From Candidatus Epulonipiscium sp. (GTDB lineage Bacteria > Bacillota > Clostridia > Lachnospirales > Defluviitaleaceae), in contig JAAYRK010000082.1 in NCBI GenBank assembly GCA_012518815.1, positions 2,465-66,464 on the forward strand: a DNA stretch of 64,000 bases, written 5' to 3'. Each line of letters opens with the position of its first letter. Position 1 is the stretch's first letter. Shown here in pieces: positions 1 to 64,000 of this stretch. Both the position numbers and the translations under genes were made by a program. The notes below the pieces were generated by a model that was not told the DNA's origin, did no database searches, and saw nothing but the letters and a program-made list of their open reading frames with translations.

Positions 1-529
1 TCTTATTTATATCTCCTACAAGGCGTACACTAGGAAGACTTAAGCGCTCTTTAACAAATAATGCATAATCCTTAAGCTTAAGAGGCTTTTTTAATGTTCC
101 TATCCTTCCCATACCGTATTTTCCGTCTTCCACTTCAAAAATTTCTTCTAGTAAGGATATATTTTCTAGCTCCAATAATTTTGCTAGTGTATCATTTGTA
201 CCCCCATAGGCAATATCAAGATTGGTATGGGCACTATATAGACCAATGTTGTTTTGTATGAGGTTATAAATACTTTCCCCTAAGGGCTTATCCCTTGTAA
301 TGGATTTTATAGCTTTAAATATTAAAGGATGATGGGTAATTATTAAATCAGCTTTTAATTTTATAGCTTCATCAATTACTTCTGGAACAGCATCTAAAGC
401 AACTAAAACAGTATTTATTTCTTCTTCAGGGTCTCCTATTAATAAACCAACGTTATCCCATTCTTCTGCTAAATTTTCTTGAGCTAAATCATTCATTTTT
501 CTAATAATATCTTTACACTTTACAGCCAT
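1..529 (-). CDS. Nif3-like dinuclear metal centre protein (YqfO / GTP cyclohydrolase 1 type 2 homologue), N-terminal part; the gene runs off the left edge
   Basis: My translation from the ATG at 529 reads MAVKCKDIIRKMNDLAQENLAEEWDNVGLLIGDPEEE...ADLIITHHPLIFKAIKSITRD, a Nif3-type N-terminus. It follows trmK as yqfN-yqfO does in Bacillus subtilis and overlaps the trmK stop by 10 nt. Confidence 0.8.
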   Translation of the reverse strand, partial: MAVKCKDIIRKMNDLAQENLAEEWDNVGLLIGDPEEEINTVLVALDAVPEVIDEAIKLKADLIITHHPLIFKAIKSITRDKPLGESIYNLIQNNIGLYSAHTNLDIAYGGTNDTLAKLLELENISLLEEIFEVEDGKYGMGRIGTLKKPLKLKDYALFVKERLSLPSVRLVGDINK

Positions 530-1209
530 TTTAGCACCTCTTCACAAAGTTTAATATCTTTTTCGATTTCCTTTTTTCTTTTTATAGCATGATTAGTTAA
601 AGATTCATTTAGCAGTCTTAATAGATTATTTAACTTATTTATTTCTTCTTTTATGTACTGTTTTAATAGGGGATCTTTTTTTTCAATAAGTATTTTACCA
701 TATAAATAAAATATTTCTTTCTCATACTTTTCTTTGCCTGCTTCTGATGTGATAATCCAATAGTATTTGTTTTCTTCATAAACAAGCTGTTCATTAATTA
801 TTTTATAATTAATGCTATGCAAATATTTTCTTAGTTCTTTTTGATCCAATTGAGCTTGAAGTATAAGCCTTTTTATAGATTTAAGAATATCTGGCCTTTT
901 CTTAAGAATATCGATAATAAGCATTCCACCCATACCAGCTAAAATAATCGTGTCCACTTCATTTTCTTTTAAGACTTCCAGGCCATTTCCTAATCTTGTT
1001 TCAATAATTGCATCTGCATTATTTTTGATAATATTATTATTGGCTTTTTCAAGAGGTCCCTTGTTAATATCAGAAGCAATTGCTTTTTTGATCCTTTTAT
1101 TCTTAAACAAATAAATGGGCAAATAAGCATGGTCTGTTCCTATATCTGCAATTTTAGAATTTGGGGGAACTTCTTTTGCTACTGCAAATAGGCGTTTTGA
1201 TAAATTCAT
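520..1209 (-). CDS. trmK: tRNA (adenine(22)-N(1))-methyltransferase TrmK
   Basis: 229-aa ORF with KIADIGTDHAYLPIYL and a SAM-methyltransferase core typical of TrmK/YqfN. It lies between sigA and nif3, as in Bacillus. Confidence 0.85.
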   Translation of the reverse strand: MNLSKRLFAVAKEVPPNSKIADIGTDHAYLPIYLFKNKRIKKAIASDINKGPLEKANNNIIKNNADAIIETRLGNGLEVLKENEVDTIILAGMGGMLIIDILKKRPDILKSIKRLILQAQLDQKELRKYLHSINYKIINEQLVYEENKYYWIITSEAGKEKYEKEIFYLYGKILIEKKDPLLKQYIKEEINKLNNLLRLLNESLTNHAIKRKKEIEKDIKLCEEVLKWL

Positions 1210-1270
1210 AGACTCCTCCTACAATAATTCGTCAATAATATGATATCTTTTTAATAAATTTCTTAATTAA

Positions 1271-1299
1271 GAAAAAGAAGTTGATTGCAGTCAACTTCT
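1271..1299 (-). terminator. Rho-independent terminator after sigA
   Basis: Hairpin agaagttga-ttgcag-tcaacttct (1276-1299) starts at the sigA stop codon and is followed by a U-run on the minus strand (plus-strand A-run 1272-1276). Confidence 0.75.
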
Positions 1300-2377
1300 A
1301 TTCTAAATAATCTTTTAATTTTTTACTTCTACTAGGATGTCTAAGCTTTCGCAGGGCCTTAGCTTCAATTTGTCTAATTCTTTCTCTTGTCACATTAAAT
1401 ACTCTTCCTACTTCTTCTAAAGTTCTTGCCCTGCCATCATCTAAACCAAATCTAAGTCTTAGAACCCTTTGTTCCCTATCTGTTAGGGTATCTAAAACAT
1501 CTATAAGCTGTTCTTTTAAAAGAGTAAAAGCTGCTGCTTCAGAAGGTACTGGCACATCTTCATCAGGAATGAAATCTCCTAAATGACTATCTTCCTCTTC
1601 TCCAATAGGAGTTTCCAAGGAAACAGGTTCTTGTGCTATTTTAATAATTTCACGAACCTTTGAAACAGGCATGTCCATTTCTTTTGCAATTTCTTCAGGT
1701 TGAGGCTCCCGGCCCAACTCTTGGAGCAATTGTCTGGACACCCGTATTAATTTATTAATTGTTTCTACCATATGAACAGGTATGCGGATTGTTCGTGCTT
1801 GGTCTGCAATTGCTCTTGTAATAGCTTGACGAATCCACCATGTCGCATATGTACTAAATTTAAATCCTTTGCGGTAATCAAATTTTTCTACAGCTTTAAT
1901 AAGACCTAAATTACCTTCTTGGATTAAATCCAAAAATAGCATACCTCGGCCAACATATCTTTTGGCAATACTAACAACCAATCTTAAGTTAGCTTCTGCA
2001 AGCTTTCTTTTTGCTTCCTCGTCACCATTTTCCATTCTAATTGCCAATTCAATTTCTTCTTCTGCTGTTAAAAGAGGAACTTTACCTATTTCTTTTAAGT
2101 ACATTCGAACCGGATCATCAATATTAATCCCTTCAGGAAGACTTAAGTCTAATTCATCTTCTATGACTTCTTCTTCCTCATCTTCTATAATGCCTAAGAC
2201 ATCAATATTTTGTCTTTCTAAGTATTCATATATTTTCTCGATTTTTTCCGGTTCTAATTCCATATCGGAAAAATAATCCATTATTTCTTTGTATTCAAGG
2301 ACACCCTTTTTTTGTTTAGCTAATGCGACTAATTCTTTCAAACGTGTCAAAAATTTATTTTGTTCGCCTGTTTTCAC
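1298..2377 (-). CDS. sigA: RNA polymerase primary sigma factor SigA/RpoD
   Basis: 359 aa with sigma-70 regions 2-4 readable ([41 protein letters not shown]; [32 protein letters not shown]). It sits immediately downstream of dnaG. Confidence 0.97.
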
Positions 2378-2406
2378 GCAGATTCCTTCCTTTCCTGTCT
2401 ACTATT

Positions 2407-4209
2407 TTAACCACTTATAATGTTAATATACAACTTTTCTAATTGCTTTTTTTGCTCTATAAGAGCTTGTATTTCATATATATCCGTAGTAGTTCTACTT
2501 TTTAAATCAATATTTGCTTTTTTAATGAGTTTTATCTGATCGTTTATTGCTTTTTCAACATCGTATTCCTTATCATCATTTTTTTCTTCATTAAATATGA
2601 AAGAAACTTGATTTTGCTCTTCTACACTTTCGAAATGATTAATTATCTTAGCAGCTTCTATACTATTGTCCTTATCGTATGCTTGATAAATTAACATAGC
2701 TGCCTTTGAAAAAGTTGGATCAATAAATTCAGAAAATGATAAATGCTCTTTTATTATTTGAAAAATAGACTCATTTTTACTTATTACTCTAAGAATATTT
2801 AACTGTGCTTTATACAATCCATCTTTTTCATCTATTCTATTAGAAATTGAACTCTTTTGCTCTTCTTTAGATTCATTTGGCAAACTAGAAAATTTATTAT
2901 GCCTATTAATTCTTTTATTTCTTTCTCTCGCCTTCTTAATTTCTTCGAAAATTGATTCTTTTGATATCCCTGTCTCTTCTGCAATTTGTGTTAAATAAAC
3001 TTCCATTTCAATAGAATTATTTAATTTTGATAGTATGTTAGCAACTTCCATAGTAAACTGTATTTTTTGTTCTACATCTTCGATATCGTATTTTTTCTTT
3101 ATTAGGTTAACTTGAAACATAACTGAACTTAATGCTTTCATAATTAAATCCCGGAATGCTTCTGCACCTTTTTCCTTTATAAAGTCATCAGGATCTTTTT
3201 CTCCCGGAATTTGCAGTACCCTTATTTTTAAACCAACAGAAGATAAAATAGGCATTGCTCTTAAGGCAGCTTTAATTCCTGCAGCATCGCTATCATAAAC
3301 CAATACTACTTCATTGGTATAACGCTTTAATAAAGCAGCATGCTGATAATTAAATGCTGTCCCCAAGGACGCTACTACATTTTTAAATCCTGCTTGGTAT
3401 AAAGAAATAACATCCATATAACCTTCTACAATTAAAATATTCTCTTCCTTGGCAGTTCTAGCATAATTTAAGCCATACAGGTTTTTACTTTTGTCAAATA
3501 GAATAGTCTCTGGAGAATTCATATATTTAGGCAGACTGTCATCTAATACTCTTCCACCAAATCCGATTATATTGTTATGAACATCAAATATAGGAAACAT
3601 TATCCTATCTCTAAATCTGTCAATATAACCTTTTCCCTTTTTCCGCGGGATGATTAAACCACTTATTAACATCATTTCTTCGCTATAACCTTTATATAAT
3701 AAATACTTATATAAATCCGCATAATCGGCATTTGCATAACCTATTCCGAACAGTTTCCGTATCTTATCTTTAACTTTTCTAGACCGCAAATATTCATCTG
3801 CTAGCTTTCCCCTTTGAGATTGTAAATTTGAATAAAAATATTTAGCAGTTTCTTTGTGTATATTGAGAACAATTTCTCTTTCCTTTAGCTCTTTTTTAAC
3901 TTCCTCAGAGTATTCTGCTTGCGGCAAATCAATATTAGCTCTAGCAGCTAAGTACTTAACAGCGTCTACAAAGCTGTAGTTCTCCATTTGCATAATAAAT
4001 GTAAAAACATTTCCTCCTGACTGACATCCGAAGCAATAATACATTTGCTTATCAGGACTTACTGAAAAAGACGGCGTGTCCTCATTATGAAAAGGACATA
4101 ATCCAAAATGAGAACTACCTTGTTTTTTTAACCTTACATATTCAGAAACTACATCAACCAAATCATTCCGGCTGAGGATTTCTTCAATTATTTCTTCTGG
4201 ATAATACAT
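2407..4209 (-). CDS. dnaG: DNA primase DnaG
   Basis: 600 aa with a zinc ribbon (CPFHNEDTPSFSVSPDKQMYYCFGCQSGGNVFTF) and a TOPRIM region (ILIVEGYMDVISL, VLVYDSDAAG). Confidence 0.97.
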   Translation of the reverse strand: MYYPEEIIEEILSRNDLVDVVSEYVRLKKQGSSHFGLCPFHNEDTPSFSVSPDKQMYYCFGCQSGGNVFTFIMQMENYSFVDAVKYLAARANIDLPQAEYSEEVKKELKEREIVLNIHKETAKYFYSNLQSQRGKLADEYLRSRKVKDKIRKLFGIGYANADYADLYKYLLYKGYSEEMMLISGLIIPRKKGKGYIDRFRDRIMFPIFDVHNNIIGFGGRVLDDSLPKYMNSPETILFDKSKNLYGLNYARTAKEENILIVEGYMDVISLYQAGFKNVVASLGTAFNYQHAALLKRYTNEVVLVYDSDAAGIKAALRAMPILSSVGLKIRVLQIPGEKDPDDFIKEKGAEAFRDLIMKALSSVMFQVNLIKKKYDIEDVEQKIQFTMEVANILSKLNNSIEMEVYLTQIAEETGISKESIFEEIKKARERNKRINRHNKFSSLPNESKEEQKSSISNRIDEKDGLYKAQLNILRVISKNESIFQIIKEHLSFSEFIDPTFSKAAMLIYQAYDKDNSIEAAKIINHFESVEEQNQVSFIFNEEKNDDKEYDVEKAINDQIKLIKKANIDLKSRTTTDIYEIQALIEQKKQLEKLYINIISG

Positions 4210-4332
4210 GTTGCTCCCCTATCTTTCGTGCTAACATATATTTTTCGACATAATTTCTTTAAATCCTTTTTTATAATGCCTAATTAAAAAAATTTGTTTA
4301 ATATACATAAAAAATTAGATTGAAATAAATAT

Positions 4333-4791
4333 TTATTGAACAAGTTTCTTTTCTTTTATAAGTTTTATTAAATTTTGCTCAAATTTGAAATTATCACTTT
4401 CTTTTCTTTTAGGAGGGCCTTTTACCCTTCCTTTCATTTTTCTAATCTCAGCAGATAGATGCCTATTATACAATAGAATGTCCATTTTTTCATTTAAATA
4501 TATATATCCATTAGTTGAAATTGCACTTGCACCCTTGGATAAAACCAAGGCAGCTAAACCATAATCCTGTGTAACAATAATATCATCCTTATCAATAAAA
4601 TTTATAATTGCCATATCTGCTGCCTGAGGCTCTGAATCTACAATTTTGTACTCCATATTATATTTTTCATTAGGTATATGGCAATAACTACAGAATAAAA
4701 TAGCCTCAATATTATATTCTCTTGATACTTTTTCGATTATATTAATAACCGGACAGCTATCACCATCAATAATAATCCGGGTCTTATACAT
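4333..4791 (-). CDS. yqxD: YaiI/YqxD family protein (UPF0178, DUF188)
   Basis: IIIDGDSCPV N-terminus and ADMAIINFIDKDDIIVTQDYGLAALVL are typical of DUF188. It lies upstream of dnaG as in B. subtilis. I prefer the start at MYKTRIIIDGD (4791), which removes the overlap with the upstream gene; the track start is 4839. Confidence 0.8.
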   Translation of the reverse strand: MYKTRIIIDGDSCPVINIIEKVSREYNIEAILFCSYCHIPNEKYNMEYKIVDSEPQAADMAIINFIDKDDIIVTQDYGLAALVLSKGASAISTNGYIYLNEKMDILLYNRHLSAEIRKMKGRVKGPPKRKESDNFKFEQNLIKLIKEKKLVQ

Positions 4792-4801
4792 TAATTCCCT
4801 C

Positions 4802-5824
4802 CTAATAAATGCTCCATGATGAGGGTACATATATTTCACAGTATTTATTTATAGCATACCTATCTGTCATCCCTGCAATATAATCACAAACTATTCTTTC
4901 CAAATCTTCATTTTTGCCTTCATAAATCAAATAAAAATCTTCGGGAATATCAGAAGGATTATTAATAAAATAATTATAAAGTTCTTTTACAATATACTGT
5001 GCTTTTTCCTCCTGCTCCTTTGCCTTTGAACCTATGTATACATTAGTAAACATGAATTTTCTTAATTTCTTCATACTTTCTTCTACTTCAGGACTCATTT
5101 TAATATAAGGCTTATTTATACTGTTCTCAACAATATCATGGATCATTGTGTTAATTCTTTCTGTAAAAGTTTTTCCTAGGACTTCAATGCAATCTTTTGG
5201 CAGTTCTTCTTCTCTTAATACTTGCCCTCGTATGGCATCATCAATATCATGATTTATATAAGCAATCTTATCTGAAATTTGAACAATTTTTCCCTCTAAA
5301 GTACCTGGGCTTCCTTTGCTAGGATGATTTAATATTCCATCACGAACTTCCCAGGAAAGATTTAATCCTTTACCGTTCTTTTCAAGAAAATTAACTACTC
5401 TAAGACTTTGCTCATAATGTTTAAAGCCAAGGGGACATACTTCATTTAATATTTCTTCCCCTGCATGACCAAAAGGAGTGTGCCCAAGGTCATGAGCCAA
5501 AGCAATAGCTTCAGTCAAATCTTCATTTAAAAATAAAGCTTTTGCTATGGTTCTTGCAATTTGTGCAACCTCTAAAGTATGAGTAAGTCTTGTACGATAA
5601 TGATCTCCTTCTGGAGTAATAAAAACTTGTGTTTTATGTTTTAATCTTCTAAAGGATTTACAATGTATGATTCTATCCCTATCTCTTTGAAAGTCTGTCC
5701 TAATGCTACATTTTTCTTCGTCAAGAAGTCTTCCTTTACTCTCTGCAGCTTTTGTTGCATAGGGACTTAATAAATCATATTCTTTTTTTTCTTGAATCTC
5801 CCTAAGAAGCAAAGAAGTCACCAC
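4802..5824 (-). CDS. dGTP triphosphohydrolase-like HD-domain protein
   Basis: 340 aa with FQRDRDRIIHCKSFRRLKHKTQVF, RLTHTLEVAQIART and HDLGHTPFGH (HD motif). The start is a GTG with no clear RBS, so the start is uncertain. Confidence 0.85.
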   Translation of the reverse strand: MVTSLLLREIQEKKEYDLLSPYATKAAESKGRLLDEEKCSIRTDFQRDRDRIIHCKSFRRLKHKTQVFITPEGDHYRTRLTHTLEVAQIARTIAKALFLNEDLTEAIALAHDLGHTPFGHAGEEILNEVCPLGFKHYEQSLRVVNFLEKNGKGLNLSWEVRDGILNHPSKGSPGTLEGKIVQISDKIAYINHDIDDAIRGQVLREEELPKDCIEVLGKTFTERINTMIHDIVENSINKPYIKMSPEVEESMKKLRKFMFTNVYIGSKAKEQEEKAQYIVKELYNYFINNPSDIPEDFYLIYEGKNEDLERIVCDYIAGMTDRYAINKYCEIYVPSSWSIY

Positions 5825-5923
5825 CTATTTTTAATAAATATTAAAGTTCTCTATATCTAATATATACTACATCTTTTTTCAAAATCCTTCAAAACACCTA
5901 AAATAAAAAAGCTTTATTAATAA

Positions 5924-5968
5924 TTAAAGGGTATTACCCTTTAATTTAAGGCAATACCCTTTTTTTTA
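5924..5968. terminator. Terminator region downstream of ppdK (alternative hairpins flanked by A- and T-runs)
   Basis: Palindrome ttaaagggta-t-taccctttaa, plus GGGTATT(5929-5935)/AATACCC(5953-5959) arms followed by T8. Which hairpin forms is unclear. Confidence 0.55.
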
Positions 5969-5975
5969 ATATTTA

Positions 5976-8603
5976 TTATCTAGGATTATTTACTTGAGCT
6001 TGTGCCGCAGCTAATCTTGCAATTGGCACTCTAAATGGTGAACATGATACATAATCTAAACCTAATTTATGACAGAATTCAATTGATGAAGGATCTCCAC
6101 CATGCTCTCCACAAATTCCTAATTTAATATCTGGTCTAGTTGAACGACCTTTTTCAACTGCAATTTCTACTAATGCACCTACACCAGTTTGGTCTAATCT
6201 CTCAAATGGATCAGATTCATAAATTTGTTTTTCATAGTAATCTTCTAAGAATTTACCAGCATCGTCTCTTGAGAATCCAAAGGTCATTTGAGTTAAGTCA
6301 TTTGTTCCAAATGAGAAGAATTCTGCTTCTTGTGCAATTTGGTCTGCAGTAACTGCTGCTCTTGGGATTTCAATCATAGTACCCACTTTATATTCTAAAT
6401 CTACATTTGCTTCTTTGATTACTTCGTCAGCTGTTTGTACAACAACAGATTTAATAAATTGTAATTCTTTAATTTCTCCTATTAATGGAATCATAATTTC
6501 AGGAACTACATCATATCCTTTATTCTTTTTAACTGCTACAGCAGCTTCAATAATTGCTCTAGTTTGCATTTCTGCAATTTCAGGATATGATACAGCCAAA
6601 CGACATCCTCTATGACCCATCATTGGGTTGAATTCATGTAAGGATTCAACAGTTGCTTTTAATTCTTCAAAAGTAATTCCCATGTCTTTTGCTAAAGCTC
6701 TGATATCATCATCTTCATGAGGTAAGAATTCATGAAGTGGTGGGTCAAGAAGACGGATAGTTACAGGACGTCCTTCCATTGCTTCGAAAATTCCAGCAAA
6801 GTCTTCTCTTTGTACTGGAAGTAACTCATCTAGTGCTTTTCTTCTATCTTCTTCAGTTTTTGATAAAATCATTTTACGTACTTTTGGAATACGGTCTTCT
6901 TCGAAGAACATATGCTCTGTACGAGTCAATCCTATTCCTTCAGCACCAAATTCTATTGCATTTCTAGCATCTTTAGGTGTGTCTGCATTTGTTCTGATTT
7001 GAAGTTTTCTTACTTTATCAGCCCATGCCATAAATTTAGCAAAATCTCCGGATATTTCAGGATCTACTGTAGGAATATCTTCTCCATAAACATTACCAGT
7101 AGAACCATCTAAAGATATATAATCTCCTTCACGGATTGTTTTTCCGCCTAAGGTAAAGAATTTTTCTTCTTCATTAATCATAATTTCACCAAGACCGCAT
7201 ACACAGCATGTTCCCATTCCTCTTGCAACAACTGCAGCGTGAGAAGTCATACCACCACGTACTGTTAAAATACCTCTTGCTGCTGCCATTCCTTCAATAT
7301 CTTCAGGAGATGTTTCAAGACGAACTAAGATAACTCTTTCTCCTGCTTCTTTTGCATTTTTAGCATCTTCTGCAGTAAAGTATACTTTACCTGCAGCAGC
7401 TCCAGGAGATGCAGGAAGTCCTTTTCCTAATGGTTGAGCTTTCTTTAATGCATCTGCATCGAAAGCTGGGTGAAGAAGTTGGTCTAATTGTTTTGGATCA
7501 ACTTTTAGTAAAGCTTCTTCTTCATTAATTAAACCTTCGTCTACTAAATCAACAGCTATTTTTAATGCTGCTTTTGCAGTTCTTTTACCATTACGTGTTT
7601 GAAGGAAGTATAACTTTTTATTTTCAATGGTAAATTCCATATCTTGCATATCTTTATAATGGTTTTCTAGAGTTTGAGCAATTTCCATAAATTGTTTATA
7701 TGCTTCAGGCATATCTTCTTCTAAAGTTTTGATTGGTTTTGGAGTACGAATACCTGCAACAACGTCTTCACCTTGTGCATTAATTAAATACTCACCAAAG
7801 ATTTCTTTTTCTCCAGTTGCAGGGTTTCTAGTAAATGCTACACCTGTACCAGATGTCTCTCCCATATTACCAAATACCATCATTTGAACGTTAACAGCTG
7901 TTCCCCAGTTACCTGGTATGTCATTCATTCTTCTGTAAACAATTGCTCTAGGATTATTCCAAGAACGGAATACTGCAGTAACAGCTGCCATTAATTGCTC
8001 ATATGGATCTTGTGGGAAGTCTTCCCCTTTTTCTTCTTTATAAATAGCTTTAAATCTAGCAACAATATCTTTCATGTCTTCTGCTGATAAAGCAGAGTCA
8101 TCGCTTACGCCTTTACTTTCTTTAACTTCGTCAAGTATACTTTCAAATTTTGATTTTGCTATTTCCATAACAACATCTGAAAACATTTGAATAAATCTTC
8201 TGTAAGAGTCATATGCAAAACGAGGATTTTGAGTAGATTCTGCAATACCTTCAACAGCTTGGTCAGTTAAACCTAAGTTTAAAATTGTATCCATCATACC
8301 GGGCATAGAAGCTCTTGCACCTGAACGAACGGATAGTAATAAAGGATTTTTAGAATCTCCAAATTTTTTACCAGATATTTCTTCTAATTTAGCTAAGCAA
8401 TCTTTAATTTGTTCTACAACTTCATCAGCTATCTTCTTACCATCATCGTAGTATTTATTACAAGCTTCTGTGGTTACTGTGAAACCTTGTGGGATTGGTA
8501 ATCCCATTTTTGTCATTTCAGCAAGATTTGCACCCTTACCTCCAAGTAAATTTCTCATAGATGCATCGCCTTCGCTGAACATATAAACATACTTTTTGCT
8601 CAT
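5976..8603 (-). CDS. ppdK: Pyruvate, phosphate dikinase
   Basis: 875 aa with a PPDK N-terminus (LLGGKGANLAEMTKMGLPIPQGFTVTTEAC), the phosphohistidine region GGMTSHAAVVARGMG and a PEP-utilising C-terminal TIM barrel (FFSFGTNDLTQMTFG). Confidence 0.97.
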   Translation of the reverse strand: MSKKYVYMFSEGDASMRNLLGGKGANLAEMTKMGLPIPQGFTVTTEACNKYYDDGKKIADEVVEQIKDCLAKLEEISGKKFGDSKNPLLLSVRSGARASMPGMMDTILNLGLTDQAVEGIAESTQNPRFAYDSYRRFIQMFSDVVMEIAKSKFESILDEVKESKGVSDDSALSAEDMKDIVARFKAIYKEEKGEDFPQDPYEQLMAAVTAVFRSWNNPRAIVYRRMNDIPGNWGTAVNVQMMVFGNMGETSGTGVAFTRNPATGEKEIFGEYLINAQGEDVVAGIRTPKPIKTLEEDMPEAYKQFMEIAQTLENHYKDMQDMEFTIENKKLYFLQTRNGKRTAKAALKIAVDLVDEGLINEEEALLKVDPKQLDQLLHPAFDADALKKAQPLGKGLPASPGAAAGKVYFTAEDAKNAKEAGERVILVRLETSPEDIEGMAAARGILTVRGGMTSHAAVVARGMGTCCVCGLGEIMINEEEKFFTLGGKTIREGDYISLDGSTGNVYGEDIPTVDPEISGDFAKFMAWADKVRKLQIRTNADTPKDARNAIEFGAEGIGLTRTEHMFFEEDRIPKVRKMILSKTEEDRRKALDELLPVQREDFAGIFEAMEGRPVTIRLLDPPLHEFLPHEDDDIRALAKDMGITFEELKATVESLHEFNPMMGHRGCRLAVSYPEIAEMQTRAIIEAAVAVKKNKGYDVVPEIMIPLIGEIKELQFIKSVVVQTADEVIKEANVDLEYKVGTMIEIPRAAVTADQIAQEAEFFSFGTNDLTQMTFGFSRDDAGKFLEDYYEKQIYESDPFERLDQTGVGALVEIAVEKGRSTRPDIKLGICGEHGGDPSSIEFCHKLGLDYVSCSPFRVPIARLAAAQAQVNNPR

Positions 8604-8782
8604 TCTAATTAACCTCCTGTATATTAATTATTATTATTCTTTCGTAGAATAAACAAAACTATTTTTCTCCGAAAAATATGTCTTGTCTATGTAACTTGTC
8701 ATGTTTTGTCTATTCAACCGTAATAATTATATCATAAAACCTTAAAAAGAATAGGGTAAATTGAAATTTTTTTTGATAAGAT

Positions 8783-10165
8783 TTAAAAGTTTATTTTATT
8801 TTTTAAATAATCTTCCAAATCATCAATTTTTATTCTTTCTTGTTCCATCGTGTCACGATTTCTAATTGTAACAGAATTATCTTCTAGGGAATCAAAATCA
8901 TAAGTAATACAAAATGGTGTTCCTATTTCATCTTGTCTTCTATAACGTTTTCCAATACTGCCACTATCATCAAATTCCACATTAAATAGTTTTAACAATT
9001 TTTCATAAACTTTATACGCAGAATCTGAAAGTTTTTTAGATAATGGTAAAACTGCAGCCTTAATTGGTGCTATAGCAGGATGGAATCTTAATACAGTTCT
9101 TTTATCCCCATCTTGTAGTTCTTCTTCTTCATAAGCTTCACATAAGAATGCAAGAGTTACTCTGTCTACACCAACAGAAGGTTCAACACAATAAGGAATG
9201 TACTTTTGATTTGAATTAGGATCAAAATAACTCATGTCTTCCCCTGAATGCTCTTGATGCTGTTTTAAATCAAAATCCGTTCTATCTGCTATACCCCATA
9301 GCTCACCCCATCCAAAAGGAAATAAAAACTCAATATCAGTAGTTGCATTACTATAGTGAGATAATTCTTCTTCTGAATGGTCTCTCATTCGTAGATGTTC
9401 TTCTTTCATTCCTAATGATAAAAGCCAATTTTTACAATAGTCTTTCCAGTATTTAAACCATTCTAAATCTGTCCCTGGCTCACAGAAAAACTCTAACTCC
9501 ATTTGTTCAAATTCCCTGGTACGGAAAATAAAGTTACCTGGAGTAATTTCATTTCTAAAGGATTTTCCAATTTGAGCTATTCCAAAAGGAATCTTTTTTC
9601 TAGTTGTTCTTTGAACGTTTTTAAAATTAACAAAAATACCTTGAGCTGTTTCAGGACGAAGATATACTAAGTTTTTTGAATCCTCTGTAACACCTTGGAA
9701 AGTTTTAAACATAAGATTAAATTGTCTTATATCTGTAAAGTTATGTGCCCCACAACTTGGACATTTAATTTGATTTTCATCAATATATACCTTCATTTTA
9801 GCATTATCCCAACCATCAACAGAAAGATCTATTTCATTATCTTTTAAATAACTTTCTATCAATTGGTCAGCTCTAAATCTCTCTTTACATTCTTTACAGT
9901 CCATAAGAGGGTCATTAAAACCTCCAATATGTCCTGAAGCTTCCCATACTTTTGTATTCATTAAAATAGCACAATCCACACCTACATTATATGGGCTTTC
10001 TTGAACAAATTTTTTCCACCAAGCTTTTTTTACATTGTTCTTTAACTCTACACCTAAAGGCCCGTAATCCCAAGTATTAGATAAACCACCGTAAATATCA
10101 GAACCTGGATAGATAAAGCCTCTTGATTTAGCTAATGAAACAATTTGTTCCATTGATTTTTCCAT
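8783..10165 (-). CDS. glyQS: Glycine--tRNA ligase (single-chain GlyQS type)
   Basis: 460 aa of the class II GlyRS family ([48 protein letters not shown]). RBS AGGAGG lies 9 nt before the ATG, and a T-box leader lies upstream. Confidence 0.95.
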
Positions 10166-10275
10166 TATTTACTGCCTCCTAATCAAAATTTTTATATTAT
10201 AAAAAACGACGACTTAGCCGCGTTTATTAAAGCTAATTTTTTTTAATCTAAAAGTATTTTATAATTTTAAGCAAT

Positions 10276-10465
10276 AAAAAAACCTAACATCTGTATAAGG
10301 GACGAAAGATTATTCTTCCGCGGTTCCACCCTTATTGATGCAAGGCATCCTCTCAATTAAATAAAATCTGCTCCAAAGCTCCCTTCACTAAATCTTTCTA
10401 CTGGACTCACACCATCTCCAGTTCGCTGAAAAGAAAGTAAAATAGCTACTCTTCTTTATCATCGC
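10276..10465 (-). promoter_or_regulatory. T-box riboswitch leader (tRNA-Gly responsive) of glyQS
   Basis: Read on the minus strand. Stem I base has a GA motif (gcgatgataaagaagagtagc) and a distal helix ACTGGA...TCCAGT. A specifier-loop candidate is AGTGAAGGGAGC (GGG/GGA, Gly). The T-box is AATAAGGGTGGAACCGCG. The antiterminator is ATAAGGG / bulge TGGAACC / GCGGAAGA-ataa-TCTTTCGT / CCCTTAT. An overlapping terminator is CCTTATAcagaTGTTAGG followed by U6-7. Confidence 0.85.
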
Positions 10466-10487
10466 AAATTATTATTAGATTATCATT

Positions 10488-10516
10488 AATCTAGCAAATT
10501 ACATTAGATTTGTCAA
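10488..10516 (-). promoter_or_regulatory. SigA-type promoter of the glyQS T-box leader
   Basis: Minus strand reads TTGACA - 17 nt - TAGATT, about 20 nt upstream of Stem I. Confidence 0.6.
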
Positions 10517-10525
10517 TATCGTTAA

Positions 10526-11275
10526 TCACAAATCTATTGAAATTGTTTTTATAAAATCTAAAGTCTTAAATTCTTTTTCAATATGATAGGATATATAACT
10601 TTTTGATATCTCTTCTAGCTCCCTTAAAATAAATTCATCTAGTTCAAAATTAAATAATTTTGATAAATCAGAATGCATTATGTACTTAAGAGTATATAAA
10701 GCAGTTTGAGATAGTTTGTAAGGATGATTATCTTCATTCCTACAATTATCACAAACTATACCTCCCATTTTTACATCAAAACTGTTAATGTTTTCTTGGC
10801 TTCCACAATTTACGCATTCTGTAACTTGAGGCATATATCCAATTAAAGACATTATTCTAAGTTCATATATAACAGAAATTAATCTAGGATTTCTATTAGT
10901 CTTTTCTAAGATAGAAAGAGTTTTTAGGATAAGAAGAAGCAGTTTTTCATTAGCTTCTTCTTCTTGAGTTACAGCATCGAGAAGCTCCAAAAAATAAGAA
11001 GCATAGGTTAATTTAAAGATATCTTTCCCTATGCCGTGAAAGGACTTAATTACCTCTACTTGTTGTATAATATTGTAGTTTCTTCCTGAATATATTAAAA
11101 AGTCGGAATAAGAGAATAACTGACTCCCTGCAATCAAAGGGCTTTTATGTTTTCTTGCCCCTTTTGCAGAAACAGAAATTTTTCCTTTTGATTTTGTAAA
11201 TATCTTAAGTATTTTATCTGACTCTCCCACATATACTTCTCTTAATATAATACCTTTTGTTTTAAACTGTCTCAT
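10526..11275 (-). CDS. recO: DNA repair protein RecO
   Basis: 249 aa with an OB-fold N-terminus (KTKGIILREVYVGESDKILKIFT) and a zinc motif (CVNCGS...CDNC). It lies downstream of yqzL as in Bacillus. Confidence 0.9.
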   Translation of the reverse strand: MRQFKTKGIILREVYVGESDKILKIFTKSKGKISVSAKGARKHKSPLIAGSQLFSYSDFLIYSGRNYNIIQQVEVIKSFHGIGKDIFKLTYASYFLELLDAVTQEEEANEKLLLLILKTLSILEKTNRNPRLISVIYELRIMSLIGYMPQVTECVNCGSQENINSFDVKMGGIVCDNCRNEDNHPYKLSQTALYTLKYIMHSDLSKLFNFELDEFILRELEEISKSYISYHIEKEFKTLDFIKTISIDL

Positions 11276-11277
11276 TA

Positions 11278-11439
11278 TTACTTCTCTTTTCTATCAAACT
11301 TTATATCTTTATCTATTTCAGGAGATAACTCCTTAGAACTTTCTGTATTAAAAAGATTATTATCATACTCTTTTAAAGCTAAATAAGCTTCTATATTTCC
11401 TGTTTTCTTAAATAAATTCCAAAATAATTTATCTGACAT
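11278..11439 (-). CDS. yqzL: YqzL family small protein (53 aa; absent from the ORF track)
   Basis: My translation is MSDKLFWNLFKKTGNIEAYLALKEYDNNLFNTESSKELSPEIDKDIKFDRKEK. The FW..F..TG.I..YL motif and the position directly upstream of recO match YqzL. RBS gggggactcaat precedes the ATG. Confidence 0.8.
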   Translation of the reverse strand: MSDKLFWNLFKKTGNIEAYLALKEYDNNLFNTESSKELSPEIDKDIKFDRKEK

Positions 11440-11544
11440 ATTGAGTCCCCCTATTCTTAATTTGATACTAATAGGGTTTCCTCATCATCTCTTAATATAC
11501 TGCAAAAAACTTACCAACTTAACATACCTTGACAAAAACTTTTA

Positions 11545-12900
11545 TTATATTCCAGTTAACAATTTAACTAAACTAAAATATATAATATTTCCTGTAATAT
11601 CAATAGTAGTTGAAATAAATGGTGCTGAAGCAACAGCAGGGTCAATTCCAACATTTTTAAATACTAAGGGTGCCAAGGTTCCAATTGTAGAAGCAGTTAA
11701 CATATTGGCTGCCATTGCAATACCAACAATAGGACCTAATTGAGGTTGATTAAAGATAAGGCCAGCAACTAAACTAATACAAATACCACATATAATACCA
11801 ATAAATATACCTACTGCAGATTCTCTAAGTAAAATTTTAGATATTTCCTTAGTATTAATTTTCCCTGTAGCAATTCCTCTTACTGTCAAGGTTGAAGACT
11901 GGGTACCGATATTACCTCCCATTCCTGTTAAAGCAGGCATAAACTTAACCAACTCAGCATTAGAACTTATTTGGCTTTCGAAACCTGAAATAACAGCCCC
12001 TGTTATAAAGCTTCCTACTAAAGTAATCATAAGCCAAGGAAGTCTTGATTTTACCGAAGATTTTAAATGAGCAGCTACTGTATCATTTTCGTCATATTCC
12101 ATTTCTCCAGTACCTGCTATTCTAAAGATATCCTCGGTAGCTTCTTCTTCAATAACATCAAGGATATCGTCAACTGTAATAATCCCTTGTAAGATAGTTT
12201 CATTGTCAACTACTGGAATAGCTAGAAGGTCATACTTTGCAACAAGTTTTGCAACCTCTTCTTGGTCTGTATTAACATTTACATATATTACATTACTCTG
12301 CATTATTTCTGAGACAAGTAAATCAGGAGGACTCATAATAATTTCTCTAAGAGATAAAACCCCTACAAGAACTCCAATATAGTCCGTAACATAGACATAG
12401 TATATTGTCTCTGCATCTTTTTCCATATGTCTTAATTCTTCAATTGCCTGATCTATTGTCATATCTTCTCTTACAGAAATAAATTCAGTGGTCATAATAC
12501 CACCGGCAGTATCTTCATTATACTGCATCAAGTCACGGATATCAGTGGCATCATCATGGTCAAAATACTCTATTATCTTTGTTTGCTCACTTTCGGATAA
12601 TTCTCCTAGAATATCAGCCACGTCGTCCAAAGACATTTCATCTAATATCTCAGTCGTCTTTTCTTCAGTAAGATTATCAAGAACAGATGCAAAAGTATCT
12701 CCATCTACTTCATTTAATACTTCTGCAGCAATATCATGGGGGAGAAGTTTAAACAATAATTTTTGTTCCTCTTCCTTTAAATCTGGTAATATTTCTGCTA
12801 TATCTGGAGGATGTAAATCCTCTATCTTTTCAAATAATTCCCTACTGTCTCCTTTTTGAAGAGATGCCTTTATTTTTTCTAGTAAAAGTTCTTTTTCCAT
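11545..12900 (-). CDS. mgtE: Magnesium transporter MgtE
   Basis: It has the MgtE N-domain, two CBS domains and a C-terminal TM domain (GNIGTQSSTLTVRG ... ASAPFISTTIDITG). I prefer the start at MEKELLL (12900, RBS GGGGTGA); the track start is 12918. Confidence 0.9.
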   Translation of the reverse strand: MEKELLLEKIKASLQKGDSRELFEKIEDLHPPDIAEILPDLKEEEQKLLFKLLPHDIAAEVLNEVDGDTFASVLDNLTEEKTTEILDEMSLDDVADILGELSESEQTKIIEYFDHDDATDIRDLMQYNEDTAGGIMTTEFISVREDMTIDQAIEELRHMEKDAETIYYVYVTDYIGVLVGVLSLREIIMSPPDLLVSEIMQSNVIYVNVNTDQEEVAKLVAKYDLLAIPVVDNETILQGIITVDDILDVIEEEATEDIFRIAGTGEMEYDENDTVAAHLKSSVKSRLPWLMITLVGSFITGAVISGFESQISSNAELVKFMPALTGMGGNIGTQSSTLTVRGIATGKINTKEISKILLRESAVGIFIGIICGICISLVAGLIFNQPQLGPIVGIAMAANMLTASTIGTLAPLVFKNVGIDPAVASAPFISTTIDITGNIIYFSLVKLLTGI

Positions 12901-12954
12901 GACTTCACCCCATTTCATTACACTATTTTATTGTAGTATAGAGCTGTTTCTTTT

Positions 12955-13860
12955 TTAAATATTTTTTGAATCAAAGCCAAAATTTTTCAAGCTAAAGGAG
13001 TCATCCCTCCAATTTTTCTTTACCTTTACCCAAAGCTCTAGATATACTTTTGAACCTAAAAGTCTTTCTATTTCATATCGTGATTTACTTCCTATTTCTT
13101 TTAACATAGCTCCTTTTTTACCGATAATTATTGCTTTATGGGAATCTCTTTCGCAATAAATAACTGCATTTATATCAACAATATCTTTATTATCTCTTTT
13201 TCTCATTGCTTCAATTTCAACGGCAATTCCATGTGGAATTTCTTGTTCTAACAAATGTAAAGCTTTTTCCCTGATTAGTTCTGCTACCAACTGCCTTTCG
13301 GGCTGATCTGTTATCATGTCTTCAGGAAAATACTGCGGTCCTTCAGGTAATTTATTGCATATCTCTTTTAAAAGATTATCACAATTTTCTCCCGTATATG
13401 CCGAAACAGGAATTATTTCAGAGAAATTGTACAAGTCCTTATAAACATCTATTATTTCCAATAAATCTTGTTTATCTATTGTATCAATTTTATTAATAAC
13501 TAAAATAACGGGAGTTTTAATATCTTCTAATTGTTCTATGACAAATTTATCTCCTTTACCCACCACTTTTGAAGGTTCTACAATTAGTAATATTAAATCT
13601 ACTTCATTAAGGGTATTTTTAGCTGCCTTTACCATGTACTGGCCTAATTTATGCTTTGGCTTATGAATACCAGGAGTATCTATAAATATTACTTGAAAGT
13701 CTTCTCTTGTTAATATACTTTGAATCTTATTTCTAGTAGTCTGAGGTTTATCAGACATAATAGCTACTTTTTCTCCAACCAATTGATTCATTAGAGTTGA
13801 TTTGCCTACATTAGGTCTTCCTATAATAGTTACAAAACCTGAACGAAATCCTAAAGACAA
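12955..13860 (-). CDS. era: GTPase Era
   Basis: 301 aa with G1 GRPNVGKST, DTPG, NKID and a C-terminal KH domain. It has a TTG start with RBS AAGGAGG 7 nt upstream. Confidence 0.95.
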   Translation of the reverse strand: MSLGFRSGFVTIIGRPNVGKSTLMNQLVGEKVAIMSDKPQTTRNKIQSILTREDFQVIFIDTPGIHKPKHKLGQYMVKAAKNTLNEVDLILLIVEPSKVVGKGDKFVIEQLEDIKTPVILVINKIDTIDKQDLLEIIDVYKDLYNFSEIIPVSAYTGENCDNLLKEICNKLPEGPQYFPEDMITDQPERQLVAELIREKALHLLEQEIPHGIAVEIEAMRKRDNKDIVDINAVIYCERDSHKAIIIGKKGAMLKEIGSKSRYEIERLLGSKVYLELWVKVKKNWRDDSFSLKNFGFDSKNI

Positions 13861-14126
13861 TTCTATTCCTCCTTTGTTTTTTACTATAGTATTTCTTTAT
13901 TACAGTTTTATATAGATGATAATTTATAAATCTTAAAATAATTAATTTTATTAACCCTTATTATTTGTAAAAAATGAAATGGCTAAATAGTTAAACCAAT
14001 TTTAATTATATAATTTTACAGGCATAGTTACAATCATTTTGTAATATAAAAAACTTTATGCCTATTCACATTTTTTAACATTCATGTATAAGATATATGG
14101 AAAATAGAAATCAAGGAGTGAATGCT

Positions 14127-14345
14127 ATGCAAGCCATCCCTAATCCAAATGCCCCAATGAATATGGCTAATCCCTATCCAAATCCTATGGCAATGCCCAT
14201 GTATAATATGCCTCCAGAAATCCAACTGGCTAGGGCTTATGTTCCTGATCAACCTTATGAAAGGCTTTTTCCCTTAAATGAAGCTTTAAAAAAGGGAACC
14301 TTATTCCCCAATCTTTATCAGCCCTATATGCAAAAAAGAAATTAG
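14127..14345 (+). CDS. cotJA: Spore coat-associated protein CotJA
   Basis: ARAYVPDQPYERLFPLNEALKKGTLFPNLYQPY is the CotJA signature. I prefer the ATG at 14127 (RBS AAGGAG about 8 nt upstream); the track start is 14097. Confidence 0.85.
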   Translation: MQAIPNPNAPMNMANPYPNPMAMPMYNMPPEIQLARAYVPDQPYERLFPLNEALKKGTLFPNLYQPYMQKRN

Positions 14346-14358
14346 AGGAGGTAAATAT

Positions 14359-14658
14359 ATGAATATAAGCCGGAAAGAATTTTTAAGAAAAATTCAAGAG
14401 CTAGAGTTTGCAGTAATTGAGCTTAATCTTTTTTTAGATACTCATCCTTCTCATCAGCAAGCTTTGGCAGATTACAACAGACTTACTCAGGAATTAATGA
14501 ATGCAAAAGCAATGTATGAAAGACAATATGGCCCCTTGACTAATTTTGGATATGCTCCAAGTCAATATCCTTGGCAATGGGCCCTCACCCCTTGGCCTTG
14601 GGAAGATGATTACGATTGTAAGGAGGATATGCCATGTGGATATATGAAAAAAAGTTAG
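14359..14658 (+). CDS. cotJB: Spore coat protein CotJB
   Basis: 99 aa with LRKIQELEFAVIELNLFLDTHP...AL..YN typical of CotJB. It lies between cotJA and cotJC. Confidence 0.85.
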   Translation: MNISRKEFLRKIQELEFAVIELNLFLDTHPSHQQALADYNRLTQELMNAKAMYERQYGPLTNFGYAPSQYPWQWALTPWPWEDDYDCKEDMPCGYMKKS

Positions 14659-15206
14659 AATACCCAGTAAAAGTTTCAAGCTGTAATCCTACTCTTGCCT
14701 CACTAATTATAGAACAATTTGGTGGTGCAGATGGAGAATTAGCAGCTGCTTTAAGATATCTTACCCAAGTATGGACTATGCCTATCCCCCAAGCTAAGGC
14801 GATTTTGACGGATATTGGGACCGAAGAACTTGCGCATTGGGAAATGATTGGTACCATGGTGTATCAATTAGTAAAAGATTTACCTGAATCAAAAATTGCT
14901 GGAACGCCTTTTGCTGCTCATTATGCTAATCATGGCAAAAGTCCTTTCCCACATAATGCAGCAGGAGCACCCTTTACAGCAACATATTTTAATTCTAAAG
15001 GTGACCCCATTGCAAATATTTATGAAAATATGGCGGCCGAGCAAAAAGCCAGGGCAACTTATGAACATTTAATTAGGCTTAGTGACGATCCAGGAGTTAC
15101 AGATGCTTTGCGATTCTTAAGGGAAAGAGAAATTGTACACTTTCAAAGATTTGGAGAAACAGCAAGACTTCTTCAAGAATATATGGATTCAAAAAGATAT
15201 TATTAA
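14634..15206 (+). CDS. cotJC: Spore coat protein CotJC (manganese-catalase family)
   Basis: 190 aa with GGADGELAAALRYLTQ, GTEELAHWEMIG and LREREIVHFQRF di-metal ligand motifs. RBS AAGGAGGA is present. It overlaps cotJB by 25 nt. Confidence 0.9.
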   Translation: MWIYEKKLEYPVKVSSCNPTLASLIIEQFGGADGELAAALRYLTQVWTMPIPQAKAILTDIGTEELAHWEMIGTMVYQLVKDLPESKIAGTPFAAHYANHGKSPFPHNAAGAPFTATYFNSKGDPIANIYENMAAEQKARATYEHLIRLSDDPGVTDALRFLREREIVHFQRFGETARLLQEYMDSKRYY

Positions 15207-15225
15207 AAATTTATTTTTGAAAAAC

Positions 15226-15251
15226 AAAAACCCTGCTTACGCAGGGTTTTT
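15226..15251. terminator. Bidirectional Rho-independent terminator (cotJC on plus, cdd on minus)
   Basis: aaaaa-ccctgc-ttac-gcaggg-ttttt. Confidence 0.85.
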
Positions 15252-15381
15252 GTTGAATTAACAAGGGGGGAAGTACTTATATGAATACCATTCGACTTTA
15301 CTTAATTATATTTTAATACGTAGTAGCTTCAATGTCCATTTCAATTATATATCATTTATATTTCAATTATATTTCAAAGAC

Positions 15382-15786
15382 TTATTTTTTAAAGTTTTTG
15401 CTGTTTTCTTTCGTAAATCCACAGGGTAATATTTCATCAACTGGATAAACATGTATATCGCCCTTGTCGTTTGCCAAAACTATTTCTGCGTCATGAGAAA
15501 ATTCTGAAATAACTTGTCTACAAATACCGCATGGAAAAGTATAATTTCCAGAGCTACTCATAATTGCAATAGCTTTTATTTCCTTTTCCCCCTCAGATAC
15601 TGCTTTAAAAATTGCAGTTCTTTCTGCACAATTTGTTGCACCAAAAGAAACATTCTCAACATTACATCCAGTATATATTTTCCCGCTCCCCGCTAAAACT
15701 GCTGCCCCCACTTTAAAGTTTGAATAAGGAGCATAAGCATTTTCTTTAGCTTCATTTGCTTTTTTAATTAATTCATTATAATCCAT
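15382..15786 (-). CDS. cdd: Cytidine deaminase
   Basis: It has CAERTAIF and PCGICRQV zinc motifs. I prefer the ATG at 15786 (MDYNEL) because the track GTG at 15795 abuts the RBS AAGAGG. Confidence 0.9.
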   Translation of the reverse strand: MDYNELIKKANEAKENAYAPYSNFKVGAAVLAGSGKIYTGCNVENVSFGATNCAERTAIFKAVSEGEKEIKAIAIMSSSGNYTFPCGICRQVISEFSHDAEIVLANDKGDIHVYPVDEILPCGFTKENSKNFKK

Positions 15787-15817
15787 ATTTATCACGCCTC
15801 TTATCTTTAATTATTTA

Positions 15818-16516
15818 CTAAGGAGATAAAATTCCTCCTGAAACAATTAACTTAATTGCATCCTCAACAGACATATTTAATTTATAAATGTCTTCTTCTT
15901 TTAGCATTAGTAAAAAGCCTGAAGTCGGGTTAGGTGTAGTTGGGACAAATACATTGACTAAGTTTTCTTTTTTAATACTTAAAATTTCAGAAGGTGAAGA
16001 AGTAGTCACAAAGCCAATACTATAGCTTCCTTTATAGGGAAATTGTACAAGGACTACACTTTTAAATGTACTTTTCTTTTTTAAAAATACTGTATCTATA
16101 ATTTGTCTAAAAGCAGTATATATATTAGATACTAAAGGTATTTTAAACATCCAGTTTTCTATGGATTTTAAAAGACTTCTACCAATAACATTAGCTGAAA
16201 TATATCCTGCAAACATAATAATAAAGACAGCTGCAATAAGACCTAAGCCAGGGATATTAGCTTCTTCAAAGGTTATATCTTTATTAAATAGTGAAAAAAA
16301 GAAGACTATTATCTTTGCCATAATTTCCCTAGGAAGTCTGTCTGCAAAATTAAAGACTAAGCTAATGGAAAAAATCGTAAAAGCTATGGGCAAAACTGAT
16401 ACTAGCCCTGATAAAAACAGCCTTCTTAAATCTAAAAAACTTTTCTTAATGATGTCTTCGTTAAACATAGATTTTAAATTCTCTTTGAAGTCGCGAAAGT
16501 TTTTTAACTTTCTCAT
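15818..16516 (-). CDS. DUF502 domain membrane protein
   Basis: 232 aa with two N-terminal TM helices (LSGLVSVLPIAFTIFSI; GLGLIAAVFIIMFAGY) and a C-terminal PTTPNPTSGFLL motif typical of DUF502. Confidence 0.7.
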   Translation of the reverse strand: MRKLKNFRDFKENLKSMFNEDIIKKSFLDLRRLFLSGLVSVLPIAFTIFSISLVFNFADRLPREIMAKIIVFFFSLFNKDITFEEANIPGLGLIAAVFIIMFAGYISANVIGRSLLKSIENWMFKIPLVSNIYTAFRQIIDTVFLKKKSTFKSVVLVQFPYKGSYSIGFVTTSSPSEILSIKKENLVNVFVPTTPNPTSGFLLMLKEEDIYKLNMSVEDAIKLIVSGGILSP

Positions 16517-16544
16517 ACTTGGGTCTCCTTTTATGTCAAATAAT

Positions 16545-17051
16545 TTATCTAGAAAGACCTATGGCTTCAAGAACCTTTTCTTGTTTTTTACACATGATTT
16601 CTTCATCTTCTTCATCTATATGGTCATAACCCATCAAATGAAACATACTATGAGCAACTAAAAATCCAATCTCTCTTTCCAGAGAATGGCCATATTCTTC
16701 TGCTTGTTCCTTAGCCTTTTCAAAAGAAATAATAATATCTCCTAACATTAAATCTCCTGTTTCAGGATTGGTATATTCCTCTAAGCCCTCTAAAGAAAAC
16801 TCTTCAGAGTTTTCAAGATCCACAGAGTCCTCAAATTCTAACAAGGGAAAAGAAAGTACATCAGTTTCTTTATCCATATTTCTATATTCTTTATTTAATT
16901 TTCTTATTTCCGCATTACTAACAAAAGTTATACTCACTTCTACGTCAAGAGGATAAGCTTCTTCCTTAAGAGCTTCAATTATTACATCATTTACTAGCCT
17001 TTTTAGATTCTCGTTTAGCTGAAATTCGTTGTTTTCTATTAAAATATTCAT
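16545..17051 (-). CDS. ybeY: rRNA maturation endoribonuclease YbeY
   Basis: 168 aa with the HSMFHLMGYDH zinc motif. RBS AGAGGAGAAAG lies in front of the ATG at 17051. Confidence 0.92.
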   Translation of the reverse strand: MNILIENNEFQLNENLKRLVNDVIIEALKEEAYPLDVEVSITFVSNAEIRKLNKEYRNMDKETDVLSFPLLEFEDSVDLENSEEFSLEGLEEYTNPETGDLMLGDIIISFEKAKEQAEEYGHSLEREIGFLVAHSMFHLMGYDHIDEEDEEIMCKKQEKVLEAIGLSR

Positions 17052-19173
17052 TTTCTTTCTCCTCTATTTTATCAGGATATTTTATTCTTTCATGATACAT
17101 ACCGTTAAAAACTTTCATAAAAGACTGTACAATTGTTTCCATATCTTTTATGGTAAGATCACTGTCATTTAATTGTCCATCATCTAATTTATCTTTTATA
17201 AGTTTTCTAATTAATTTTTCAGTTTCTTCTTTATTTTTATTTTGAGGGTCCATTGAGCGTACTGCTGCTTCAACAGTATCGGCAAGCATAACAAGTGCTG
17301 CTTCTTTTGTTTGAGGTATAATACCTTGATATGTATAATCTTCCTTTTTTACTTCCTCAGCAGAACTATTTTTTAAGGCTTTATAATAAAAAAATTGAAT
17401 AATGCTTGTCCCATGATGTTGACGGATAATATCTCTTATAGGTCTTGGTAACTTATATTCCGAAGCAATTTTAATTCCGTTACTAATGTGTTGTTGAAGG
17501 ATTTTAGAACTAACTGAAGGCTCCATATAATCATGGGGATTTTCCATCATCTGATTTTCCTTAAAATACTGAGGATAAGACAGTTTTCCAATATCATGAT
17601 AATATCCCCCTACTCTTGCTAATAAGGAATTTGCTCCTATATCAGTAGCTGCTGTTTCTGCTAAATTTGCCACAAGCAAACTGTGATGATAAGTTCCTGG
17701 AGCTTCTATTAATAGTCTTTTTAATAAATGCTGGTCTGGATTTGTCAATTCCATTAGTTTAATAGGTGTAACCACATCAAAAGCAACTTCCCAGAAAGGT
17801 AGACTTCCTGCAGTAATAATAACAGCAAGAACTCCACTTAATATACCATAAAAACCCGAATAAATAATTTCTGCCGAATAAGCACCAATCAAGAAAAACT
17901 GAATGCTTATTAAAGTAATTCCACTAATCATTCCTGCTATAAAACCCATCCAAAGAATTCTACTTCTTTTATAGATATTCGTAACAAGAATAGGAAAAAT
18001 GGTGCCAACTATAATAAAAAACATTAAAAAATCTATTCCTTCTTTATTAATTAAGGCTCCAATTATTGAAATATAACCATTAATAATAATTCCTATTCTA
18101 ACATCCAACAATACAGCTAACAGCATTCCTGCTATAGGAATAGGAATCCAGGCAAAGTGCAATGGTGTCATAGATCTAATAATTATGATAATAATACAAT
18201 ATATTGAAAACAGTAAGAGCATACTTCTTAAGCTTTTCATAATGGTTTTGTTAAAGAACCATATGTAAATATAAATAAAACTCTGTAGTAAACAAATTAA
18301 TAAAATTACTCCTACATACTTTATAGCTTCTTCTCTAAAGTCCTTTTGAATATAACCAAGGCTATCTAGTATGCTGTAAATCTCCTCAGTAATAATTTCT
18401 CCTTCATCTACTATCTTTTGCCCTTGAAGAATCATAACTGGTTCTACTTGCTTTAGGCTTTCTTCTATCATTTTGTTAGTAGCAATTTCATCAATAAAAT
18501 TATTAGGTTGGATTAAAGAAGCAACAATATCATATCCTAAGTTACTCGTTTCCTCATCAGTATAGAAAGCATCAAATTGTCCCTTAACATCCAAAATTGT
18601 CTTTGTTTTCGTTTCCTCTCTTATACCTATATCATATGTCGATTCTAAAATATCAATACATTTAGACTTTAATTCTGTAATATTATTTAGCTCCATTTCG
18701 ATTAAAAGTTTGTATTGCTTGTCTAATAATGGAATAGGAGATTGGGTTCTTAATAAGTCTATTGCTGTCTGCATTTTTTCTTCTTTGCTTATTTCTTGTA
18801 TATTATTTTCACTTTCTATAGTATTTGTATCTTCATTGTTAACTGTGTTATCAGCTGTCGAATCTTCTTTTTCAATATATTCCTTTGCTTCTTTAATTTT
18901 TGTAAATAATACTTCTAATTTGGCAATGGCATCTTCTTTAATTTTAGGATCTTCTTTATATAAAGGCTCAATACTCTTTCTTGCTTCTTCCCTTTTTCTT
19001 TCTGTTGCAAAAATATTTTCTATTTTTCTAGGTGCTGTATATCTTTTTGTCGCAACTGAACCTAATTCTATCTTCTCAGTTTTCCTAAAATGCTCACCAG
19101 TTAAAACAGTAAATATAGTTAATAAAAAAGAAATTAAGACTATTGCTGTTTTTAAAAAACGCCTTCTGCTCAA
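16987..19173 (-). CDS. pgpH: 7TM-HD (HDIG) membrane phosphohydrolase, PgpH/YqfF family
   Basis: 728 aa with a signal/TM segment, an extracellular domain, a 7-TM block and an HD domain (HHSLLVANLAE ... GGYYHDIGK ... IIRQHHG). It lies between phoH and ybeY as in Bacillus. Its 3' end overlaps ybeY by 65 nt. Confidence 0.88.
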   Translation of the reverse strand: MSRRRFLKTAIVLISFLLTIFTVLTGEHFRKTEKIELGSVATKRYTAPRKIENIFATERKREEARKSIEPLYKEDPKIKEDAIAKLEVLFTKIKEAKEYIEKEDSTADNTVNNEDTNTIESENNIQEISKEEKMQTAIDLLRTQSPIPLLDKQYKLLIEMELNNITELKSKCIDILESTYDIGIREETKTKTILDVKGQFDAFYTDEETSNLGYDIVASLIQPNNFIDEIATNKMIEESLKQVEPVMILQGQKIVDEGEIITEEIYSILDSLGYIQKDFREEAIKYVGVILLICLLQSFIYIYIWFFNKTIMKSLRSMLLLFSIYCIIIIIIRSMTPLHFAWIPIPIAGMLLAVLLDVRIGIIINGYISIIGALINKEGIDFLMFFIIVGTIFPILVTNIYKRSRILWMGFIAGMISGITLISIQFFLIGAYSAEIIYSGFYGILSGVLAVIITAGSLPFWEVAFDVVTPIKLMELTNPDQHLLKRLLIEAPGTYHHSLLVANLAETAATDIGANSLLARVGGYYHDIGKLSYPQYFKENQMMENPHDYMEPSVSSKILQQHISNGIKIASEYKLPRPIRDIIRQHHGTSIIQFFYYKALKNSSAEEVKKEDYTYQGIIPQTKEAALVMLADTVEAAVRSMDPQNKNKEETEKLIRKLIKDKLDDGQLNDSDLTIKDMETIVQSFMKVFNGMYHERIKYPDKIEEKENEYFNRKQRISAKRESKKASK

Positions 19174-19182
19174 TATAATCTC

Positions 19183-20154
19183 CTACCTTTTCATCCCTTT
19201 TTTATTTTCATATTTTTCATATGCTTGAATGATCTTTTGTACCAAAGGATGTCTTACTACATCTTTTTTTGTTAAAAGTGCTATGCCAATTCCTTCAATA
19301 TTTTTTAATACCTTAACTGCCTCAACTAATCCAGATTTTTTTCCTGTAGGTAAATCAATTTGAGTAATATCACCTGTTATTACAGCCTTAGAACCAAAAC
19401 CAATACGGGTTAAAAACATCTTCATCTGTTCAGGAGTTGTGTTTTGTGCTTCATCGAGGACAATAAAGGAATTATCTAAGGTTCGGCCTCTCATATAAGC
19501 TAAAGGAGCTACTTCAATAATACCTTTTTCCATGTTTTTTAAAAATGCTTCTGCTCCCATTATCTCATACAGAGCATCATATAAAGGCCTAAGATAAGGG
19601 TCAACCTTACTTTGCAAATCTCCTGGCAAAAATCCTAATTTTTCACCTGCTTCTATTGCGGGTCTAGTTAAAATAATCCTATTTACTTCGTTATTTTTAA
19701 GAGCTGCAATTGCCATGGTCATTGCTAAATAAGTTTTACCTGTTCCTGCAGGACCAACCCCAAAAACTACAGTATTATTCCTTATCATATCAACATAATT
19801 TTTTTGTCCTAAAGTTTTACTTTTAATTGGTTTGCCTTGCACTGTCATACATATAAAGTCAGAATTTACCTGACTATATTCTTTTTCAATGCTGTCATTA
19901 ACTAAAGAAATTATATATTCAATACTTTGTATAGTTATTTCCTCATTTTTTTGAGCCAGGATAACTAATTGATTAAAGGTTCTAAGAGTCTTATTAACAG
20001 CTTCTTCTTCTCCTATAATCTTAATATACTCTCCCCTATTTATTATTTCAACACTAAATGCCCTCTCTATTATTTTTATATTTTCATCAAGTTTTCCAAA
20101 TATCTTAGATATATAATTAGTTGGTATCTGTAGTGTCTTTTCTATCTGTTCCAT
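19183..20154 (-). CDS. phoH: PhoH family ATPase
   Basis: Walker A GPAGTGKTYLA and VLDEAQN are present. I prefer the ATG at 20154 (MEQIEKTL, RBS GGGAGGAAA 7 nt upstream); the track start is 20202. Confidence 0.92.
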   Translation of the reverse strand: MEQIEKTLQIPTNYISKIFGKLDENIKIIERAFSVEIINRGEYIKIIGEEEAVNKTLRTFNQLVILAQKNEEITIQSIEYIISLVNDSIEKEYSQVNSDFICMTVQGKPIKSKTLGQKNYVDMIRNNTVVFGVGPAGTGKTYLAMTMAIAALKNNEVNRIILTRPAIEAGEKLGFLPGDLQSKVDPYLRPLYDALYEIMGAEAFLKNMEKGIIEVAPLAYMRGRTLDNSFIVLDEAQNTTPEQMKMFLTRIGFGSKAVITGDITQIDLPTGKKSGLVEAVKVLKNIEGIGIALLTKKDVVRHPLVQKIIQAYEKYENKKGMKR

Positions 20155-21388
20155 TATCAATTTCCTCCCTGCTGATTGCTTTAGCTTCTTCAATATGTTC
20201 AAGAGTTGTAAAAACTGCTTTTGCTCTTAAAATATCTTCCTTAGGATAATATTTAATTTCGCTATTTAAGACTTCAGCTCTATTTGAAATATCTTCTAAC
20301 AACTTTTTCTTAATTTCTTCCTCAGCTATTTTTTTTGCCTCTTCAATAGTTCTTTTGTGTTTTATTGGATTATATTCCCTGTATTCATAAGTTACTTTAT
20401 AAAGAGGTAAAGCAAAATATTTAGTTAGAGATAATTGTTTACTATCTATAATTTTATCATAATATTTGTAAGATATATCCTTTTTATATAACTTAAATTC
20501 TTTATCCAAAAATTTTATCGCATATTGTTTTTTAATATTATTTGTATACTGTTTTTCTATATAATATAAGTCTTGATCATATGTTAATTCATACCTTGTT
20601 TTTGCAATTATGTCCGCATCGGCATGAACATACTTTTTCTCTACACCTTCTTCATCTTCCTTTAAAATTATTTCTCCACTAACTAACAAATCTCCTTTTT
20701 TTACTACATCATTAGCCTTTACCTTTGGCGTTCCTGATCTGGTGGTTATACTCACAATAAGACCAGTTTTTTGAGCAATTAAATTACAAGGGGTTGACCT
20801 ATCTACGATTAAAGGTTTCTCTACTGTTTCTGTCAATTCTATTGTAAGCTTAGTACCTTTTATTTCTACTGCTGTCCAAGCTATATCAGGAAAACTATCT
20901 CTTAAAAATCCTTCAACTTCATCTATATCAACTTTCATCTTTAATATTCCGATTTTTAAGCCATAATCATTTAATGCTTTCATCAAATCTTGGGAGTCAA
21001 TTCTCTCATTCCCCTTAACTTCAATAAGCCAAATAAATGAAGATAAAAAGTATAATAAGCCGAAAAAAATCAGCACTCCTGATGCCATGACTTTTCGCTT
21101 TCTATACTTATGAATAAAAAAAGGACAGCCTCTCTTTTCTACTATTTTTATTTTACATTTGGTCTTACTTGCACAATTTTTTAATAATTTAAATCCTTTA
21201 ATGCTTACCTTCATCTGGATCTTACTTTTATACTTTTTTATATCCCATAAATATATTCCTTTATGAGATGCTAAGTTCATAAATCTCTCGACTGAAAAAC
21301 CAGATACTTCTATAGTAACATAGCCTCTTAAATAATTCCATATAGATAAAAACATAAAGGCCCCCCAATTTAATAATAAGCATTTCAA
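20117..21388 (-). CDS. yqfD: Sporulation protein YqfD
   Basis: 423 aa. The N-terminus LRGYVTIEVSGFSVERFMNLASHKGIYLWDI and the mid TM helix are typical of YqfD, and it follows yqfC. An alternative start is M12 at 21355. Confidence 0.85.
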   Translation of the reverse strand: MKCLLLNWGAFMFLSIWNYLRGYVTIEVSGFSVERFMNLASHKGIYLWDIKKYKSKIQMKVSIKGFKLLKNCASKTKCKIKIVEKRGCPFFIHKYRKRKVMASGVLIFFGLLYFLSSFIWLIEVKGNERIDSQDLMKALNDYGLKIGILKMKVDIDEVEGFLRDSFPDIAWTAVEIKGTKLTIELTETVEKPLIVDRSTPCNLIAQKTGLIVSITTRSGTPKVKANDVVKKGDLLVSGEIILKEDEEGVEKKYVHADADIIAKTRYELTYDQDLYYIEKQYTNNIKKQYAIKFLDKEFKLYKKDISYKYYDKIIDSKQLSLTKYFALPLYKVTYEYREYNPIKHKRTIEEAKKIAEEEIKKKLLEDISNRAEVLNSEIKYYPKEDILRAKAVFTTLEHIEEAKAISREEIDNGTDRKDTTDTN

Positions 21389-21395
21389 AGCATAA

Positions 21396-21710
21396 TTATA
21401 ATAAAAACTCTATTTTCATAATTACACCTTTGATAAGGATTTCTTCCATAGTCATAGTTTTTAATGATAAAGCTCTTCCTTCTATTCTTATTATTCCATT
21501 AGAAGTATATATTCTTATTCTTTCTGTATCATACTCAAGTATACCTTTATAATTTTCAATATGTAATTCTTCATTCCCTACCATTGAAATAACTGGAAAA
21601 TTTAGAATTACTTCTTTAGGGAGCTCAAGCATATTTGTTACTTTTTCTTTAAAGCTAACAGGCTGAACTAACTCTTCTTTTTTTTGTTTTTTAGTTCTTT
21701 TCTTTTTCAT
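21396..21710 (-). CDS. yqfC: Sporulation protein YqfC
   Basis: LELPKEVILNFPVISMVGNEELHIENYKGILEYDTERIRI is a YqfC signature. The true start is probably the ATG at 21710, because the track N-terminus (MRGRDTI) is the RBS GAGGGAGGGA itself. Confidence 0.85.
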   Translation of the reverse strand: MKKKRTKKQKKEELVQPVSFKEKVTNMLELPKEVILNFPVISMVGNEELHIENYKGILEYDTERIRIYTSNGIIRIEGRALSLKTMTMEEILIKGVIMKIEFLL

Positions 21711-21773
21711 AATTGTGTCCCTCCCTCTCATAATTAATATGCAAAAAAAAGTGTTTTAAGACATACTAATTAT

Positions 21774-21927
21774 GAGGTTAGAGGTTGGAAGTTGGAAAGT
21801 AGAGGTAAGAAGGTAGAAATTAGAGCTTGAAAGGTAGATACTCAAGGAAATAAATGATTGAGATTGACGGTTGTAAGTAGAGATAGTAAGGAGATGAAAG
21901 ATAGATGTTGGAAGATAGATATGGAAG
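21774..21927. repeat. Degenerate heptanucleotide tandem array, C-depleted on the plus strand
   Basis: 22 in-register 7-nt units (gaggtta gaggttg gaagttg gaaagta gaggtaa gaaggta gaaatta gagcttg aaaggta gatactc ... gatgaaa gatagat gttggaa gatagat atggaag). There are only 4 C in 154 nt. Confidence 0.8.
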
Positions 21928-21950
21928 ACTATTTAAAAATTTTCCAGAAA

Positions 21951-21985
21951 ATAAAATAAGTTGCGTATTACGCAACTTATTTTAT
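21951..21985. terminator. Rho-independent terminator downstream of rpsU (usable in both directions)
   Basis: Stem of up to 15 bp, ataaaataagttgcg-tatta-cgcaacttattttat, with T-rich flanks on both strands. Confidence 0.85.
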
Positions 21986-22068
21986 TTCTTCTATTATAGA
22001 AATTGTTTTATTATCTGCTCGGCTTTATAAAATCTCATGCTAGATGCTATCTAGCCAAATTTTCTATA

Positions 22069-22245
22069 TTAATATCTATTCTTTTTCCTAGCAGCTTCTG
22101 ATTTCTTTTTACGTTTAACACTTGGTTTTTCATAATGCTCTCTTTTACGAATCTCTTGCATAATACCGGCTTTAGCACAGTTTCTTTTAAAACGACGTAA
22201 AGCACTATCTAAAGATTCATTTTCCCTAACGGTAACCTCTGACAT
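22069..22245 (-). CDS. rpsU: 30S ribosomal protein S21 (58 aa; absent from the ORF track)
   Basis: My translation is [72 protein letters not shown] is present. Confidence 0.95.
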
Positions 22246-22321
22246 TAATTCCCCTCCCTCCGGCTAGCAAGGTTGTGCTTTATGCATATAAACGGAGAAA
22301 AGTATTAAAGCACTATACCTA

Positions 22322-22350
22322 ATTATACACAATACATTAGCTTTCGTCAA
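22322..22350 (-). promoter_or_regulatory. SigA promoter of rpsU
   Basis: Minus strand reads TTGACG - 17 nt - TATAAT with a TG extension (tgtgTATAAT). Confidence 0.75.
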
Positions 22351-22353
22351 TAA

Positions 22354-23598
22354 CTAATATAAATTATAAATATAAAAATCTTCCTCAATTATTCTTTCTT
22401 TTTCTCCTAATAAATGTTGAAGAGTATATTGCTTTGTTTCCTTTAATCTGTTTATTTCATAAGGAAGTAAGAGCTTTTCTAATTCTTCCTCTGGTGTAAT
22501 ACTACTTACAACTCTTATGATTCCCCTTGCCTTAACTGTACTAAACTGAACCCAAGTAGGCATAAAAGATATTGTTTTTATTTTTGCCTTTTCATTTTCA
22601 AGTTTTTCAAAGTCTATATTTAAAATAAGGCCTGCATCCCTTGGTGGATCTAAGGGGCTTCTTTGAGAAGAAATAAAATTGCCCAAAGAATAAATAACAA
22701 AGCAATCTTCCACACTACCGTCAGGCCTTGTAACTTTTCTTGTTTCCATAGGCTGTAGAACATGAGGATGACTACCTAAAATAATATCTGCCCCAGCATT
22801 AAATAATTCATCAACAATTTGTTTTTGATTATTATTTGGATATCTTTCATACTCATTCCCAAAATGAACACAAACAACAATAAAATCAGGAGACAATTCT
22901 TCAGCTTTTTGAATATCCTTTTTCATTTCTTCCAGATTAATTAAATTAACTAAATAAGGCTTATCTTTAGGAATAGGTATTCCATTGGTTCCATAAGTAT
23001 AAGAAAAAAAAGCAAAAGAAATATTATTTACTGTCATTATTTTTATCTCATCCCTAGCTTCTTGGCTAGAATATGTACCTACATGTTCAATTCCTACATT
23101 ATCAAGAACATCCAAAGTCCTTAAAGCTCCAGCACTATATGTATCCAAAGAATGATTATTAGCCGTTGTTAGAATGTCAAATCCAACATCTTTTAAGCTA
23201 TTAGCCAAAGAATCAGGACTATTAAATTGGGGATAACCGCTATAGCCTCTTTCACTGCCTCCAAAAGTTGATTCTAAATTGCCAATTGCTATATCTGCTT
23301 CTTCTATATACTTTTTTATTAACTCAAATTGTTTATCAAAGTTATATGAGTTGTCATTTTTATCATATGCAACATCCAATTGATAATCATGGGTCATTAT
23401 ATCTCCAACAGCCCTCATTTTTACTGTATAAATTTGAGGCTCTTCATCACCTTCTTGCTCTTTTATTAGTTCTTCTTCATCAAAATTAGCCGCCAAAACG
23501 GCATTTTTATCATTCTCTTTAGAATATATATTTCCTTTATCACAGGAAGTCAAACAAACACAAATAATAAGACAAAATATAGCAATGCATTTTTTCAT
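22354..23598 (-). CDS. CapA-family (PGA_cap metallophosphatase-like) lipoprotein
   Basis: 414 aa with a lipobox LTSC after the signal peptide and metallophosphatase motifs (AVGDIMTHD, GNLES, TANNHSLD, GSHPHV). Confidence 0.8.
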   Translation of the reverse strand: MKKCIAIFCLIICVCLTSCDKGNIYSKENDKNAVLAANFDEEELIKEQEGDEEPQIYTVKMRAVGDIMTHDYQLDVAYDKNDNSYNFDKQFELIKKYIEEADIAIGNLESTFGGSERGYSGYPQFNSPDSLANSLKDVGFDILTTANNHSLDTYSAGALRTLDVLDNVGIEHVGTYSSQEARDEIKIMTVNNISFAFFSYTYGTNGIPIPKDKPYLVNLINLEEMKKDIQKAEELSPDFIVVCVHFGNEYERYPNNNQKQIVDELFNAGADIILGSHPHVLQPMETRKVTRPDGSVEDCFVIYSLGNFISSQRSPLDPPRDAGLILNIDFEKLENEKAKIKTISFMPTWVQFSTVKARGIIRVVSSITPEEELEKLLLPYEINRLKETKQYTLQHLLGEKERIIEEDFYIYNLY

Positions 23599-23647
23599 TA
23601 GTATATCTCTCCATCCTTTTGTTAATTTATTACTATCTAATATTTAT

Positions 23648-23676
23648 ATTATAAGTAATACTGTGAATGTTTTCAA
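23648..23676 (-). promoter_or_regulatory. SigA promoter of the capA-like gene
   Basis: Minus strand reads TTGAAA - 17 nt - TATAAT. Confidence 0.6.
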
Positions 23677-23677
23677 A

Positions 23678-23706
23678 CAAAAAAACGGCATTAAAAATGC
23701 CGTTTT
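23678..23706 (-). terminator. Rho-independent terminator of alaS
   Basis: aaaacggcatt-aaa-aatgccgtttt overlaps the alaS stop codon. A U7 run follows on the minus strand. Confidence 0.85.
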
Positions 23707-26347
23707 AATTAATCTGTTTTCTTAATATTTCTTCTGCATTACTAAGAGCTTCATCAATCTTAGATACATCTTTTCCTCCTGCCTGAGCCATGTTTGGACG
23801 TCCTCCACCACTGCCTCCAGCAATTTGAGCTATTTCTCTAATTAGGTTTCCTGCATGAATACCTTTTTTAATTACATCTTCTGTTGCCATTACTACAAAA
23901 CTTACTTTATTGTCTTTTCCAGAAGCAAGTACAATAAGCCCTGATCCAATTTTGTTTTTAAGATTATCTCCCATATTTCTAAGAGCAGCCATGTCTAATT
24001 CATCAAGTCTTGCAGTTATTAAAGCTACTCCTTCAATGTCCTTCTTTCTAGATAAAATATCACCAATAGCTTCTCCTGCATTTTTAGTTCTTAACTTTTC
24101 AATTTCTTTTTGACTCTCTTTTAGCTCAGCCATTAAGCTTGTTATTCTCTTAATTATTTGGCTAGGGTTAGTTTTAAGAATACCTGCTGCTTCATTAAGA
24201 AGCTCTTCTTGTTCTCTGTAATAATTAAGAGCAGCTTGCCCAGTTAATGCTTCTATTCTTCTTACTCCTGCTGCAACTCCTGTTTCGCTGATAATTTTAA
24301 AAAGTCCTATTTGTGCAGTATTATTTAAGTGAGTTCCTCCGCATAATTCCATACTATAGTCACCCATAGTAACTACACGGACAACTTTATCGTATTTTTC
24401 ACCAAACAAAGCTACAGCACCCATTTTTCTTGCTTCATCAATACTAGTCTCCTGGATAGAAATAGTTAAGTTTTCAAATATTTTTTTATTAACCATTTCT
24501 TCTACTTTCAATATTTCTTCAGAAGATAACGCTGAAAAATGTACAAAGTCAAAGCGAAGTCTTTCAGGAGAAACATGAGAACCTGCTTGCTCTACATGAT
24601 TTCCGATAATCTCTCTTAGTGCCTTATGAAGTAAGTGAGTAGAACTATGATTTCTTGCAATTGCCAAGCGGTTTTCTCTGTCAACTTCAAGATATGCTTT
24701 TTCCTCAATTGATACACTGCCTTCTATCACTTTACCAATATGGGCAAAATTATCCCCTGTAACCTTTATACAATCATAAACTTCTATTGTACCTGTATTA
24801 GTTTTTATGATTCCTTTATCTCCAACTTGTCCACCGCTTTCTGCATAAAAAGGAGTTTTCTCTAGAATAATAGATACTTCTTTATCCTTTTCTGCTTTAT
24901 CTACAAATTGATTGTCAGCAATGATTGCAAGTATATTAGCATCGGATACAATTAAATCACTATATCCCACGAACTGTGTTTTCCATTCCTTATTGATTTG
25001 TGCATATATTGTACCTTCTGCTCCCATAAAAGTATTATCTTCTCTTGCTTGACGTGCTCTTTCTCTTTGAGCTTCCATTTCTTTCATAAAGCCTTCTTCG
25101 TCTAAGCTTAAACCTTCCTCAGCAAGAATTTCCATAGTTAAATCAATTGGGAAGCCATAAGTATCATATAATTTAAAACAATCTTCACCAGAAAGAACCT
25201 GCTTGTTATTTTCTTTTAATTTAGAAACAAATCCCTTTAATATCTCCAAACCTTGGTCAATAGTTTCATTAAATCTTTGTTCTTCAACAGAAAGGACTTT
25301 TAGAATGTATTCTTTCTTTTCAATTAGTTCTGGATATGCATCCTTAGATGTTTCAATAACAACAGGTGCAAGTTCTTCTAAGAAAGGTCTGTTTATGCCT
25401 AACAATTTACCGTGACGTACAGCCCTTCTTAACAATCTTCTAAACACATAACCTCTTCCTTCATTAGAAGGAAGTATCCCATCAGAAGCCATAAAAGTAA
25501 CAGCTCTTATATGATCAGTAATAACACGTATAGAAACATCCTTTTTAGATTCACTTTGATATTTTACATTTGCAATTTCACATACTTTATCCCTAATAGA
25601 CTTAACAGTATCCACATCAAAAATAGATGTTACACCTTGCATAACTGCAGCAACTCTTTCAAGTCCTGCACCAGTATCAATATTTGGATTAGGAAGAGGA
25701 TTGTAGTTTCCTTCTTCATCTTTATCAAATTGAGTAAATACTAAATTCCATATTTCTACAAAACGGTCACAATCACAACCAGGAGCACAATTTGGACTGC
25801 CACATCCAAACTCTTCTCCCCTGTCAAAATATATTTCGGAACAAGGTCCACAAGGTCCCACTCCTATTTCCCAAAAATTATCCTCTTTCCCTAACCTTAC
25901 GATACGTTCGGGGGATAGGCCTACCTTTTTATTCCATATTTCAAAAGCTTCGTCATCTTCTTTATATATTGAGGCATAAAGCCTTTCTACAGGAATTTCT
26001 AATACCTTGGTTACAAATTCCCATGCCCAGGGAATAGCCTCTTCTTTGAAATAATCACCAAAAGAAAAGTTCCCTAACATCTCAAAAAAGGTTCCATGCC
26101 TAGATGTCTTACCTACATTTTCAATATCTCCAGTACGAATACACTTTTGACAAGTGGTAACTCTTTTTCTAGGTGGTTTTTCTTGACCTGTAAAATACGC
26201 TTTTAAAGGTGCCATTCCTGCATTAATTAACAATAAACTTTTATCATTTTGAGGTACTAAAGAAAAACTATCTAATCTTAAATGGTCTTTTTCTTCAAAG
26301 AAAGATAAAAATCTTTCTCTTATCTCATTTAATCCTAAAGCCTTCAT
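23705..26347 (-). CDS. alaS: Alanine--tRNA ligase
   Basis: 880 aa with a class II AlaRS core (FTGQEKPPRKRVTTCQKCIRTGDIENVG, FFEMLGNFSFGDYFK), editing-domain HSSTHLLH/CGGTH motifs and a C-terminal DHHA1 GGGRP motif. Confidence 0.97.
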   Translation of the reverse strand: MKALGLNEIRERFLSFFEEKDHLRLDSFSLVPQNDKSLLLINAGMAPLKAYFTGQEKPPRKRVTTCQKCIRTGDIENVGKTSRHGTFFEMLGNFSFGDYFKEEAIPWAWEFVTKVLEIPVERLYASIYKEDDEAFEIWNKKVGLSPERIVRLGKEDNFWEIGVGPCGPCSEIYFDRGEEFGCGSPNCAPGCDCDRFVEIWNLVFTQFDKDEEGNYNPLPNPNIDTGAGLERVAAVMQGVTSIFDVDTVKSIRDKVCEIANVKYQSESKKDVSIRVITDHIRAVTFMASDGILPSNEGRGYVFRRLLRRAVRHGKLLGINRPFLEELAPVVIETSKDAYPELIEKKEYILKVLSVEEQRFNETIDQGLEILKGFVSKLKENNKQVLSGEDCFKLYDTYGFPIDLTMEILAEEGLSLDEEGFMKEMEAQRERARQAREDNTFMGAEGTIYAQINKEWKTQFVGYSDLIVSDANILAIIADNQFVDKAEKDKEVSIILEKTPFYAESGGQVGDKGIIKTNTGTIEVYDCIKVTGDNFAHIGKVIEGSVSIEEKAYLEVDRENRLAIARNHSSTHLLHKALREIIGNHVEQAGSHVSPERLRFDFVHFSALSSEEILKVEEMVNKKIFENLTISIQETSIDEARKMGAVALFGEKYDKVVRVVTMGDYSMELCGGTHLNNTAQIGLFKIISETGVAAGVRRIEALTGQAALNYYREQEELLNEAAGILKTNPSQIIKRITSLMAELKESQKEIEKLRTKNAGEAIGDILSRKKDIEGVALITARLDELDMAALRNMGDNLKNKIGSGLIVLASGKDNKVSFVVMATEDVIKKGIHAGNLIREIAQIAGGSGGGRPNMAQAGGKDVSKIDEALSNAEEILRKQIN

Positions 26348-26383
26348 TTTACTTCCACCAGATTCCTTTCTAATATATATTTA

Positions 26384-27367
26384 TTAATAAAGTTTTAATG
26401 TAACAATATATTCTTCTTCGGCAATCTCAGATACATTAATTACTTTTTCTAAACTAAATTCTTCATTTAGTAGTATATCATGATTTTCCTTCTGAACATA
26501 GCCTATAAGATATTTATTTCCAAAAAAGTCTTCAAAAATAAACTCTTTTTCTGCTTTAATATAATCAATATATTCTTCGAGGCATAAATTATTATATGTC
26601 ATATACTGTGCATGGGGTATTCCTACATATCTAAAATGCCAAGGTTCTGAAATTATCCCCGTAATTTCTTTTTTATCCGATGAATATCTCAATACAAATC
26701 CAAATTTCCAACTATTATTATATAACCATTGCCCTTGTGCTGTATCTTTAAAAGCTTCTACTAAAGGGTCTGATGTTCTTAATAATTCTGATGAAGAAAA
26801 ATCTATAGCCAAACCTGTTTGATGCTCGCTAGTTCCTGGAATGGCAACAATCTCAGATGCCTTTACTTTTGCTGTTTCCAAATCATACTGACTTGAAAAA
26901 GAATTAACTTTAGCATTAAATAACTTACTTTGATAACTATAAGGCCTATATCCACTTACAACCCAAAGACCTTCTATGCCTTCTTTGTTTGCCTCTTCAA
27001 ATAAGCTTATAACAGCATCATATGCTTCCTCTTGCAACAACATCTTGTCCTTTGTGGAAGGAACATCTCCTGCTGCATCTTTTATTGGTACAGGCTCAAA
27101 GTCTTCACCCAAAGGGTTCCATTTGTTTGCCAGTATTAAATTGTGACCTTTTTGATTTTTTAAATTATCAAGAATTAATTCCAAATCTTCATTTTCAATC
27201 ATTGCCTTTTTATCCACTAAATTATCACCTTCAATTTCCGATGTTTCTGAAGGATTTACCCCTTCATTATACACATTTCTTGCTGAAATTTCATTCAATA
27301 ATTTATATGAATAAAAACTTAACAAAATAACACATAACGAAAGAAATACAAAGGCTAACTTTTTCAT
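26384..27367 (-). CDS. VanY-type D-alanyl-D-alanine carboxypeptidase (peptidase M15B), membrane anchored
   Basis: SGYRPYSYQ, PGTSEHQTGLAIDF and EPWHFRYVG are zinc-peptidase motifs. I prefer the start at MKKLAF (27367, RBS AGGGGGGAAG); the track start at 27403 lies inside a leader hairpin. Confidence 0.85.
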   Translation of the reverse strand: MKKLAFVFLSLCVILLSFYSYKLLNEISARNVYNEGVNPSETSEIEGDNLVDKKAMIENEDLELILDNLKNQKGHNLILANKWNPLGEDFEPVPIKDAAGDVPSTKDKMLLQEEAYDAVISLFEEANKEGIEGLWVVSGYRPYSYQSKLFNAKVNSFSSQYDLETAKVKASEIVAIPGTSEHQTGLAIDFSSSELLRTSDPLVEAFKDTAQGQWLYNNSWKFGFVLRYSSDKKEITGIISEPWHFRYVGIPHAQYMTYNNLCLEEYIDYIKAEKEFIFEDFFGNKYLIGYVQKENHDILLNEEFSLEKVINVSEIAEEEYIVTLKLY

Positions 27368-27391
27368 TATAGCTTCCCCCCTAAAACATTT

Positions 27392-27421
27392 AAAAAACCT
27401 CATCCCACGGGATTGAGGTTT
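27392..27421 (-). promoter_or_regulatory. Terminator-like leader hairpin plus U6 between the promoter and the vanY-like/alaS operon
   Basis: Minus strand reads AAACCUCAAUCCCGUGGGAUGAGGUUUUUU, about 20 nt after the predicted TSS and about 25 nt before the RBS. Confidence 0.6.
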
Positions 27422-27446
27422 CCTTTATATATTAAACCATGTAAAA

Positions 27447-27475
27447 ATTATAAGGAATCAAAAGAACTTTGTCAA
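27447..27475 (-). promoter_or_regulatory. Consensus SigA promoter of the vanY-like/alaS operon
   Basis: Minus strand reads TTGACA - 17 nt - TATAAT. Confidence 0.75.
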
Positions 27476-27527
27476 CATATCCACATCATTAATAGCTTCC
27501 AAGCTTTATAAAAGTTTTGTTTTTTAA

Positions 27528-27555
27528 AGAAAAAAGGATGTGTTTTTACACATCC
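27528..27555 (-). terminator. Rho-independent terminator of the 53-aa gene
   Basis: ggatgtg-ttttta-cacatcc overlaps the stop codon. A U-rich run follows on the minus strand. Confidence 0.75.
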
Positions 27556-27716
27556 TATCTTAATTCTTCAATAAATTCTCCTGCTCTTTCAATAAACTTT
27601 CTGCCGTTTTTCATCATTTTTTTTCTCTCTCTTTTACTTGAATTCATCATTTTAATCCCCATAACGCCTGCTATTCCGCCAATCATCATACCTGCAGTAA
27701 ATTTATTTATAAGCAT
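27555..27716 (-). CDS. Small membrane protein, 53 aa (absent from the ORF track)
   Basis: My translation is MLINKFTAGMMIGGIAGVMGIKMMNSSKRERKKMMKNGRKFIERAGEFIEELR. RBS AAAGGAGA lies 5 nt before the ATG, and the gene has its own terminator. It reads as one Gly-rich TM helix plus a basic amphipathic tail. Confidence 0.7.
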   Translation of the reverse strand: MLINKFTAGMMIGGIAGVMGIKMMNSSKRERKKMMKNGRKFIERAGEFIEELR

Positions 27717-27847
27717 TGTATTCTCCTTTCATAATATATATAATTATATATGTTTGAAAATTATTATAAAATCTTTCATAATTAGTATATATCATTGAAA
27801 GATATTTATTCATTTCAAGTTATTTTATTATTTCATAGGAGGTTATT

Positions 27848-29425
27848 ATGAAAAAGAGAGTTTTTTGTTTTTTATTTGCAATTATATTATCCTTTTTATA
27901 TTCTTATCCAACAAATCTAGCTTATGCTCAATTTACTAATATTGTTAATCCTTATGAAGCAATTACGTATTCTAAAATGTTAGAATACATTAATAACTTA
28001 GAAAAAAATTTTGATGACTTAGTAGATGTAGAAGTAATTGGTAAGTCTTTAGACCAAAGAGATATTATTCTTGTTAAAGTTGGAAAAGGCGATACTCTTA
28101 TACATATTAATGGAAGTATGCATGCCAGGGAAAGAATAACAACAAATATTATATTAAAAAATATAGAAGATTACTGTAATGCCTATGTGAATTACAGCAG
28201 TATAAGTGGATATAATGTTAGAGATATCTTAGATAAGGTAACCATTTACTATGTACCTATGGTAAATCCTGACGGAGTAGATTACACGATATTAGGTAAA
28301 GAAAGTATTAGAGACCCTTATTTAAAAGCTACTATTGATTCTATTTACCGTTCTCCTCAAGCTGGTTGGAATCATAGCTCCAATAACTGGAAAGCTAATA
28401 TAGGAGGAGTCGATTTAAATAGACAGTGGGATTCTGACTGGGATAAAAATCTTAAATATGACCCAGGAAAACCTGCCAATGCATTTTATAAAGGATCAAC
28501 ACCCTTATCAGAACCTGAAGCAAAGGCAATCTATCAATTAACTATTGATAATCCCTTTGTGATTCACGTAGCATACCATACCCAAGGTAAGATTTTTTAT
28601 TGGTGTAAAAATCAAAAAGGAAATCTGTTAAATCAATCAATTAATATTTCTAAAAAAATTACAGCCCTAACAGGCTTTAATCCAGTTCCTTCTTTAAATT
28701 ATAATAGCTATTTTGAAAGTTACGCAGGCTACACCGATTGGACTGTAGATGAACTAAAAAAACCTGGTTTTACTATGGAATTTGCATCAAATCCTTATAC
28801 TGAAAAAGACTTTGATTCAATCTATAAACCTGCAAAAGCCCTAGGACTTCTTTTTGCTCAAGAAGCCTATAACTTAAGATTTTCTTATAATACAGATGTC
28901 TATGTTGATAATAAACTAACACAAGTTTTTGAAAATGAAGAAGATGCAAGAGCATTCATAGCAAAATATACTAATCAAGATTCTGCCATTAAAATTGTTA
29001 AAAATGGAAATATCCTTTATTCTAATGAACCTTTTTCTCATGAAAATATACTTACTATTTCCAATGATTTTGTGAGCCATATGTACAACTATAATTATCA
29101 AAATAATAATGACGAGTGGAAAGAATTATTATCCCAATACATTCCAGAAACAGGTTTATATGTTAATCATGAGCTTGTTTCAGTAGATGACCTTATAAAT
29201 AAAAGAGAAAAAGAAAAAGTTGTTGTCACAGCAAGCTTTAGTTCAGATAGTAACTCAATAAGCAAAGACCTAAATAATATCTACACTATAAAAGGTAAAA
29301 TTGACTACACTTATTCATCTAAGAATAACAAAGAAGAAAATCTTTCAAAATCTATTATTTTATCTATTTATATTGATGAACAATCAAATCCTTATATTCT
29401 CTCAATAGTTGAAGAAGATATCTAA
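27848..29425 (+). CDS. M14-family zinc carboxypeptidase (gamma-D-glutamyl-diamino acid peptidase-like), secreted
   Basis: It has a signal peptide, an HxxE motif (GSMHARERITTN), NPDG and a distal His (VAYHTQG). A roughly 190-aa C-terminal extension has no recognisable family. Confidence 0.8.
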   Translation: MKKRVFCFLFAIILSFLYSYPTNLAYAQFTNIVNPYEAITYSKMLEYINNLEKNFDDLVDVEVIGKSLDQRDIILVKVGKGDTLIHINGSMHARERITTNIILKNIEDYCNAYVNYSSISGYNVRDILDKVTIYYVPMVNPDGVDYTILGKESIRDPYLKATIDSIYRSPQAGWNHSSNNWKANIGGVDLNRQWDSDWDKNLKYDPGKPANAFYKGSTPLSEPEAKAIYQLTIDNPFVIHVAYHTQGKIFYWCKNQKGNLLNQSINISKKITALTGFNPVPSLNYNSYFESYAGYTDWTVDELKKPGFTMEFASNPYTEKDFDSIYKPAKALGLLFAQEAYNLRFSYNTDVYVDNKLTQVFENEEDARAFIAKYTNQDSAIKIVKNGNILYSNEPFSHENILTISNDFVSHMYNYNYQNNNDEWKELLSQYIPETGLYVNHELVSVDDLINKREKEKVVVTASFSSDSNSISKDLNNIYTIKGKIDYTYSSKNNKEENLSKSIILSIYIDEQSNPYILSIVEEDI

Positions 29426-29427
29426 AT

Positions 29428-29456
29428 AAAAAAAGCTAGGTTATCCTAGCTTTTTT
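29428..29456. terminator. Bidirectional terminator (M14 peptidase / DUF1015 gene)
   Basis: aaaaaaagctagg-ttat-cctagctttttt. Confidence 0.85.
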
Positions 29457-29467
29457 ATTATTTAGAA

Positions 29468-30715
29468 TTATTCTAATGAATGAATAAAAATACCACTTCT
29501 TAGTTTTGGCTCAAACCAAGTCGATTTTGGTGGCATAATTTTATCTGCATCAGCGATATCCATTAAATCCTCTATACTAGTTGGATACATTGAAAAAGCA
29601 ATCTTCATATCGGAATCTGCTCTTCTTTCTAATTCTTTTAAACCTCTTATACCTCCAATAAAATCAATCCTGTTATCTGTTCTTGGATCTTTAATGCCTA
29701 GTATAGGACCTAATAAATTGTTTTGTAGGATAGAAACATCTAGTCTTTCTACTGGATCTTCTTCATTAAAGCTGCCGGCTTTTGCAGTTAATCTATACCA
29801 ACTTTTATTTATGTACATTCCAAACTCATGTTTAACTTTAGGTTTGTAAGGCTTGTTTTCTTCTAATTTTTCTACTATAAATTTATCAGCTATAAGTTTA
29901 AAATATTCTTCTTCACTAAGTCCGTTTAGGTCTTTAACAACTCTGTTATATTCCATAATATGAAGTTGTTCATCAGGAAATAAAACAGCTAAAAAGAAAT
30001 TAAATTCTTCATCTCCAATATAACTGCCAGCTTCTTTTCTTCTTTTTAAACCTACCCTTACTGCAGAAGCAGTACGATGATGACCATCAGCTATATACAA
30101 ATAATTTATTTCACTAAAAAAATTACTTATTTGTTTTATTATATTATCATCATCAATAACCCAAACCATTTGCCGAACTTCATCTTCTGCTGTAAAATCA
30201 TATACTGGCTCGTGACTATTCATCCAGTCTTCTACAAGATTATTAATTTCTTTTTTTGAACGGTATGTTAAAAATATAGGACCAGTATTGGCATTACAAT
30301 AATCAACATGATTAATTCGGTCTTGTTCTTTATCTTCCCGAGTTAACTCGTGTTTTTTTATAGTATTGTTCAAATATTCATCAATAGAAGCACAACCTAC
30401 TATACCTGTCTGCTCTCTACCTTCCATGATTAATTTATAAATATAGAAACAAGAAGAATCCTCTAAAAGATATATTTCATCCTCAATCATTTTATTTAAA
30501 TTATCTCTTGCTTTTTCATAAACTTTCTTGTCATATAAATCAATGGACGGATCTAAATCAATTTCTGCCTTATCAACATGTAAAAATGAATAAGGATTGC
30601 CAACTACCATTTTTCTTGCTTCCTCACTGCTCATTACATCATAAGGCAAAGCTGCAACTTTATGAACTAATTCTTTTTGGGGGCGAAGTGCTCTAAAAGG
30701 TCTAAGAATAGCCAT
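29468..30715 (-). CDS. DUF1015 domain protein
   Basis: 415 aa. The MAILRPFRALRP N-terminus and YIADGHHR motif are typical of DUF1015. Confidence 0.8.
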   Translation of the reverse strand: MAILRPFRALRPQKELVHKVAALPYDVMSSEEARKMVVGNPYSFLHVDKAEIDLDPSIDLYDKKVYEKARDNLNKMIEDEIYLLEDSSCFYIYKLIMEGREQTGIVGCASIDEYLNNTIKKHELTREDKEQDRINHVDYCNANTGPIFLTYRSKKEINNLVEDWMNSHEPVYDFTAEDEVRQMVWVIDDDNIIKQISNFFSEINYLYIADGHHRTASAVRVGLKRRKEAGSYIGDEEFNFFLAVLFPDEQLHIMEYNRVVKDLNGLSEEEYFKLIADKFIVEKLEENKPYKPKVKHEFGMYINKSWYRLTAKAGSFNEEDPVERLDVSILQNNLLGPILGIKDPRTDNRIDFIGGIRGLKELERRADSDMKIAFSMYPTSIEDLMDIADADKIMPPKSTWFEPKLRSGIFIHSLE

Positions 30716-30735
30716 TTCATTCCTCCTTATTATTT

Positions 30736-30763
30736 AAAAACTTCCGCCAAAGGCGGAAGTTTT
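30736..30763 (-). terminator. Rho-independent terminator of the hydrogenase operon
   Basis: aaaa-cttccgcc-aaa-ggcggaag-tttt. Confidence 0.85.
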
Positions 30764-30769
30764 ATAATT

Positions 30770-32530
30770 TTATACTCTGTCTTTTGGAGTATATGATGTA
30801 TGAAGAAGTGCATGTGCTTTTTCACTCATTGGATGTCCTAAATAAGTTTCATACAATTCTTTGATAGCAGGATTTTCGTGAGATTTTCTAATTGGTTTTC
30901 CTGCATCCTCACGGTAAATAGCTTCTGCACGTTTTTTGATTATTTCCATATTTCCATGGTGGTAAGGCTGTCCTCCACCGCCGACACATCCTCCAGGACA
31001 AGCCATGATTTCTATTGCATGAAGATTTCGAGGATTGCCTGATTTTACTTCTTCTAAAAGAGCACGTGCATTTCCTAAGCCATGAGCAATACCTATATTA
31101 AGGTCTAAATCTCCCATTTTAACTGTTGCTACACGAACCCCATCCATACCTCTTAATTGTTCAAAATCAACTTTATCTAATTCTTTTCCTGTAAATAATT
31201 CATACGCTGTTCTTGTTGCTGCCTCGATAACTCCTCCAGTTGCACCGAAAATAACCGCAGCACCTGTTGATTCTCCTAAAGGCATATCAAATTCTTCATC
31301 TTCCAAATTATTAAAGTCAATATTTGCTTTTTTAATTAAATGAGCTAATTCTCTAGTAGAAATTGAAACATCAACATCAGGATTTCCATCTACTGTGAAT
31401 TCTTCTCTGGAAGATTCATATTTTTTAGCTAAACAAGGCATAACAGATACAACAACCATTTTTTCTCTAGGTATGCCTAATTTTTCAGCATAATAAGACT
31501 TTGCAATTGAACCAAACATCTGTTGAGGTGACTTTGCACTAGAAGGTACATCCAATAAATCTTGAAATTGACTTTCAATGAAGTTTACCCATCCAGGACA
31601 ACATGATGTAAGGATTGGAAGTTTTACAGTTTTATCTCCGTCTAAGAATCTCTTAATACGGTCTAATAATTCTGTTCCTTCTTCCATAATAGTTAAGTCA
31701 GCTGCAAAATCAGTATCAAAAACATAATCAAATCCTAATCTTCTAAGTGCAGCAACCATTTTACCAGTTACTAGGCTACCTGGTTGCATACCAAATTCTT
31801 CTCCTAATGCTGCTCTAACAGCAGGTGCAGTTTGTACCACAACAACCTTTTCAGGGTCAGCTAAAGCTTCTACAACAGACCAAGTAAGATTTTCTTCGCT
31901 AAGTGCCCCTACAGGACAAACAGCAACACATTGACCACAGTGAGTACATACAGAATCTTCTAAATTAACTTCAAAAGCAGGTGCAACTACAGCATTAAAT
32001 CCTCTATTAATACCTGATAATGCTCCAACGGTTTGAACATCATTACACATAGTTTCACAACGTCTACACATAATACACTTATCCATATCACGGATAATTG
32101 TTTTAGAATAATCTTTTCTATAAGTTGATTGTGATCCATCAAATCTTACTTTTCTTAAGCCAAATCTTTCAGCCATATCTTGTAGTTCACAATCACCTGA
32201 CTTAGAACAAACTAAACAATCCTTTGGATGGTCTGATAATAATAACTCTAATACTATTCTTCTAGCATTTAATACACGAATGGTATTAGTTCTTACTACC
32301 ATACCGTCAAATACAGGTGTTGCACAAGCAGGAGCTAAATTTCTTCTGCCTTCTACTTCAACAACACAAATTCTACAAGAAGCTGCTTTATTTACCATCT
32401 TAATATCATGTAAATCAAGATGACATAAAGTAGGTATATCTATTCCAATCTTATGAGCTGCTTGTAAAACCGTACTTCCCTCAGGAACTTCAACCTGTTT
32501 ACCATCAATTGTAACTTTAATATCTGCCAT
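30770..32530 (-). CDS. hydA: [FeFe]-hydrogenase catalytic subunit HydA (bifurcating HydABC/Hnd type)
   Basis: 586 aa with an N-terminal 2Fe-2S and several 4Fe-4S motifs. All three canonical H-cluster motifs are present: LTSCCPGW, VMPCLAKKYE and EIMACPGGCVGGGGQP. Confidence 0.93.
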   Translation of the reverse strand: MADIKVTIDGKQVEVPEGSTVLQAAHKIGIDIPTLCHLDLHDIKMVNKAASCRICVVEVEGRRNLAPACATPVFDGMVVRTNTIRVLNARRIVLELLLSDHPKDCLVCSKSGDCELQDMAERFGLRKVRFDGSQSTYRKDYSKTIIRDMDKCIMCRRCETMCNDVQTVGALSGINRGFNAVVAPAFEVNLEDSVCTHCGQCVAVCPVGALSEENLTWSVVEALADPEKVVVVQTAPAVRAALGEEFGMQPGSLVTGKMVAALRRLGFDYVFDTDFAADLTIMEEGTELLDRIKRFLDGDKTVKLPILTSCCPGWVNFIESQFQDLLDVPSSAKSPQQMFGSIAKSYYAEKLGIPREKMVVVSVMPCLAKKYESSREEFTVDGNPDVDVSISTRELAHLIKKANIDFNNLEDEEFDMPLGESTGAAVIFGATGGVIEAATRTAYELFTGKELDKVDFEQLRGMDGVRVATVKMGDLDLNIGIAHGLGNARALLEEVKSGNPRNLHAIEIMACPGGCVGGGGQPYHHGNMEIIKKRAEAIYREDAGKPIRKSHENPAIKELYETYLGHPMSEKAHALLHTSYTPKDRV

Positions 32531-32552
32531 TGGGTTTTACACTCCTTTACTA

Positions 32553-34346
32553 TTATTTCTTGATAATTGCGGAGAATTTACATTTATCATAACAAGCACC
32601 GCATTTAATACATTTATCTTGATCAATTACATGAACTGATTTCACTTTACCAGAAATTGCTTCAACAGGACATACTCTGGAACAAGCTGTACAACCGATA
32701 CATTTTTCTTCAAGAATGAAATACTTAAGTAAATCTGTACATTGGCCCGCAGGACATCTGTTTTCCTTAACATGAGCAACATATTCGTCCCAGAAAGTTT
32801 CTATAGTAGAAAGTACTGGATTAGGTGCAGTTTGTCCTAAACCACAAAGAGCAGTATCTCTAATGGTTTCACTTAGAACTTTTAACATTTCTAAATCTTC
32901 CATTGTTGCTTGGCCCTTTGTAACCTTGTCTAACAGCTCAGACAAACGTTTTGTTCCAATTCTACAAGGAGTACATTTACCACAGGATTCATCTTCAGTA
33001 AATTCCAAGTAGAATTTTGCAACACTAGGCATACAATCATCTTCGTCCATAACAATCATACCACCAGAGCCCATCATTGAACCCTTAGCAAGTAAGTTGT
33101 CAAAATCAATTGGAGTATCTAAATCTTCTTCAGTTAAGCAACCGCCTGAAGGTCCTCCTGTTTGAACTGCTTTAAATCTCTTACCGTCTTTAATTCCGCC
33201 ACCAATATCAAATATAACTTCTCTTAAAGTAGTACCCATAGGAACTTCAATAAGACCTACGTTATTAATTTTACCAGCTAAAGCAAATACTTTAGTACCC
33301 TTAGATTTTTCAGTACCAATAGTTTGGAACCAATCTGCTCCTTTTAGAAGAATTACAGGAACGTTAGCAAAGGTTTCAACGTTATTAACATTTGTAGGTT
33401 TGCCCCAATAACCAGATTCAGCAGGGAATGGAGGTTTTGTAGTGGGTTCTCCTCTTTCTCCTTCCATAGAATGAATAAGAGCTGTTTCTTCACCGCAGAC
33501 AAAAGCTCCTGCACCATACTTAATTTCGATATCAAAATCAAAACCAGAATCTAATATATTTTTACCAAGGAGTCCGTATTCTCTAGCATCCTTAATCGCT
33601 TTTTCAAGACGTTTAACAGCTAAAGGATACTCTGCACGGATATATACTAATCCTTTATCTGCACCAATAGCATAACCACAAATAGCCATTGCTTCAACAA
33701 TTGAATGAGGGTCTCCTTCTAATATAGAACGGTCCATAAATGCACCAGGGTCTCCCTCGTCAGCATTACAAACTACGTACTTTTGGTCGCCTTTATTTTT
33801 ACGTGCAAATTCCCACTTAAGTCCTGTAGGGAATCCACCACCACCACGTCCTCTTAAGCCAGATTTTTTCATTTCTTCAATAACAAGCTCAGGAGTCATT
33901 TCTACTAAAGCTTTTCCTAAAGCTTGATAACCATCTCTTGCAATATACTCTTCAATATTGTCAGGATCGATAAAACCACAATTTCTAAGAGCTACACGCA
34001 TTTGTTTTTTATAGAATTCCATGTGTTTAGAATCATCAATAGATTTTTCGGTGCTAGGCTCTTTATATAATAATTTATCTACTTTTCTTCCCTTAACTAA
34101 ATGTTCTTTTACAATTATTTCAGCGTCTTCAGGCTTAACTTGTACATAAAAAGTATTGTCAGGAAGAATTTTTACTATAGGACCTTTTTCACAAAAACCA
34201 AAACAACCTGTCTTTAAAACTTGAATATCATTTTCCAGACCATTTTCTTTTATATGATTTTTAAGATTGTCTACAATCTGTAAAGAGTTAGAAGAAACAC
34301 ATCCTGTTCCACCGCATACTAACACATGCATTTTATATCTGGACAT
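32553..34346 (-). CDS. hydB: NuoF-like flavoprotein subunit HydB/HndC (NAD(P)H-binding, FMN, Fe-S)
   Basis: 597 aa with GRGGGGFPTG, VCNADEGDPGAF, the SCGKCTPCR N3-cluster motif and two C-terminal CxxCxxCxxxCP ferredoxin motifs. Confidence 0.92.
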   Translation of the reverse strand: MSRYKMHVLVCGGTGCVSSNSLQIVDNLKNHIKENGLENDIQVLKTGCFGFCEKGPIVKILPDNTFYVQVKPEDAEIIVKEHLVKGRKVDKLLYKEPSTEKSIDDSKHMEFYKKQMRVALRNCGFIDPDNIEEYIARDGYQALGKALVEMTPELVIEEMKKSGLRGRGGGGFPTGLKWEFARKNKGDQKYVVCNADEGDPGAFMDRSILEGDPHSIVEAMAICGYAIGADKGLVYIRAEYPLAVKRLEKAIKDAREYGLLGKNILDSGFDFDIEIKYGAGAFVCGEETALIHSMEGERGEPTTKPPFPAESGYWGKPTNVNNVETFANVPVILLKGADWFQTIGTEKSKGTKVFALAGKINNVGLIEVPMGTTLREVIFDIGGGIKDGKRFKAVQTGGPSGGCLTEEDLDTPIDFDNLLAKGSMMGSGGMIVMDEDDCMPSVAKFYLEFTEDESCGKCTPCRIGTKRLSELLDKVTKGQATMEDLEMLKVLSETIRDTALCGLGQTAPNPVLSTIETFWDEYVAHVKENRCPAGQCTDLLKYFILEEKCIGCTACSRVCPVEAISGKVKSVHVIDQDKCIKCGACYDKCKFSAIIKK

Positions 34347-34369
34347 TACGAAAAGCCTCCTTTTTACTA

Positions 34370-34768
34370 TTAATCGTCTACAGTCTTATGAGTTACAGGG
34401 ATAATGCCATCTAATAATTCCCCATTAATAATATATTTTTCTAAGATTTCTACTGCTCTTTCTTTATTTACTTCACCAAATACAACAGGGTCTTTACCGG
34501 GAATAGTTACTTCTATTGTAGGTTCTGCATAACAATATCCCATACAACCAGTTTGAGATATAACTACATTATCTAACCTTCTATTAGTTACTTCATCAAC
34601 TAAAGTATTCATAACGTCTCTGGCTCCTGACGCAATACCGCAAGTTGCCATGGCTACACGAACTTGAATCATTTTTTCAATTTGGTCGCCTTTTTCTCTG
34701 ATATCTACTTTAGACTTATATTGTTCACGCAATTGTCTTAATTCATCTAAAGATTTGATTTTACCCAT
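34370..34768 (-). CDS. Thioredoxin-like [2Fe-2S] ferredoxin subunit (HndB-like)
   Basis: ATCGIASGA ... TGCMGYCYAEP is present. I prefer the start at MGKIKSL (34768, RBS AGGAGGAAGG); the track start is 34789. Confidence 0.8.
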   Translation of the reverse strand: MGKIKSLDELRQLREQYKSKVDIREKGDQIEKMIQVRVAMATCGIASGARDVMNTLVDEVTNRRLDNVVISQTGCMGYCYAEPTIEVTIPGKDPVVFGEVNKERAVEILEKYIINGELLDGIIPVTHKTVDD

Positions 34769-34781
34769 GTCCTTCCTCCTA

Positions 34782-35273
34782 TTATTCATATTCTTTTAGA
34801 ATTGATTTAACTTGGTCCGGAGTAACACGACCATATACTTTCTCTCCAACTAAAACAACTGGTGCTAATCCACAAGCCCCTACGCAACGTAATGCATCAA
34901 GAGAAAACTTGCCATCAGCAGTTGTTTCTCCTACCTCAATATTAAGAGCTCTTTTAAATTCATCTAATACCTTCTCAGCACCTCTAACATAACATGCTGT
35001 ACCCATACAAACAGAAATAGGATGTTCTCCTTTTGGAATCATTGTAAAAAATGAATAGAAACTAACAATTCCATATACTTTAGATACAGGTATTTCTAAT
35101 TTGTTTGCAACAAACTGTTGTACTTCTCTTGGAAGATATCCAAATATTTCTTGAGCCTTGTGTAATACTGAAATAACAGCTCCAGTTTTTTCATCTAAAT
35201 CATTAATAAATTGTTCTAATTCACGAAAACCACGCTCTGACAATTTATTAGTACAAGTTTCGCAATTAGACAT
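34782..35273 (-). CDS. hydC: NuoE-like [2Fe-2S] subunit HydC/HndA
   Basis: 163 aa with CMGTACYVRGA ... CVGACGLAP. Confidence 0.9.
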   Translation of the reverse strand: MSNCETCTNKLSERGFRELEQFINDLDEKTGAVISVLHKAQEIFGYLPREVQQFVANKLEIPVSKVYGIVSFYSFFTMIPKGEHPISVCMGTACYVRGAEKVLDEFKRALNIEVGETTADGKFSLDALRCVGACGLAPVVLVGEKVYGRVTPDQVKSILKEYE

Positions 35274-35441
35274 TTCCCTTCCCCTTTCTTATAGTTAATA
35301 TAATAATCAAACTTCGAAATCTTTAAGATACGAAGTGATTTTGTTAAATGGGTTTAATGTATACAATATAATCTAAAAATAACACATGTCCAAGTACATT
35401 GTCAATATAATAACATAAATAATAATATTTTTCCATTGATT

Positions 35442-36140
35442 CTAATTCAACGCTTCAATTACTTTGGCAATAGATTTCTCTGATAATTCTATGGAATACT
35501 CTCTTTCTGATATATCTGGCAAATAATGTGCATCTGAAGATATAATGATATTTAAAGAACAGTATTCTGACATATATTTATCAAAATCAGCATTTTTTGA
35601 TATTTCAATAGTATTAATAGATAAATCTTCAGGAATCCATCCTAAGTTTGAAATAATGCTATAAGAATTTCTATCAATATGAGCAGGATATGTGGCACCT
35701 TTAAAACTAGCAACATATTTAACTACATCATAAACACTTAATGATGTAGCCGTAAGCAGCAACCTGTCATTTTCTCCAATCACTTCTTCAAATTCATTAA
35801 CAATTAACTGCCTTCCAAATATATCCCTTCTATTTTTTAAAGGTGGAAGACTATTGTATACTATTTCTTGCATTTCTTTTGCAGCTTCCAGACTTGGAAA
35901 CAAACAAACCATATGTACCTCTTCAGATGTTTCTATCTCCATTCCAGGAATAACTAATAAATTGCTATCTTGAGCTACTTTCATAACAGCTTCAACATTT
36001 TCACAGCTATTATGATCAGTAATTGCAATCATATCTAATTCCTTTAATAAGGCCATATTAACAATATTATTAGGAGTCATATCTTCATCCCCACAAGGAG
36101 AAAGAGCAGTATGTATATGAAAATCATAATAATATTTCAT
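35442..36140 (-). CDS. PHP (polymerase/histidinol phosphatase) domain protein
   Basis: 232 aa with DFHIHTALSPCGD, ITDHNS and SSDAH metal-binding motifs. Confidence 0.8.
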   Translation of the reverse strand: MKYYYDFHIHTALSPCGDEDMTPNNIVNMALLKELDMIAITDHNSCENVEAVMKVAQDSNLLVIPGMEIETSEEVHMVCLFPSLEAAKEMQEIVYNSLPPLKNRRDIFGRQLIVNEFEEVIGENDRLLLTATSLSVYDVVKYVASFKGATYPAHIDRNSYSIISNLGWIPEDLSINTIEISKNADFDKYMSEYCSLNIIISSDAHYLPDISEREYSIELSEKSIAKVIEALN

Positions 36141-36150
36141 AACTTGTCCC

Positions 36151-36486
36151 TTATTCTATTCCAATTTTTATTAATTCTTTAATTAAATTATACGTGTCCT
36201 TATCCGTTGAAAAAATAGGAATGTTTTCGTTATTAGCTTTTTCAATAGCTTCTTCATCTACATGAGCCCCTTCTGCAACAATAATGCAAGACAAATTAAG
36301 TAAAGAGGCAACTGCTACTATATTTACATGACTTTGAATTGTTATCCAAATAGAACCTTGTTTTGCATTTGCCATAACCCAGCTTAGTAAATCTCCCACA
36401 TAAACCGTAGTTATTTCATTGTCTAAAGCATTTTCTCCAGCAACAATAGATAAATCTAATTTTTCTATTATATCTCTTACTAGCAT
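36151..36486 (-). CDS. DRTGG domain protein
   Basis: 111 aa with VGDLLSWVM ... IVAVASLLNLSCIIVAEG ... ENIPIFST in a DRTGG-like pattern. Confidence 0.7.
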   Translation of the reverse strand: MLVRDIIEKLDLSIVAGENALDNEITTVYVGDLLSWVMANAKQGSIWITIQSHVNIVAVASLLNLSCIIVAEGAHVDEEAIEKANNENIPIFSTDKDTYNLIKELIKIGIE

Positions 36487-36497
36487 TTAATGTCCTC

Positions 36498-37811
36498 CTA
36501 ACTATCATTTTTATTTAATGACGGAGGCATCTTTTGAGCTAAAGCAACCATATCTTCCGCCATTTGCCTAACCTTCATCCTTAACATAAATATACAATCT
36601 TCTATATTGGCATTATTTCTTACAATATCCTCTGCCAAAGCTCGGCAGGTTGGTGCTCCACAAGAGCCACAATCTATTTGTGGAAGCTGTTCGTATATCT
36701 TTTCAAGCTCCTCCATTTTTTTAATTGCTACATTCATATCTTTATCTAAGGTCATGACCGGTTTAGAAATAACCTCTTTATTCCAAGATAAAAATATATC
36801 TTCATAAGATGAGTCGATTTTCTTTTCTATGTTTTCTTTATTAGTATAATTTAAGACTTTTTTTAGCCGATTTTTAGCAACAAAACTATTCTCAACAGTT
36901 AAAGGACCACCTAAACATCCTCCTGTACAAGCCAAACCTTCTATAAAATCTACGTTTTCAAGCTTTCCATTTTCTACTTCTTCAAGGATTTTATTAACAT
37001 TTTCTATTCCATCAACTGCAATATAATTATCAATTCCTAAACCCTTACCTTCTCCTCCTGTCATGGCCCATCTAATTCCCTCACTTGAACTCATTCTAAG
37101 ATTTTCAATATCATCCATCTTTCTTATAAAAGTTGCTAATTTCTTATATACTTCTTTTATAGATAGAACCTTATCCACATAGGATTTCTCAAAACCTATA
37201 GGATTTCTTACATTAGTAGCCTTTGCAGCACAAGGACTTATAAAAAATACTCCTATATCTTTTTCGTCAATTCCTCTTTTAGTCAAATCTTTTTTAACCA
37301 TCCTAGCAGCTACTTCCATAGGAGACAAAAGAGGAAAAATATGATCAATGAGTTCAGGAAATCTTATTTGAATTAATCTAACAATAACAGGACAAGCCGA
37401 AGATATTATTGGCTTTTGAAATGTTGCTTCTTTTATTAATCTTTTGGATTCTTCTGTGACAATTTCTGCTGCTCTTGAAACCTCAAAGACTTCATCAAAT
37501 CCTAGTTTCTTTAGGCCTGTTAAAATTACATTCACATCCAAAACATCTTTAAATTGGGAATATAAAGCCGGAGCAGGAATTGCAACCTTATATTTATATT
37601 CTGATAAGGAATCTAAATTATCTGTAATTGCCTTTTTGGCACGATTCCTACATACTCTTATGCAAAATCCACAATCTATACATCTTTCATCAATAATTTT
37701 TGCTTTTCCATTTCTTACTCTGATGGCTTCAGTTGGACATCTCTTAATACAATCCGTACAACCTACACATTTTTCTTCCCGTAGTGTTACGGAATGTAAA
37801 TATTCCATCAT
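36498..37811 (-). CDS. Putative sensory [FeFe]-hydrogenase-like protein (degenerate H-cluster motifs, extra C-terminal 4-Cys domain)
   Basis: 437 aa with two N-terminal 4Fe-4S motifs (CVGCTDCIKRCP, CIDCGFCIRVC). The H-domain motifs are SSACP (canonical TSCCP), SPCAAK (MPCxxK) and EGLACTGGCLGGP (ExMACxxGCxxGGGQP). The C-terminus has CGSCGAPTC...C. Confidence 0.75.
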   Translation of the reverse strand: MMEYLHSVTLREEKCVGCTDCIKRCPTEAIRVRNGKAKIIDERCIDCGFCIRVCRNRAKKAITDNLDSLSEYKYKVAIPAPALYSQFKDVLDVNVILTGLKKLGFDEVFEVSRAAEIVTEESKRLIKEATFQKPIISSACPVIVRLIQIRFPELIDHIFPLLSPMEVAARMVKKDLTKRGIDEKDIGVFFISPCAAKATNVRNPIGFEKSYVDKVLSIKEVYKKLATFIRKMDDIENLRMSSSEGIRWAMTGGEGKGLGIDNYIAVDGIENVNKILEEVENGKLENVDFIEGLACTGGCLGGPLTVENSFVAKNRLKKVLNYTNKENIEKKIDSSYEDIFLSWNKEVISKPVMTLDKDMNVAIKKMEELEKIYEQLPQIDCGSCGAPTCRALAEDIVRNNANIEDCIFMLRMKVRQMAEDMVALAQKMPPSLNKNDS

Positions 37812-38237
37812 TTAATCACCTTCTCTATTTAAATATACTGTTATTTCTACCTTAGTCCCCTTTCCTAGTTCTGATGATATTTTTAAATCATCACTATATC
37901 TTTTCATATTTGGAAGACCCATACCTGCCCCAAAACCTAATTCTCTTATCTCATCAGATGCCGTAGAATAGCCTTCTTGCATTGCCAATTCAATATCTTT
38001 AATTCCTGGTCCCTCATCTTGAAATAAAATATAAATTTTTTCCGGAGTTATATCTACATCAATACTTCCTCCGTTTGCATGAAGTACCATATTAATTTCT
38101 GCTTCATACATTGCTATGGCAATTTTACGGATAATCGCAGATGAAACACCTAATTGTTTTAATACTTTTTTTACTTGACTCGATGCTTCTCCAGCTAATA
38201 GAAACTCATCTCCGTCTACTGTAAAACTAAGCTTCAT
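37812..38237 (-). CDS. RsbW/SpoIIAB-like HATPase_c protein (anti-sigma-type Ser/Thr kinase fold)
   Basis: 141 aa with an N-box EAEINMVLHA, G1 DEGPGI and G2 GFGAGMGLPN. It has no sensor or DHp domain. Confidence 0.75.
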   Translation of the reverse strand: MKLSFTVDGDEFLLAGEASSQVKKVLKQLGVSSAIIRKIAIAMYEAEINMVLHANGGSIDVDITPEKIYILFQDEGPGIKDIELAMQEGYSTASDEIRELGFGAGMGLPNMKRYSDDLKISSELGKGTKVEITVYLNREGD

Positions 38238-38247
38238 ATACTTCCTC

Positions 38248-38598
38248 CTATTTTGGATCTTTTCCTGTTAATCCATTACTATATAATAATCCACTAGATA
38301 TATAAAGAGGATGTTTTGTAGTTAAAACAACCATTTTCTTTAATTCTGCTAATTCTAAAGTCTCTTTATCAGGTCTTTTCCCCCGTACAAAAACAATAGC
38401 TTTAATATCCATCATTTCAGCAGTTCTAATTACTTGTGGGTTTGTTAGTCCTGTAAGAAGTAAAACTTTTTCTTTTACAAAGGCTAAAACATCACTCATT
38501 AAATCCGAACCACAAGCTAAAATTACTTCTCTATCTAAGCGGTCTTCTCCTACTAGTACCTCTGCATCTAAAATTCTTTTAACTTCTTCCAGTTTCAT
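38248..38598 (-). CDS. DRTGG domain protein
   Basis: 116 aa with CGSDLMSDVLAF ... LLLTGLTNPQVIRTAEMMDIKAIVFVRG ... VVLTT. Confidence 0.75.
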   Translation of the reverse strand: MKLEEVKRILDAEVLVGEDRLDREVILACGSDLMSDVLAFVKEKVLLLTGLTNPQVIRTAEMMDIKAIVFVRGKRPDKETLELAELKKMVVLTTKHPLYISSGLLYSNGLTGKDPK

Positions 38599-38671
38599 AT
38601 AAACCTCCTGTATATTAATAATAATTATTTAATAATAGCCTAAAAATTCTTATTTTATTTACTAAATTTAA

Positions 38672-39829
38672 TTAATGTAATTTACTTATTGGAAAATACT
38701 TACTTCCAGGAAGCACAATTTTAAATAAGTTAGTATTTAAGAAACTATATACTTTAACCTGACCTACATTTGCAAAAGGTTTTTTAATTCTGTTAATTCC
38801 TAAACCATACTTTAAAAACCGTTCTTTTTCGTCCATCAGCAAAAGTCTTTGATACAGCCAGGGATTTCTCCTGGGTGGGTTTTGATCTTGCATTAATTTC
38901 TTAATGCTTCCTCTATACCATATAGCTCCAGGATTTGATATTGATACTTGATTTTCATCAATCTTTACTACTATTTCCCTAGACATATCCCAATAATCTC
39001 TATGTACAACAGCATTAGCCAAGGCATCAAATATAGATTGAACTGGATATGAATACTCTTTGTAAATATCAGCAATAATTTCTTCTGACTTATCCAACAT
39101 TTCTAAAATATTTCCTTTAGCTAGGATTACTTTGCCATCATATTCAATTCTAATGCCTGTGTGAGGAAGATAATTTTGAGGATTCTTACCAAATAATAAA
39201 AGACCTCCTACTGTAGGATGATATTCAAATTTGTTAGAATCCCTTCCTATGATACCTAAGCCTTCTAAATAAACATCTTTATTTTCCTCAAACATGTTTT
39301 CATATCCTAAAATAAATTTTTTTAACATTTCTTCCTTTAATTCAGATACTGGTGCTTTTCTAAATATTATTTGTTCTGAACTTGTTAAACCGTTTTCCTG
39401 AAGCATATTTGCAATTTCGTGCCTACGGGCTACATCTGTGGTAGAACCCCTTCTAATATAGAATGTTCCATTTTGTCTTACCTGATGTGGACGCTGATTA
39501 CTTTTAAAAATCGTAATGACTGCAACATCCTTCCCATGATAATCAAGCACATCAACCCTAATTGGAACAGGTGGATCGCAGCGGTTACAGATAATTTGTT
39601 GAATCCTTTCTTCATTAAAAGGTTTTAAATCTACTCCAACAACTTTTCTGGATTTATCTCTTATTCCAAAAACAATATGACCTCTCCCACCACTTGAATT
39701 TGCAATTGCACATACATCTTTAACAAATTCTTTTTTATCGGATTCTGTTTCTAACTGTAAAAATTCTTTAAAATCAAGTTTAAAGCCTTCAGGCTGTTTA
39801 AGAAGCTTCTCCAACTTTTCAATATCCAT
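38672..39829 (-). CDS. AlbA_2 (Schlafen-like) plus HATPase_c_4 protein, COG2865 type
   Basis: 385 aa. The N-terminus reads PEGFKLDFKEFL...KDVCAIANSSGGRGHIVFGIRD (AlbA_2). The C-terminus reads ALANAVVHRDYWD...ISNPG (RecG-C/HATPase_c_4 like). I can see no C-terminal wHTH. Confidence 0.65.
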   Translation of the reverse strand: MDIEKLEKLLKQPEGFKLDFKEFLQLETESDKKEFVKDVCAIANSSGGRGHIVFGIRDKSRKVVGVDLKPFNEERIQQIICNRCDPPVPIRVDVLDYHGKDVAVITIFKSNQRPHQVRQNGTFYIRRGSTTDVARRHEIANMLQENGLTSSEQIIFRKAPVSELKEEMLKKFILGYENMFEENKDVYLEGLGIIGRDSNKFEYHPTVGGLLLFGKNPQNYLPHTGIRIEYDGKVILAKGNILEMLDKSEEIIADIYKEYSYPVQSIFDALANAVVHRDYWDMSREIVVKIDENQVSISNPGAIWYRGSIKKLMQDQNPPRRNPWLYQRLLLMDEKERFLKYGLGINRIKKPFANVGQVKVYSFLNTNLFKIVLPGSKYFPISKLH

Positions 39830-39929
39830 TTCCCCACCCTCTTAAAAGACTTTAAATATTGTATGTCAAAAAAGTACTCATTAAGACGCACTTATTATAT
39901 ATTGTATATTAAATTCTCAATTAATAAAA

Positions 39930-39954
39930 GAAAAAAAGCACAGAATTTCTGTAC
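39930..39954 (-). terminator. Rho-independent terminator after the response regulator gene
   Basis: Minus strand reads GUACAGA-aau-UCUGUGC followed by U7. Confidence 0.7.
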
Positions 39955-39957
39955 TTT

Positions 39958-40641
39958 TTATTGTATATCAAATTTATAACCTACACCCCAAACAGTTTTA
40001 ATACTCCAACTTTCTTTTTTATCAAACTTTTCTCTTATTCTTTTTATATGGACGTCTACAGTCCTAGTATCTCCAACATAATCATAGCCCCAAATACGGT
40101 CTAAAAGTTGTTCTCTTGTAAACACCTGATTAGGATTTGAAGCAAGAAAATGAAGCAGTTCTAATTCTTTTGGAGGAAGTTCCATTTGCTTTCCGTGATA
40201 AAAGACTGAATAATTACCCAAATCAATAGTTAAATTGGGGACTACTATTTTTTTACTATTGTCTTCTTTTGGCTCATAACGCCTTAAGACAGCTTTAACC
40301 CTGGCAACTAATTCTTTAGGTTCAAAAGGTTTTACAATGTAATCGTCAGCTCCTAATTCTAATCCTAACACTTTATCAAAAGTTTCACCTTTAGCTGTTA
40401 ACATTACTATAGGAATATTACTTATTTTTCTTATTTCTTTACAAACATCATAGCCATTTAGTTCTGGCAGCATAATGTCTAATAAAACAAGGTTAGGAGC
40501 AAAAGATAAAAAAGTTTTAATTGCTTTATCACCGGAATATACTTCTTTTGTTTCATAACCTTCTTTATTCAAATAAAGAGAAATAAGTTCTGCAATATGC
40601 ACATCATCATCAACTATTAGAATTTTAGTCTTTGTCGACAA
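39958..40641 (-). CDS. OmpR/PhoB-family response regulator (no cognate kinase adjacent)
   Basis: 227 aa. The receiver has DD, D55 (LLDIMLP), T (MLTAK) and K (VKPF). The winged-helix C-terminus reads VDVHIKRIREK...TVWGVGYKF. It has a TTG start with RBS GGGGGTG. Confidence 0.9.
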   Translation of the reverse strand: MSTKTKILIVDDDVHIAELISLYLNKEGYETKEVYSGDKAIKTFLSFAPNLVLLDIMLPELNGYDVCKEIRKISNIPIVMLTAKGETFDKVLGLELGADDYIVKPFEPKELVARVKAVLRRYEPKEDNSKKIVVPNLTIDLGNYSVFYHGKQMELPPKELELLHFLASNPNQVFTREQLLDRIWGYDYVGDTRTVDVHIKRIREKFDKKESWSIKTVWGVGYKFDIQ

Positions 40642-40669
40642 AACTTCACCCCCAATATCAAGAATGTAA

Positions 40670-40688
40670 CCCCTACAATATGTAGGGG
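40670..40688 (-). terminator. Hairpin between pspA and the response regulator (weak or partial terminator)
   Basis: cccctaca-ata-tgtagggg, with a poor U-run downstream (uuacauucuu). Confidence 0.45.
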
Positions 40689-40696
40689 GCTATCAA

Positions 40697-41383
40697 TTAT
40701 TCCTTATTTGCTAACTTTGCTTTAAGAGCCTCTAATTCATTCATAGCGTCAATATCGTCTTTAGCTTCTTCGAGCTTTTCAAATTCATCTTTTAGGCTAT
40801 CTCCTGATATTTCACTGGTTAATTCTTCACTAGCTAAGGCTTTATCTTCCATTGCTTCTATCTTAGCTTCCATTCTTTCAAAAGAATCAAATGCACTAGT
40901 ATCGTTTACTTCAGCAAATGTCTTATTAATTGATTCTTGAGCTTTTGCTCTTTTTGCCCTAGCTAAAAGTAACTCTCTTTTTCTTTTAGCTTCTTCTATT
41001 TTGTTATTTAGTTCTACAAGTGAATTCTTTAATTTTTCAGTAACTTCTCTTTGTTTGTCAAGATGCATCTTATAGTCTTCTGCTAATTTTTGATGTTCAT
41101 TTTTTCTTTTAATTGCTTTTAGAGCTAACTCGTCATTTTGCTGAGAAACAGCTAATTCTGCTTTTTGTTCCCATTCTTCTTGTAATTTTAATTGTTCATT
41201 ATACTGTCTTTCTAACTTTTTCTCATCTGCTATTGCTTGTGCAATTTGTTTTTTGGCTTCTGTATACTGCTCTTGCATCTCCAAAATTAATTGATTCAAC
41301 ATTTTTTCAGGATCTTCTGCTTTATCAATGAGGTCGTTAATATTTGACTTGATTAGTGTTACCATACGACTAAAGATTCCCAT
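40697..41383 (-). CDS. pspA: PspA/IM30 family protein
   Basis: MGIFSRMVTLIKSNINDLIDKAEDPEKMLNQLILEM is followed by a long coiled coil. I prefer the ATG at 41383; the track GTG at 41392 lies inside the RBS AAGGGGTGA. Confidence 0.9.
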   Translation of the reverse strand: MGIFSRMVTLIKSNINDLIDKAEDPEKMLNQLILEMQEQYTEAKKQIAQAIADEKKLERQYNEQLKLQEEWEQKAELAVSQQNDELALKAIKRKNEHQKLAEDYKMHLDKQREVTEKLKNSLVELNNKIEEAKRKRELLLARAKRAKAQESINKTFAEVNDTSAFDSFERMEAKIEAMEDKALASEELTSEISGDSLKDEFEKLEEAKDDIDAMNELEALKAKLANKE

Positions 41384-41414
41384 ATTACTCACCCCTTATA
41401 TGTTATTATAATCT

Positions 41415-41444
41415 ATTATATATAAAGTATACCGCATATTGCAA
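41415..41444 (-). promoter_or_regulatory. Proximal SigA-type promoter of pspA (P2)
   Basis: Minus strand reads TTGCAA - 18 nt - TATAAT, about 25 nt upstream of the RBS. Confidence 0.55.
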
Positions 41445-41569
41445 TACACCTTTAGATTTTAAAAAAGTAATGGCAGTATCTAGTGTTCTTCTCTACACGG
41501 TGAAGGTTTATGTTCTATTGCGTCATATTCGTCGATATGTATATAGTAGTGTGTAGCTCTATACTTTAT

Positions 41570-41598
41570 AGTATATTCACTCTTTTGTTTTTTGTCAA
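41570..41598 (-). promoter_or_regulatory. Distal SigA-type promoter (P1) giving a roughly 180-nt pspA leader
   Basis: Minus strand reads TTGACA - 17 nt - TATACT. The -10 is one arm of the palindrome TATACT-ttat-AGTATA (41560-41575). Confidence 0.55.
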
Positions 41599-41619
41599 GT
41601 GTTTTTTAGAAATTTTTTA

Positions 41620-41664
41620 TAAAAAAAGAGGATGCTGAAATTTATACTTTTCAATATCCTCTTT
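41620..41664 (-). terminator. Rho-independent terminator of mutS2
   Basis: Arms aaagaggatgctgaaa / tttcaatatcctcttt with one mismatch, followed by U7 on the minus strand. Confidence 0.75.
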
Positions 41665-41704
41665 AATATACGGTTATAAAGCAAAAATGTATGCTCATTA
41701 TTTA

Positions 41705-44092
41705 CTATTTTAATTCTACGATGGTTACCCCTGTCTCACCTTCACCATACTTTCCTAGGCGGTATGATTTTACATGGGGATGTCTTTTTAATAATTGATG
41801 TATAGCTTGACGCAAAGCTCCTGTTCCCTTTCCATGAATTATTGTTATTTGTGTCAAACTAGATAAAAATGCTTCATCCAAATATTTATCAGTATTTATT
41901 ATTGCCTCATCAATAGTTTGCCCCCTAATATCAATTTCTGGTCCTATATTAATAGTTTTAGATCTTGTTGAAGAACTACTACTGCTTTTTCTGGTCTTAC
42001 TTCCTTTATCCTCATTTTCATCTTCATCTAAAACTAAACTTGATATATGGACATTAAGCTTCATAATTCCTACTTGAACTATTACATCACCATTTTGATT
42101 TGGTGGAAGAATAACAATCCCTTTTTGATTAAGGCTTGTGACAAATACCCTATCTCCTTTGTTTAATTTCTTAGGAACTTTACTAGAAACAACTTTATTA
42201 GTAGTCTTAATCATTTTATTATCTAATTCTTTAAGACTCTCTCTTAGTTTCCCTCTAGCTTCTTCCATATCCTTATAATCGATGACCATTTGAGCTTCAC
42301 GAGCAGACTTTTGAATTTCCTTAATAATCTTATCTGCTTCATCTTTTGATTGTTCTAGTATTTTTCTAGCTTCTTGTCTTGCTTCATGAATAAGCTTTTC
42401 TCTTTGTTTTTCAATCTTTTCTTTTTGCTCTTCCACTTGTTTTTTTAATTCTTCTGCTTCTCTTCGATATTCTTCTGCTCTATTTTGCTCATAAATTGCA
42501 GTCTTCTTACTAGTTTCTAAATCTGCAATCAAGTCTTCAAATTGCTTATCTTTTTTTGTTATAAATAAAGCAGCATTATTAATAATAAATTCAGGAAGTC
42601 CTAAGCGCTTTGAAATGGAAAATGCATTACTTTTACCTGGAATACCTATAAGAAGCCTGTAAGTAGGCCTAAGGGTTTCAACATCAAATTCACAAGAAGC
42701 ATTTTCTATACCTTGTGTAGATAAAGCATAAACCTTTAATTCACTATAATGAGTTGTTGCAGCAGTACGGACTTTCATCTTTAATAAATAATCAAGAATA
42801 GCCATAGCAAGTGCTGCACCTTCTGTAGGGTCTGTCCCAGCTCCTAATTCATCAAAAAGAACAAGAGAATTAGGGCTAACCTTTTCTAATATATCAACTA
42901 TATTAGTCATATGAGATGAAAATGTACTAAGACTTTGCTCTATACTTTGCTCATCTCCAATATCTGCAAATACATTATCAAATACTGCAAGCTCAGAGTT
43001 GTCATTTGCAGGAATATGAAGACCTGCCTGACCCATTAAGACAAATAATCCAAGAGTTTTTAAAGATACCGTCTTACCTCCTGTATTAGGTCCTGTAATG
43101 AGTAAAGTGGTAAATTCATCTCCTAAATATATGTCAATAGGTACTACTGACTTTGGATCCAACAAAGGATGTCTTCCTTTTTTAATATTTATTCTTCCTT
43201 CTTTATTAAAGCGGGGTTCAACTCCATTCATTTCTAAAGCAAGCTGTGCCTTAGAAAAAATAAAATCAAGGCTTGTAAGTAATTCTAAATTACTTTCAAT
43301 TATTTCGATATTTTCAGCTATCATATCAGTTAATTTTCCTAGTATTTTCTCTATTTCATTTTTTTCTTTTATTTTAAGTTCTCGAAGCTGATTATTCATC
43401 TGCACAACAATCATTGGTTCTATAAACAAAGTTGCACCACTAGAAGATTGATCATGAATAATTCCTGGAAAACTATTTCTATATTCTTGCTTTACCGGTA
43501 CACAATAACGGTCTTCTCTTATTGTTATAACCGCTTCCTGAAGTTTTGCTTGATTAGTTGAAGAATAAATTATTTTTTGAAGCTGACTTTTGATTTTTTC
43601 ATTAATAGCCTTTATTTCCTTCCGTAAATTATTTAAGGTTGGACTGGCATTGTCAGCAATTTCTTCTTCTGAAATAATACATCTAGTTATTTCACTTTCT
43701 ATAGTAGGAAGAGTTGTAATTCCCTCAAAAAGCAAATCTAAGCATCCATAACTTTCTTCTTTCTTATTATCTTTATAATAGTTTTTTACCTTTTTACATA
43801 CATGGAGTAAATCTGCCATATTAATTAATTCAGCTGCTGTTAGAATCCCCCCAATATTAACTCTTTTTATAGAATCTCTAACATCTTTAAGGCCTCCTAG
43901 AGGAATACTCCCTTTTTTTATAATCATCGTTAATGCATGACTGGTCTCCTTTTGTCTTTGAAGGACTTTATCATAATCTGATGTAGGTTTTAATTTTCTT
44001 GCTATTTCTTTTGCCATGGGAGAAACAGCATAAGTTACTAGCTTATCAATTATTTTATTATATTCAAGAGTTTTTAAACTTCTTAATTCCAT
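41705..44092 (-). CDS. mutS2: Endonuclease MutS2 (MutS domain plus C-terminal Smr)
   Basis: It has Walker A GPNTGGKTV, DELGAGTDP and an Smr domain (IDIRGQTIDEA...IIHGKGTGALRQAI). I prefer the ATG at 44092 (MELRSLK, RBS AAAGGAA); the track TTG is at 44098. Confidence 0.95.
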   Translation of the reverse strand: MELRSLKTLEYNKIIDKLVTYAVSPMAKEIARKLKPTSDYDKVLQRQKETSHALTMIIKKGSIPLGGLKDVRDSIKRVNIGGILTAAELINMADLLHVCKKVKNYYKDNKKEESYGCLDLLFEGITTLPTIESEITRCIISEEEIADNASPTLNNLRKEIKAINEKIKSQLQKIIYSSTNQAKLQEAVITIREDRYCVPVKQEYRNSFPGIIHDQSSSGATLFIEPMIVVQMNNQLRELKIKEKNEIEKILGKLTDMIAENIEIIESNLELLTSLDFIFSKAQLALEMNGVEPRFNKEGRINIKKGRHPLLDPKSVVPIDIYLGDEFTTLLITGPNTGGKTVSLKTLGLFVLMGQAGLHIPANDNSELAVFDNVFADIGDEQSIEQSLSTFSSHMTNIVDILEKVSPNSLVLFDELGAGTDPTEGAALAMAILDYLLKMKVRTAATTHYSELKVYALSTQGIENASCEFDVETLRPTYRLLIGIPGKSNAFSISKRLGLPEFIINNAALFITKKDKQFEDLIADLETSKKTAIYEQNRAEEYRREAEELKKQVEEQKEKIEKQREKLIHEARQEARKILEQSKDEADKIIKEIQKSAREAQMVIDYKDMEEARGKLRESLKELDNKMIKTTNKVVSSKVPKKLNKGDRVFVTSLNQKGIVILPPNQNGDVIVQVGIMKLNVHISSLVLDEDENEDKGSKTRKSSSSSSTRSKTINIGPEIDIRGQTIDEAIINTDKYLDEAFLSSLTQITIIHGKGTGALRQAIHQLLKRHPHVKSYRLGKYGEGETGVTIVELK

Positions 44093-44202
44093 AAGCAATT
44101 CCTTTCTAAATAATAATAAACTACCATTGACTAAAACATGTGTTAATTATATCATTAAATTATATTATAAACTACTTTCTCTTTTTTAAGGAGGATATGT
44201 AT

Positions 44203-44781
44203 ATGGCATTCATTAATCCAAAGGATGTATATTACGAAATATACTCTTCAATTCAATCTAGCTTTAGTATCCCTATAAAAACATCTTCAAATAATAAGGT
44301 TAATACAAGTACATTTAAAGTAGTCTTAGAAAAGGAAATAAATTCAATAATTGATAATCAGAATTTGAATTCCGATGAAATAAATAAACTAATTGAAAAT
44401 GCCATTTCTAAAGCCTCTAAAAAATATAACTTAAGTCCTGAATTAATTAAGGCAGTTATAAAACAAGAAAGCAATTTTAATCCCAATGCCCTTTCTTCTG
44501 CAGGAGCACAAGGACTTATGCAGTTGATGCCTGCAACTGCTAATATGCTTGGAGTAGAAAATCCATGGGATATAGAAGAAAATATTGATGGTGGATCTAG
44601 ATTTTTAAAAGATATGTTAATAAGATTTAACGGTAATACTTCACTAGCATTAGCTGCTTATAATGCCGGACCAACTAATGTTGAAAAATATAACGGTATC
44701 CCACCTTTTAAAGAAACACAAAATTATGTTCCTAAAGTATTGGCCTATAAAAAGCAATATGAAGCATTTAAAAAAGAGTGA
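44203..44781 (+). CDS. Lytic transglycosylase (SLT domain) protein
   Basis: [25 protein letters not shown] ... AYNAGPTNV is the SLT catalytic signature. RBS AAGGAGGA lies 8 nt before the ATG at 44203; the track start at 44140 has no RBS. Confidence 0.85.
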
Positions 44782-44804
44782 CTATATATAGTCACTCTTT
44801 TTTT
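44771..44804. terminator. Bidirectional terminator (SLT gene / NlpC-P60 gene)
   Basis: aaaaa-gagtgactata-tatagtcactc-ttttttt. Confidence 0.85.
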
Positions 44805-44812
44805 ATGTATAT

Positions 44813-45703
44813 TCACTTTAACACTCTACAAGCTTTTACATATCTAGTAGCATAATAAGTTTCACTTAAACTACTTATAGTTACTCCCCTGCTACATTCT
44901 GCATGAATGATACTATTATTTCCAATGTATAAACCTACATGGGATATAGCTCCATTATTTGGACCAGAAGTATCAAAAAAAACTAAATCTCCTGGCTGTA
45001 AATCACTCTTTGCTACATAATAACCATCATTAGCTTGTGTACTTGAACTTCTACTAAGAGAAATCCCAAAATTTTTCATAACCTGTTGGGTAAAACCTGA
45101 ACAATCTACCCCTCTATTCAAATCTGTTCCACCATATCTATATGGAGTTCCAATAAAGTTTTTCGCATATGCGATAATTTCATCGGCATTACCATTATAA
45201 GAAGATACTTTCACTTCTTCCTTATAACTAACAGGTACAACATCGTCATCAAGAATTTTTACGTAATCTCCAAAAATATAAGCTTCTTGATTATTATAGT
45301 TTATTTTATACCAACTTCCAGTTTTTCCTGTAACAGTTAATGAATCATTTCTGTTTACTTGTCCTAAAACTTTGCAACTTGTATTTGGTTCTACTCTTAT
45401 ATTAACTCTATCTCCAGTTGAAACTGCACTCATAGACTTAATATTTAAATCTTCTTTTAAAACATAACCTTTATTATCATCATCTAATAATACTATGTAA
45501 CATTCATCTTTAGTTCCAATAACTTCCAGCTCTTCATCTTCATCTACTGTAGCAATTATTTCTTTTGTATCATCTAATTCATCCCAAATTTCCACATCAT
45601 CTTTATTAACAAGAGCTAGTGTTTGTCCATAAACATTCGACATAGTTAGCATTAAAAAAATTCCGCAAACAAAAGTAAATGTAAGGAATCTGCGTATGCT
45701 CAT
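44813..45703 (-). CDS. NlpC/P60 (C40) cell-wall peptidase with SH3-like repeats
   Basis: It has a signal peptide, two SH3b-like segments and a catalytic domain DCSGFTQ ... HVGLYIG ... IIHAE. Confidence 0.88.
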   Translation of the reverse strand: MSIRRFLTFTFVCGIFLMLTMSNVYGQTLALVNKDDVEIWDELDDTKEIIATVDEDEELEVIGTKDECYIVLLDDDNKGYVLKEDLNIKSMSAVSTGDRVNIRVEPNTSCKVLGQVNRNDSLTVTGKTGSWYKINYNNQEAYIFGDYVKILDDDVVPVSYKEEVKVSSYNGNADEIIAYAKNFIGTPYRYGGTDLNRGVDCSGFTQQVMKNFGISLSRSSSTQANDGYYVAKSDLQPGDLVFFDTSGPNNGAISHVGLYIGNNSIIHAECSRGVTISSLSETYYATRYVKACRVLK

Positions 45704-45728
45704 AATTGTTAACCCCCACCAAGAATTT

Positions 45729-45745
45729 TGTTACGTAATTGTTAC
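45729..45745. promoter_or_regulatory. WalR-type direct repeat TGTTAC-N5-TGTTAC at the predicted TSS of the NlpC/P60 gene
   Basis: It is an exact match to the published WalR consensus TGTWAH-N5-TGTWAH and lies 7-23 nt downstream of the -10 box. Confidence 0.5.
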
Positions 45746-45751
45746 AAGATT

Positions 45752-45780
45752 ATTATATAAATATTTATAGTGTTTGTCAA
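45752..45780 (-). promoter_or_regulatory. Consensus SigA promoter of the NlpC/P60 gene
   Basis: Minus strand reads TTGACA - 17 nt - TATAAT. Confidence 0.75.
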
Positions 45781-45796
45781 TTACTTTTAAAAAATG

Positions 45797-46351
45797 TTAT
45801 ATATTTTTTATATTTATTGAGCAACTTTTACGATAAATCGTAACTTTTCCAAATTCATTGTTAAAACTAATAGATTTCTTTCCCCCATTAATAGTCTTAA
45901 ATTCTGCAAATCCCTGCCTTTGCCAAAAGATAGCTCCTGTGTCATTTTTCTCTGAAACACTAATATAAATCCATTCAATATTTAATTTTAATTTAAAATA
46001 GTTAACAATACTTTCAAACAGCTCTTTTGCATATCCTTTTTTTAAGTAATCTTTAGAAATCATAATGGAATGAATCCACAATATTTTATTATTACAATTG
46101 TAAACACAACCCTTAATAGTTCCTATATAAATATCTTTATCTATGAGTTTTGAAACACAATAAAAATTATTAATATGGCTTGTGTTATTTTTAATAATTG
46201 AGTTGAATTTTTCTTTGGTCATTTCCATGGATGGACCAATAGCATATTTATAAAAACTATAATCATTGTAAAAACTATTAATAAAATTAAAATCATTATT
46301 TTCTAAATCTCTTATAAGCATTCTTTTAGAATAAATTACTTCTTTAATCAT
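45797..46351 (-). CDS. GNAT family N-acetyltransferase
   Basis: 184 aa with an acetyl-CoA binding-like segment (ISKDYLKKGYAKELF) in a GNAT-sized protein. The family call is moderate. Confidence 0.65.
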   Translation of the reverse strand: MIKEVIYSKRMLIRDLENNDFNFINSFYNDYSFYKYAIGPSMEMTKEKFNSIIKNNTSHINNFYCVSKLIDKDIYIGTIKGCVYNCNNKILWIHSIMISKDYLKKGYAKELFESIVNYFKLKLNIEWIYISVSEKNDTGAIFWQRQGFAEFKTINGGKKSISFNNEFGKVTIYRKSCSINIKNI

Positions 46352-46454
46352 TGTCCTTATTAACTCCTATGCTAAAAATAATTATATTTTTAATATAGCA
46401 TAAGAAAATCACAAGGCAAAACTATAATATATTATCTTTTTCTAGTTAAAGCTT

Positions 46455-46490
46455 TAAAAAATTAAAAGCCTATAGAATTTTCTATAAGCT
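46455..46490 (-). terminator. Rho-independent terminator of the 67-aa gene
   Basis: agcctatag-aatttt-ctataagct with one mismatch, overlapping the stop codon, then a U-rich run on the minus strand. Confidence 0.6.
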
Positions 46491-46685
46491 TTCATCATTA
46501 GCCTCTCTTGAATTTTTATATTTATCTTCGATATCTGGGGCCAATTCTTCAGAGTGTTCCATGCCATAAGCCGATCGATAATCAGAATTATAGTCCTTGC
46601 GACCTACGGAAATTGCCATTGACATTACTAAAATACCAAGTCCTGCTCCAATAAAAATACCTATAACAATTCCTGACCAAAACAT
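46482..46685 (-). CDS. Small membrane protein (67 aa), unknown function
   Basis: One TM helix (MFWSGIVIGIFIGAGLGILVMSMAI) plus an acidic tail. It has its own terminator. Confidence 0.55.
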   Translation of the reverse strand: MFWSGIVIGIFIGAGLGILVMSMAISVGRKDYNSDYRSAYGMEHSEELAPDIEDKYKNSREANDESL

Positions 46686-46776
46686 ATAAAATACCTCTTT
46701 TCCGACAAAAGAATTTTATAGTTTTAGAATATGTCTTTGTAAGCTTTTTCATTCAAACAGTTTTTAGTATTTAAAT

Positions 46777-46806
46777 AAAAAACCTCGAATCTATATCGAG
46801 GTTTTG
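46777..46806 (-). terminator. Terminator hairpin overlapping the trmL stop codon
   Basis: aacctcga-atctata-tcgaggtt with A- and T-runs on both sides. Confidence 0.65.
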
Positions 46807-47294
46807 TTCCATTCATATTCTCTTAACTTTCCTTGGTTTAATAAACCTTCAAAATTTAATTGTCTCATAGCTTCATAAGCAACAATTGCTACAGAATTAG
46901 CTAAGTTTAAAGAACGAGCCTCAGCTCTCATGGGAATCCTAATAGTTGTTTCTGGATAATCCTTTAATATGTATTCAGGGATTCCAGCAGTCTCTTTCCC
47001 AAATATAATAAAACAATCCTTAGTATATTTTACATCAGTATATACATTATTAGCCTTTGTTGAAGCCATAAAAAATAAACTATTGGGATGTTTTGATTTA
47101 AAATCCTCAAAATTTTCATAATAAGAAACATTTAATAAGTTCCAATAATCTAAACCAGCTCTTTTCAAATATTTATCATCAACAAAAAATCCTAAAGGTT
47201 TAATTAAATGTAAGTCAGCACCAATAGCTGCACAAGTCCTGGCAATATTGCCAGTGTTTTGTGGTATTTCAGGCTCTAATAAAACTATATTCAT
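46791..47294 (-). CDS. trmL: tRNA (cytidine(34)-2'-O)-methyltransferase TrmL (SpoU/TrmH family)
   Basis: 167 aa with MNIVLLEPEIPQNTGNIARTCAA, FGKETAGIP and SLNLANSVAIV SPOUT motifs. Confidence 0.88.
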   Translation of the reverse strand: MNIVLLEPEIPQNTGNIARTCAAIGADLHLIKPLGFFVDDKYLKRAGLDYWNLLNVSYYENFEDFKSKHPNSLFFMASTKANNVYTDVKYTKDCFIIFGKETAGIPEYILKDYPETTIRIPMRAEARSLNLANSVAIVAYEAMRQLNFEGLLNQGKLREYEWNKTSI

Positions 47295-47311
47295 TACTAA
47301 ACATCATCTCA

Positions 47312-47791
47312 CTAGCTATAATTTTCTTGAATGGCAACATCAATTTCAAACATCGCACCATCTTCTAAGTGTAAAGGAATGCAAATAGTTTGTATCTTTG
47401 AAATTGATATTTGGATATCATTCCCCACGAATAAAGAAGGTGGCGTAATATCAACAAAAATTCCTTTAGTATAAAATATGGTTGCCGTATGCCCTAAAAT
47501 CATATTCATTAATTCTGAAATTGCACTTTTTGCCATTTCATCTAATTCTTCAACAGCCAAACCCATCATCATTTTTGAAGATATAGAGCAAGCAGCTTGT
47601 TTATCTAAACTAAAAATAACTTGTCCCTTAATATCTCCTGTAAGACCTATGATAACAACAATTGAACCACTAGCATAAGGTGATTTTTTTAAGTAAACTT
47701 TTCCTAGTTTGGGTACTTCTTTGCATACATCCCTTAAAATTGTTTGTGTTCCTTGAACAAAAGGATTAATAAGGTCTACATTTATCGACAT
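47312..47791 (-). CDS. cheX: CheX/CheC-like chemotaxis phosphatase-family protein
   Basis: 159 aa. The INPFVQGTQTIL N-terminus and AISELMNMILGH motif are typical of CheX. No other che genes lie nearby. Confidence 0.7.
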   Translation of the reverse strand: MSINVDLINPFVQGTQTILRDVCKEVPKLGKVYLKKSPYASGSIVVIIGLTGDIKGQVIFSLDKQAACSISSKMMMGLAVEELDEMAKSAISELMNMILGHTATIFYTKGIFVDITPPSLFVGNDIQISISKIQTICIPLHLEDGAMFEIDVAIQENYS

Positions 47792-47944
47792 ACAACCCCA
47801 CCTTTATTTATAAAAAATAAAATAAAACCTAAAGAAACGTACCCTTATATTTTAGCATATTAAATTATTAAATACAATGGATTATACAAAAATCGAGAAT
47901 TATTTACTATGCCAATCCTTAAATATTGCCCTTAGATTTGTAAC

Positions 47945-47995
47945 TTGACGAATAGTTAAAATTCTATTATTATTATTATATAAAAATTATTATCA
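47945..47995 (+). promoter_or_regulatory. Promoter (TTGACG-17-TATTAT) plus a Fur/PerR-like box upstream of the Fur-family gene
   Basis: TAAAAATtATTATCA (47981-47995) matches the 7-1-7 TGATAATnATTATCA motif at 12 of 14 positions. Confidence 0.45.
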
Positions 47996-48012
47996 GTAAG
48001 GTGGTTATTCCT

Positions 48013-48435
48013 ATGAAAGAACTTGCGCAACAGCTAAAAGAAAAGAACCTCAAAGTTACACCACAAAGATTAGCTATTTTTCAAATGCTTAGTAATACTG
48101 TAGAACATCCTAGTGCAGAAACCATTTATAAGGCTTTGGAAACCACGCATCCGACTATGAGTTTAGCAACAGTATATAAAACTTTAGATGCATTAAAAAA
48201 AGCAAGTCTTATTCAAGAATTAAATGTAGGGGAAGATTGCTTTAGATATGATGCTAGAACACACTCCCATCCTCATTTAATTTGCGTATCTTGTTGTAAA
48301 GTTGTAGATATGGATTCAATTTATTTAAATGATATTAGAGAAAGAGTCGAAAAAAATTCTGATTTTGATATTTTAGATGAAAAAATATATTTCTACGGTG
48401 TTTGTCCTAACTGCAAAGAAAGCAAAGAGCATTAA
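48013..48435 (+). CDS. Fur-family metalloregulator (Fur/PerR/Zur not resolved)
   Basis: It has TPQRLAIFQML, a HPSAE DNA-binding helix, HSHPHLICVSC and CPNC. I prefer the start at MKELAQ (48013, RBS AAGGTGG). Confidence 0.85.
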   Translation: MKELAQQLKEKNLKVTPQRLAIFQMLSNTVEHPSAETIYKALETTHPTMSLATVYKTLDALKKASLIQELNVGEDCFRYDARTHSHPHLICVSCCKVVDMDSIYLNDIRERVEKNSDFDILDEKIYFYGVCPNCKESKEH

Positions 48436-48439
48436 TAAT

Positions 48440-48481
48440 AGACGGTATTTTGATTTTATTAATAAAATTAAAATACCGTCT
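48440..48481. terminator. Bidirectional terminator, 21-bp near-perfect palindrome
   Basis: agacggtattttgattttatt / aataaaattaaaataccgtct followed by T5. Confidence 0.8.
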
Positions 48482-48490
48482 TTTTATTTA

Positions 48491-49654
48491 TTATTGAAAT
48501 TGCTCCATAAATTTTCCAATTCTTTTTAGAGCTTCTTTAATATTATCAATAGAATAAGCATAAGAACATCTTATAAAGCCTTCCCCGCAGTCACCAAATG
48601 CCGTCCCTGGTACAACCGCAACCTTTTCTTCATATAGAAGCTTACTACAAAACTCCTCTGAAGTTAGACCAGACTTTTTAATAGAAGGGAATACATAAAA
48701 TGCTCCTAAAGGCTCAAAACAGTCCATACCAATGTTTCTAAAACCATTAACAATAAATTTTCTCCTACTATCAAAAGCTTCTCTCATTTCTGCAACAGCA
48801 TCGTCACCATTTTTTAAGGCTTCAATACCAGCATATTGACTCGTAGTAGGGGCACACATAATTGCATATTGATGAATCTTTGTCATTGCAGCTATTAATT
48901 CTTTAGGACCTGCTGCATATCCCATTCTCCATCCTGTCATGGAATAAGCCTTTGAAAATCCATTAATAACTACTGTAGTATCGTACATGCCAGGCAAGGA
49001 AGCAATAGAAATATGATTTCTACCATAAGTCAATTCAGCATATATTTCATCTGAAAGAACTAATATATCCTTACCTCTTATTACATCTGCAATTTTTTCT
49101 AAATCTTCTTTTTCCATAATCCCCCCCGTTGGGTTATTAGGATAAGGAAGAATAAGAACTTTCGTCTTATCAGTAATAGCTCTTTCTAATTCCTCTGGAG
49201 TCAAACGAAAATCATTTTCTGCTTTTGTAGTAATAGTAACAGGTGCTCCACCTGCTAAAATCGTACAAGGTTTATAAGAAACAAAACAAGGTTCTGGAAT
49301 TAATACCTCATCTCCTGGATTTAATACAGCCCTTAATGCTAAATCAATTGCTTCACTTCCCCCAACAGTAACCAATATTTGATCTTGGGGATTATATGAT
49401 ATATCAAATCTTCTTGATAAATATGTACTAATTTCCTGCCTTAATTCCAAAAGACCAGAATTTGATGTGTAAACAGTTTTTCCTTTTTCTAAGGTATATA
49501 TACCTTCTTCTCGAATATGCCAAGGTGTATCAAAATCAGGTTCCCCCACCCCTAAGGAAATAACATCATTCATCTGACTAGCTATGTCAAAAAATTTACG
49601 TATCCCAGAAGGCGGTATCCCTCTTACCTTAGATGCAATCATTTCTTTTTTCAT
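48491..49654 (-). CDS. PLP-dependent aminotransferase, class I/II (aspartate aminotransferase-like)
   Basis: 387 aa with NPTG and a SKAYSMTGWR PLP-lysine motif. Confidence 0.88.
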   Translation of the reverse strand: MKKEMIASKVRGIPPSGIRKFFDIASQMNDVISLGVGEPDFDTPWHIREEGIYTLEKGKTVYTSNSGLLELRQEISTYLSRRFDISYNPQDQILVTVGGSEAIDLALRAVLNPGDEVLIPEPCFVSYKPCTILAGGAPVTITTKAENDFRLTPEELERAITDKTKVLILPYPNNPTGGIMEKEDLEKIADVIRGKDILVLSDEIYAELTYGRNHISIASLPGMYDTTVVINGFSKAYSMTGWRMGYAAGPKELIAAMTKIHQYAIMCAPTTSQYAGIEALKNGDDAVAEMREAFDSRRKFIVNGFRNIGMDCFEPLGAFYVFPSIKKSGLTSEEFCSKLLYEEKVAVVPGTAFGDCGEGFIRCSYAYSIDNIKEALKRIGKFMEQFQ

Positions 49655-50133
49655 GGGGAAACTACCATCCTTTCATCTTTCTTAAATTCTTCGAAAGGAA
49701 TCCCATGATCTTTATATTTTTTAAGTACAAAATGTGTACTAGTACTTAACACTGATTCAAGGGTAGACAATTTTTGTGCAACAAACAAAGCTACCTCTTT
49801 CATGGTTTTACCTTCGATGATAACAGTTAAATCAAAGCCTCCTGACATCAAATAAACAGCTTTTACTTCGTTAAAACGATAAATCCTTTCAGCTATTTTA
49901 TCAAAACCCTCTCCTCTTTGAGGAGTTACTTTTACTTCAATTAATGCTGTAACTAAATCCTTATCAGTTTTTTCCCAATTTATTAATGTATTATAACCGC
50001 AAATAACTTGTTCTTTTTCCATTTGCTCAATTTCTTTTTCAACTTCTTCTTTTGACATATCCAACATGATAGCAATATCTTTTGTTGCTAATCTACTGTT
50101 CTTTTCTAGTAATTCTAAAATTTTACGCCTCAT
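49651..50133 (-). CDS. Lrp/AsnC family transcriptional regulator
   Basis: 160 aa with an N-terminal HTH (ILELLEKNSRLATKDIAIMLDMSKEEV) and a C-terminal AsnC-type effector domain. ATGA overlap with the aminotransferase gene. Confidence 0.85.
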   Translation of the reverse strand: MRRKILELLEKNSRLATKDIAIMLDMSKEEVEKEIEQMEKEQVICGYNTLINWEKTDKDLVTALIEVKVTPQRGEGFDKIAERIYRFNEVKAVYLMSGGFDLTVIIEGKTMKEVALFVAQKLSTLESVLSTSTHFVLKKYKDHGIPFEEFKKDERMVVSP

Positions 50134-51808
50134 TATTATCCTCCTGTTCAGTATAAGCCTGTTCTTCTATAGATTGTTCATATTCTACTTTGTAATCTCT
50201 AAAGAAACAAACTCTGTTTTTACCTTTAGACTTAGCTTGGTACATTCCCCAATCGGCTTTATTAATCAGTTCTTCATCAGAAAAACCATCCACACCATAT
50301 TCTGCTATACCTATACTTACAGTTACATTTCTATCTACATCAAGCAAGTCTTTGATAGGGCATTTTTCAATATTTCTCCTTATTCTTTCTGCTGTAATGT
50401 ATGCATTACAAAACTCTGTCTCTGGGAGAACAACAACAAATTCTTCTCCCCCATATCTAGATACTAGATCAATTTTGCGTATGGTCATTTTAGTAATCTT
50501 ATAAATTAATTTAAGGACTTCATCACCTATATTATGCCCATATGTATCATTAAATGATTTAAAATTATCAATATCAAAAAATAATATACAAAAATGTTTT
50601 CCATGTCTTTGAGATCTATCAATTTCTTTTTTAAGAAAAGTTTTTAAGTATCTTCTTGTTTTTGCACCAGTTAAAGGATCTGTATTTGCTTTCTTATAAA
50701 CCGAATTATATAAAACTGCAGTAGATAATGATGTTCCAGCTTGTCCAACTAATAAGGAAATCAGTTGCCCTGTTTCAGAACGAAATTGAGTATCTGTAGA
50801 AATAAGCAAGAAACCTCCTTCTTTCAAGCTACACATTATCTTAAACATATATAACCATTTCTTTTCTGGATTTAAAACAACAGTCTCCATATGATAAATA
50901 TTAACTAAATCTGCCATATAAAAAGGTTGATGAGCACCGATAACGTGTTTATAATCTTTCATGCTCTTAATTTTTTTGATTTCATTACCTATCTCAACGG
51001 TTTCATATCTTATGAGATCTCTTTTATTTCCTGCTTCTTTAAATCTTTTATAATTATATAAATATCCGTCAGAAGCCTTTTTAGAGTAAAGTAAAACAGC
51101 ACAATCATCACTATTAGACATTTTAGAAACATTTTTTAGGAGTATTTTAATAATTTCATTTTGAGAAAGACATTCATTCAATGATGCACTTATTTTGTTG
51201 ATGTGAATTAGGTTATCAATACTCCTTTTAGAATCTTGTATGGTAATGTTTTCTAATTCTTTTTGTTCTAATAACTCATCATATTTTTTAAGAACCTTCC
51301 ATAAAATAGAAAGGTTAAAAACAAAAACAATGGTCCAAAAGATACCTCTTATGTCCCAAAAACGCCAGTAATAATTATAACCAATAGTTAGTTCATATAA
51401 CCATATATTGGCTAAGATGATGGCATTTGCTAGTACAGAATATAAGCTAGTACGATACCTAACCAACATAGTAATCTGTATAATAATATAAACCATTTCA
51501 ATTGGTATTTCACAAACCCTTAAAATTATTGTTGCAGCCCATGGAATTGCAATTAAATCAAATATAGTAGATATTATGATTGCTAAATCAAACCATTTAT
51601 CATCATTTAGATGTTTAATTAAAATAAAACCAATGCCTACAGAAATTAAATAGTATGTTATAAAAATAAACATTCTATTTAATAATTGTGCTTCCATTTG
51701 CCTGCTCATACTAATGTTTAAAGGTACCAAAAAAAACACAAATAAGAAAGCGACTAATCTAAAACGGATTAATATATTTTCTATTCGCTTCCTTTCTTTT
51801 AAACTCAT
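50123..51808 (-). CDS. Membrane diguanylate cyclase (multi-TM N-terminus, central sensor region, GGDEF)
   Basis: 561 aa with the active site GGEEF and an I-site RKID five residues upstream (RKIDLVSRYGGEEF). It overlaps the asnC-type gene by 11 nt. Confidence 0.88.
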   Translation of the reverse strand: MSLKERKRIENILIRFRLVAFLFVFFLVPLNISMSRQMEAQLLNRMFIFITYYLISVGIGFILIKHLNDDKWFDLAIIISTIFDLIAIPWAATIILRVCEIPIEMVYIIIQITMLVRYRTSLYSVLANAIILANIWLYELTIGYNYYWRFWDIRGIFWTIVFVFNLSILWKVLKKYDELLEQKELENITIQDSKRSIDNLIHINKISASLNECLSQNEIIKILLKNVSKMSNSDDCAVLLYSKKASDGYLYNYKRFKEAGNKRDLIRYETVEIGNEIKKIKSMKDYKHVIGAHQPFYMADLVNIYHMETVVLNPEKKWLYMFKIMCSLKEGGFLLISTDTQFRSETGQLISLLVGQAGTSLSTAVLYNSVYKKANTDPLTGAKTRRYLKTFLKKEIDRSQRHGKHFCILFFDIDNFKSFNDTYGHNIGDEVLKLIYKITKMTIRKIDLVSRYGGEEFVVVLPETEFCNAYITAERIRRNIEKCPIKDLLDVDRNVTVSIGIAEYGVDGFSDEELINKADWGMYQAKSKGKNRVCFFRDYKVEYEQSIEEQAYTEQEDNNEA

Positions 51809-51835
51809 AAGTCCTCCCCCATTTTCCGTGTAGGC

Positions 51836-52819
51836 TTATTTTATCACTTTATATAATTCATCTACATCAGGTTGTCTTAAGGGTGTTATTCTTTTGTTTT
51901 GAATGCAAACTCTGTCTTTTTTTGTTATTTTTCCTATGATATTTGCTTCTATACCATTAGTCCTAAGCTTTTCAACAAGATTGCTTCCATCATATGATGC
52001 TATAATCATACAACCGCTAGATATGAGTTTATAGGGAGAAATATTATAATAATTACAAATATCTATTGTCTCTTTTCTAACGGGTATTTTATCTAAGTAA
52101 ACTTCGACTCCTACACCTGAGGATTCAGCTATTTCCCAAATAGCTCCCAGCACTCCTCCTTCTGTTGCATCATGCATAGAAGTTGCTCCAAAATCTGCTC
52201 CAATTCTTCCTTCAGGAACTACAGATAAAAAGTTAGTAAAGTCTTGTGCATTATTTAAAAAATCTTCAGAAAACACTTTAGCTAATTCTTCTCTGCAATC
52301 TTTTGCAATTATAGTTGTTCCTTCCAAACCAGCCCATTTAGTCATAATTAAATCTTGTCCAATTTTTGCATTCTCAGTTAGAACTAACTTGTCTTTTTCT
52401 ACTTTGCCAATTGCTGTTGCAGATATTACTGGCCTGTTAACTGCATTAGTAATTTCAGTATGACCTCCAATTATTTCAACATTTATTTCATTTGAAGCCT
52501 TATTAGCATCATCCATTATACTTAGTAAATCTTCTTTAGTTGAACCTTCAGGAAGTAATATGGTCAACAATACTCCAATAGGCTCTCCTCCACAAGAAGC
52601 AATATCGTTACATGAAACATGAACTGCCAAATAGCCCATATCTTTATCAGCTCCTGTTATTGGATCCGTAGAAACAAGAAAAACCTCATCTTTTTCTAAT
52701 TGTATAGCAGCACTATCTTCTCCAATTCCAGGGCCTTTGATAATTTCTTTTTTATCTTTTTTTAAATTGTGAAATACATAATCTTTTAATATATTAGGGG
52801 GAATTTTTCCTACTTTCAT
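51836..52819 (-). CDS. AIR synthase-related protein (HypE/ThiL/PurM superfamily)
   Basis: 327 aa with IGEDSAAI, DPITGA and GGHTE motifs of the PurM-like fold. The specific function is not assignable. Confidence 0.7.
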   Translation of the reverse strand: MKVGKIPPNILKDYVFHNLKKDKKEIIKGPGIGEDSAAIQLEKDEVFLVSTDPITGADKDMGYLAVHVSCNDIASCGGEPIGVLLTILLPEGSTKEDLLSIMDDANKASNEINVEIIGGHTEITNAVNRPVISATAIGKVEKDKLVLTENAKIGQDLIMTKWAGLEGTTIIAKDCREELAKVFSEDFLNNAQDFTNFLSVVPEGRIGADFGATSMHDATEGGVLGAIWEIAESSGVGVEVYLDKIPVRKETIDICNYYNISPYKLISSGCMIIASYDGSNLVEKLRTNGIEANIIGKITKKDRVCIQNKRITPLRQPDVDELYKVIK

Positions 52820-52901
52820 TTTATGTTATGTCCTCTCCAAATGCAAGTTTATTAACATTACATTATATTATAATTATTTTAAATAAAAGACATAAAATTT
52901 T

Positions 52902-53609
52902 TTATATCATATTTGCAGCTTTTTCTTCTTTTAAAGTTTCTCTTAATGATTGCCATTGTTCTCTTGCTAACTTTGATATCCTATCGGGTATTCCTTTAAG
53001 GCTTATTACTTTATTAAGCCATCTAGCGGACTCTTCAAGATTACCAACTCTTCTGTGAAGCTCTGCAATTAAATACATCACTGTTGCCTCGTCCATATTT
53101 TCTAGCGGAAATCTTTCACTTGAAAAAGCTTCTAAATATTTATCTAATGAATGCTTAAGAAAATGTAATTCATCCTCTTCTTTACCCATAAATCTATATA
53201 ACCATGCAATTTTCAAACATATGCCAGCAACTTCACTAGACTTTGCCTTGCTTATTTGTGCATTTATTAAAGCCAGCTTGTATCTATTAACAGCTGCTTC
53301 ACTTTCTATAACAGAAGGACTTTCCTTAGCAACCCATCTTGGAGTTATATGTTTTTTAATTAATTCAGACCTTTTATATGTAATTTTAGAAAAAGTACTC
53401 TTTTGAGCTGCATATCCACATAATTGACAAATCCAGACATCATAGAACAAAGGATTAATATCTTTGTAAGTAACACAAAAGTCGGTATCTCTGCTTTCTA
53501 CTATATAAGCTTTTCTCTTTACCGCAAGAACTTTAAATTGATTACCACATACAGGACATTCTACACTCTTTTCATATAATTTATCGTCTAAGCTTGACAT
53601 ATCTCTCAC
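52902..53609 (-). CDS. DUF2225 domain protein (zinc ribbon plus TPR-like)
   Basis: 235 aa with CPVCGNQF ... CQLCGYA followed by a helical repeat region. Confidence 0.7.
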   Translation of the reverse strand: MRDMSSLDDKLYEKSVECPVCGNQFKVLAVKRKAYIVESRDTDFCVTYKDINPLFYDVWICQLCGYAAQKSTFSKITYKRSELIKKHITPRWVAKESPSVIESEAAVNRYKLALINAQISKAKSSEVAGICLKIAWLYRFMGKEEDELHFLKHSLDKYLEAFSSERFPLENMDEATVMYLIAELHRRVGNLEESARWLNKVISLKGIPDRISKLAREQWQSLRETLKEEKAANMI

Positions 53610-53767
53610 TCCGATGAAATATACATTTTACACAACAATAATTGGTATTAAGATGTTTCAAATCACTTATAAATAAGAAAAAAGGCTACGTCTTATTATG
53701 AATTAAGTAAAAATTATCTTAATTTATTATATAATATTTTTGGGTGTTTTACAATAATCTCTATTTT

Positions 53768-53790
53768 AAAAAACTCCCATAGGGAGTTTT
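53768..53790 (-). terminator. Rho-independent terminator of the DUF4097 gene
   Basis: aaactccc-ata-gggagttt, with a U-run on the minus strand. Confidence 0.8.
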
Positions 53791-54897
53791 CTAAAATAAT
53801 GTAATAGGAGCATTTGAAGTCTCCAAATTAATATTAACTTTTTTTAATGCAGTATGATAATTGTTTGTTATTGCCTTTATATAACTTTTCTCATTTTCAA
53901 TAAAATCTATATTTGCCATATTTATTTGAATTTCATTTAGAGATGTCAAAGCTTTTATATCGTAAGCAATATCAAATCCTTTTAGAGTATTGACTTTTAT
54001 GGTTGCATTAGAAGTTTCAGCCTTCCATTCATATGTGTTAGATTCTTTAAGTTCTCTAATAGATGAGTCAATAATAATCTCCCCATTGGAAGTTATTAAA
54101 TTCATATTTGTAACATCGCTTAATTTAATATCAATAAATCCATTAGAGCTTTCTGCATGAAGCAATCTACCTGTTATGTTTTCTAAATGAATATTTCCAT
54201 TTGTTGTTTCCAATTTAACATTTTTAGCTGAAATATTTTTGAGTTCAATAGGCCCATTATTTACTGCTATGTCTATTTCATCCCCAGTTAAACCATCAAC
54301 GAATACACTGCTGTTAGTAGTTTCTAAATATATTTTACTAAATAAAAACTCTGGAACAAATGCTTCTATAGCAACATTAGTAAAATAAGCCTCATCATAA
54401 TTTAAATAATAGGTATTGTCCACTCTAAGTAATTCTATCCTGGAATTTTCGTTATTATTATATCCTATCTTTGCAGTAATTTTATCGCCATTATAGCCCT
54501 TAATATGAATCTTGCCATTCTTACATTTTAATCTTAATTGGCTATTATCCCCCTTAACTACATACATTTCAAAATTTAATACCTTTTTTTGCGAACTACT
54601 GGTAGAAGATGATAAAGATTTTGATATTTTGTCTGCAAAAGAATTAGCCTTATCTATAACCGTTTTAGCAGCCTTTTCAATTTTAGGTGCTAAATCTTTT
54701 GACAAAGCTTCAATTTTTTTATCAATATCCATGGAATAAGACTCTGTTTTCTTTTGTTGTTGATTATCCCTGCTTTCATGCGTCTTATTCTTATTAGTAA
54801 TTTTACCATCTAATGAATTTAATAAATTTACTGCTTCATCCGCTGTAATCTTTCCCTCTTCTAACATTTTTAAAATCTTCATTTTTTCTTCAACCAT
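53791..54897 (-). CDS. SHOCT-like N-terminus plus DUF4097 beta-helix repeat protein (YvlB/LiaX-like)
   Basis: 368 aa. The N-terminus reads KILKMLEEGKITADEAVNLLNSL. The C-terminal half has repeated TSNG.I/TTNGNIHL beta-solenoid units. RBS AAGGAG lies 8 nt before the ATG. Confidence 0.7.
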   Translation of the reverse strand: MVEEKMKILKMLEEGKITADEAVNLLNSLDGKITNKNKTHESRDNQQQKKTESYSMDIDKKIEALSKDLAPKIEKAAKTVIDKANSFADKISKSLSSSTSSSQKKVLNFEMYVVKGDNSQLRLKCKNGKIHIKGYNGDKITAKIGYNNNENSRIELLRVDNTYYLNYDEAYFTNVAIEAFVPEFLFSKIYLETTNSSVFVDGLTGDEIDIAVNNGPIELKNISAKNVKLETTNGNIHLENITGRLLHAESSNGFIDIKLSDVTNMNLITSNGEIIIDSSIRELKESNTYEWKAETSNATIKVNTLKGFDIAYDIKALTSLNEIQINMANIDFIENEKSYIKAITNNYHTALKKVNINLETSNAPITLF

Positions 54898-54981
54898 ACA
54901 TCATTCTCCTTTGATTGTTAAAATATCTTAGAGGATTTTCCCAATTATATAATATATACGATAAATAATTGTATTAGTTTG

Positions 54982-57750
54982 TTATTTTTTATTCCCTGTC
55001 ATTTTTCTTTTATGGGCTAGTAATGTTGATGTAGTAGTTTCGATTTCTTTAACTTCTTTTTTCTCTTTCTTAATTTTATTTTTTGATTTCTTTTCTTGCG
55101 GTTGAATCTTTTTCTCTAATTTTTCATTTTTCTTTTTATTAATTATAACTTTTTCAACATTTTTCTTTTTAAAGAAGCTAATTGATAAAATAATTAATTC
55201 TTCGATCTTATTATTAAGAACTCCTATCCTCCTAAATGCTATATCAAAAACAATTAATAAAAGTGCAAGGAAGAATAAAAATTCATCAATATCCCTTTCA
55301 CCATAGACAGATGATTCTATTTCTTCAAAAACCTCCTTAGGTTCAGTTAAAAGTCTGCCCTCTGATATTTGAGCAATTCTATTTAATAGTCCAGTATCTT
55401 GAGTAATTTTATTAATATCATATTCTGAAGAATAAGAAACATTTATTCCAGTATTTATGCTTTCTTCTTCTCCATTATTGTTCACTTGAATGTTTAAAAT
55501 ATATGCTCCTAAATTATTTCCTGGGAAAAGACCTGTATACTCTCCTGGTGCAGAAGCATTTAAATATATTTCATGTTCTGTCATATCAGGAGCTATAACA
55601 TTTACTTTAATTTCGGCTTCTGATTCCATATTAGGGATCCTTGCTTTTACTCTTATATTTTCCCCTTCTACCATTCCTTCAACCATTACATTATCACTCA
55701 TGGGCTTTCTAATTACCCAAGATACTGTATTTCTAAATACTTCTTGCCCTTCTGAAGAAAAAAGCCAGTCTAAACTCCATTGATTGTGCAAATCTGAAGT
55801 CCAAGCAGCAGTTCTTCCTAAACCATATCTCCACACTGCTAAAATTGGATCATCTTTATCACTGCTAAATATAACTTCCGCACGATTTTTAGGAGTTGTT
55901 GCAACATAACCATGTAAGGGTGGAAGAGTTTCTATTCCTTCGACGATAGGAGATAGTCTTGTTAATTTTGGATAAAATGTTTCATTATTTACATAGGTTT
56001 TTCCAGCCATCATTGTTTCTTTCATAAAAATCTTTGGCAAATCTGAAAACTCATCAGTATAATAATACCTTCCCCCACCTTGATTTGCTAATCTTTCTAA
56101 TAGATTTGTATCAGAGTGACGACCTACTGCTACTGTTGATAAGGTAATGCCTTGCTCATTCATTTGACTAATAAGACTATCATAGCCAGATCTTTCAGCT
56201 TGACCGTCAGTAAGTAAAATAATATGCTTTAGCTTGGTATCGGCATTACTAAGAATTTCATAAGCTTTATTAAGAGCAGGAATTATGCTTGTACCACCAC
56301 CTTCTGTTATCCCAGAAATACTTTCTTGTATCTTTTCTAAATTACCTTCAACCTCTTGCATTTCAACAATTATTATGGGCTTGTCATCAAAAGCTATCAC
56401 GCCTATTTTATCAAAAACATTCAAAACTTCCGTAGAACGAATAGCAGCTTCCTTAGCCAATGCAAGTTTTGAAACGCCATAAGGAGCTTCTGACATACTT
56501 CCTGACCTGTCTGTTACAAGCATAAGTCCCATGTCTGGAATATTACTCTTATCCTTTAATTCCATATCTACAGGAAGAACAGTTTCTAAGGGAGTATCAA
56601 AATAATTACCCAAGGCATAAGAGTTTTCTCCACCTGAAACAATTAAACCTCCTCCTGCATGCTTTACATAATACTCTAAATTATTTAAAAACCTTTCATC
56701 TAAGTCATCAGCAGAAATATTTGCTATAATAACTGCATCATATTGAGAAAGTAAATCTGCTTTTAAGGGAACCGTATTAGGATCTAGCCTATCTATCTTA
56801 AGTTTAGAATTCTTCAATATTTCCATTATTTCTGCACCGCTGTTATCTTGCTCTACTAATAGAACATGAGGTATATCTTCCACATAAGAGTAGCCATAGG
56901 CAACATTATTTTCAGAAATAGTATCCACTAAAGGCTCTATTTCCGCCTTATATATTCTTCCTCCACCTTCACTAGCAATATCAGAAAATACATATCGGTT
57001 TTTTCCCTTTCTTATTTGAACTTCCGTGCTTTCAACCAAATTATTTCCATTGTAAATTTTTAAAATACCCTTTGTATCTATTAAACTATCTATGTTTGCT
57101 TGAATAGTAAACTTTTGATTTTTATTTAAATACTTTGGAAGATTAAGTTCTGTCAATTGAACCTCTTCTTCAATTTGATTTATCAAAGGAAGAACATCTA
57201 TCTTTATACCCTGTCCAGCAAGTAATTTTGCTTGACTCATTGCATCACCAATATTTTCTTTTCCGTCAGTAATAAGTACAATACGCTTTTTTGACTCTTC
57301 AGGAATTAAGGTAGATGCTAATTTAAGTCCCTCCGAAATGTTTGTAGAATTGCTATTGACTATAGAAGAAAAGCCTGTAAAAACAGGCTCTGTACTTGGG
57401 CTGATTTCAACTGTGGCATTAGCTCCAAAAGCTACTATGGCTATTTCATCTTTATTATCTTTAAAATCTATAGATTTTCTTATAAAATCCTCCACCTCAT
57501 TTATAGAGGACTTGGAACTATCCGATAAATCTATCGCAAATATAGTAGTAGTCTTATCTATAGTTTTTTTAACTTGCAAGCCTGCCAAAGAAAAAACCAA
57601 AAGTATGACTATCAATGTCCTTAAAAACAAAAGAAAAGACTTCTTATAACTAGATAAAGTTAATTTTTTAGCTGTAAAAAATAAAAATATAACAAAAAGG
57701 GGAATTAAAAGTAAATAACCAATATTTATAAAATTAATTACCACGAACAA
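54982..57750 (-). CDS. Double-anchored membrane protein with two VWA domains and a glutaminase-like (DUF1355-type) C-terminal domain
   Basis: 922 aa with an N-terminal 2-TM hairpin and MIDAS motifs IDLSDSS and TDRSGSMS. GLGRTAAWTSDL resembles the DUF1355/GATase1-like family from memory. It ends in a C-terminal TM and a roughly 60-aa Lys-rich tail. Confidence 0.75.
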   Translation of the reverse strand: MFVVINFINIGYLLLIPLFVIFLFFTAKKLTLSSYKKSFLLFLRTLIVILLVFSLAGLQVKKTIDKTTTIFAIDLSDSSKSSINEVEDFIRKSIDFKDNKDEIAIVAFGANATVEISPSTEPVFTGFSSIVNSNSTNISEGLKLASTLIPEESKKRIVLITDGKENIGDAMSQAKLLAGQGIKIDVLPLINQIEEEVQLTELNLPKYLNKNQKFTIQANIDSLIDTKGILKIYNGNNLVESTEVQIRKGKNRYVFSDIASEGGGRIYKAEIEPLVDTISENNVAYGYSYVEDIPHVLLVEQDNSGAEIMEILKNSKLKIDRLDPNTVPLKADLLSQYDAVIIANISADDLDERFLNNLEYYVKHAGGGLIVSGGENSYALGNYFDTPLETVLPVDMELKDKSNIPDMGLMLVTDRSGSMSEAPYGVSKLALAKEAAIRSTEVLNVFDKIGVIAFDDKPIIIVEMQEVEGNLEKIQESISGITEGGGTSIIPALNKAYEILSNADTKLKHIILLTDGQAERSGYDSLISQMNEQGITLSTVAVGRHSDTNLLERLANQGGGRYYYTDEFSDLPKIFMKETMMAGKTYVNNETFYPKLTRLSPIVEGIETLPPLHGYVATTPKNRAEVIFSSDKDDPILAVWRYGLGRTAAWTSDLHNQWSLDWLFSSEGQEVFRNTVSWVIRKPMSDNVMVEGMVEGENIRVKARIPNMESEAEIKVNVIAPDMTEHEIYLNASAPGEYTGLFPGNNLGAYILNIQVNNNGEEESINTGINVSYSSEYDINKITQDTGLLNRIAQISEGRLLTEPKEVFEEIESSVYGERDIDEFLFFLALLLIVFDIAFRRIGVLNNKIEELIILSISFFKKKNVEKVIINKKKNEKLEKKIQPQEKKSKNKIKKEKKEVKEIETTTSTLLAHKRKMTGNKK

Positions 57751-59545
57751 ACACCCACCATTCTACCGCAATAAATAATAAAAGAATCATTAAAAAGATA
57801 TTTTTAAGGTTTTTATTTGTTTCTATCATAAGATCATTAGCTTGTGAGATTTCTTCAATGTTTTCTTCATTATCTACTGTATTATTACTATTAAAATCCC
57901 ATTCAACCACTGGGTTAACTGCAAAGTAATGAAAACTGTCAATTTTTTCACCTTTTTGTCTCAATGTATATATTCCTATTTCATTGGTATTATTATAAGG
58001 TTGAACTGGAAAAGGAGGTGCCAGCTTTTCAAATTCCCCTCCGGGCTTAACAATGCTAACTTCTTTTGATTCTGGTGATATTTGAAATTCAATTGTATCG
58101 CCGGCAGCAACCTTTTCTAAATTATGAATCTTTTCAGGTATAAACCATTTAATTGTATTATAAATAAAGATAGGAAATTCTGTTCTTAAAGGAAGGTCTG
58201 TTTGATGCAAATCAAAGCCACAAACAATAACCTTCTGTTCTCCTCGTTCGCCAGCAATGATTAAAGGCGTTTCTTCAGAGTTTAAAACTACCTGTCCCCA
58301 TGAAGGAGTTGACATTTTCTTAGTCACTGCTATATCAAACTTAATCTGGTCAATAAACTCCAATAATGCTCCTCCTGAAGAATAAATAGATGTTACTTCG
58401 ATATCATTTTCAACATTTATTAAAGGATTAGAAACAGGAGGATTAAATACTAATATATGTCCATCTTCAGGAATTGAATCAGGAATAAGTCCGTCAAATA
58501 TATAAAGATAATAACCTTGAAGGTTTTCAATATTGTCCAAATCTCCTTTGTATAATTCCACTTGGGGTAATAGAGAAAGTATTTGCTCTAGAAAAACATT
58601 TTGATTAGTTAACAATAATACCTTTTCCTTTGCATCTTCATAAACTACATCATACATAGTATTGTCAACTTCTAAAATATCCTCTACATCTATTTGTGCT
58701 TTTAAAATATTAACTTCTCTTGATATTCCAGTAAAAAATACATTTTTCTCTTCGTTGGCCTGCAATTGGACCCTTTTTATATCTATTAGTTTTTCATCAC
58801 CATATAAAGAAACTGTAAAATCATTCATTTGTGTCCCAAAATTTTTTACTCTAACTAAAGCTGCAATTTGCTTTTCCTCTTTTGAATGTGATAACAAAGT
58901 AATACCACAATTTTCATAGTTTTTTCCTATTTTTATTAAATTAGAATTTAAATCTGTAAATTTTATTTCTTTATCAGAAAATATATATATATTACTTTTA
59001 ACGTTTTCATAAATAGCCTTAACCAATGACTCAGTATTTTCTAAATCAATACCGCTATTTAACAGTTTTACATCCTCAATCCTTTTTATAACTGCATTAT
59101 TGTCCGTAGATTGATTGACTAAAATATAAGGCTCTTTTCCCATAACTACAACAGATATTTTAGCAGAAGGTTCCAGACTATTAATCATCTGATAGATTTT
59201 ATTCTTGGCTTCTTCAAACCTATTGGGGCTTTCATCCTTAGCCTGCATAGTTATTGATTGGTCAAGTACAATAATATAACTTCCCGATTTACTCATTCCT
59301 CCTGCAATATATGGATTTGCAAGGATTAAAACCAACAAGAAAGCAATAATTAATTGAAGGAATAGCAAAATATTTTTTCTAAGCTTTTGCCAAGGCTTAT
59401 AAGCCTCAGAATAACTCAAAGCTTTTTCCCATAAAAAAAGGCTTGGAACTTTTTTTTCTTCGTACTTTTGCTTTAATATGTACATTAATATTATTACAGG
59501 AATTGAGACAAGACCTAAAAAACCCCAAGGATTGTAAAAATTCAT
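57734..59545 (-). CDS. BatA-N (N-terminal double-TM) plus VWA-like protein with a C-terminal TM anchor
   Basis: 603 aa. The N-terminus FYNPWGFLGLVSIPVIILMYILK...LFLW is the aerotolerance BatA_N pattern. It has the MIDAS-like VLDQSIT and a C-terminal helix IFLMILLLFIAVEWWVF. It overlaps the next gene by 17 nt. Confidence 0.75.
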   Translation of the reverse strand: MNFYNPWGFLGLVSIPVIILMYILKQKYEEKKVPSLFLWEKALSYSEAYKPWQKLRKNILLFLQLIIAFLLVLILANPYIAGGMSKSGSYIIVLDQSITMQAKDESPNRFEEAKNKIYQMINSLEPSAKISVVVMGKEPYILVNQSTDNNAVIKRIEDVKLLNSGIDLENTESLVKAIYENVKSNIYIFSDKEIKFTDLNSNLIKIGKNYENCGITLLSHSKEEKQIAALVRVKNFGTQMNDFTVSLYGDEKLIDIKRVQLQANEEKNVFFTGISREVNILKAQIDVEDILEVDNTMYDVVYEDAKEKVLLLTNQNVFLEQILSLLPQVELYKGDLDNIENLQGYYLYIFDGLIPDSIPEDGHILVFNPPVSNPLINVENDIEVTSIYSSGGALLEFIDQIKFDIAVTKKMSTPSWGQVVLNSEETPLIIAGERGEQKVIVCGFDLHQTDLPLRTEFPIFIYNTIKWFIPEKIHNLEKVAAGDTIEFQISPESKEVSIVKPGGEFEKLAPPFPVQPYNNTNEIGIYTLRQKGEKIDSFHYFAVNPVVEWDFNSNNTVDNEENIEEISQANDLMIETNKNLKNIFLMILLLFIAVEWWVFVRGN

Positions 59546-59616
59546 AAGTACACCTCAATACTACATATTATAATTGTTCTATCAAAACTATGAAGTCTTA
59601 GTCGAGAAAACAAGCA

Positions 59617-59653
59617 TAAAAACTGCCAGAATATCATAAATCTTGACAGTTTT
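59617..59653 (-). terminator. Imperfect hairpin plus U-run after the coiled-coil gene (possible partial terminator)
   Basis: Minus strand reads AAAACUGUCAAGA...UCUGGCAGUUUUUAU. The stem has one mismatch and one bulge. Confidence 0.45.
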
Positions 59654-59667
59654 CTGCTTTGATATTT

Positions 59668-61215
59668 TTATTCTAAAGATGTAAAGTATTCTTCGATTAA
59701 GTTTTTTATTCCATAAGGAATATTATCATCTTCTAAAAAACTAATTGCTTCTTTCTTGTACTCTTGAAACACCTCTTGATAAGGAATAGACTCTCCTTTG
59801 CTACCAATGGTTTTTTCATCCTGTTGATGAATATGTCCCCCTTGATTTTTTTCTCCTTCTACTTGAGCTTCATACTCTGCCTTATCTGCTAGTTGTCTAG
59901 AATAAATATTTTCATTTTCTATATGACCTCTGCCACGTCCTTGACCACCGCCCTGACCTTGACCTTGGCCTCCTCCTTGTCCTTGTCCTTGACCTTCGCC
60001 CTGACCTTGACCTTGACCCTCTCCCTGACCTTGGCCCTCTCCCTGGCCTTGACCTTGGCCTTGGCCTTGATTGTCAGATTGTTCCTGACCTTTAGCAGCT
60101 TCTTTTTTAGCCTCTTCATTCATTAGCCTATTTATTTGCTCTATAGCTTCTCTTAACTCTTTGTTTTGAGATGCTAGATTGTCTAATTGTTCTGACAGTT
60201 GCTTATAACTTCCTTGCAATTCTGTCAGATTTCCACTAGTTATCGCCTCTTGATAACTCATAAGGCTATCCCTAAGCTGAGAATCTTCTTCAAGTGCCAA
60301 GGCAGCTTCTTTAAAAGCATTAGCAAGTTCATTTAATTGATCCTCATCCATATTTTCAAGTTCTTTATTTAAAGCATCAAGACTTCTTTTTATTTCTGAT
60401 AAATCTCCTTTTTGTAATTGGTCTCCTAATTCTCTTGTTAACTCATGTTGAGATAAGCTTTCCCCAACCTTTTTTAAATCTCTTTGAACTGAATCTTTAG
60501 ATATCTTTTTAAGCTCCTGCTGTGTTTTCTGACGGGCTCTTAAAATATCTCCTTCATTTTTTGATTTTTTTAAGTTTTTCTTTAATTCTTCTAATTCTTT
60601 CTTTATTTTCTTTACTTGTTCCTCTGTCAATTCTTTATTATCTTGAGTTTCCTTTTGTACCTTCTCAATTTCCTTTATTTCTTCTTCAATATTTTCTCTT
60701 AACTGAATCTGATAATCTAACTTTTCCTTTAGGGGACTAGGAGCAAAACCTACAATCATTGTCCCAATCAGCATTATCCCTATAATCTTAACTTTTTCCT
60801 TAGGAAAATATATAATATATTCCTTCTTAAAGTCTGCTTTTTTAGCCTTATTAATTGCATCTTCAACTACTAATTTTTCGAAGGAATTTAAATTTTTATC
60901 CTTATCATTAAGAATTTCAAAAGCAGTTAAAAAGCGTTCTTTATAGCCCAATGAATCACCCTTATCAACCAGGTTTTTCATATTAGGTAATCTTAAGACA
61001 AGGATAAAGGAAGCTATAAGCAAAGAAGCTATAAAAATACTAGTAACTTTTATAAAAATATTAGAAATCAAGGTAAATTTTGATAATAGTATAAGCCCGA
61101 TAGTTAATCCAAAGGCAATTATTACACTTATCAATATGAAATTAATCCACTTTTCAAGGATAATTTTACTTTTTAAAGGTTTAAGAGCCTTATATAACTC
61201 TTTCAAATTCATCAC
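59668..61215 (-). CDS. 3-TM membrane protein with a long coiled coil and a (GQ)n low-complexity block
   Basis: 515 aa with three TM helices in the first 155 aa, then a heptad-rich E/K/L/Q segment, then QGQGQGQGQGEGQGQGEGQGQGQGEGQGQGQGGGQGQGQGGGQGRGRG. ATGA overlap with the upstream permease gene. Confidence 0.7.
   Translation of the reverse strand: MMNLKELYKALKPLKSKIILEKWINFILISVIIAFGLTIGLILLSKFTLISNIFIKVTSIFIASLLIASFILVLRLPNMKNLVDKGDSLGYKERFLTAFEILNDKDKNLNSFEKLVVEDAINKAKKADFKKEYIIYFPKEKVKIIGIMLIGTMIVGFAPSPLKEKLDYQIQLRENIEEEIKEIEKVQKETQDNKELTEEQVKKIKKELEELKKNLKKSKNEGDILRARQKTQQELKKISKDSVQRDLKKVGESLSQHELTRELGDQLQKGDLSEIKRSLDALNKELENMDEDQLNELANAFKEAALALEEDSQLRDSLMSYQEAITSGNLTELQGSYKQLSEQLDNLASQNKELREAIEQINRLMNEEAKKEAAKGQEQSDNQGQGQGQGQGEGQGQGEGQGQGQGEGQGQGQGGGQGQGQGGGQGRGRGHIENENIYSRQLADKAEYEAQVEGEKNQGGHIHQQDEKTIGSKGESIPYQEVFQEYKKEAISFLEDDNIPYGIKNLIEEYFTSLE
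59926..60069 (-). repeat. In-frame hexanucleotide tandem repeat (CCYTGR)n encoding (GQ/GE)n
   Basis: About 24 consecutive units of ccttga/ccttgg/ccctga on the plus strand form a local GC-rich island. It generates spurious ORFs on both strands in the track. Confidence 0.9.
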
Positions 61216-62069
61216 CTATTCTTTCCTGCTAAAGGACGAATTCTAATGACACTTAATAAAATCATAATAATACTAACTACAGAATTAAATACTAAATTAA
61301 ACTGCCATAATTCAATTTTAACATTGTTGGGATTGTTATAAACATTAAGCAAATAATTTATTATATCAGCACCTACCTGATTTTGAATAATAGAAATAAA
61401 GCCTAGAAAGGGATTTCCACCAACAAGAATTATGGATTGTAAATATGTCAATCCATTTTGTCCTGTCATATAAGAATACTCTTGCATGATAAAATATACA
61501 ACAAGAGTTCCTATAGAAAAAATCAAAATAAACAAATAGCTAACAACTGTCGCAACAGTAGTCTTCTTAAAATAAGTAGAACAAAATATTCCTATACTAC
61601 CTAGCATAATTGATATTACGGCATAATATAAAAACAACAACAAAATGTTGATTAAAGATACTCCTCCAAAAATAAATATTACACTAAAAATAGGGATAGA
61701 AGCAAATATTAATAACATAATTTGACTAATAGAAGCTATAAGTTTCCCCATAATAATTGAAAAAGAAGAAACCCTTGTAATTAGCAAGAGATCTAGAGTT
61801 TGTCTTTCTCTTTCTCCACTTATGGTTCCTGCAGTTAATGCAGGTATCAATAATATAATTAGTCCCATCTGACATCCCGCTAGAAGTGCATATACTGTTA
61901 ATACATCTTGGGGGTCAAACGAATTATCATATGAACGATATAACGTTGCTAATAAGATTAATGAACCAAAACCTGCTAGTATAGTTAGATAAACTAATAA
62001 TAAAACAGGAGCTTTCCAAGTTCTAAGTTTTGTTTTTAACTCAAGACGAAGTACGGGATTTATCATCAT
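61212..62069 (-). CDS. ABC-2 type transporter permease
   Basis: 285 aa with six predicted TM helices. It follows the ATPase gene with a 1-nt gap. Confidence 0.8.
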   Translation of the reverse strand: MMINPVLRLELKTKLRTWKAPVLLLVYLTILAGFGSLILLATLYRSYDNSFDPQDVLTVYALLAGCQMGLIILLIPALTAGTISGERERQTLDLLLITRVSSFSIIMGKLIASISQIMLLIFASIPIFSVIFIFGGVSLINILLLFLYYAVISIMLGSIGIFCSTYFKKTTVATVVSYLFILIFSIGTLVVYFIMQEYSYMTGQNGLTYLQSIILVGGNPFLGFISIIQNQVGADIINYLLNVYNNPNNVKIELWQFNLVFNSVVSIIMILLSVIRIRPLAGKNR

Positions 62070-62070
62070 A

Positions 62071-62994
62071 TTACTCCCCTCCTTTAGTTATTTTCATAAA
62101 GATATCTTCTAAATTACCTTCTTTTTCATAGAAGGAAACGATAGGTATTTCTTTTCCCATTATTTGTTTTAGAAGAAGTGCAAGTCTATTGTCGTCTCCT
62201 TCAAAATCAAATTCAACTTCATCAGTTTTTTCAAAGATATCATGAATATCTGGCTGTTCTTTAAGGATTGTTATTAGTTCTTCCATTTTGTCTAATAATC
62301 TTATTTTTATCACTCTTTTTTGGGTCAGCTTCTGCATAATTTGGTTAACAGAACCGTGAGCAACTATCTGCCCATTTTCAATAATTCCAATAACTGTACA
62401 CAGCTCTGCTAATTCAGGAAGAATATGAGAGCTGATGATTATTGTTTTTCCTAAGTTTTTTAGCTGTTTTAATACTTCTTTCATCTCTACCCTTGCTCTT
62501 GGATCTAAGCCTGAAGCTGGCTCATCCAAAATAAGAATATCGGGATTATGAATCAAACTTCGGGCAAGGCATAATCTTTGCTTCATTCCTCTTGACAGAC
62601 TATCTACATAAGCATCTTTCTTATAAGACAAATCAACAAGCTCCAACAAATTATTTATTATTGTAGGTCTTTCTTTATAAGGTATTTTATACATGCCTGC
62701 ATAAAAGTCCATATATTCATCAACTTTTAAGTTGTCATAAACTCCAAAGAAATCTGGCATATATCCTATCTTTTCGCGAAGTTTAGAAGGATGTGCAGTT
62801 GCATCAATACCATTTATAAATACCTTTCCAGAACTTGTTTTTAATAAGCCAGCCACAATCTTCATTGTTGTTGTTTTGCCAGCTCCATTAGGTCCTACAA
62901 AGCCAAATATCTCTCCTTCATTAATAGAAAGGGATAAATTATTAACAGCAGTAAACTTGCCATATCTTTTTACTAAATTCTTTATTTCCAGCAT
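62071..62994 (-). CDS. ABC transporter ATP-binding protein
   Basis: 307 aa with Walker A GPNGAGKTT, the signature LSRGMKQRL, Walker B ILILDEP and an H-loop SSH. Confidence 0.93.
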   Translation of the reverse strand: MLEIKNLVKRYGKFTAVNNLSLSINEGEIFGFVGPNGAGKTTTMKIVAGLLKTSSGKVFINGIDATAHPSKLREKIGYMPDFFGVYDNLKVDEYMDFYAGMYKIPYKERPTIINNLLELVDLSYKKDAYVDSLSRGMKQRLCLARSLIHNPDILILDEPASGLDPRARVEMKEVLKQLKNLGKTIIISSHILPELAELCTVIGIIENGQIVAHGSVNQIMQKLTQKRVIKIRLLDKMEELITILKEQPDIHDIFEKTDEVEFDFEGDDNRLALLLKQIMGKEIPIVSFYEKEGNLEDIFMKITKGGE

Positions 62995-62995
62995 A

Positions 62996-64000
62996 TTATT
63001 TATCTCCTTTCAAACGTAAATATGGGATTTGGATGCCGGCATCCTGACCATTATCTATTGTAATTTTAAATCTTATTTTCATTGTTCCTTCATCATTTAA
63101 ATAATCATTAGTATTATGAGAATAAGCCAAAGGACTTAATTCTTCCCACTCTCCTTTTGCATTATTATATATTAATGCCTCTTCAATACTATTAATCTTT
63201 GTAAATTGTATTTGAAACTCTAAAATATTAATATCTTTAGGTAGAATATAATTAAAGTCTAAATCTCCACTATTATGAATCCATATTGAATCATCATAGG
63301 AATCAAAATAATAACCTGCATTACTTACGATATTGGGTCTTAAAAAACCATATGGGATTTCAAAATAATTAGTATTTTCGTAGTCTAATTTTAAAGGTAT
63401 AATAAATAAATTCTGTTTATAATGTTCTACTAATTTATCATTAATCTTTACACCTTCTAAAAACTCTTCTTCATTAAAGCCATAAAGAACAATATAATTA
63501 TCACCAAAAGAAGCTTGAGTATTGTTGTTCACAGAATATGACATAGAATTATACATAGTATCAAGATAGCCCTCATAAATATTTCTTCTTTGTATAATTC
63601 TTTGTAAATCTTCAGCTTTTATATCTTTTCCCCACTTTTCTTCCATATCCTTTTTATCATAGCTTTTTCCAAATATATCATCAAAAATTTCATATCTACT
63701 TTTAAAACTGCTAGCAAGCTCTTTTTCAATATCAATAGTTTCATTGTTTTTAATTCTATCAATGTAATAATAATTTTTCCCAACGACAAGAATACAGCTT
63801 TCAAGATCAAAACCAAGATTGTTTTCAATAGTTCCAACTAATTTATTATCTTTTAGAGTAATAGAAGAATTAAGGGGACCTGATGTATTATAAATAGTTT
63901 TACCGGAAATATTATTCATTTCCCAACTTTGACTATTATAAAATGTAAATTTATTTTTTTCCCCCATATTTATCTTAACTTTAACTCTTTCATTAAGTGT
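62996..64000 (-). CDS. Hypothetical protein, no recognisable family; the reading frame stays open to the right window edge
   Basis: The track gives 62996-63967 from an internal Met. The 33 nt upstream (TLNERVKVKIN) contain no stop, so the gene may start beyond 64000. It has a beta-rich N/Y/D composition and no TM helix. Confidence 0.55.
   Translation of the reverse strand, partial: TLNERVKVKINMGEKNKFTFYNSQSWEMNNISGKTIYNTSGPLNSSITLKDNKLVGTIENNLGFDLESCILVVGKNYYYIDRIKNNETIDIEKELASSFKSRYEIFDDIFGKSYDKKDMEEKWGKDIKAEDLQRIIQRRNIYEGYLDTMYNSMSYSVNNNTQASFGDNYIVLYGFNEEEFLEGVKINDKLVEHYKQNLFIIPLKLDYENTNYFEIPYGFLRPNIVSNAGYYFDSYDDSIWIHNSGDLDFNYILPKDINILEFQIQFTKINSIEEALIYNNAKGEWEELSPLAYSHNTNDYLNDEGTMKIRFKITIDNGQDAGIQIPYLRLKGDK

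Follow-up and report, generated by a model that had tools for sequence, protein, structure and literature searches.

The cluster occupies positions 54982-64000 of the 64,000-nt stretch of DNA that was analysed (hereafter the window) and consists of six co-directional open reading frames (ORFs), all on the minus strand. Read in their own direction, the first is the 3′ part (334 codons, 62996-64000) of a gene whose frame is still open at base 64000 and whose 5′ end lies outside the window; identical public contigs (L001-L006) give a full-length protein of 828 aa, here called U828. The gene for an ABC transporter ATPase (307 aa, 62071-62994) starts 1 nt past the U828 stop codon and is followed by genes for an ABC-2 family permease (285 aa, six to seven transmembrane (TM) segments, 61212-62069) and for CC515 (59668-61215), a 515-aa three-TM coiled-coil protein with a Gly-Gln repeat that starts at GTG or, alternatively, at an ATG one codon further in (514 aa). 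Beyond a 122-nt intergenic gap (59546-59667) lie the genes for BatA603 (603 aa, 57734-59545) and VWA922 (922 aa, 54982-57750), the latter with a TTG start codon, for which gene callers favour a 920-aa start. The spacings originally predicted for the six genes (1, 1, -4, 122 and -17 nt) are correct by the ORF coordinates. The genes had also been proposed to form one functional unit, and neighbourhood comparison bears them out as a conserved unit: the same order is found in at least 17 six-gene loci besides that of the window and in at least 61 eight-gene loci, an arrangement that is far beyond chance.

Domain architecture and membrane topology

BatA603 opens with a BatA_N double-TM hairpin, followed by an outside VWA domain (MIDAS motif DQSIT), a beta-sandwich, a DUF7408-like domain and a C-terminal TM segment. 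Pfam assigns BatA (E = 6.3e-17) and VWA_2 (E = 1.2e-11), the protein passes TIGR02226 (26.3 against a cut-off of 23.05), and DUF7408 itself matches 8 of 15 orthologues. The first half of VWA922 contains a short double-TM hairpin, VWA1 (DLSDS), a beta-sandwich and a DUF7408-like domain, and the second half VWA2 (DRSGS), a GATase1_like domain (residues 600-679 in Pfam), a beta-sandwich, a TM segment and a Lys/Arg-rich cytoplasmic tail, which measures 83 aa instead of the 60 aa first given. All three predicted MIDAS strings are present in the two proteins, and the VWA and GATase1_like assignments hold in Pfam and profile searches and in Foldseek, where VWA922 (AF2 model, pLDDT 79) was matched to BatB (3ibs, TM-score 0.76) and to the Bacteroides fragilis aerotolerance protein 4jdu (TM-score 0.75). 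A BatA_N hairpin had been claimed for both proteins; Pfam recognizes it in BatA603, but VWA922 has no Pfam BatA match and is related at the profile-profile level only, its N-terminal half being a BatA603 paralogue (hhalign against the BatA family, probability 99.1%, E = 1e-18). Natural BatA-VWA922 fusion proteins of ~1480 aa also exist.

U828 is predicted to comprise a signal-anchor TM segment, an outside beta-sandwich and a DUF7408/GATase1-like domain, followed by a TM hairpin whose cytoplasmic KDKRE loop is conserved and, at the C-terminus, a large outside beta-rich domain (AF2 model, pLDDT 81). Its family numbers 3462 representatives at 50% identity (E <= 1e-30); DUF7408 matches 12 of 20 members and DUF4350 weakly matches 3 of 20, and the fold class of the GATase1-like domain also holds DUF4350, ThuA and GH42M. 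In hhalign comparisons U828 shows a moderate relationship to BatA603 (probability 84%) and VWA922 (81%), and in profile searches it has no GldG or ABC_transp_aux match. The two transporter assignments of the original prediction were upheld by Pfam. The ATPase is DrrA/ABCA-like (ABC_tran, E = 2.6e-31, plus a DrrA1-3_C domain) and 56% identical to its Virgibacillus orthologue; it falls below the drrA and GldA cut-offs, reaching 246 bits with the GldA model, and its nearest solved nucleotide-binding domains (NBDs) are those of ABCA1/3/4. The permease matches ABC2_membrane_2 (35.4 bits, cut-off 27.2) and, weakly and below cut-off, GldF; no sequence relative of it was found in the PDB. The trio of U828 and the two ABC genes stands alone in one locus (L093).

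It is conceivable, though we consider it unlikely, that the cluster encodes a machine for the export and assembly of a surface polymer or lipid, like GldA/GldF/GldG, with a glycan, lipid or teichoic-acid-like product and with U828 and the VWA proteins as periplasm-side accessory or anchoring factors. The GldA score of the ATPase and its proximity to lipid-transporting ABCA NBDs, the permease family with its weak GldF match, the fold class of the U828 domain and the ability of the trio to stand alone all agree with such a machine, but the GldA and GldF cut-offs are missed, the GldG/ABC_transp_aux match is lacking, beside the cluster there is no conserved gene for a glycosyltransferase or for polymer synthesis, and the three conserved MIDAS sites would be left unexplained.

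CC515 matches no Pfam family, DUF4175 included. An alignment of 14 orthologues reveals a conserved cytoplasmic segment (residues 74-141) with invariant D87, G90, R94, T97 and D119. Further parts of the protein are an outside coiled coil, the Gly-Gln repeat, encoded by 19.5 tandem copies of a 6-nt unit (59954-60070), and a conserved C-terminal motif. Three TM segments are predicted in each of CC515, BatA603 and VWA922, with K/R-rich short loops, and positive-inside analysis predicts that the large domains of the cluster proteins lie outside the membrane. The outside-facing VWA domains and coiled coil of the original prediction fit this rule and the VWA domain of Borrelia BB0173, which is periplasmic by experiment (PMC5700661).

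Loss of MoxR and DUF58 from an eight-gene cluster

The 122-nt gap contains, in order, an imperfect hairpin, a T-run, a promoter-like TTCATA-16-TATAAT (59594-59567) and a GAGGTG ribosome-binding site. Its RNA folds at -26.3 kcal/mol (z = -2.43), and such promoter-like sites are not enriched relative to shuffled sequences; given the hairpin and the promoter-like site, the BatA603 and VWA922 genes may in part have a transcript separate from the upstream genes.

In the eight-gene relatives, exactly the position of this gap is occupied by genes for MoxR, a cytoplasmic AAA+ ATPase, and DUF58. Among the 80 closest loci scanned, these relatives (60 loci plus L092, annotated with HMMs) have the order U828, ABC ATPase, ABC-2 permease, 3-TM coiled-coil protein, MoxR (AAA_3), DUF58, BatA-type VWA protein and VWA/VWA/GATase1_like protein, and their flanking genes are not conserved, which indicates that the cluster is self-contained. 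The absence of MoxR and DUF58 noted in the original prediction extends over the whole window and 10 kb upstream of it, and neither gene was found within 10 kb on either side in 17 of 17 other six-gene loci, nor any remnant of them in the gap of the window or of those loci. The idea that the ABC-2 exporter and the coiled-coil protein stand in place of MoxR and DUF58 is not supported, since all eight genes coexist in the relatives. A canonical MoxR-DUF58-Bat locus simply continuing upstream had been named as a finding that would undo the claim; MoxR is not upstream, but the eight-gene relatives come close to such a locus. Neither form was found described in a literature search, in line with the prediction that the combination matches no characterized system.

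The six-gene form is monophyletic, comprising Anaerotignum, Defluviitaleaceae and 'Epulopiscium'-labelled MAGs: in a tree of the ABC ATPase and VWA922, all 16 six-gene loci included group together in a single clade that is surrounded by clades of the eight-gene form. Because this clade lacks remnants of a pair that relatives carry at the gap position, and has kept every VWA922 MIDAS site, the cluster of the window is a secondarily MoxR-less derivative of a Bat/MoxR-type module with an ABC transporter, and not a MoxR-independent invention. One ancestor of the clade lost the pair, a clean loss from the interior of the cluster, and thereafter the six genes, their order, their close spacing and the MIDAS sites of VWA922 were retained; the VWA1 and VWA2 motifs are intact in all 18 six-gene and all 60 eight-gene loci (78/78), and the BatA603 site was kept with minor substitutions (D-S-[STD]-D in 18/18 six-gene loci). 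That the remaining genes are a decaying, non-functional remnant might be supposed from the disappearance of two ancestral genes, but this is highly improbable: all six ORFs are intact in the 17 other six-gene loci despite identities of 23-85% (medians 23-42%), and the retained motifs and gene order already contradict decay.

The most serious rival, to which we give roughly one chance in three, is that this is an ordinary MoxR-DUF58-Bat system in which the pair has been relocated or a paralogous pair is used, so that the six genes would still depend on a chaperone. MoxR-DUF58 pairs are widespread, with one genome often encoding several, and the cytoplasmic BatA_N loop (invariant S35, L38 and W39 in the alignment), the cytoplasmic segment of CC515 and the Lys-rich tail of VWA922 are all conserved in six-gene members, as expected if a cytoplasmic partner persists. 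The conserved loops could instead be in contact with each other or with the ABC ATPase, however, and the regions scanned around the six-gene loci hold no such pair.

All of the recovered loci except one contig labelled Calditrichales come from Firmicutes, many of them spore formers (Clostridium, Paenibacillus, Brevibacillus, Virgibacillus and Thermoactinomycetes), and one might propose an envelope module that is confined to endospore formers and has to do with sporulation or with the cortex/coat. We regard this as improbable: no sporulation gene is in conserved linkage with the cluster, the cluster is not known from Bacillus subtilis 168, and the Firmicutes restriction may be a sampling effect of scanning the 80 closest loci only. 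A still smaller probability attaches to a surface-located MoxR-vWA sensor for conflict or defence, comparable to the NTP-dependent ternary systems (Kaur et al. 2020) or to the Esr pathway known from oral Actinobacteria. Pairs of MoxR and vWA belong to the core of such systems (PMC7159879; bioRxiv 10.64898/2026.09.08.750141) and the ectodomains here are large, but MoxR is absent from the cluster of the window, PADLOC matches reflect generic ABC ATPase similarity only, Pfam detects no effector, kinase, FHA or beta-propeller domain, and the cluster tree largely follows taxonomy, with stable synteny.

A proposed extracytoplasmic scaffold

We lean, if only slightly, towards the six genes being a lineage-specific, MoxR/DUF58-less form of an uncharacterized eight-gene envelope module, widespread among Firmicutes, that acts as follows. 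U828, BatA603 and VWA922 would have a beta-sandwich plus DUF7408/GATase1-like module in common and be fixed in the membrane by hairpins or through both termini, together exposing three metal-dependent (MIDAS) VWA domains on the outside of the cytoplasmic membrane, with the coiled-coil/Gly-Gln protein as a projecting spacer. Together, these ectoproteins may form a scaffold that binds envelope ligands and supports envelope integrity or stress tolerance, as reported for Bat operons and Rhizobium RL3499-RL3502. The U828-ABC trio would be a transporter that can be separated from the rest, with an engine of the ABCA/DrrA type, and would either supply a lipid or lipid-linked substrate or pass ATP-driven movement to the ectodomains. 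An ABC-powered extracytoplasmic MIDAS scaffold for envelope upkeep is the likely role; secretion and spore roles are speculation. In the eight-gene relatives the soluble, cytoplasmic MoxR-DUF58 pair could serve as an assembly chaperone, a step that in the six-gene form may be dispensable, replaced by the ABC ATPase or provided elsewhere in the genome. Counting against this explanation, MoxR and DUF58 of the relatives have no predicted TM segments and would be cytoplasmic, on the opposite side of the membrane from the large domains; the moderate hhalign probabilities of U828 and the possible separate transcription of the BatA603 and VWA922 genes count against it too.

Comparison with known systems

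The Bat (aerotolerance) operons of Bacteroides, Borrelia (BB0170-BB0176) and Leptospira have the order MoxR, DUF58, BatA, BatB and BatC/D/E. They share with the cluster two tandem VWA membrane proteins, a BatA_N double-TM hairpin leading into a VWA domain that carries a MIDAS and faces outwards from the cytoplasmic membrane and, in the eight-gene relatives, an MRP-type MoxR and DUF58 directly upstream of the VWA genes; the VWA fold of the cluster is closest to the solved BatB and B. fragilis structures. In contrast, the cluster of this lineage has no MoxR, DUF58, TPR or BatD-type genes, its proteins are two to three times larger (extra beta-sandwich, DUF7408, GATase1_like and C-terminal anchor), and its VWA genes are linked to the ABC-2 transporter, U828 and the coiled-coil protein. 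According to a Leptospira study, the Bat proteins are without a demonstrated specific function (PMC3557215).

The gliding-motility transporter GldA/GldF/GldG of Bacteroidetes likewise combines a DrrA-type ATPase and an ABC-2 permease with an accessory ectoprotein that is large, anchored in the membrane and equipped with a GATase1-like fold domain, but the cluster proteins stay below all three NCBIfam equivalog cut-offs, and U828, lacking the GldG match, differs in its central TM hairpin and additional ectodomain. Actinobacterial MoxR-DUF58-DUF4350-DUF4129 clusters join MoxR-DUF58 to membrane proteins that bear GATase1-like ectodomains; VWA/BatA proteins or an ABC transporter of the present type are not known from them. 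The pairing of a soluble MoxR with VWA-like DUF58 in the eight-gene relatives also recalls the MoxR AAA+/VWA chaperone pairs RavA-ViaA, CbbQ-CbbO, NorQ-NorD and CoxD-CoxE and fits the general model in which an AAA+ chaperone and a VWA adaptor mature a dedicated complex (PMC3893208), whereas in the window the pair is missing and a complex of membrane ectoproteins takes the place of a metalloenzyme as the putative client. The two large membrane proteins of Rhizobium leguminosarum RL3499-RL3502 presumably resemble those of the cluster. There they follow a MoxR(MRP)-DUF58 pair, in a Gram-negative alphaproteobacterium and without an ABC module. The MRP-type MoxR RL3499 is tied to membrane integrity and morphology, and this is the only operon of homologous type with an envelope phenotype (envelope integrity and cell morphology; cited in PMC3893208).

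Six genes and the VWA proteins

Every gene between 50 and 64 kb of the window lies on the minus strand, and six of them form a cluster that belongs to a larger, undescribed eight-gene family and is a MoxR-less form of the Bat/MoxR-VWA envelope modules; its parts are all of known kinds. In 5′–3′ order these genes, all on the minus strand, encode U828 (62996-64000, partial), an ABC ATPase (62071-62994, 307 aa), an ABC-2 permease (61212-62069, 285 aa), the coiled-coil protein CC515 (59668-61215, 515 aa), BatA603 (57734-59545, 603 aa) and VWA922 (54982-57750, 922 aa), with spacings of 1, 1, -4, 122 and -17 nt. The six ORFs are present in the order and with the spacing of the original prediction, and the observation is real. 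The U828 frame is open, without a stop, up to base 64000; the ATG at 63967 is internal, and the true start lies 494 codons further upstream, beyond the window. The full length of 828 aa was read from identical public contigs (L001-L006), which come from biogas-reactor and other metagenomes and carry the NCBI label of an ‘Epulopiscium sp.’ MAG. At 50123-51808, also on the minus strand, lies a gene for a 561-aa multi-TM protein with a GGDEF-type domain at its end, in which the motif GGEEF is seen in translation.

A BatA_N start had been proposed for both VWA proteins, and it was upheld for one of them. By definition the domain covers some 80 N-terminal aa, which span the membrane twice around a cytoplasmic loop; BatA603 scores 62.2 bits against PF07584 (cut-off 25.9) and 26.3 against TIGR02226 (cut-off 23.05), PF07584 matches 15/15 of its orthologues, and its domain content is BatA followed by VWA_2. 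The N-terminus of VWA922 gave no Pfam or NCBIfam BatA match and is related at the profile-profile level: two TMs are predicted around a shorter loop (14 aa), and hhalign pairs residues 6-361 of BatA603 and 7-353 of VWA922 at a probability of 99.1% (73% for the isolated hairpins). Because of this alignment, the N-terminal half of VWA922 is taken to be a BatA paralogue whose loop has been shortened. VWA folds with MIDAS motifs (D-x-S-x-S ... T ... D) were borne out by PF13519 and PF00092 matches above cut-off in both proteins, by Foldseek TM scores of 0.75-0.83 against solved VWA domains and by the VWA1 and VWA2 motifs, which are invariant in 78 loci; BatA603 carries the variant D-x-S-x-T. Pfam finds two VWA domains and a GATase1_like domain in VWA922, and the latter (PF07090, residues 600-679, 50.9 bits against a cut-off of 27) agrees with the glutaminase-like region that had been predicted.

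The AF2 model of VWA922 (pLDDT 79) is composed of a TM hairpin, VWA1, a beta-sandwich, an alpha/beta domain and VWA2, followed by the GATase1-like domain, a further beta-sandwich, a TM and a disordered tail. Among its single-domain matches to solved structures, Bacteroides BatB (3ibs) and the aerotolerance membrane protein of B. fragilis (4jdu) rank highest. In several lineages, including close ‘Epulopiscium’-labelled relatives, the two family members BatA600 and VWA920 are fused into proteins of ~1460-1490 aa (P0215-P0217, P0225, P0246 and P0248, from ORFs of ~4.4 kb in L076, L078, L082, L085 and L090), and such natural fusions, as a Rosetta-stone link, argue for physical association of BatA and VWA920.

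The transporter, U828 and the coiled-coil protein

The genes for an ABC_tran ATPase and an ABC2_membrane family permease stand side by side, and Pfam confirms the predicted exporter pair as an ABC-2 type transporter. The ATPase scores 109.5 bits against PF00005 and contains a DrrA1-3_C domain; it falls below the NCBIfam cut-offs for drrA and GldA. The permease matches PF12679 (ABC2_membrane_2, 35.4 bits, cut-off 27.2) and PF12698 (32.7 bits, cut-off 31.6). The pair differs from the GldA/GldF transporter, with scores under the equivalog cut-offs (246 against 402.6 for GldA, TIGR03522; 26.9 against 288.5 for GldF, TIGR03518), and U828 and 19 relatives gave no GldG or ABC_transp_aux (PF09822) match. 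Polymer or lipid export by this transporter is a rival account of what the cluster does.

U828 belongs to a large family (3462 cluster representatives at 50% identity, E<=1e-30) that has no Pfam family of its own. In the AF2 model of U828 (pLDDT 81) an N-terminal anchor precedes a beta-sandwich and an alpha/beta domain; a TM hairpin comes next, and the C-terminal region is large and rich in beta structure. A fold search of the PDB with this model found no whole-protein analogue, the weak local matches being GH164 chains, a mu-homology beta-sandwich and transglutaminase beta-domains. The reading of a GATase-like domain comes not from that search but from the Pfam matches to Glyco_hydro_42M, ThuA and DUF4350; DUF7408 is also matched, in 12/20 members. 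DUF7408, DUF4350, GH42M and ThuA are families that we take, from their Pfam clans, to be class-I glutamine-amidotransferase-like folds. The beta-sandwich and DUF7408 module of U828 aligned by hhalign with the matching modules of BatA603 (84%) and VWA922 (81%); the TM hairpin was ruled out as a BatA_N relative (probability <1%). A conserved Y-x-[IL]-L-K motif at the cytoplasmic end of a TM, followed by a basic loop, is found in both U828 (residues 393-407, L001) and BatA603 (residues 22-39), and may reflect a shared docking surface or merely the positive-inside rule. In one genome (L093:4132-8911) a distant U828 homologue of 939 aa, an ABC ATPase and an ABC-2 permease occur alone, directly downstream of a response-regulator/histidine-kinase pair and with no CC, MoxR, DUF58 or VWA genes, which makes the transporter part a unit separable from the rest.

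CC515 has no Pfam family. The suggestion that it is of the DUF4175 type was rejected, as PF13779 found no match at E<=0.1 in 14 CC515 orthologues, only low-complexity noise; the Acinetobacter DUF4175 protein AdvA is a division protein (PMC7481262). CC515 represents a conserved family, in which three TMs are accompanied by a cytoplasmic segment where five residues are invariant, a coiled coil, a Gly-X repeat and a conserved C-terminal motif. A word-indexed search with its N-terminal profile returned just five short, uninformative matches. In four loci (L008:11822-13396, L028:4603-6249, L053:4059-5735 and L066:3546-5291) the CC gene is broken up into two or three ORFs; if the breaks sit at the Gly-rich repeat, frameshifts or assembly errors in this low-complexity sequence are one explanation. 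Across the cluster, hydropathy and K/R counts predict that the short loops and an 83-aa Lys/Arg-rich tail are inside and every large domain is outside, in agreement with the outward-facing VWA domains of the original prediction.

Eight-gene relatives and the missing MoxR-DUF58 pair

In Virgibacillus doumboii and Clostridium sediminicola, distant homologues of U828 lie inside an eight-gene cluster with the order U828 - ABC ATPase - permease - CC - MoxR - DUF58 - BatA - VWA920. One genome per GTDB species was scanned with VWA922 as anchor and the best 80 loci were kept; these come from Clostridia, Bacilli, Thermoactinomycetes, Syntrophomonadaceae and Thermincola, among others. HMM annotation of these loci and 11 others gave the eight-gene order in 60 and the six-gene order in 17 besides the window's own contigs; eight loci could not be assigned because their contigs are too short. 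A very distant member, at 22% identity, also has eight genes, which brings the eight-gene relatives to 61. Gene content, gene order and the homology of the parts are directly observed in this set, and the predicted unit holds as conserved: six orthologues are found in order on one strand, and HMM scores and a tree place the window inside the family. Literature searches found no description of the Firmicutes cluster, and database names are generic (‘VWA domain-containing protein’, ‘Mg-chelatase subunit ChlD’). The 255-kb contig L040 (JAJGRE010000007.1), labelled Calditrichales bacterium MX18-03, carries a complete eight-gene cluster that falls inside the Clostridia clades of the tree, which suggests horizontal transfer or a mislabelled genome.

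The MoxR and DUF58 genes always lie between the CC and BatA genes, the position of the 122-nt gap in the window, and their products have no TM segments and are therefore cytoplasmic. As originally predicted, neither MoxR (AAA_3, PF07726; tblastn) nor DUF58 (PF01882) was found in the window, and neither occurs in the 10 kb upstream or in any six-gene locus examined; the CC-to-BatA gaps of six-gene loci hold no relics of them, with noise only at E 0.3-8. In a neighbour-joining tree of the ABC ATPase and VWA920, every six-gene locus falls in one clade nested among eight-gene clades. Besides the window, this clade contains the ‘Epulopiscium’ MAGs, Defluviitaleaceae, two Anaerotignum species (A. 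propionicum and A. lactatifermentans) and several MAGs labelled Lachnospiraceae. The simplest account is that MoxR-DUF58 was lost once, cleanly and long ago; what had been put forward as a separate design, with an exporter and coiled-coil protein in place of this pair, is instead a lineage-specific loss.

That the six-gene cluster is a decaying remnant is contradicted by its conservation after the loss. The proteins of this clade are all intact and in order despite divergence (median identities: U828 27%, ATPase 66%, permease 38%, CC 32%, BatA 34%, VWA920 42%), no change in the VWA1 and VWA2 MIDAS residues is seen in any of the 18 six-gene and 60 eight-gene loci, and the cytoplasmic BatA_N loop motif is kept; the remaining six genes have been under continued constraint. 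MoxR might be supplied in trans, and it seems rather unlikely that the Anaerotignum/‘Epulopiscium’-MAG clade operates an extracytoplasmic VWA/MIDAS machine of the Bat type with a MoxR-DUF58 chaperone nowhere in the genome. If it does, the ABC transporter and U828 ectoprotein, not an AAA+ ATPase, would be the core engine, that engine would belong to a previously undescribed Firmicutes-wide envelope system, and the clade would be a natural experiment on what Bat/MoxR-VWA envelope modules do.

The 122-nt gap folds into an imperfect hairpin (z = -2.4) with a T-run after it; next come a TTCATA-16-TATAAT site and a ribosome-binding site, GAGGTG. Partial termination and re-initiation ahead of BatA603 are possible; in a promoter scan of this AT-rich region, promoter-like sites were not above shuffled expectation. 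Flanking genes are shared within sub-clades only, and U828 and VWA920 are therefore the cluster boundaries. A UvrD/PcrA-type helicase gene (L001:5288-7498) lies 14 nt upstream of U828, with divergent genes beyond; 22 loci had enough upstream sequence, and the helicase was directly upstream in 14/14 six-gene loci and in no eight-gene locus. This adjacency is probably clade synteny, and co-transcription with U828 is possible. Downstream, no gene is conserved across the loci compared. In the window, DUF4097/SHOCT and DUF2225 genes follow; the former (SHOCT-like with DUF4097, ‘toastrack’; 53791-54897, minus strand) also follows the cluster in the window's nearest relatives (L009, L010 and L015), and in Virgibacillus a PadR-HAAS-DUF4097 triad (L007:6915-8587) lies ~1.4 kb upstream with two unrelated genes between. 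These DUF4097 neighbours, seen in few loci, may hint at envelope stress. A VanW, PG_binding_4 and G5 protein follows VWA920 in L012 (12918-14453) and 11 other loci, which are Anaerotignum-type six-gene loci, and is absent after VWA922 in the window. Conserved neighbours were rejected as a functional hint, since the helicase upstream and AIRS and VanW/G5 downstream reflect clade-level synteny only. Three clusters are interrupted by unrelated genes: a periplasmic-binding/EAL protein between CC and MoxR (L090:2801-6187), a GNAT/peptidase S51/radical SAM block (L081:1140-6116), and a GluRS gene between BatA and VWA920 (L073:7002-8651).

Possible mechanism and comparison with known systems

The membrane proteins would form an extracytoplasmic scaffold that presents three MIDAS sites as well as several modules of the GATase1-like and beta-sandwich types, from which CC515 might project as a spacer. 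The ABCA/DrrA-type transporter, together with U828, could either supply a lipid-type substrate or transmit ATP-driven motion. Analogy with other MoxR/VWA pairs (PMC3893208) suggests that MoxR-DUF58 of the relatives would be a chaperone that helps assembly from the cytoplasm. A role in envelope maintenance is suggested purely by analogy with RL3499-RL3502 and the Bat operons, and a sporulation role is a rival to it. Defence finds no support: PADLOC returned generic ABC ATPase similarity and a coiled-coil match at E=2.4e-4, nothing specific, and effector, kinase and FHA domains are absent from the Pfam results.

Of most use here are a defined eight-gene family and a natural MoxR-less clade. As one clade lacks the AAA+ chaperone pair while the rest is constrained, it offers a testable handle on core versus accessory parts, and cultivable hosts for genetics exist for both the eight-gene (Clostridium beijerinckii, Paenibacillus, Brevibacillus) and the six-gene (Anaerotignum) form.

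Bat/MoxR-VWA membrane operons are found in many phyla and, to our knowledge, have been without a mechanism since the 1999 work on Bacteroides aerotolerance. The outside placement of the VWA domains predicted here agrees with the BatA-type protein BB0173, whose VWA domain was shown experimentally to be periplasmic (PMC5700661). The downstream TPR/BatC, BatD and BatE partners of a Bat operon are lacking, none of the six window proteins having a TPR or BatD domain in Pfam, and the adjacent MoxR and DUF58 of a Bat or MRP-type MoxR operon are missing in the window but present in the 61 eight-gene relatives. In the Firmicutes version defined here, a dedicated ABC-2 transporter is always present, as are members of two new families, one of 800-aa ectoproteins and one of coiled-coil proteins.
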